Below, one piece after another: positions 1 to 20,000 of a stretch of DNA of 20,000 nucleotides (positions are counted from its first letter, which is position 1; the number at the start of each line of letters is the position of its first letter). The stretch covers positions 481,307 to 501,306 of the forward strand of contig JBEWZL010000030.1 of NCBI GenBank assembly GCA_045837725.1, given 5' to 3'. The notes below the pieces were generated by a model. That model made no database searches, was not told the origin of the DNA, and worked only from the letters and a program-made list of their open reading frames with translations. Made by a program: the position numbers and the translations under genes. The DNA is from Vermamoeba vermiformis (Eukaryota).

Positions 1-1558
1 CATTCCAAAACAAGACCGAGTTCTCACAACAGAAATACATCAAGAAGAAGCAAGAGAAGTACGTACCACTTCGTGCCTTGACATAAATTACTCACGCGTT
101 AATCGTGCGCAGATATCTTCATTACATCGAAGTCTTGCCGCCAACAACACAGACACTCACGAAAGTTTACTTCACGAAAGCACCCTCGAAGATATGGTAA
201 GCCTCGTGCAAGTGTTAAATGCAATGTTCGTTGCGAAATTCGAAAGCAGCACGAAGGAGAGAAAGAGAAAAGAAGACAAGCAAGGACATCGCATGCGACC
301 GATCTGGGCAGGACGTTGAGTTTGCTCAGCGACGAATCAACGATCGCATCGGTGCCCGAGTTGGTCTAAGGGGTTGGATTAAGGCTCCAATATCTTCGGA
401 TGCAAGGGTTCGAATCCCTTCCGATGCAATACCTTTTTTATTTTTTTGACGAACCAAGCCCTTCTCTTTCTCTCCTTCCGTTTTTTGCCTCGGTGCTGCG
501 ATTGACTAATCCCTTTTTAGTTTCTTGCGCTTAGATTCCGTGAGTTACCTGCTTTCCATGGCTGAAATCCGATCCAAAAACCAGATTCTCGTTGTAGAGG
601 ATGCTATGGGTCTTATTGTTGGCTCAGCGGCTCAACGATTGAACGGTAAGTAGAGCTACATTTCCAATTTTCAATCGCTAAGCGGAGAGCTCAGGTCAAG
701 GACGGATCATCAACTGTTTCCTCGGCCAATCGCCAAACACTCCTATTGCCAGTATGTTTAATTTGAGCAAAGAACATGCGAACGTCATCGAGCACATTTC
801 TTTCAAACGCGTACACGAGCTCGCTTTTGGAGATCAAGCGGCTCCCGTCGAGATCAAGGAAGAAGAGCCCGAGGTGAAGATCGAAGATATGCAAGTAGAA
901 AAGAACCCAGAAGAAGAAGAGAATATCGATATTGAAGAGCCACATGAAGTGCAAGGTAAGTTTTATGCGTCGTGGGAAACGTTTCCCTTTTATGGTAAGA
1001 TCTAACCCTCGTTTGACAGAAGGTCAAGAAAAGAACAACACCGCAACCCGAGAAAGCAAACAAAAGGAGACTGAAGAACATTTGTTCGAAGGAGCTGACT
1101 CCCTGATTATTGCTACAACACGCGTTGACGTAAAATCATTGCTTCAAGCCACGTACCCTTTCTTAGTACCAGGCCAACCGTTCAGCATATATTCACCGTA
1201 TATTGAAGTACGCTATCGTTGCCTCTTATAATCAATACTAATCGATATTATCTAGCCTCTTGCCGTCTGTCACCAATGGCTGAAAGAGTCCGATACCGCG
1301 TTGAACGTAACGTTAGGCGAAACATTTTACAGAGAATACCAGGTACGTCATATTATCTTATTATATGTATTATGCGTTCAAGGACTGGAATAATTAAGTA
1401 AACAGGTATTGCCGCAACGCACGCATCCTTTAATGCGAATTCCCGCGACTGGAGGCTATGTTCTTACGGGCACTAAGATAATTAATAATCCGCCACCAGC
1501 TGCGAATACAAACGAAGCCGCATCGTCGGAGCCTAAGCAAAAGAAACAAAAAGTCTGA
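1..1558 (+). CDS. TRM6: tRNA (adenine(58)-N1)-methyltransferase non-catalytic subunit TRM6/Gcd10, 5'-partial, spliced. Exons: <1-58, 113-196, 521-645, 695-955, 1020-1207, 1256-1342, 1406-1558
   Basis: The spliced frame gives KTEFSQQKYIKKKQEKY...LRLDSVSYLLSMAEI...ILVVEDAMGLIVGSAAQRLNG...LVPGQPFSIYSPYIEPL...FYREYQVLPQRTHPLM..TGGYVLTG, motifs I recognise from Gcd10/TRM6. All six introns are GT-AG and phase-consistent. Stop TGA at 1556-1558. Confidence 0.92.
346..428 (+). tRNA. tRNA-Leu, anticodon AAG, inside a TRM6 intron
   Basis: Acceptor stem GCATCGG(346-352)/CCGATGC(421-427), discriminator A428. D-arm contains AGTTGGTCTAAG. Anticodon stem TTGGA/TCCAA with loop TT-AAG-GC (AAG at 381-383). Long variable arm ATC-TTCG-GAT. 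T-arm AAGGG-TTCGAAT-CCCTT. Confidence 0.96.
434..447 (+). terminator. RNA polymerase III T-run terminator of the tRNA gene
   Basis: TTTTTTATTTTTTT begins a few nt after the tRNA 3' end. Confidence 0.8.
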
Positions 1559-1773
1559 ACGTAACAATAAACTCCACTACTCGAATTGAATTCCATTGAC
1601 GCTATTTTTGTTTCATTTCAAACCAAAACTTTATTTGGTTCGATTTTTATTAAAATACACAGAGGGAAACAAGTTACATTATAATAATAACTTTTGTTTT
1701 CGTATTTACAAGGGGGGATAATGACAAATAATAACACAAAAAAAATACACCGGTTAGTTTTGTTTTTCGCTAT

Positions 1774-3353
1774 CTACAATCGTTGAGTTGGGTTATCTTG
1801 CGAGGGATTTAAATCTTCTTGCTTCTTCCGTAGCATAGTCGCCATGTGCTAAACAAAAGTATAAATATCAGTACCATCATTCACTTAACATATGACGGCT
1901 AGTTAAAATATACAGCCGTCATGTCAATAATGCCTGCAACGATTAAATATTGCAAGCGAATTACATTTCAATTGAATCGGACGTAAATCGTAATGATTTT
2001 CGAGTATAATATCGTCCTTATAAAGTAATTACGAGTACTAATAAGAAACTTACAGTCGCCCAATCACTAAAATTCGGGAACCGATCCCGCTTTGTTTCTT
2101 GCGGCTTATCAGGACCAAGTTGAGCCGTATTATTGATAAATGTCTCTGGTGCAAATCTTATCGTCGTCGTATGATTTGTATCAATATCTAAATGATTCGC
2201 TTCCTCTTTCTAAAATTAGATCGGTTAGTATCTTACGTACGGGACAGAAACTAAAATAACACCTATTTACGCGTAATAATGGCGCATGTAACGATGATAT
2301 CATCGCGCAAAGCTATTTCTCGCATTCAACGCGATAAATCATCGAGCTGAATTTCAGATTGAAGAAAGTGACCAAAAAAATTTTATAAATTTACACGAGC
2401 CGGCATTATTTCATATATGCGTTGTCGGTCACGATTATTCGTTAATTTTATAAAGATTTCAAAAAACGGATTTTTTTTTAGCTTACCGGTTCAAGATCGG
2501 GCGGTGTCGTGGAACTCGATATTGAAGCTGAATGATTGTTCGGGGTAGCTGGCTGCGATAGTGACCTCACTGATTTGATATACCTGAATGGTGATACAAA
2601 ATCTTTGTTGTCGGCAAACTCCCGTTCCTTCTGTAGAAAGAAGTCGAACAAATCCACTTCGTCCAAGTCTTGATTCCGCAATGCCAAGGAGGTGAAATGC
2701 TTCCTGCTCGATGGAGGGGTCGCTGAAGATTCTAAACCATCGTCATCCGTCTTTTTGATCGCCGAAAGCTTTAATGAGACAATCTCGGTCCGTTTACGTG
2801 CGCTTGAAACTTCAGGAATGGCTACTGGTGATGTCATTGATGCTGTATTAATGGGTGGGATCATATTGGGCTTGACGGGACTCGAGCTGAGGGACGTTTT
2901 TGTTTGTGCTGCAACTTTCTGCGGCGTTGAGCTCGATCGTCGCCTGGATGCCGCATCGACCTTGGTGACAGCTGCAGGGACAGCAGTGCCACAATTAGGT
3001 ACGTGTGCGCCATTTACGGGGGACCCGCCTGCGGTATTGGCTGGGACCGCCGCTAAATTGCCATTATTATTCAGACCATTGATTATTTCTTCGTTGCTGC
3101 CGGGTCCTATGCTGACTCTTAATTTTCTATCTGTGTCTTTTTTACGTGGTGAATTTGATGATACGTTTGCACGAGCGCTGCGTGGGCTCGTGGATGGATT
3201 ATTTTTCCTACTATCAGAGCCGTTTGTTTTGGCTAAATTCAACGGTGTAATTTGGACTACACTAATTCTCTTTTTCGTGCTGCGGGGCGATTTTGTTGAT
3301 TCTGAACCATCGAGGGAGGTTTCCAAATCGTTATCTCTCGATGTTGAGCTCAT
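1774..3353 (-). CDS. Uncharacterised Ser/Pro/Thr-rich, largely disordered protein of ~379 aa. Proposed exons: 3353-2487, 2312-2271, 2209-2054, 1848-1774
   Basis: The 291-aa ORF ends at a GTAAGC donor. Three further phase-0 exons with GT-AG boundaries extend it to a TAG stop. It has many SP/SPR motifs and no domain I recognise. Confidence 0.7.
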
Positions 3354-3619
3354 ATCTGGCCAAAACTGTTTAATTGCGCTGTATTAGTGCTCCTCCATTC
3401 TATTTAACCGATGTTCTATTGACCAAAGATCGAAATATGTTCGTTATCCAAACAAAATCAACAACCTAACTGCGGAGATACAATCTTTTTTGTATGGCGA
3501 ATAAAATTGATAAAAATTTCACGTGCTGCACTGTCTCACGCTAGCTTGTTTGGAGCTCTTTTTCCAATTTATTGTTTGCGTACTACCTCACTTGTATTAT
3601 TTATTTATTTCCCTAGCTA

Positions 3620-4460
3620 ATGGCTGAAACTCCTGCCTCATTATTATTAAAAAAGCAGCTCCGAGGTAAATTACCCGCATAATTACGGAAATATCAGAAA
3701 AACGCAATTCTCGCATATTCATTATTAATATGGTACCTGCCTTGCAAATTTCTAATCACGCAAATTGACAGATTTGAGCAAGAACCCAGTCGAAGGTATT
3801 TCTGCTGGACTTGTTGACGAGTCGAATGTATTTGAGTGGCAAGTCTGCATTGTCGGCCCTACTGATACATTATAGTAAGTAAAGCAAATTTATGCTGATT
3901 TTTTGAATTTTTTTTTCCTTTATTGCAAGATTGACTGAAAAATATTTCCATAGTGAGGGAGGAGTCTTCAACGCAATTCTCAAGTTTCCCGAAGAATATC
4001 CTAACATGCCTCCGAAGATGAGATTCACTACGAAGCTCTATCATCCAAACAGTAAGGGCACGAGACGGATGCGATCGGATTCATTTTTTAATTTTTTCTC
4101 TTAAGTCTATCAAACTGGTGAGGTCTGTATTTCTATATTACACCCTCCTGGTGAGGACAAGTGGGGTTATGAGCGTCCGGAGGAGAGATGGCTTCCTGTA
4201 CACAGTCCCGAGACTATTTTACTGAGTGTCATTTCTATGCTGTCGGATCCAAACGACCAATCACCTGCCAACCTTGAAGCTGCTGTAAGTAACGCATAGA
4301 TATATTTTTTAAAATTAATGCAATCGAATACACTTTAATTTTCGATTGTTTTTTGCTGATGCGATTTTCTTTGATATTACAGAAAGATTGGCGAGAGAAC
4401 CAAGCACTGTTTAAGAAGAAGGTTCGACAGTGCGTCCTTCGCTCTCAAGAAGAAATGTAA
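3620..4460 (+). CDS. UBC7: Ubiquitin-conjugating enzyme E2, UBC7/UBE2G1 family (5 exons)
   Basis: Spliced product [40 protein letters not shown]...[10 protein letters not shown]...[37 protein letters not shown]...[19 protein letters not shown]. It has the HPN motif, the catalytic Cys and the acidic insertion typical of the Ubc7/Cdc34 class. Confidence 0.96.
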
Positions 4461-4739
4461 ATTTAGGTACCTCTTCAGTACACGTTCCGTAAAAACTCTT
4501 TGTAAATAGTCTCGATCTGATGGTTTGGTTGTCGAACACTTTAAAAGTTAACAGAGCGTTGATTCAGCCAATATTAGGTCAAATAAATAATAACGTTCAT
4601 CGTTATCGTCAATAGACAGTTTTAGGGTCGATCTGCCTCTTGGGGCAACTCGCGCACGCATCCAGTGTACCGCGCTCGTACCGGCAAACAATCCGCTGCG
4701 TATGATCCGGTCTCCACTGGCTCATCGCTGAAGCAACGC

Positions 4740-5012
4740 GTATCCCAACACTAGCTCGAACTTTTGGTTTGGAGCCACCGGCGGTCCATCGCTTCCTCAA
4801 AGCAATATTGGCATGAATGCAACGCAAATCCGTTCAATGGCCCGCAAGCCCCTCAGCCGCAACAAGCGCAACTTAAGCCTCAAATGCCACCGGGCATACC
4901 ACCCAAGCCACCTTCATTCTCATTTGGCATTACAACTCCACCGACTACTGCGCCCACTCCCGCTTAACTAGCAGTAGCTCTACTGCTGGCTTTGGATTTG
5001 GTACTTCAACAT
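4740..5012 (+). pseudogene. Frameshifted low-complexity fragment with FG motifs, resembling an FG-nucleoporin remnant
   Basis: Pieces in different frames: PNTSSNFWFGATGGPSLPQSN / ANPFNGPQAPQPQQ...PPSFSFGITTPPTTAPTPA* / TSSSSTAGFGFGTST. There is no start codon context and at least two frame breaks. Confidence 0.35.
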
Positions 5013-5045
5013 GTATTTTATACTTTATTCGTTAACAATTCTCTC

Positions 5046-6595
5046 CTACAATGCAGTCGCAATAAGAGCAGTAAAAATAGCTGTCAATGAACGGATTGTG
5101 CGTGACGATCCAGAGACATTGTTGCCAGACTTTGCGACAGGCACAGCAACTGATTTTGGAACGCTAGTTGGCTCTGTGATTGACCCCTGTGGTGCATCAG
5201 AAGGTGTGTTCGTTAATGGACAAGTGACCGTGGCATTGCAAGAGGCCAGCTTTACGCCAAATCTGGAAAAGTCGAATGAAACCTCCAAGCCTTGTCTGCT
5301 GAATGACGCTTGAGAGACGACCGGTTGAATTCCGCAGCCAGGGTTGTGGATCGTGTAGAGCTCTTCCATTACAAAACTTCGCAAATCAGCGCACGACGTG
5401 AGTTGTTGATTGACGCACGTGACGTCAATGGGATCGCCGTAGCAGAAAGGCACTGGAGTAAAGCCGCACATGGCCTCAGATGTGCCAGGACCGGAAAAAA
5501 TGCAATTCCAAACGAGAATCTCTTGATCGGTTTTGACCAAGTCAGCACCCCATATTCGGTCTCTGACTTCTTGTTGAATTAGCGCTGCAATTTTCCATTG
5601 TTTATCAGCACCTCGTTCAAGTGAAACAACACTTCCAACTCCGCGCAAGTCTGGGGCATTAGCGGAGTTGTCGAAGATAGCGGCCAGCAACACTTTTGTC
5701 TCGGAGACCATCACCATATTAATGCCGAGTGCTCCACTAGGTTGGATAAAACCTTTGCCGGAAGTCTCTAGTGTAACGTTCCAAGTGTTCTCGTTCTTGA
5801 CGTAGACTCGGATCATGGTGTCATAACCTTCGACTTGCGCGTAAAACGAATAGCCCATAACAATTGAATCGTTGATCCATAAAAGTCTGATTGGTTGTAA
5901 CAGATCGCCATCGTTCAGTATTTGAACTCTTTCACGCTCCGTCCAAGTGTAGTTATCGTTGCGCTGCATCAATACGATGACGTTGACGCTAAGATAAGCC
6001 AAATAAGGGCCCGTTACGTGCATTGGAATGCCAAGGGGAATAACATTTGTAGCGGTAATTGTTGTCTCGTCAACAACGTCCCAGGTGTCACCGTTGTTGA
6101 CACGTGTCACAAGGGAAGTGGTGTTCATGGCAACAAAAGTGTTGTCGGGTAAGAATTGAATCCTATAATAGACTTCAGGATACTTTATCATTGTTCCAAT
6201 GCCGGATGTAGCCTCGTTGAACGTGAAGAGTTGAAGTTCGGAATTTGTGGCACACGCAAACCAAACTCCATTAGTAGCGACAATGGCACAAGCTTGTGAA
6301 GTGAACCAACGAGTGTAGAATAGTCCAGAAGATTCGCTTCGTTTCAAGATCCGGAGTTGAACTGAAGTCGACAAGATCGTGTAATTGCCAGCCGAAGAGG
6401 CTGGTAGATAACCAGCTTGGGGAAAATTTATGGCTTGAGTTGGACCTCCAGGAATTTTAAATATCTTAAATCAAATATTTGATTAATTTTGAATTCGCAA
6501 CGACGAGCATTTCTTACCGGCAGATCTGCTGCACAGGCACTAAGAAGGCAACCCAATAACAAGAAAAGAATTGGCTTCGCAATACATCTGTTCAT
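5046..6595 (-). CDS. Secreted or cell-surface protein, 498 aa: signal peptide, beta-rich (propeller-like) body, Cys-containing C-terminal domain, S/T/P stalk and GPI-type hydrophobic tail. Exons: 6595-6518, 6464-5046
   Basis: Exon 1 encodes MNRCIAKPILFLLLGCLLSACAADLP (signal peptide). A 53-nt GT-AG intron (6517-6465) joins it in frame to the 442-aa ORF. The C-terminus SGSSRTIRSLTAIFTALIATAL* has no cytosolic tail. Confidence 0.85.
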
Positions 6596-7750
6596 CTCTG
6601 CTGCTGTTGTGGTCTTCGTATAACTTCTGATATAAATAATTCTTTAAATAGTCATAAAGTTGTAAAGTGAAAGATATCGTTGACTTTGCGGCACTTATTC
6701 TCGTTTTGAATATATTTTTAGATGGCCTAGGCATCGTTAGTGATATCCACTGTCTGTCGGTTTACTGATCCGACCTTGCGAAGTATTCAAAACATCAATG
6801 GTGTAGACTTTGACTGTGCCTTGTCGGCGATCTGAAATAGTAAATGTGTTAATCAAAATTACTTGTTAGAGAGGCAATCCTAACGTACTAAGTCGATTCT
6901 TGCTCCGATCCGTTCGACGACCACTAGAGTAAATGTAAGGCGTTTTTTGCCGTTTTTTTGCTCAAACGTTTTTCAAATAGCTGGCGACGAAAACGGCAAA
7001 AACGGGAACAGGCGATTTTGGCGACTTGCAACGGATGTGGTGACACATCACGAGAGAAGATAGAGATGGCGCTTCAAAGGTAAGATGGACTATTATAGTA
7101 CTATTCGTTTTAATATTAAACTCAAAAGTTTTAAAAAAAGTCGGATTTTCAATCCTGACACGGGATCGAGATCTGGGCTTGATGAATTTTTTTAATTATT
7201 TTAGTAATAAATATCGAAATCGCTATCATAGATTGTATTAAATTTATTAACGAAATGTTAAAAATCGATAAAAATTTTGAATGCTTGTACATCCGCGATC
7301 TTACTTAGACACTTCATTTTGATTATTAAATTGCTTTGGAACGAAGATTCGTTAATATTTAACACAAAATTAATTACTGTGGACAGAATCTTTTGGCTTG
7401 GATTCGTTGCCCGATCTGAACAACTTGCGATCTCGCTTCGGTAAGTAACTATAGAAATGAATTTGATTTTCAACGTCACAAATAATAAGATTATATAAAA
7501 TTCCCGTACTATAGTAGTAGTTTTTTACCCTGCTACGCAGCGTAAGCTGAGATCCCGTTTTAAAAAAAGTTTGCCGGCAATCTTTAGCTTAGATTTACAA
7601 ATTGAAACGTTCCATTTAGAAATAACAGATATTATCGAAGTTTATTAATGATTACAGCAAAAGCAAGCAAAGTTAATGAATTCAATCCGGGATCATTAGC
7701 ACTTTGGCTACTCAGTAAAACTCTCGTACTAAAACAGCCTTATCATACAG

Positions 7751-8608
7751 ATGAATATTAGATGCAGTGGTGTTTGTTCATACCTTCGTTTGAGACGAGT
7801 CGGTCGACTGTTCAAGCATAAATTTTGTGCGGGCTCAATTCTCAATGTGCAGCAAAATGAGTACAACGAACAACAACATGTAAGTAACTCTGCATTACAT
7901 TGGATATTTATACGTGTATAATATTATTAACCAGGCTTACCAGGTCAAGAACTGCTAATTTCAAGCTTCAATCTCGATGGGACGACGTCGGTCAGTTGAA
8001 ACGCAGCTGGATTGCACTTAACACGCCAATGGTATGATATTTACTATGTATGCATTAAATTATAAGCAATGAGTCAAATTCATTCATTCGAATTACTTTT
8101 TGGTCGTTTGATCTTGCGATCGAGAAATTAAAATTTCAGTTAGTTAATTTTTACTAATTTTGCCAATAGTGCCAATAATATACTCAATGTAAACATCGGT
8201 TAGGATAATTTCCTCTAGCACAATGGTAAAGTTTTTTATTTGCAAATCTGCCGTTACTAATCCGTTGTTTTCAGTCCGTCCGAGTTAGCTAGCTAATGCC
8301 TTCGCTGACCCATTCCCTTGCTAGAGCAGAGTCCAACAACACATCCGACCTTAAGGCCCTTCGCTCGATCCGCTTTTGGCGTTGAAGCATCGCGTAAGTG
8401 TCTGTTTTGTATTTACCCTATAACAACCACTTTATTAATAATTCCTTTTAGATCATCAAGTCACAGCGACATCCAGCCAAGATCGGCGAAGTAGTGGATC
8501 TTCGGGTTAGGACTTTGTGCGTGCAGTTACACCTTCAACTTAGCCGCACACAAAGTCCTAACCCGAAGGTCCACTACTTTGCCGAAGTCATTTTGTAAAA
8601 CGAATAAA
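7751..8608 (+). ncRNA. Spliced, ORF-poor transcript inside the CACTA-ended element (candidate pri-miRNA or lncRNA)
   Basis: GT-AG introns of typical size at 7880-7934, 8032-8169, 8226-8274 and 8394-8451; branch-like CTAAT motifs are visible in the middle two. The best spliced ORFs are only about 40-50 aa. AATAAA at 8603-8608. Confidence 0.5.
8483..8585 (+). ncRNA. 37-bp near-perfect hairpin, pre-miRNA/hpRNA-like
   Basis: 8483-8519 TCGGCGAAGTAGTGGATCTTCGGGTTAGGACTTTGTG pairs with 8549-8585 CACAAAGTCCTAACCCGAAGGTCCACTACTTTGCCGA. Both non-Watson-Crick positions are G-U pairs on the + strand. The 29-nt loop region is partly pairable. Confidence 0.7.
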
Positions 8609-8920
8609 ACTGTACTTACCGAAAACGGCGTTTTTTCTCTTTCGCGTTTTCTCCTGTTCAAAAATCGCTGCTGAGTGAAACTGTTTGTGGTCAAAAACGG
8701 TGTTTTTACCCCCTTTTACCTTTCCTCTAGTGGTACAGCGGAGTAGATCTCGTGACAATACGACCGACTTAGGAGAAAACTACTCTACAAATTATGCAAG
8801 ACTACTTCTACTCCATTAATTTACTTAGCCCTGAAATCCATAAATGTTGATTAACTAAACACTGGTATATTATTTTTTGCTGTTTTACATCCGAACCGAA
8901 GAAATAGTGCAAAATTATCT

Positions 8921-9100
8921 GTTTTGCAAGTCACCGTCGCATTACACGCTGCCATCTGCACGCCAAATCTGCTGAATTCCTGCGACACTTGCAGTCCCGA
9001 GAAGTCTGCAGTCGTTTTTAACAGTAAAGAGCTCTTCATCAATCTTAAAGCTACTAACGCTCGTGCACGAAGCAAGCTGCTGATCGAGGAACGTGACGCT
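8921..9100 (-). pseudogene. Truncated, frameshifted paralog fragment of the surface-protein gene at 5046-6595
   Basis: SVTFLDQQLASCTSVSSFKIDEELFTVKN aligns with DVTCVNQQLTSCADLRSFVMEELYTIHN. After a deletion and frameshift, GLQVSQEFSRFGVQMAACNATVTC aligns with GLEVSFDFSRFGVKLASCNATVTC. Confidence 0.8.
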
Positions 9101-9214
9101 AGTAACCTAACGTGCCTGGAGAACGTGGACTGCCCTCAAGAGAGGCAGAGTTAACCCTCAATCCATTGCATTAACGAGCTAATGAGAGTATTTATAATTA
9201 TTTACAATGATGTA

Positions 9215-12200
9215 TTATTTCGCTACTCGGAGACCAAAATTTTGTTTCTTTGCGGGTGGTTTGTGGATCTCGATATTTGCACTCGGATCCATTTGATCTA
9301 ACGACCGTTTTCGAGAATTAACAGCCAAGTTCTGTGGCGGGACGGCTTGGGGCTGTGGCACGGGTACTGCTATTGGCGTGGCTTGAACACCCAATGACGT
9401 TCTCAATGGGATGTTTTGTTGCGGCACGTTGATTGGTGCTTGTGTGGGCACTTGAATGGCAGGCTGCACGGCCATGTAACTGCGCGAGGCATTCGTGACA
9501 TTAGCTGGGACACCTGTCACTGGCTGCACGACGCGTGTCGTTTGATTGGGAACTGATGGCGCGTACGCAACTGTCGGCATGTGTGGCTTGGCAACGGCAA
9601 CAGGGACAGGTTGTTGCTGGTGCATTTGATTGATGACAGGTCTGCTGTTGTTATTGATTTGTTGTTGGGGCTGAGCTTGGACTTGTTGTTGTTGCTGCGG
9701 CTGAGACTGCTGTTGCACGTGTTGTGCTTGATTTGATTGGCTTTGAGGTGGTTGTTTTTGTGGCGTGGCTGTAGCCTCAGTCGTAGGTCTGAACAAAGAC
9801 TCGGCGTAAGTCAACGCACGTTTCTCGATTCGTTTGCAATTGAACTGTTTGAGTATATGATTCTCTTCGTAGTCTTCAAGAATCGTCCATGCATCAACAT
9901 TGTTCGGTAGTGTCGAAGAGGTGCTTGTTGGCTTCGCAACCACAGCTCCGGTGCTCGGAGCAGCCGTAGTGCCAGGGGCTGAAGTTGGCACTGTGGTCGG
10001 GGCAGCAGTGGACGCTGCCTCTGTTTGTCCTGTCAACAAGAACGGCATGATCTGTTCCATTCGTTGTTGCAAGGTCGGTGGCAACTTGGCCGTCCTCAAC
10101 AACTCTTGCAGTTTCTTCTTCAAAGGCGAGTTCAAGTTGTCCATTCTCAAGCCTCTCAAAGCTCTTCGGTTCGATGAGGCCATGTTCGCTGCAGATCCGC
10201 TGTCTTTCTCGCCCAAGAGACAGAAGAGCGTGAACAAGATCAAGTACCACAATTCAATGCCGTCAACTGCATTGACCTGGAGTGCCGGCACGAGCAGTAG
10301 GTTCGTTAATGTCGTAGCCAGCTCTTCTTGGTAGTTGTATGGGATCTGAACACCCTTCACGATCATCGCACCAACAAATCTCAATCGTAACACAATCTGT
10401 AGCCGCTGTCGCTTCAGTTTGATCGTGTCTTCTTCAGGCGACTACAAGACATTGTTATTAAGAGCCATATATAAACATCAAACAATGAGACTTACGCTTA
10501 ATCTCTCGCCAATCTGCTTCAATTGGACTTGCACAGATTTGATGAATGACACGCGAAGTTCATTAGGCACTTCAGTCAAGGACGACAACACAACTTGCAA
10601 GATCTCCGTGAATAAGTTATAGCTGTCCGTGGCTTGTGAGTACTGCGGGTCAATGGACTTGTCAACCTCGTACCTAAAATGAAATCACGAGTTAATAGGA
10701 GTATCGCTATAGGGCGCAAAAGTAACGCAAACTTACGAGAACAGACGGATCGTTTCGGTCAAAGTACTTGTGCCGTTCAACAGGTCCGTGCTTTCAAACA
10801 ACTTTTGCGTGTAGTTGACAATCTCTTTGTGCACTTCAATGCCTAGTATAGCGACAAGACGTTGCAGGATACTTCCGAAGCTGACATCGTAAGCGAGCCC
10901 GTTGGTCAGTTGATTAAAGATGAGCTTCACGAGCACGGGCTCAGAGTTGAAAGTGTCGCCGTCCCAATTGATCACTTGTCGCTTATTTGATTTCAAGAGC
11001 CACCATAACTCGTCCATGAGCAATCTAATCTCGAGCCAAGCGCGGTTAAGTGACCACGTGTTCGTGTTGCTGAGAACTCTTTGCATCATTTTGACGACCT
11101 CCGACAAGTCAATCTTTTCCATCACGTGCAGCTTCAAGAACGAAGTCTCGTTTGGTGATAAGATGTGGAAAACAATGCGACAGCCAGTGGGATCACGAAG
11201 GGTCTTCAACTTCTCGTATAAGTTCGTTGTGTCTTCCAAGCAGATCTGCGCAACGAAGGTGTTGTCCAAGGCAAAATTTTCCATTTCTTTCTTGACAGCA
11301 TCAATCACGGTCTCTTTTTCAGCTGAGGTAAGCACGCTCAATGCAGTGTTGTGCACGGGGTGAGTGCTCGAGTACTCCTCGTTGAAGATCACTTCGCTCT
11401 TGTACACGTACAACAACAATCCAAAGGCCAGTTCTAACGATAAGGACGACGCGGACAGTCTCAAAGAACTCAATTCCTAGACGAAGGAGTCATTAAATAT
11501 ACTACAATATAACGGGCAAAAGTGACTTACGTGTGCCGAAAACACGCCCAACTGTGCAAAGGCAGGTTCGTCTAACAGCAACAGTTTGACAATATTGACT
11601 TGGACAGGTGTCAATTGTGTCGCCCTGGGTGACTGTTCGATTTCTTGAAGGACTGGCAACGCAATGTTCGTGTAGAATTGTTCGAGACCAACGAAATTGA
11701 TGAGCACGAGACCGAACCAAAAGCTGACCATGGCGCGGTAAGTCTCGCTCCATTGCTCAGTTTTCAAGAACGAAATCGATTGGTCCTTCAAGCACGTGTA
11801 AGCATTGGTGTCACTATCACCGAAGAGTCCTTGTGCTCGTAACTCCAATACCAATCTTTGATAGATTGACAACTGTTTTTGTGCCAGTGATTTGCTGCAA
11901 TTAAATTAGTAAGGGTTTTCATATTATAGTAGGACATATATTATAAGTTACCTTGTGAGGGCAGGCCAATCTTTCGTGTACTGAGTAAAAGCTGCAACGA
12001 CCACTTTGTAGCTGTTGTCAGATCCAGCCAAAGATGACTTAAATTCGGCTAAGACTTCATCAAAGACCTTATTCATTGTTGCACTATCCTCGTTGCCTTC
12101 AACTAATAGTGACAACTTCGCAACCTGATCCACAACTGAGCTGTCGGGTTGGATCTGGATCTGCGAGTCCGAAGCATTTTGCTTCGATACCTAGAGTAAC

Positions 12201-15200
12201 GTTATTCAGTTAATATGGCATCTCTATTATAATGGTAGTGACTGACCTCTGCTAGCTTCCTCTTAAGTTTGTCGTTCAATTTGGCCTTGCTGATCCATTG
12301 TTTAACGCCCACAAGTGTGCCGTACCGCTTGATAAACGAGCACAAATAATTCGTAACTTTTTCTTCTAAACCAGCACCCAAGTTTTCATCATACTGTAAC
12401 GTACAGTTAGTACTATAGTAATGCATTTATATAGACGTACCTTATTATGCAACTGTTGCAATAGTTCGTTGGTTCCATCGGTCCAAAAGAACAGAAATTC
12501 GTATTTTTGTACAAAATATAATACATTCGCATTTCCGTTGTTGAAGTAGCTCTGCAACAATCGCATAATGATGTGACTTATTGACCCTAAGTCATTTGAT
12601 ATCTCCAAAATATAAAACACTTGCAGGATATAATAATCGCTGCCTTTCCAGTACCTCCTGTACAAAAGAAAAAAAAATTAAAAAAAATTGCAAAAAAATT
12701 CAAAAATTATCTTATTACCATTTATGCTTCTCGAATTGCTCCTTAAAGTGCTCTATAATTCTTTCTCCGAAGTAGCATTGATAATAAAACGGTTGAGTCT
12801 TCAAAAAGTCGACTAACGCATCCATGCTCGAACCGTTTGCTTGTAATGGATTATCGCTCGTAAGACTCGTCAAATAGTCTTTGAGCATTTGTTTTCCGCT
12901 ATGTACAATTTCTTGGTCATTCTTAATACAAATATTAGCTTGCGATCCGGATGCATCCGCTACACGCCGGAAAAATATCTCTTGAATTCTAAATATTATT
13001 ACCTTAATACCAAGTGAACTTAATGACGTCCTTCGTTGATTTCTTTCATGCTTGCATTCTCCGAAAATGGGGAATTGCAGTAAAAAGTTTCGGTGCTAAA
13101 TGAATCGCGTTAGTTAGCATTCAACTCTTAAATTGAGCTTTAAATAAGGTGTAAAGGATACTTACTAGATGATTATCACTTCTATCAATTAATCCTCGCG
13201 AGATCAGGCTCCGGACGTAGTTATCATGAGAGAAAACGTTGGCGCGAATTAACTCGCCAAACAATAATACAACTTGTGTCTCGGCTGTAAATAAAATCAA
13301 TTAGTAGCCAAATTAATAGGACAGTCATGATAATAAAACATACAGTGACCGTTAAAAGTTCCGGCATCCAAGAACGACGAAAGATGATCTTGCAGCGATA
13401 CATTTGAGCCCTAAAATATGGTTAATATACTATCGCAGTCCGTATCGTAAAGCATCACAAATCAAATCAAAATAATACTTCGAAATTTCAATAATTAAAA
13501 AGTGATTTGTAACGACTTGCCTCTTGAGCACACAGATCAGCTTTCAATCGTCGAATCAATGAGACGGTTATATATACACGGTACATCTCATTCTTCGACT
13601 GGCAGGTCGTTCCCCACTCGCACAACAAATGCACGTTTTCCTCGCGCTTCTCCTGCGATCCAGATGTGAGTTCCTCATACAATATCAACCCAGATGGTAC
13701 TTACTGGTAATGGTAGCTCGGAGAATAGGTGTTTATAAATATACTCGATGTCTTTTGTCCTTGACAAATTCTCCAAAGTCTGTGCAACGATTCGTAAATA
13801 CGGATCCGTTTCAAAAATTCTTAGAGAACAAAACTTACCTCTATTAAGTTCGACCTAGATGTCGTCGGTGGGTTGATAAACTGTTCGACAGTATTCAATC
13901 TTTGACGCAATTGCGCGAGGTTTTGGATGCAGATCTCATCCGTGTCTGATAATTGAAACAACTACAAAAAAATTAGAATTAGTACTACGCGGTAATAAAA
14001 ATTCATTTGTACTTACCGAAGATCCATTGTTCGATTTTACAATAGCTTTGCTGCTATCACTTTCATTGTTAGAACGTTCCAATGCGCGTTCTATAACAGA
14101 CAAAATGTCGGTGCCAGCAGGAATGAGCAGATCCGGCTCAAAAATCAAAGCTGCTCTGAGGATGGTGACTAGATTGCTATGGAACTTCACTTCGATCGCG
14201 TAGTTCGTTGGATCCGGAACAAAAGTGCCCGAAACATAGTTGCTCTGGTACAACTGGATCCGACTGTTAGTATTCATACTGCACTATGATAATGATATTA
14301 TACGTACTTGGAATAGTCTAGTGTGACAAAAATCTAATAATCTGCTTGCAACTGCTTGTTTGGGCAAAATGTCGTCGAGGTACTGCAACAGAACGGACAA
14401 AATTAAGCACTGGTTATCGACCTTATTCGATTTTTGCAGCTCTTCTAATAGCGCATTAAACAGCGCGTCCTTGTCGATTAGTCCTTCTTTGTAAGTCCAA
14501 TGCAAAAGTCGGATCACGTAGCTCATTTTTTGCTTTCGCTTCTCGGAAGTTAATGCTGCATTATTTGCACCCATACTGTCTGGACCAGTCTTCTTGAGTC
14601 CTGTTTTGACGTAGAACTCGCGCACTTGCTTGATAATATTATTGACCAAAATTGTCGTCCAGTTAGTGGATGCAGTGTCTTTTTGCGTTGACTTTGGTGT
14701 GCCTTGCGATATTGAATAGTAGTTGTTCAAATATGAGATCTTAATGTACCACGTCGCTCGCACGAGTGGAATTCGTTGTTCCGCCAGCACCATAATTAGC
14801 GATTCTCCTTTAGGTCTATTAAACAAACAATCAGTACGAGAAAGAATTGCAAAAATAAATATATATAATTATGACGCGTATTAATATTATTATGTTAACT
14901 AATCGATTCACATTTGCTCGTGCGTGTTACGACCACAAGAATTTTTTTTCAATTAAATATGGATAATTCAGCAATAGTGTAATAGGCTATAAAAGCATTA
15001 TAATCCTATTATAATCATATTACGCACCCTTGCGGCACTTTGAGAGCCAAAACGCTCAATCGTTCATCAGGCTTGGCTAATTTATCAAAGAAGGTCTTCT
15101 TTGTGCTATCAGTAGACGCAACTTGCTCCGGAAAAAATAATTTTCGTTTCATGAGCGGTGCGCCAGCCGGTTTGGCCGCATCTTTGTTGTTCGCGCTTGC

Positions 15201-16285
15201 ATTTCCCTAAAAAGGAAATGAGAAAATTCGAATAATGCCGTGAGTCATTTAGCAGCCGATAAGAATAGGAATTGCCAAATATAATACGATGATCTGGCGT
15301 CATTATTAAAGTAATACTATTATTACATAAATAATTCATGAACGTTAACGGCGTTGCACTTTGCCGAAAATAAAAAAAATAAAATAAACAATGCAATTTT
15401 GAGACTAGAGTAAATACCTTTCTAGTATTCTCCTTCTTCCACGTTAAATTGGTCATAGTGTTCCAGATTTTATCGGCAGCTTTTTTGGCGATCTCGCAGT
15501 ATTCAGTGCGAGCAGATCCGTATTCGTCAGCCTTAATAGGTAAAATTAGTGCCCAAAGTAGTTGAAAAAGAATAAATCGCTGTCATATGTGTATTTAATC
15601 ATAATATCGGATTTTCGGAACTGTTTCTTAAAAAGGTATTGTCAGAAGTATGACATTTGTAAGTAAATCCGAGCGAGGATATTAAAATGAAATTAAAATG
15701 ACCGGGATCGGTATACGTGCCCGATTCATATTATTTAAGATCGTTTGTAAATTTAAAAATTACCGTGATTTGAAGAAAATGATTTTTCAATTTTTAGATT
15801 TGGTTTAGGGAGTTGAATAGCACTTACATCACTCACATATTTGGCTTCTTTGAACCCATGTTCAATAGTTTGTCCAGTAAGCACTTCTTCGGGTGCGTAC
15901 CGCGTGCACGGGAAGAAATCCGGCACACCCAAGGATTGATTCAGTGGATCTTTATCGGGACGCTTGAGCTCGTATTTTTCGTAATTCTGTTGAGCATATG
16001 AATTTGGAGGATAATAAGATGAATGTGAATGCATGTCTTGATTGTAATTATTGCTTTCTTCCCATCCACGACCTGGTGGCCGCGCAGGTGGGCGCGATTG
16101 ATTTGGATAATTGCGTGGTGGATATGCTGCTTTCGGTTTAGGTGCTTCCGGTTTTCGGCCTATATAATCATTTTAATTAATCGTGAGTTTGTGAAAGCGG
16201 ATTAACCCTTTAAAAATTATTATTGCTATTCAAAATAATAATTATTACCTTTCGGCGGGTCTTTAGGTAGTCTATTCATTGACAT
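9215..16285 (-). CDS. MED12: Mediator complex kinase-module subunit 12 (MED12/Srb8), multi-exon
   Basis: The N-terminal LGVPDFFP..PEEVLT..IEHGFKE and FFDKLAKPDERLSVLALKVPQG|PKGESLIMVLAEQRIPLVRATWYIKISYLN match the Med12 domain. Helical exons follow through the minus-strand ORFs from 14826 to 10393, ending in a Q/P-rich C-terminus with a KRS..KPPAKK NLS-like motif. The first ATG is at 16285 with a phase-consistent first intron. Not every internal exon boundary was verified. Confidence 0.9.
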
Positions 16286-17025
16286 AATATATTACAAATA
16301 TTGATTCTACAATTAATAATATTGGCTATTGGTGAATAAAAATAATACACAAAGTGAAAAAAAACGATCCGAAAACACTACATCCGTCACATTCGATAGA
16401 AGTGAAACAATCACAATAAATAAATATGATCTCTAATAAGAGAAGTGGTTGATTATCGTTAGCGCTGCTAAAAAGTGCTAAAATGCAAGCGTGCAACAAA
16501 ACGGAAACTCCGCCATTTTTGTCAGATCAAAGAACACAAACACAATGTCATATAACACGGACCCCTTTAGATGATACAAGTAAGGTAGGTTGCTTTCAAA
16601 AGATTAAGCTGACGAAAATGGATCCGCGCCAAGATGGCCACTAGCGACCTTTTATTGAATTTTCGAACTAATATTAATTGTGACGTTATTGAGCTTATTA
16701 AATTTGCCTTTATCTTCGTACTACTGCAAAAAATTCAATTTACGAGTGTGATACGAACCGTGCTGTTTCCTTGTGTTTATTCTTCACGCTTTCAAAATCA
16801 GTGCAAATTAAAATTTTTAGTAGTAACCACGCCAGGAGGCGTGTCAATACTCGATATATTTTTTTGAGCGAAAATAGTGAGATTAGGCGTTAGGCACGTA
16901 GCAAATAATTGTATCTCGAAGTTTTCTCAATATTCTCGACAGGATCAGGTAAAGGCACAAATTAATTAAATAATTAAATAATATTATTAAGAGATCATAG
17001 TGTATCTTCTGATTTTTTTTGCCAG

Positions 17026-18260
17026 ATGGAAACCTCAGACGTATCTACTGCAGTTGCATTGGTATTCTTTACCCAAGAACGGTTTATAATAGTTCTAACG
17101 TTAATTTTGTAGGCCTTTGCCATCAGTAAAGAAACTAGCTTGACTATAGCGAGTTCAGCCATCTCTAAGCTGGCACAATTTTCAATAGAACTTTACGTTT
17201 CGTTGCTGGATCACCGAGGCTCTCCACTTTGGCCTCGAATATTCAGTATGTTAAGTTTATTCATATTACTGTGTATTTTATAATGAATTCTTCCTTTAGT
17301 GACGTTCAAGTACTTTTTCAGTTCGCTAAAAAATCGGCGACGGATCAGCTCGAAGGAACTAGCAACTAAAATGGCCTTTGTGAAGCCTTTCATCCACGAG
17401 CTGAATTTACGCGACATAATGGACAGAGAAGGGTTTATTAGAACGGCACTACTGTTAGGTGCACCCTACGATCCACAACAACTTTGCGGCAAAATTATTC
17501 TCGCGAATACCAAATTGTCAAAAAAGCGAAAAGAGAAGTTAGTCGATTGGCTTCTCGCCAACAACTTTCTAAATAAGGACATGCAGCCGTTGAGCGTCTC
17601 TGACTATGGCTCATACATAAAGAAAGGCTATTACGAACACGTGCAAATCTTTATGTCTCGATTCCCTAATTGGATCAATAGTACGTGCGTTGTAATGAAT
17701 TAATGATGGCCTTAGCGACTAATCAATGCGGTAATTTATTTTTCAGCATCCGACGACTACGGCACAGTATTGAGTAAATGTGTTCCTAAAATGAAAATGT
17801 TACTCAGATACATGAGCGATATTAAGAAACAGTTCGGAGCTAGAAAATTAATTGACTTGTTGGTTCACAGGTACGTTAAGGAGAAAATTTGAGCCCAATT
17901 ACCCGTTTTAATTATTATTTATTCATTTCTAGGATTAATAACTATTCTGCATTCTTGTTCATTGGTGATAGATTCAACTTTACTTGCTTCAGTCTTCACG
18001 CTCAGTTTATTGGATCTGGGATCAGGTGGCCAACGGGTAACAAAACGTTCAAGCCTAAAGGTAGCTTTATAATTAATATATGCTTAGAAATGGTCATTGC
18101 AATGATGGAGATTTATGCAAGCGACGACCTGGTCGAAAAGTATCTTCATTCGGGTCAGAAATCAATAGACATGTTGCTTTACCACATGTTTCCTCAGCAT
18201 CGAGAAATACTTTGTCCGAAAGTAGACGCTAAACGGCATGCATTAAGAAGGATATCTTAA
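17026..18260 (+). CDS. Uncharacterised spliced gene (~333 aa), weakly ankyrin-repeat-like, with its 3' end supplied by the adjacent transposon. Exons: 17026-17061, 17113-17245, 17300-17680, 17747-17870, 17933-18260
   Basis: Four phase-consistent GT-AG introns. The segment YIKKGYYEHVQIFMSRFPNWINTSDDYGTVL resembles an ankyrin repeat. The final codons RRIS* lie inside the transposon TIR. Confidence 0.65.
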
Positions 18261-20000
18261 CTGATCGGCTAAGTTATCCCACCAAATTTCTCGCAGCAAA
18301 TTTATTTGATTTAATTAACGTTTGAATATTTATTTATACTATAATTATCACGAGCCTAACGTCTATAATATATATTAACTAAATTTGAAACTATGCCGTT
18401 CTTTGTTTCTTCGGTTTAGAATTTTTACGCGAGATCTTGCGACCTCGCTTCCTCTTCAGCGGTGCTGGAGGTACCACTTCTGTTGTCATATTTTGATCAG
18501 TCTCATCTTCTTCAACAGAAGTATTACTTGAGCTTGAATAGTCACTGTCATCATCAAACTCTAGCTTTGATGCGGCGAACTTAGAAGAAATTTTGTTAGA
18601 TTATCCATCGATGCTCCGCTAAATAAGCAAGAAGGGTGTGATTCAGTACTTGAAGGCAACAATTAAGATATATGCTTATTATAGATTTATACACCCGAAT
18701 GATTTGCACCATTGCTGCAGCGAAAAAAATCTAAGAATCTAAACTTACTGATTCATCGTTCTTTTTCTGCTTTGGTATCTCAGCAATGGGGCCCACCCAC
18801 TCAGTAGGAAAATGAGTAGGATCATGCTTATGCTGCCTTGCCAAATTCGTGACAGCAGCAGCAAATCGAACAATGCTACTGAACCATTTGCGCTCGTGCC
18901 GATACTTGTGCAAAAACATACTGAAAAGTCTGCTGATTTCGCCGATCTCATCTTCAATAGGGCGCCTAACAGTTTCGATATTACTATTGATGAGCTTGTC
19001 TTCTTCAGTGAACACAGCGTTCTTTTTGTGCTTCCGCTTTGGCAGCCAAGTGCCAACGACTTTATCGTTTTCGATGCCAGTGTAACCTTTGTCCAGCACA
19101 ATGACGTCATCAGGTGACAAATGGGGCGTTATCAGAGGCATTGCTTCACGTAGTCTATAGATATCATGATGCGAAGCTGGCTTTGCTTCGCTGACGAATA
19201 AAAAGTCCTTTCGCAGATCTGCCACGAAAGTAACTTTCATACCTATTCCAGATTACAGATTAGTAAAGAAGTGATAATATATATTAAATCGACTTATAAT
19301 TTAGTTATACTATTATACTAATTCAAAGTGAATTACTTACTCCATGCCTCGTTTTTTTCGCTCCAAAAACCTTGATCTCCATGCTTTGAGTCTCCACGCC
19401 TCTTTTCGACAAGAAAGTCCTTAGCATCGATTACTAGAGTAGTCTTTGCAAGAGGGACTGGTGTTTTCGGTATCCCGTGCGAATGAGTTCGGCGGTACTG
19501 ATCTCGATCCGCGAACGAGTTAAACTTGACAATTTCGTTTGAAAATACGTCAAGGTAGAGAACCATCTTCTCAATAAGCTTGTTCATATGTGAATGAGGA
19601 TAATTATATAGCTTCTCTGAAATTAAATTGTCAGTATTGAAATAATTGAAATTTGGATGCGTTCTTGACTTACCGATAACGAGCTCAGACTGGTACTCGA
19701 CCATCCAAAACAAAAATAGAGTGATCACTTTGTTGTTTGAGATGCGGCCATGAAACACAATATGCTTATTTTGTTTCATTGATCGCACAAAGTAATCGCG
19801 GATCAGATCTAATACTGGACTCCCGATCCGACTCTTTAGAATTTCTTTCATAAATGCATAGTTTCGAATCTTTATAGGCTCCATTGTGATAACATAAAAT
19901 AATAAAATTGTTCATTGCTAATTGCGATTGTGAAATTTGGTGGGATGAACTATCCCGGAAATTCAGTTAACTTATCTCAAAAAAAGTTAAGTTATCCTTC
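18247..20000. mobile_element. IS5/PIF-Harbinger-type (DDE_Tnp_4) DNA transposon, ~1.75 kb, bounded by imperfect TIRs; right end at or just beyond the window edge
   Basis: GAAGGATATCTTAACT (18247-18262) matches the reverse complement of 19985-20000 (GAAGGATAACTTAACT) at 15/16. The inner block ATCCCACCAAATTTC (18276-18290) matches 19932-19946 perfectly. The left flank ends in TTAA. The element encodes a DDE transposase. Confidence 0.85.
18601..19884 (-). CDS. DDE_Tnp_4-family transposase with a putative N-terminal HTH; introns at 19673-19617, 19340-19243 and probably 18748-18619
   Basis: Motifs LVIDAKD, FWSEK..WS|MKVTFVAD, PASHHDI, IVLDKGYTG and NSNIETVRRPIEDEIGEI correspond to the IDGT / K / HD / DxGY / RxxVE pattern of IS5/Harbinger transposases. 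The 3' end is uncertain because of an in-frame TAA at 18601-18603. Confidence 0.88.

Follow-up and report, generated by a model that had tools for sequence, protein, structure and literature searches.

A tRNA gene that lies inside a spliceosomal intron, between two arms of complementary sequence, raises the question of whether the arms serve the removal of that intron or have arisen merely through local copying. Such a locus is present in the window analysed here (the whole stretch of 20,000 nt from Vermamoeba vermiformis), in a gene of the TRM6 family. A first-pass annotation had proposed that the arms loop out the tRNA as an RNA bridge, by which a short-intron spliceosome could tolerate a nested Pol III gene, and had named the termini of a small tRNA-carrying mobile cassette as the alternative. 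The evidence presented below points, tentatively, to a more modest role in splicing.

The intron and its tRNA gene

The part of the window that holds the intron has the following features.

113..196, plus strand: TRM6 (Gcd10p family) exon before the intron (RNA joints and open frame; 27 aa, no Pfam match)
197..520, plus strand: spliceosomal intron with the tRNA gene inside (324 nt, GT..AG, skipped in X1 and X3 contigs)
315..340, plus strand: proximal upstream region with CAA at 338-340, the likely Pol III start region
346..428, plus strand: tRNA-Leu(AAG) gene (ARAGORN; Rfam RF00005, 55.6 bits)
434..447, plus strand: Pol III-type terminator by its sequence, T6-A-T7
504..510, plus strand: branch-point motif, branch A probably 509; similar motifs occur in RNA-confirmed introns
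521..645, plus strand: TRM6 exon after the intron (PF04189 positions 185-223, E 1.2e-7; RNA pieces)

The intron at 197-520 is genuine. Exactly this stretch is absent from the contigs of two of the four runs, X1 and X3, which were taken as RNA by guess; their contigs skip GT..AG introns, and the public record does not class them as RNA. The other two runs (raw reads, more distant relative) contained no joint at 197-520. Pfam matches to Gcd10p/TRM6 continue in order across the intron, the exon that precedes 113..196 matching PF04189 positions 89-153. The 11 other intron forms present in RNA at the locus comprise nine of 48-64 nt, one of 93 nt and one of 359 nt, and the TRM6 intron is about six times the usual length.

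An intact tRNA within a spliced intron of a protein gene is what marks an intronic Pol III tRNA gene, and this is what the intron holds, together with an oligo-T terminator of its own and an upstream start motif. The tRNA-Leu(AAG) is identical across 11 copies fetched from the genome and in a relative. Over positions 1-1600 the tRNA alone reached the Rfam gathering score, and no snoRNA or other family was found in its flanks. Among 83 tRNA genes sampled from the genome, all have a T-run of at least four within 25 nt and 75 have a CAA within 12 nt upstream; since the T-run terminator is present in every one, the sampled genes appear, from their sequence, to be independent Pol III units. The Pol III transcript of the TRM6 tRNA most likely runs from about 338 to the T-run and would include neither arm. 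Elsewhere in the genome, a duplicated gene family (L008-L011) has a tRNA-Leu(AAG) about 85 nt downstream of the stop codon in every copy.

The arms and their predicted fold

The arms lie on either side of the tRNA unit as follows.

246..252, plus strand: outer 5' arm (7 nt; differs from the C306 copy by a compensatory change)
253..269, plus strand: inner 5' arm (17 nt, purine-rich)
462..478, plus strand: inner 3' arm (17 nt, pyrimidine-rich, lineage-specific)
479..492, plus strand: spacer bulged between the two helices (14 nt; haplotypes differ here)
493..499, plus strand: outer 3' arm (7 nt; its end lies 9 nt before branch A)

The inner arms form a perfect 17-bp inverted repeat (253-269 with 462-478) that encloses the tRNA-Leu and its T-runs, and a second, outer pairing of 7 bp joins 246-252 with 493-499. 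Both were correctly described at the outset, as was the position of the outer 3' arm, which ends short of the branch motif at 504-510 on the side of the acceptor at 520. The 17-bp repeat is beyond chance with low complexity kept in the shuffles. With the whole flanks dinucleotide-shuffled 20,000 times, it never appeared; with shuffling confined to the AG-rich and CT-rich tracts, at three widths, it was reached 1, 5 and 0 times per 20,000. Chance matching of low-complexity tracts, which the first-pass annotation had itself raised against its proposal, thus accounts for at most 5 in 20,000. The outer 7-bp helix alone is not significant (81 of 250 shuffles match it). A G-U-tolerant local alignment of fixed 150-nt flanks did not single out the locus (35 of 300 shuffles as good), nor did two whole-flank pairing measures place it high by energy or score; windowed measures ranked it high.

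Folding predicts both helices with a pair probability of 0.99, and the fold of the whole intron 197-520 has a z of -2.97. By a zipper-type measure, predicted helices of 16-17 bp and 7 bp lie between donor and branch point. The donor-to-stem distance is 49 nt for the outer and 56 nt for the inner helix. The inner helix ends 30 nt from branch A, giving a linker total of 86 nt; the outer helix leaves only 9 nt to branch A and a total of 58 nt. The earlier arithmetic of 49 + 21 = 70 unpaired nt is right, and can be set beside the 48-64 nt of nine of the 11 other intron forms. In the SND2 intron copies described below, the best helix leaves 110-136 nt between donor, stem and branch A.

A different fold is present further along the window at 8485-8583, a near-perfect hairpin of about 33 bp with a branched loop (z -13, 0 of 200 shuffles), which is possibly a microRNA-like precursor or a small fold-back element. 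On the minus strand, open frames at 18731-19252 and 19333-19911 resemble, by eye, a DDE transposase remnant.

The inverted twin and the history of the arms

The tRNA and most of its flanks recur nearby.

238..497, plus strand: block common to the SND2-intron twin (L004) and both C306 copies (88-90% identity)

Beyond the window, 1.7 kb upstream and on the opposite strand, the twin occupies a 359-nt intron of SND2/TMEM208, the head-to-head neighbour of TRM6, and this intron is spliced in all four runs. The shared flanks of the block extend over about 110-115 nt on the 5' side and 60 nt on the 3' side. Both copies of the block recur on C306, a haplotype-like second contig whose sequence is about 3% divergent in the two exons that were compared. 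The 3' flanks agree at 45 of 50 positions within C306, 32 of 51 within C30 and 26-28 of 50 across contigs; in this genome they cluster by haplotype, not by gene. At another SND2 intron (L012, 5557-5614), two 3' splice sites lie 8 nt apart, the far one being used in reads of the relative and the near one in X3.

The orthologous region of a relative was found in a metagenome (L116), with exons about 80% identical. Both of the corresponding introns there, of 320 and 304 nt, contain a tRNA-Leu but no arms; at L114, a tRNA-Leu follows an exon that, by eye, matches the L005/L006 host exon. The relative's twins have near-identical 5' flanks over about 90 nt, which are unlike those of this genome. Because the flanks of the twins are near-identical inside each species and dissimilar across species, recurrent gene conversion between the twins may be inferred, and would keep them alike. 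Local likeness of this kind extends to other tRNA genes, as 16 same-anticodon pairs lie within 25 kb of each other, and most have 35-250 nt of flanking sequence in common on one side or both. Such pairs on C98, C127, C215, C232, C244 and other contigs are often inverted and in introns of unrelated neighbours.

The history of the two arms differs. The sequence at 244-271 is kept in the relative, and its partner arm is missing there. The 5' arm is the best-conserved piece of the 5' flank between species (z 4.3-4.6 in three comparisons and 2.8 in a fourth); ordinary orthologous introns do not align between species in five of five cases. Hence the 5' block is old, and its 3' complement was either gained here or lost there; the conservation of the 5' arm without its partner also means that this arm may have another role. 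A 28-nt 5' arm compared with its own 3' flank was equalled in 0, 0, 12 and 0 per 500 shuffles for the four copies in this genome, all of which retain complementarity. The same 28-nt pairing is absent from the relative's two orthologous introns, where 493 and 430 of 500 shuffles were as good, and an 8-bp helix that the relative has beside its branch point is not significant (21 of 250 shuffles as good).

Evidence that selection keeps the pairing is mixed. Compensatory changes had been suggested as a check, and one change on both sides was found in the outer helix against the C306 copy, the inner helix showing one A-U pair replaced by G-U; the relative's orthologous introns have no such pairing to compare. 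Three of the four copies have breaks in the pairing that nothing compensates, and the perfect 17 bp is unique to the TRM6 copy here, the longest perfect match in the others being 8-13 bp. Between the TRM6 haplotypes, 22 of 24 paired 3' positions are identical against 18 of 28 unpaired ones (p 0.024), a contrast that rests on one of 120 equal alignments. It is weak or absent in the other two comparisons (p 0.15 and 0.71) and vanishes in a MAFFT alignment (11/24 against 16/29). RNAalifold on the four copies gave 2 of 77 pairs with changes on both sides and a covariation term of -0.31, from too few sequences to weigh.

tRNA genes in introns across the genome

The tRNA genes were collected by Rfam, DNA and pattern searches as a partial sample, the pattern count suggesting some hundreds genome-wide. 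Excluding the organelle-like contig C309, the arrays on C56, one call that was too long and any gene close to the end of a locus left 83 genes, picked without regard to splice sites. The excluded C309 loci (L026, L027) are dense tRNA clusters in a large inverted repeat. On C56, tandem units of 77-82 nt (L083, 1296-1567 and 5977-6392) each combine a GC palindrome, a tRNA-type B box and a T-run; ARAGORN did not call them tRNA, and from their sequence they are possibly arrays of short Pol III RNAs. Satellites of 45 nt and 50 nt lie near these arrays.

Donor motifs are enriched before the 83 genes on one strand only. GTAAG lies 40-160 nt upstream of 39 genes on the tRNA strand against 12 on the opposite strand (background 12.8%), and GTA[AC]G of 48 against 16 (background 22%); with one gene per flank cluster (56 clusters) the p values are 0.002 and 0.0003, respectively. 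The positional peak of the donor motif is found on the sense side only. By hand assessment, about 40-45% of the 83 genes are nested in introns in the direction of the host, and antisense nesting was not detected in this sample. A first intron classifier, which was noisy and missed the true TRM6 acceptor, placed 40 sense and 7 antisense of 84 above a score of 15. Antisense AATAAA in the terminators was considered as a cause of the sense bias and was found in only 13 of 83. A special tie between the tRNA and a tRNA-modifying host such as TRM6 is likewise unlikely, as the hosts include JmjC, RCC1, GLE1, decarboxylase and SND2 genes.

Forty nested tRNAs had donor and acceptor fixed by hand (two RNA-confirmed, the rest predicted, seven from a donor-biased search), in introns of 193-376 nt. 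With flanks swapped between loci as the control, arms at z < -2 were found in 6 of these 40 and in none of 35 non-intronic tRNA genes, 4.5% of control cells reaching that value. The intronic group has a mean of -0.56 (p 0.03), and p is 0.10 without two armed loci. In the suggested scan of other intronic tRNAs, arms do recur, including at a tRNA-Leu(CAG) in a glycine-dehydrogenase intron (L075, 1119-1454) where the enclosing arms are of unrelated sequence, but 34 of the 40 introns have none. The six armed introns comprise three TRM6/SND2 copies, the glycine-dehydrogenase intron and a further two that are weaker. All six belong to the 13 introns measuring at least 296 nt and none to the 27 shorter ones, by a cut made post hoc and with one acceptor among them uncertain; arms in themselves add to intron length, and long introns without arms measure 353, 368 and 376 nt. 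A partial duplicate of the L075 locus (L076) lies 18.7 kb away from it.

Translations of 64 exons, most without a Pfam match, gave matches ordered across the tRNA for JmjC, ornithine decarboxylase, GLE1 and RCC1 domains, and the tRNA introns that interrupt these domains, of 195-353 nt, have no arms. A folded tRNA brings its own ends together through the acceptor stem, and over 42 introns the predicted donor-to-branch distance was no shorter than in shuffles (27 against 25, p 0.65). In the TRM6 intron it was longer than in all 20 shuffles. RNA in general folds with its ends close together (PMC6193969).

Interpretation of the arms

The explanation favoured here, with confidence just short of even, is a lineage-specific helix resembling the zipper stems of yeast introns that gives modest aid to splicing. 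A self-contained Pol III tRNA-Leu gene sits within the TRM6 intron in the host's direction, like many tRNA genes here, and has an inverted twin in the SND2 intron; gene conversion, to go by the identity pattern, would keep the two alike. In this lineage only, the 3' flank has sequence complementary to a purine-rich stretch of the 5' flank that is older. Pol II would read through the tRNA unit, and the arms would pair in the host pre-mRNA and not in the short pre-tRNA. When paired, they are predicted to form helices of 7-9 bp and 13-17 bp with the tRNA unit looped out, leaving a predicted 58 nt between donor, stem and branch A. One dominant fold may thereby hold the donor near the branch point, as in a zipper stem, and the help to splicing would be modest and dispensable. 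Since many tRNA introns and the relative lack arms, these are not needed to tolerate a nested tRNA; they look like a recent local extra, not a requirement.

A neutral by-product is a serious contender, though it too falls clearly below an even chance. Here, a copy of the 5' flank in inverted orientation would have entered the 3' flank a single time, been carried to the twin by conversion and occasionally been made perfect again, and the helix, though it may form, would have no effect on splicing. Template switching near a tRNA gene is a possible source of such an inverted copy. The absence of arms in the relative, the twin flanks alike within and unlike between species, the lively local copying seen in the 16 same-anticodon pairs and the 34 of 40 nested tRNAs without arms all agree with this explanation, as does the finding that random flanks bring the ends equally close (the shuffles above; PMC6193969). 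Against it stand the confinement of arms to intronic tRNAs (6/40 against 0/35), the one compensatory pair and, in one comparison out of three, the fact that paired 3' positions are better kept than unpaired ones.

A wider form of the splicing explanation is unlikely. It holds that tRNA introns near 300 nt have repeatedly and independently evolved an enclosing helix, which aids splicing speed or the integrity of the tRNA-containing pre-mRNA, that tRNA genes enter almost only in the host's direction, and that conversion between inverted twins carries the helix to the neighbour intron.

The required RNA bridge, in which a short-intron spliceosome could not remove a tRNA intron without arms, is very improbable and already largely refuted. 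Part of the bridge idea is supported: a helix is predicted to form with the geometry of a zipper stem, all four copies are complementary, arms occur only in longer tRNA introns, and the 58 nt left between donor, stem and branch A can be compared with the 48-64 nt of most introns at the locus. However, arm-less tRNA introns of 195-353 nt interrupt ordered Pfam domains, 34 of 40 tRNA introns (193-376 nt) have no arms, the SND2 intron is spliced in all four runs though its best helix leaves 110 nt, the relative's predicted 320-nt TRM6 intron has no arms, and the donor-branch distance is not shortened.

Protection of the host message is equally hard to credit. The pre-mRNA is a possible substrate of RNase P/Z, and the arms might hold the cut halves together, the 5' flank might misfold the cloverleaf in the pre-mRNA only, or both. 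The strong sense bias of nesting would fit, and intronic 5' flanks slightly favour their own tRNA over other tRNAs in pairing (mean z -0.68, p 0.005), the non-intronic counterpart being -0.16 (p 0.45). Yet the predicted loss of the acceptor stem in context is equal for intronic and non-intronic genes (p 0.99), and most nested tRNAs are armless; the modelled evidence for masking of the tRNA by its 5' flank is mixed.

Finally, that the arms are terminal inverted repeats of a tRNA-carrying mobile cassette can be dismissed almost entirely: twin homology does stop at the outer 3' arm, but a genome-wide search with the 15-nt 5' arm motif (1 mismatch) returned the four twin copies and two chance-level matches elsewhere against 7 for the reversed control, no direct repeat or target-site duplication lies outside the arms in any of the four copies, the common sequence extends about 10 nt past the 5' arm, and both tRNA positions, being present in the relative, predate the arms. 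A MITE or TIR element was rejected as there are no dispersed copies sharing termini, matches beyond the four twin copies being at control level, and creation of the intron by a cassette was rejected as the twin homology falls short of the splice sites.

Comparison with known systems

The closest parallel is the zipper stem of Saccharomyces cerevisiae, for example in RPS17B, a long stem between donor and branch point in unusually long introns that is patchy across orthologues (Rangan et al., 2025, PMC12350175). In the predicted TRM6 fold, the stem between donor and branch exceeds the 6-bp minimum and starts no less than 10 nt from the donor, and narrowly misses the yeast-derived spacing rule (86 nt inner linker; outer helix 9 nt from branch A). 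The fold differs in that its predicted stem encloses an entire Pol III tRNA gene and is common to a twin intron. In zebrafish, (AC)n/(GT)n bridges are likewise complementary low-complexity tracts at intron ends (Lin et al., 2016, PMC4691745). Those are widespread and experimentally required; the TRM6 arms are a minority feature, of unique AG/CT sequence and known from sequence.

Intronic tRNA genes are best described in Caenorhabditis, where they make up 43-47% of tRNA genes (Sagi et al., 2016, PMC4999229, 47%; PMC3342880, 43%), a share like the 40-45% or so found here. The tRNA-host pairs are conserved across those species, as are three of three positions in the relative studied here. In C. 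elegans only 56% are sense to the host (PMC4999229), whereas the donor excess here is wholly on the sense side, and the host introns measure about 190-380 nt against about 50-65 nt for ordinary ones. The passages of these reports on intronic tRNAs describe no enclosing arms. Intronic splicing enhancers of the nimtRNA type (Hoser et al., 2020, PMC7722341) are similarly tRNA folds that could influence splicing, but they are mitochondrial look-alikes unprocessed as tRNAs, and the TRM6 intron holds a complete nuclear tRNA gene that has a terminator of its own. In the concerted evolution of tRNA genes, local copies are likewise kept similar by gene conversion (PMC4981973); here, about 90-115 nt of flank appear homogenised between introns of two unrelated neighbour genes.

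If the arms work, the locus would be a natural test of how spliceosomes for introns of about 50 nt face a nested Pol III gene, and the material for it exists: four copies with arms, an orthologue lacking them and dozens of controls that likewise lack them. With a sense bias so strong, unlike that of C. elegans, three matters become directly testable: collision of Pol II with Pol III, antisense poly(A) signals and the release of tRNAs from introns. Should the arms prove neutral, the twins would still be a plain instance of gene conversion acting between the introns of genes that are unrelated.

In the open-access literature searched, no paper was found that joins intronic tRNA, flanking inverted repeat and splicing, and none was found on sense-biased intronic tRNAs in a unicellular eukaryote. 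Intronic tRNAs at such a frequency are already known from C. elegans, and intron-bridging stems from yeast and fish. Within that literature, the new features are a predicted stem that closes around a tRNA gene, a sense bias close to complete among the nested tRNAs of a short-intron genome, and the probable flank conversion between the introns of neighbour genes.

Follow-up and report, generated by a model that had tools for sequence, protein, structure and literature searches.

A non-autonomous CACTA-type element with two extra bases beside its right end and a built-in hairpin in Vermamoeba vermiformis

The window analysed here is a 20,000-nucleotide stretch (G000:C30:481307-501306) of a eukaryotic assembly of 43 Mb in 309 contigs, in which introns are short, AT-rich and of the GT-AG type. 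It holds a non-autonomous element of 1811 bp with CACTA...TAGTG ends (6922..8732), whose ends are common to copies on contigs C114, C3 and C124 and which is missing from the syntenic contig C306. The left terminal inverted repeat (TIR; 6922..6938, plus strand) is 17 bp long and has its counterpart on the minus strand at 8716..8732. From left to right the element comprises a left end that also occurs in the transposase-coding copy on C114 (6922..7447, plus strand), a non-coding interior that is single copy in the assembly and for which no source was found (7448..8480, plus strand), a hairpin with a 37-bp stem and a 29-nt loop (8483..8585, plus strand), and a right end common to all copies at 83-91% (8597..8732, minus strand), which contains a splice donor at 8619, subterminal repeats and the right TIR. 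Outside the element, a host gene on the minus strand (5046..6595), for which no Pfam match was found, has its likely start ~325 bp from the insertion.

A preliminary description of this DNA had placed the ends at 6920 and 8734, with 17 of 19 terminal positions identical in inverted orientation. Our recount from those positions gives the same figure, but the ends of the family, as set by the other copies, are 6922 and 8732: all copy matches end at CAC (6922) and GTG (8732), the similarity ceasing at 8732 in three copies and at 6922 in one, and the TIRs counted from there are identical at 15 of 17 positions. The other terminal features in that description are borne out. The degenerate inverted similarity farther inside the ends was matched by one of 2000 shuffles, and AAAACGG/CCGTTTT motifs do recur near both ends, the sites at 6950, 6990, 6999, 7555, 8622 and 8694 amounting to six in 1.81 kb where ~0.3 would be expected from the background of 0.17 per kb (300 kb of the genome). 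The left subterminal block of these repeats (6939..7010, plus strand), which is also kept in the C114 copy, likely provides putative transposase-binding sites. The element contains no transposase gene, as had been stated; the longest ATG-initiated ORF across 1260 splice models has 83 aa, leaving it with no coding capacity.

A search of the genome with the TIR pattern returned six sites, compared with one for a reversed control, and neither end proved to be single copy: the left end recurs at one further place, the right end at three. The TIR pattern had no match in JGI metagenomes and none in viral contigs; a 20-nt pattern from the right end gave six metagenome matches, none of which had further similarity, and all six were therefore discarded as chance. 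A search for an autonomous partner had also been suggested, and the copy on C114 (29428-39836, 10,409 bp, with TA/TA flanks) is a transposase-coding copy with both ends, 88% alike to the window over 6922-7331, 80% over 7398-7447 and 91% over 8597-8732. Nested within it is a piggyBac-like element of 3889 bp that carries a ubiquitin-protease gene; without this insertion the copy comes to ~6.5 kb with two genes oriented away from each other, namely a spliced gene for a putative DDE transposase of the CMCT type (CACTA/Plavaka/RAG1-like) and a second one whose homologues all lie in other copies. Since C114 is 88-91% alike and is interrupted by the nested element, it is a putative rather than an established active mobiliser. 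The piggyBac-like transposase was considered as the mobiliser and rejected, as the nested element that encodes it has separate ends and belongs to a family of its own; among the papers listed in the open literature on piggyBac ATAT and piggyBacA, none was relevant. In C114 the counterpart of 6922..7447 sits 3' of the transposase stop codon, so that plus-strand RNA from this end would be antisense toward the transposase gene.

As for the other copies, C3 holds a right end, continues off its contig and matches C114 at 70% over 1.75 kb; in C124 a remnant ~210 bp long terminates in the hairpin loop; and C221 copies the C3 gene at 97.5%, with a deletion that starts at the base of the hairpin and reaches to the final 10 nt of the TIR. 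Of the 33 substitutions between C221 and C3, 14 fall at CpG, which hints at methylation of the family's elements. Further insertion sites appear in other samples: two X4 contigs, both directly after 8732, and one X7 contig depart from the window at the right end, and one X7 contig departs from it at the left end.

One exon of the C114 transposase has 14 matches on nine contigs of the assembly, in eight other places, and four of the matching regions are flanked by TIRs that start with CAC or CCC and lie 6.4-7.3 kb apart. The termini start with CAC in seven of eight elements and with CCC in C22. The D, D and E positions of the transposases align by motif, the first D and the E being invariant and the second D present in all five rows that reach it, and they follow one another as expected. 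Pfam matches are weak: the best of 23 single exons were below the cut-off (E 0.022 to Plavaka, 0.1 to Transposase_21), six frames from the C114 transposase region (among 16 proteins) had none, and one of 21 relatives matched, at E 1.6e-4. For the C72 exon the nearest Atlas clusters were Transposase_21 (15% of members), RAG1_RNase_H (12-95%) and Plavaka (45%), at scores of 0.93-0.96 and with a query recognition value of 2025, below the tool's mark of 2300. The transposase had no PDB match and no match among 318 longer candidates, and 28 relatives were found at E 0.001 or better. The motifs C(2)C and H(3-4)H are described as common to every CMCT lineage (PMC12730594). Here CxxC follows the second D in none of seven own-genome transposases (C77 and C110 included), the relative P0018 retaining CRFC at that position, and CxLH is invariant in five of five transposases with a second H, two residues apart, in two of the five. 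As the two motifs are absent as written, we do not file the element under EnSpm or another named lineage. Judged by these motifs and matches, it behaves as a CMCT-type element of a divergent lineage, and we class it as a non-autonomous member of this divergent family.

Both flanks of the element match contig C306, which has no element at this site and is syntenic over ~27 kb with 92-97% identity; a paralogous region on C163, ~80% alike, is likewise empty, with nearly the same spacing as in C306. C306 is likely the matching empty copy of the region, either allelic to it or possibly a long duplication. C306 also lacks the sequence at 8752-9127 of the window. Across the insertion site the sequence is CGACG-AC-AGCG in C306 and CGACG-AC-[element]-GT-AC-AGCG in the window. 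From the empty-site sequence of C306 and C163 it follows that AC was duplicated (left copy 6920..6921, a single AC in C306; right copy 8735..8736) and that two bases, GT (8733..8734), are extra, these being the reverse complement of the adjoining AC. The preliminary description had reported no target site duplication (TSD) and had predicted an empty site reading CGAC/GTAC: an empty site was found, its sequence differs from the prediction, and the 2-bp duplication looked missing because two palindromic bases had been added at the right end. The GT is likely a P-nucleotide-like scar, of which this is the one verified case. With other copies, a partner with a transposase and an empty allele all found, the CACTA-ended mobile unit that had been proposed is real and mobile.

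Exact 2-bp duplications (TA, AG, CT, TT and TC) flank five of eight related elements with both ends visible, the chance of which is 4.5e-5; this count leaves out C257, C77, C299, C3 and C110, in which an end lies at a contig break or was not found, and the truncated C124 and C221. Three of the eight have no exact 2-bp duplication. Set against its own allele, C72 shows a 1-bp duplication, and the C194 junction, TG/A-TG, has a pattern compatible with a P nucleotide too. No empty alleles of C194 and C114 were found in the assembly, and the empty-site joint of the window was not seen in the four of 17 sequencing runs that were aligned, in which coverage of the flanks is patchy.

The interior is unlike the gene-coding copies. 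As DNA it has no second copy and no host donor in the assembly, and as protein the one exon frame tried had no match, these source searches being insensitive to old, diverged donors. It was considered as a degraded transposase or second gene and rejected (no tblastx match; all 10 local scores fell in the range given by shuffles), as was a protein-coding role, given the longest ORF and the unmatched frame. Three AT-rich short intron candidates lie within it (7880-7934, 8226-8274 and 8394-8451), and in run X7 a piece 91% alike to 8274-8416 is joined to a right end that has a different flank.

The inward-facing donors at 7080 (plus strand) and 8619 (minus strand) on which convergent transcription had been proposed are present. 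As motifs alone, donors are not enriched (four GTAAG[T/A] on the plus strand in 1.8 kb, compared with ~1.6 expected at 0.88 per kb), and since this count is near chance the case for splicing rests on contig joints from X7, where both donors are used; to that extent convergent splicing is supported, in another isolate. X7 is taken by guess to be RNA, and in it the first intron of the left host gene, 53 nt long, is precisely spliced out; the evidence from this run consists of unstranded assemblies, with one or two contigs per junction, from diverged copies. One contig aligns over 6920-7080 and continues with 30 letters identical, by eye, to the start of exon 2 in C114, which corresponds to intron 1 of the plus-strand RNA (7080..7386; donor 7080 is kept in C114). 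Because it has variants as in C114 and 1083 nt of unrelated upstream sequence, we take it to come from a copy resembling C114 that sits elsewhere and is spliced at 7080. The short exon 2 that follows (7387..7440, plus strand) is 65% alike to C114, compared with 50-53% in the adjoining sequence, and ends at donor 7441, also kept in C114; the idea that this exon is antisense to a coding exon was rejected, as the transposase frame ends ~40 nt before it.

A second contig covers 8274-8416 with 13 differences and passes by a joint from 8416 to 8619 (CT..AC) to the right terminus with another flank, corresponding to a GT-AG intron of 202 nt on the minus strand (8418..8619). In the window copy this intron would excise the hairpin; in the source copy of the second contig, where the skipped part is unseen, the hairpin may be absent. 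At its other loose end this contig agrees by eye, and in register, with 19 of 28 letters of the exon that stops at 8225, a sign that the plus-strand junction 8226/8275 may be spliced too. A third contig has zero differences and begins exactly at the exon start 7935, with 13 letters unaligned. The second contig may be chimeric: contig 14 of X7 holds joints of both strands and may be an assembly chimera. The RNA runs X14 and X16, from a diverged strain, gave 22 and 38 reads, nearly all on the conserved right-hand gene, with zero on the element and no more than one on the host gene to its left, and are uninformative; no RNA records are listed for 6400-9300.

The arms of the hairpin (8483-8519 and 8549-8585) form 35 Watson-Crick and two G-U pairs on the plus strand, with a z-score of about -12 to -14 and none of 200 shuffles folding equally well. 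A pattern made from the stem core occurs at exactly three sites in the genome, in the window, C3 and C114 (zero for the control), and the hairpins there start 224, 240 and 245 nt from the right end, respectively. In C3 and C114, where the hairpin has 18 bp, it lies just past the short last intron and likely stop of the second gene; in the window it lies downstream of the intron candidate 8394-8451. The scores of the window arm against the C3 and C114 regions were reached by 13 and 22 of 5000 shuffles. Fifteen of the 18 pairs of C3 are the same in the window, two are altered on both sides and one is gone from both arms. The resulting two substitutions and one gap per arm relative to the C3/C114 hairpin (18-nt core) make trans-silencing by the hairpin itself less favoured, and neither a host donor nor a target of it was found in searches of the genome DNA and with arm 21-mers. 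The hairpin had been described as captured cargo. Since the gene-coding copies carry a homologue of it in the corresponding place, it is not shown to be cargo, and with no host source for the interior it is likely a native part of the family, lengthened to 37 bp.

Taken together, and with a probability of roughly 0.8, we read the locus as a transposase-less element that has the ends of a CACTA-type element of the same genome, is flanked by a 2-bp duplication in one of two matching copies of the region, and was likely mobilised in trans. It is highly improbable that the true insert is instead 6920-8734, blunt and without a duplication, with the AC and GT belonging to longer TIRs. Deleting 6920-8734 does regenerate the C306 sequence exactly as well, and one X7 contig at another site aligns from 6920, but C114 lacks the AC at its left end, C114, C3 and C124 lack the GT at the right, and the exact 2-bp duplications of the related elements also argue against it. 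Pack-CACTA elements capture genes, and their interiors can be traced to a host gene. The host-like short introns of the interior, its lack of similarity to the autonomous copies and its possibly foreign origin would suit such an element with a captured host small-RNA gene, a reading that we nevertheless regard as very unlikely, since the interior is traced to no host gene, either as DNA or through the one exon frame as protein, and the gene-coding copies have the hairpin homologue in its usual place.

What the hairpin does is a separate matter. At odds not far short of even, it may be a by-product or act at the level of DNA, as an inverted repeat that template switching keeps symmetric and at which gap repair stalls and deletions have their breakpoints, the RNAs being read-through noise from host promoters nearby. 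Template switching gives symmetric changes in both arms, and the arm changes seen here are symmetric; moreover, two of five copies break at the hairpin (C124 in the loop, C221 from the base), which folds well as DNA (-45.5 kcal/mol), and the long unrelated upstream sequence on the left-end X7 contig fits read-through. Against this, all three non-Watson-Crick positions within the stems or at their edge (two in the window, one in C114 relative to C3) are G-U on the plus strand, a weak point with a chance of about 1/8, conservation is higher in exon 2 and at both left donors than in the intron beside them, and we also count the hairpin-removing minus-strand intron of the window copy here. The hairpin could also serve as a precursor of the miRNA kind, lying in a non-coding, spliced gene that is the family's own and that the non-autonomous copies spread as a regulator of the family or of host genes. 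A stem of 37 bp that is near-perfect and lies in the final exon of a non-coding RNA with several exons would suit this, 8483-8585 being a defined hairpin in the sense of a miRNA criterion in PMC11014262, which also reports miRNAs in unicellular amoebae. The interior is kept and spliced at another site in another isolate, and the host has Piwi-domain genes on three contigs, RNase III domains on four (as tandem pairs on two) and RdRP genes on four. We still consider such a precursor unlikely: Rfam gave no family at its gathering score (best of four weak matches 36 bits, 75 needed), two arm 21-mers have no genome match with up to two mismatches outside the element copies and no target was found for them, and the family stem of 18 bp is below the size for a 21-nt duplex.

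For the trans-mobilised, transposase-less element that we favour, the following history can be proposed. The two genes of the ~6.5-kb element were likely replaced by a non-coding interior of 1 kb, and at the present site the right end was likely cut, a hairpin formed on the flank, opened off-centre and rejoined, which would leave the extra GT. RNA entering from either end would then be spliced at the built-in donors, as seen in the other isolate only; plus-strand RNA would retain the hairpin in its last exon, minus-strand RNA would splice it out, the two would overlap over 8275-8393, and the plus-strand RNA would be antisense toward the transposase gene of full-length copies. The overlap and the hairpin may feed the RNAi machinery of the host and so damp the family, a putative last step. 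The full proposal, in which a divergent CMCT lineage without C(2)C has a built-in brake of convergent spliced RNAs and a hairpin of pre-miRNA size that turns its copies into mobile self-silencers, is speculative and, as a whole, rather unlikely to hold.

The element resembles several known systems in part. Plant CACTA/EnSpm elements, as described in PMC4158355, have CACTA...TAGTG ends, short TIRs, a 3-bp TSD and a partner with a transposase (Transposase_21) and ORF2, and CMC-NA_1/2 and ENS1_Cis, in PMC6004678, are non-autonomous with CAC..GTG ends and a 2-bp TSD. Like dSpm-type CACTA/EnSpm elements as represented there, ours has CACTA...TAGTG ends, short TIRs, subterminal repeats, a 2-bp duplication and a partner with a second ORF. 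It differs from the plant type in that AC, of 2 bp, takes the place of a 3-bp TSD and in that the Transposase_21 match, by single exons, stays below the cut-off, and from CACTA/EnSpm more generally in the diverging genes and C(2)C-less transposase of its partner, the hairpin, and inward donors at both ends. With the CMCT clade (PMC12730594) it shares 5'-CA..TG-3' ends and a TSD in the range of 2-5 bp, and its transposase, putatively of the DDE type, has Transposase_21, Plavaka and RAG1 as nearest clusters; it departs from that clade in lacking C(2)C after the second D and H(3-4)H as written.

Mu killer of maize has a long hairpin identical to part of the transposase mRNA, with silencing proven, according to 10.1101/2020.01.09.900282. 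By analogy with that locus as described there, our element is a derivative of an autonomous transposon that would yield both hairpin RNA and RNA complementary to its parent; unlike it, the stem is 37 bp long, is related to the hairpin 3' of the second gene rather than to the transposase and is a part of the family itself; any silencing here is putative. The P-nucleotide footprints described at Ac/Ds (hAT) excision sites in PMC5873905 are likewise short palindromic additions centred at the base adjoining the transposon end, but here the GT, in its one verified case, adjoins an element still in place. In the open literature, titles and abstracts on CACTA transposons in amoebae describe no such element, no paper on this family was found, and none turned up on CACTA P nucleotides, hairpin or TSD, and abortive excision.

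A non-autonomous CACTA-type element as such is ordinary; this one is set apart by partner transposases that lack the expected motif, by the scar at its junction, and by a hairpin of its own together with convergent splicing. At least seven families in this genome and 28 relatives make up the group of partner transposases, which is without the motif reported for all CMCT lineages. A palindromic addition of two bases beside an element still in place fits a hairpin on the flank, as in hAT/RAG-like chemistry, and explains the apparently missing duplication. If small RNAs arise from the hairpin or the overlap, the family would be a case of self-limitation of a DNA transposon in a protist, and would offer, within one genome, a presence/absence test case for the passage from transposon hairpin to miRNA-like gene. 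If the proposed brake is real, the non-autonomous copies would be mobile small-RNA silencers of their own family.

At least six more families in the assembly that contains the window (G000) share the transposase type of the element's family and have CAC/CCC ends. They lie on contigs C194/C257, C282, C11, C72, C216, C22, C77/C299 and C110, and include an internal-deletion copy of 2676 bp on C282 and a MITE of 228 bp on C216. Stems longer than 13 bp were sought in six of these further families and none was found, which makes the hairpin specific to the family of the window element. Palindromic repeats of ∼22 nt are arrayed at G000:C72:2329-2676, 1.5 kb outside the C72 element.

Decay is seen in a copy of the C3 gene, from the gene-coding copy of the element's family on that contig, at G000:C221:14383-15876, where CpG transitions make up 14 of the 33 substitutions relative to the C3 gene, a hint of CpG methylation. 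Upstream of this copy is a palindromic-repeat array that forms part of another element.

On the right of the window element, a fragment (8851-9135, minus strand) is a paralogue of the C-terminal part of the gene on the left (5046-6595, minus strand; 45 nt at 80%). Positions 8752-9127 are absent from C306, the syntenic contig with the empty site, and copies related to the fragment are present on C163. Farther right are a host gene that we guess to be Mediator-subunit-like (9215-10441, minus strand) and another, labelled Mediator-subunit-like from a Med12 match below the cut-off (14284-14868, minus strand; E 4.5e-5). A DDE_Tnp_4 (Harbinger/IS5-like) transposase exon (18731-19911; E 1.8e-10) sits at the end of contig C30, and this region may be another allele-specific insertion, since synteny with C306 stops at 18246.

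The transposase-coding copy on C114 is interrupted by a piggyBac-like element of ∼3.9 kb (G000:C114:32027-35915; DDE_Tnp_1_7 match, E 8e-5), with ATAT at either junction, which contains a gene for a ubiquitin-specific protease (UCH matches at E 1e-12 and 1e-15). Its family also occurs on C11, C23, C44, C58, C91, C163, C172, C210, C220, C236, C24, C69 and C206, with an identical score for 10 copies. The element is likely active, because the five copies compared are 99.9% identical across 3.95 kb and yet differ in their flanks. A DNA transposon with a deubiquitinase gene would seem to merit separate study.

Follow-up and report, generated by a model that had tools for sequence, protein, structure and literature searches.

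A near-perfect hairpin at the edge of a dispersed repeat in Vermamoeba vermiformis, a candidate newborn small-RNA gene

A 20,000-nucleotide stretch of DNA from Vermamoeba vermiformis (hereafter the window; 41% G+C, with short introns) encodes an RNA hairpin that is real, very stable and far beyond what chance would produce. A new feature of the locus is that one arm of this hairpin is derived from a low-copy dispersed repeat, and the simplest reading of the sequence is that the foldback arose by a local inverted duplication at the edge of that repeat. By analogy with known systems, we tentatively propose that the locus is a newborn source of small RNAs, either hairpin siRNAs or a proto-miRNA, of the inverted-duplication kind; we put the probability of this reading at roughly 40%.

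A repeat search and inspection of the sequence identified two inverted arms of 37 nt each on the + strand, a 5′ arm at 8483-8519 and a 3′ arm at 8549-8585, which are 95% Watson-Crick complementary and lie 29 nt apart, separated by an apical loop at 8520-8548. In the pair table of the minimum-energy fold of the + strand, the arms are joined by 37 contiguous pairs, and the only pairs in this stem that are not of the Watson-Crick type are G8488-U8580 and U8499-G8569. On the − strand, the counterparts of both G-U pairs become A/C and are left unpaired in the fold. A preliminary description of this DNA had claimed both the 37 contiguous paired positions and the restriction of pairing by G8488 and T8499 to the + strand; the repeat search and the pair table bear out the former, and the folds of the two strands the latter. 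Five weak outer pairs are possible beyond the stem (8478-8482 with 8591-8595), together with a few more inside the loop; the stem measures 37-44 bp and the precursor 103-118 nt. The + strand hairpin RNA has a minimum free energy of −76.4 kcal/mol, compared with a mean of −28.8 (sd 3.6) for dinucleotide shuffles (z −13.1), and the − strand RNA one of −71.4 kcal/mol (z −10.4); for either strand, 0 of 200 shuffles were as good. The fold has the form asked of a miRNA precursor, being a single-strand hairpin with few mismatches and no large bulges over the ~21-nt duplex region, and it is the sole one among six inverted pairs in the 20-kb window whose complementarity exceeds 83%.

The asymmetry of the G-U pairs fits a transcribed + strand but, involving two sites only, is weak as evidence: by our own estimate, two substitutions would both leave wobble pairs on a given strand with a probability of ~0.09, if transitions make up 60% of substitutions and half of these transitions keep pairing on that strand. 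As the palindrome is near-perfect on both strands, one might also think of a role at the DNA level, in which a cruciform would form for protein binding, recombination or replication. Nothing specific supports such a role for a single, unconserved palindrome situated inside a transcribed exon, and we regard it as the most improbable of the readings considered here.

Copy number was derived from the DNA contigs of the best-matching run, X1, which may be the sample from which the window was assembled, and of which 8 of 27 records were listed. A single X1 contig with a depth of 413 (413.1) spans 7600-8562, and the summed depth reaches 1031-2067 over 8496-8751 versus 255-441 beside it, 2.5-5 times that of the neighbourhood. 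Among the contigs listed, one diverged contig on 8542-8638 has 6 other letters and 1 gap, another on 8630-8732 has 7 other letters, and further contigs carry small indels. Also among those listed, one contig departs from the window sequence ahead of 8529, and behind 8732 three contigs differ from it and from one another (agreement 0.54). The depths, the diverged contigs and the unlike flanks delineate a low-copy dispersed repeat of ~200 bp at 8529-8732 (no strand assigned), which would, as estimated from the depths, be present in ~4-7 copies of 90-95% identity at different loci.

The two arms relate differently to this repeat. The 3′ arm lies inside it, as the DNA contigs indicate, whereas the 5′ arm is antisense to its start and is itself single copy: the depth in bin 8432-8495 equals the 413.1 of the lone contig, that is, the depth of one contig, and no diverged contig among those listed lies on the 5′ arm side. 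The hairpin had been described as non-repetitive, which holds for its base composition but not for the 3′ arm, part of the low-copy repeat. The window contains no second copy of the repeat detectable by blastn; a search with 8400-8800 against the 20 kb returned the query itself and its own inverted match, the remaining matches being of at most 22 nt with E values of at least 0.079. A 20-mer from the arm had no matches in collections of metagenome, viral and prokaryote genome contigs.

The repeat also contains two similar small palindromes 72 nt apart, AAAACGGCGTTTT at 8622-8637 and AAAACGGTGTTTT at 8694-8709, both downstream of the AATAAA motif described below and each followed by T's. A GGTAAGT-like motif at ~8615-8621 on the − strand of the repeat brought to mind a spliced-leader or other small-RNA gene, which was rejected: Rfam gives nothing, and the match of the motif to 13992-14020 is mere splice-donor consensus.

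The axis of the palindrome, (8483+8585)/2 = 8534, coincides with the left edge of the repeat at 8529-8533. When the left half is globally aligned with the reverse-complemented right half, the two remain similar into the loop as far as ~8528/8537, apart from a 2-nt indel and a few mismatches; both this alignment and the pair table show residual palindromic similarity in the loop. Since the axis at 8534 lies on the repeat edge and the 5′ arm side has only one copy, the hairpin can be read as a partial inverted duplication confined to this locus. Some 50 nt at the start of the ~200-bp repeat (8529/8533-8732) would have been copied in inverted orientation directly beside the repeat, which would result in a near-palindrome centred on 8534 whose outer 37 bp are perfect bar two transitions. 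Two properties of inverted-duplication loci are found here, namely homology of an arm to sequence elsewhere in the genome, evident from the diverged X1 contigs and the unlike flanks, and a copy that is both local and partial, evident from the single-copy 5′ arm side and the axis at the repeat edge. The other repeat copy that covers the arm has no difference listed at 8569 or 8580 and has the same letters there as the 3′ arm of the window; because it matches the 3′ arm at both wobble sites, both transitions probably occurred in the 5′ arm.

The same geometry would suit an inert rearrangement scar at the edge of a repeat insertion in rapidly changing DNA between genes, one that lies accidentally in a low-level non-coding transcript, yields no small RNAs of consequence and is functionless. 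The palindrome axis falls exactly on the repeat boundary, and the divergence between the arms (2/37) is close to that between repeat copies (6-7 per ~100 nt), as expected without selection; two divergences this similar give no clear indication of purifying selection. The differences within the palindrome cluster at the centre, and DNA palindromes usually have their differences clustered there. Such a scar is quite possible, and about as likely as a source of small RNAs; further observations on either side of it follow with the transcript and with the neighbourhood of the locus.

Membership of the 3′ arm half in a dispersed repeat also brings up a MITE or foldback transposon, of which the hairpin would be one of many dispersed copies, and a PIF/Harbinger-type DDE_Tnp_4 ORF with 24-nt terminal inverted repeats is located 10 kb off. 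Yet the 5′ arm side is at single-copy depth, with no diverged contig there among the 8 of 27 contigs listed, another copy of the repeat has unrelated sequence right before 8529, and the repeat itself runs ~150 nt past the hairpin, to 8732. The flanks of the stem, ..CCAGCCAAGA before 8483 and AGTCATTTTG after 8585, share no direct repeat or target-site duplication, the 20-kb window holds no second foldback copy, and the loop and the Harbinger-type end share just a 9-nt string, which fits chance. A MITE is therefore very unlikely. The preliminary description had itself named dispersed foldback copies with their own target-site duplications as what would speak against a small-RNA locus; in the contigs listed and in the window, we found instead a single-copy 5′ arm side and read no such duplication.

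Transcription of the locus is indicated by a single contig in run X5, a run whose type was taken as RNA by guess; this contig carries a splice joint. It is 264 nt long, has a depth of 10.2 and aligns without mismatches (0) to 8185-8393 and then to 8452-8506. The joint from 8393 to 8452 skips 58 nt with GT..AG ends on the + strand and has 55 letters on its shorter side. An intron-less contig with canonical GT..AG ends on the + strand implies that + strand RNA is made here, and the preliminary description, which had placed an acceptor at 8451 in a spliced + strand transcript, is thus upheld. All on the + strand, the transcript comprises an exon covered by the contig over 8185-8393, a 58-nt intron at 8394-8451 with a GTAAGT donor and a TTTTAG acceptor, and a terminal exon at 8452-8625 that contains the hairpin; the RNA covers 8452-8506 of this exon, and its 3′ end would, judging from an AATAAA motif, be near 8625. 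The donor is exactly at 8393|8394, two bases to the left of the place that the sequence alone might suggest. The AATAAA motif, a candidate poly(A) signal at 8603-8608 (+) that begins 18 nt past the stem, is indeed, as had been noted, present at 8603, and is the only one on the + strand within 8000-9000.

Translation of the exon at 8185-8393 meets stops in all three frames, as does that of the spliced sequence 8185-8640, in which the frame through the hairpin is without a start codon. Between 6650 and 8600, there is no + strand ORF of more than 65 aa, and Pfam searches with the small ORFs across the hairpin (8309-8494 and 8452-8598 on the + strand, 8527-8715 on the − strand) yielded 0 families. 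Given the stops in all frames and the lack of a + strand ORF of more than 65 aa, the RNA is most simply taken as non-coding and, less likely, as a long 3′ UTR; the host RNA is apparently a non-coding Pol II transcript.

The X5 contig stops at 8506, after 24 nt of the 5′ arm; beyond this point, neither the rest of the hairpin, with its loop and 3′ arm, nor the poly(A) region is covered by any RNA contig in X5. The contig may break off inside the stem because depth is low, because so strong a hairpin is copied poorly, or because the RNA is processed. An RNA contig that ends within the stem, a stem that itself ends 18 nt ahead of AATAAA, and the more stable folding of the transcribed strand (−76.4 vs −71.4) would all agree with a cis-acting RNA structure of the terminal exon that governs the transcript's stability, its localisation or the way its 3′ end is formed, for instance by being cut by a nuclease specific for double strands or bound by a protein, and that gives rise to no guide RNAs. 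We consider this unlikely: no coding function that the stem might regulate can be recognised in the host RNA, the structure is not conserved in the relative L001 (see below), and the end of a contig can have many trivial causes, low depth and poor copying of hairpins among them.

The transcript also bears on the scar. Spliced RNA reaching the 5′ arm at a depth of ~10 in one run, and arm differences that both keep pairing on the transcribed strand, count against a purely inert structure. Where an organism has RNAi, Dicer would be expected to process so long a perfect stem (37 bp) when a Pol II RNA carries it, useful or not.

In a screen of sequencing runs for words of this sequence, 20 of the 24 rows listed matched in part and 2 matched at least half of the words; no RNA source was among them, and rows with small shares, which included water, soil and biofilm samples, do not enter into the evidence. 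Raw reads of two RNA-seq runs, X21 and X23, which are labelled as the same species as the best DNA source, were placed at 85% likeness. In X21, 22 reads matched, and 37 in X23, all of them in the last 5 of 30 bins (9200-9500), with 0 reads on 7600-9200. Both runs come from a lineage that is ~5-20% diverged even in neighbouring coding sequence; because of this divergence, they say little about expression of the hairpin. Reads over 9264-9500 show many fixed differences from the window, to which they are mostly 90-95% alike, and beyond 9499 the read consensus differs from the window at ~6 of 30 places. From these comparisons, one species label seems to cover deeply diverged lineages.

The only relative encoded among 75 pattern-matched stretches was a metagenome contig, L001, which is colinear with the window over 9197-15229 (75.4% over 6129 nt) and 15412-16520 (79.3%). 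Colinearity ends at the 3′ end of a large Med12-like gene on the − strand. The remaining 697 nt of this one relative, up to the end of the contig, lack any inverted repeat and carry a different gene on the opposite strand. Arms conserved in related genomes would support a miRNA without being obligatory for one; no such conservation was found in L001, the sole relative available. The hairpin region appears to be lineage-specific, which fits a young locus and neutral junk equally. Most amoebozoan miRNAs are unique to one species, according to passages of a study of this group (PMC11014262), and absence from the relative is for that reason no argument against a young locus.

The gene-poor 2.5 kb between a gene for a 474-aa protein (5046-6470, −) and the Med12-like gene contains the repeat, the hairpin and a frameshifted gene fragment. 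For an inert scar, this is a natural place: the hairpin is intergenic, sits beside a frameshifted fragment of the 474-aa gene in a region where neutral scars are expected, and is missing from the colinear L001, where another gene comes directly after.

The fragment, at 8863-9097 (−), is a partial copy of the 474-aa ORF that corresponds to residues 350-438 with ~49% identity; its frames are split at 9009/9011, it accounts for the direct repeat D1 (5221-5265 / 8927-8971), and it is probably a pseudogene fragment. The region of the 474-aa ORF itself (5046-6643, −) includes a signal-peptide-like upstream exon and encodes a hydrophobic C-terminus. No Pfam family was found for this ORF, 7 of 6372 candidate homologues matched at E ≤0.001, one of them from EukProt, and an Atlas search with the protein gave one match (0.78), which is uninformative; judged by sequence, it is a putative orphan family of secreted or surface proteins. 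The large multi-exon gene at 9215-16520 (−), colinear with 36-7191 of L001, has a glutamine-rich C-terminal exon, and its Med12 match is weak (24.2 bits vs a cut-off of 25). Elsewhere in the window, a UQ_con ubiquitin-conjugating enzyme is encoded at 3907-4299 (+), split over at least two exons, and Rfam detects a tRNA gene at 346-428 (+; 55.6 bits). The PIF/Harbinger-type transposon candidate occupies 18267-19955, with its DDE_Tnp_4 ORF at 18731-19252 (−; E 1.8e-10) flanked by imperfect 24-nt terminal inverted repeats at 18267-18290 and 19932-19955.

As a small-RNA source, the locus would work as follows. The RNA would fold into a stem of 37-44 bp with a 29-nt loop, the form of a substrate of Dicer-type RNase III enzymes, and the stem would be cut into one or two duplexes of ~21 nt. 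Its 5′-arm guides would pair as antisense strands with the remaining repeat copies, and transcripts in which the repeat is present could be silenced by them. A further step, drawn from analogy and in our view doubtful, is to see here the very birth of a small-RNA gene, in a free-living microbial eukaryote from which none has been described, with 5′-arm guides that silence an element family in trans.

At gathering score, Rfam reports only the tRNA over the window, and no described miRNA family matches the hairpin. In E-value mode, the sub-threshold hits mir-4798 (36.1 bits vs 75), MIR841 (30.4 vs 200) and mir-129 (21 vs 48.6) reflect hairpin shape. The locus is a candidate only, and an assignment to the miRNA class is not warranted. 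We scanned both strands of the window for targets of all 21-mers of 8478-8595 and found 0 sites with at most 3 mismatches outside 8440-8630, a result that, being 0 also in each of 20 shuffled controls, speaks only for this window. The preliminary interpretation of the hairpin, as an unannotated miRNA or hairpin-siRNA locus, is supported in part. A literature search on small RNA in Vermamoeba returned no description of endogenous small RNAs among the matches listed.

What is described of amoebozoan miRNAs in passages of PMC11014262 is in keeping with the small-RNA reading: precursors there are mostly 75-125 nt long, and a long hairpin that has only 0-1 mismatch is interpreted as a miRNA of recent origin. 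With a near-perfect stem and a length of 103-118 nt, a size typical of both amoebozoan and plant pre-miRNAs, the hairpin fits this picture of young miRNAs (PMC11014262). Should small RNAs arise from the locus, it would bear on whether local inverted duplications feed the high turnover of amoebozoan miRNAs that the same passages report (PMC11014262). It would then offer an unusually clean snapshot of the birth of a hairpin small-RNA gene outside plants and animals, in which the founder repeat, the inverted partial copy, the intron-bearing host transcript and the poly(A) signal can all still be made out, and would show in a protist how inverted duplication leads to a miRNA whose founder is still recognisable. 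Should they not, it would be an ordinary palindromic scar in intergenic DNA. The hairpin is a tidy candidate for a newborn small-RNA gene, yet exactly what a neutral scar would look like.

The inverted-duplication model for plant MIRNA genes reportedly goes back to an original paper of 2004. In this model, as passages of three sources present it (PMC3237417, PMC1790633, bioRxiv 10.1101/682591), young plant MIRNA genes arise when a founder or target sequence is duplicated, wholly or in part, in inverted orientation. Like such genes, the Vermamoeba locus has near-complementary arms, of which one is homologous to sequence elsewhere, is lineage-specific and has its own Pol II transcript. In contrast to them, its founder is a low-copy non-coding repeat of ~200 bp and not a protein-coding target gene, its arms are ~50 nt long and not hundreds, and it belongs to a microbial eukaryote and is known from the hairpin and its transcript alone.

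Human mir-548/Made1 is said to be an example of a miRNA derived from a MITE. Such MITE-derived miRNAs are described in passages of PMC9641971, and they resemble our candidate in that a repeat supplies sequence for the hairpin, whose small RNAs would also match the other repeat copies. There, however, the whole foldback is a dispersed transposon, whereas here only one arm stems from a repeat and the foldback is particular to this locus. A transcribed near-perfect inverted repeat whose siRNAs would be directed in trans at related sequences is also shared with hpRNA loci of the Drosophila type. The stems of those loci are hundreds of bp long and yield many phased siRNAs; the stem of 37-44 bp found here is short of that length and would hold at most two ~21-nt duplexes. 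The amoebozoan miRNAs of Dictyostelium, Physarum and Acanthamoeba, as characterised in passages of PMC11014262, are similar in precursor length (103-118 nt here), intergenic non-coding origin, restriction to one lineage and a near-perfect long stem, but were defined there by small-RNA reads, 5′ precision and duplex geometry, where the present candidate is defined by sequence and an RNA contig. By analogy, the closest likeness of the locus would be to those young MIRNA genes of plants that arose through partial inverted duplication, and to the species-unique miRNAs of Amoebozoa.
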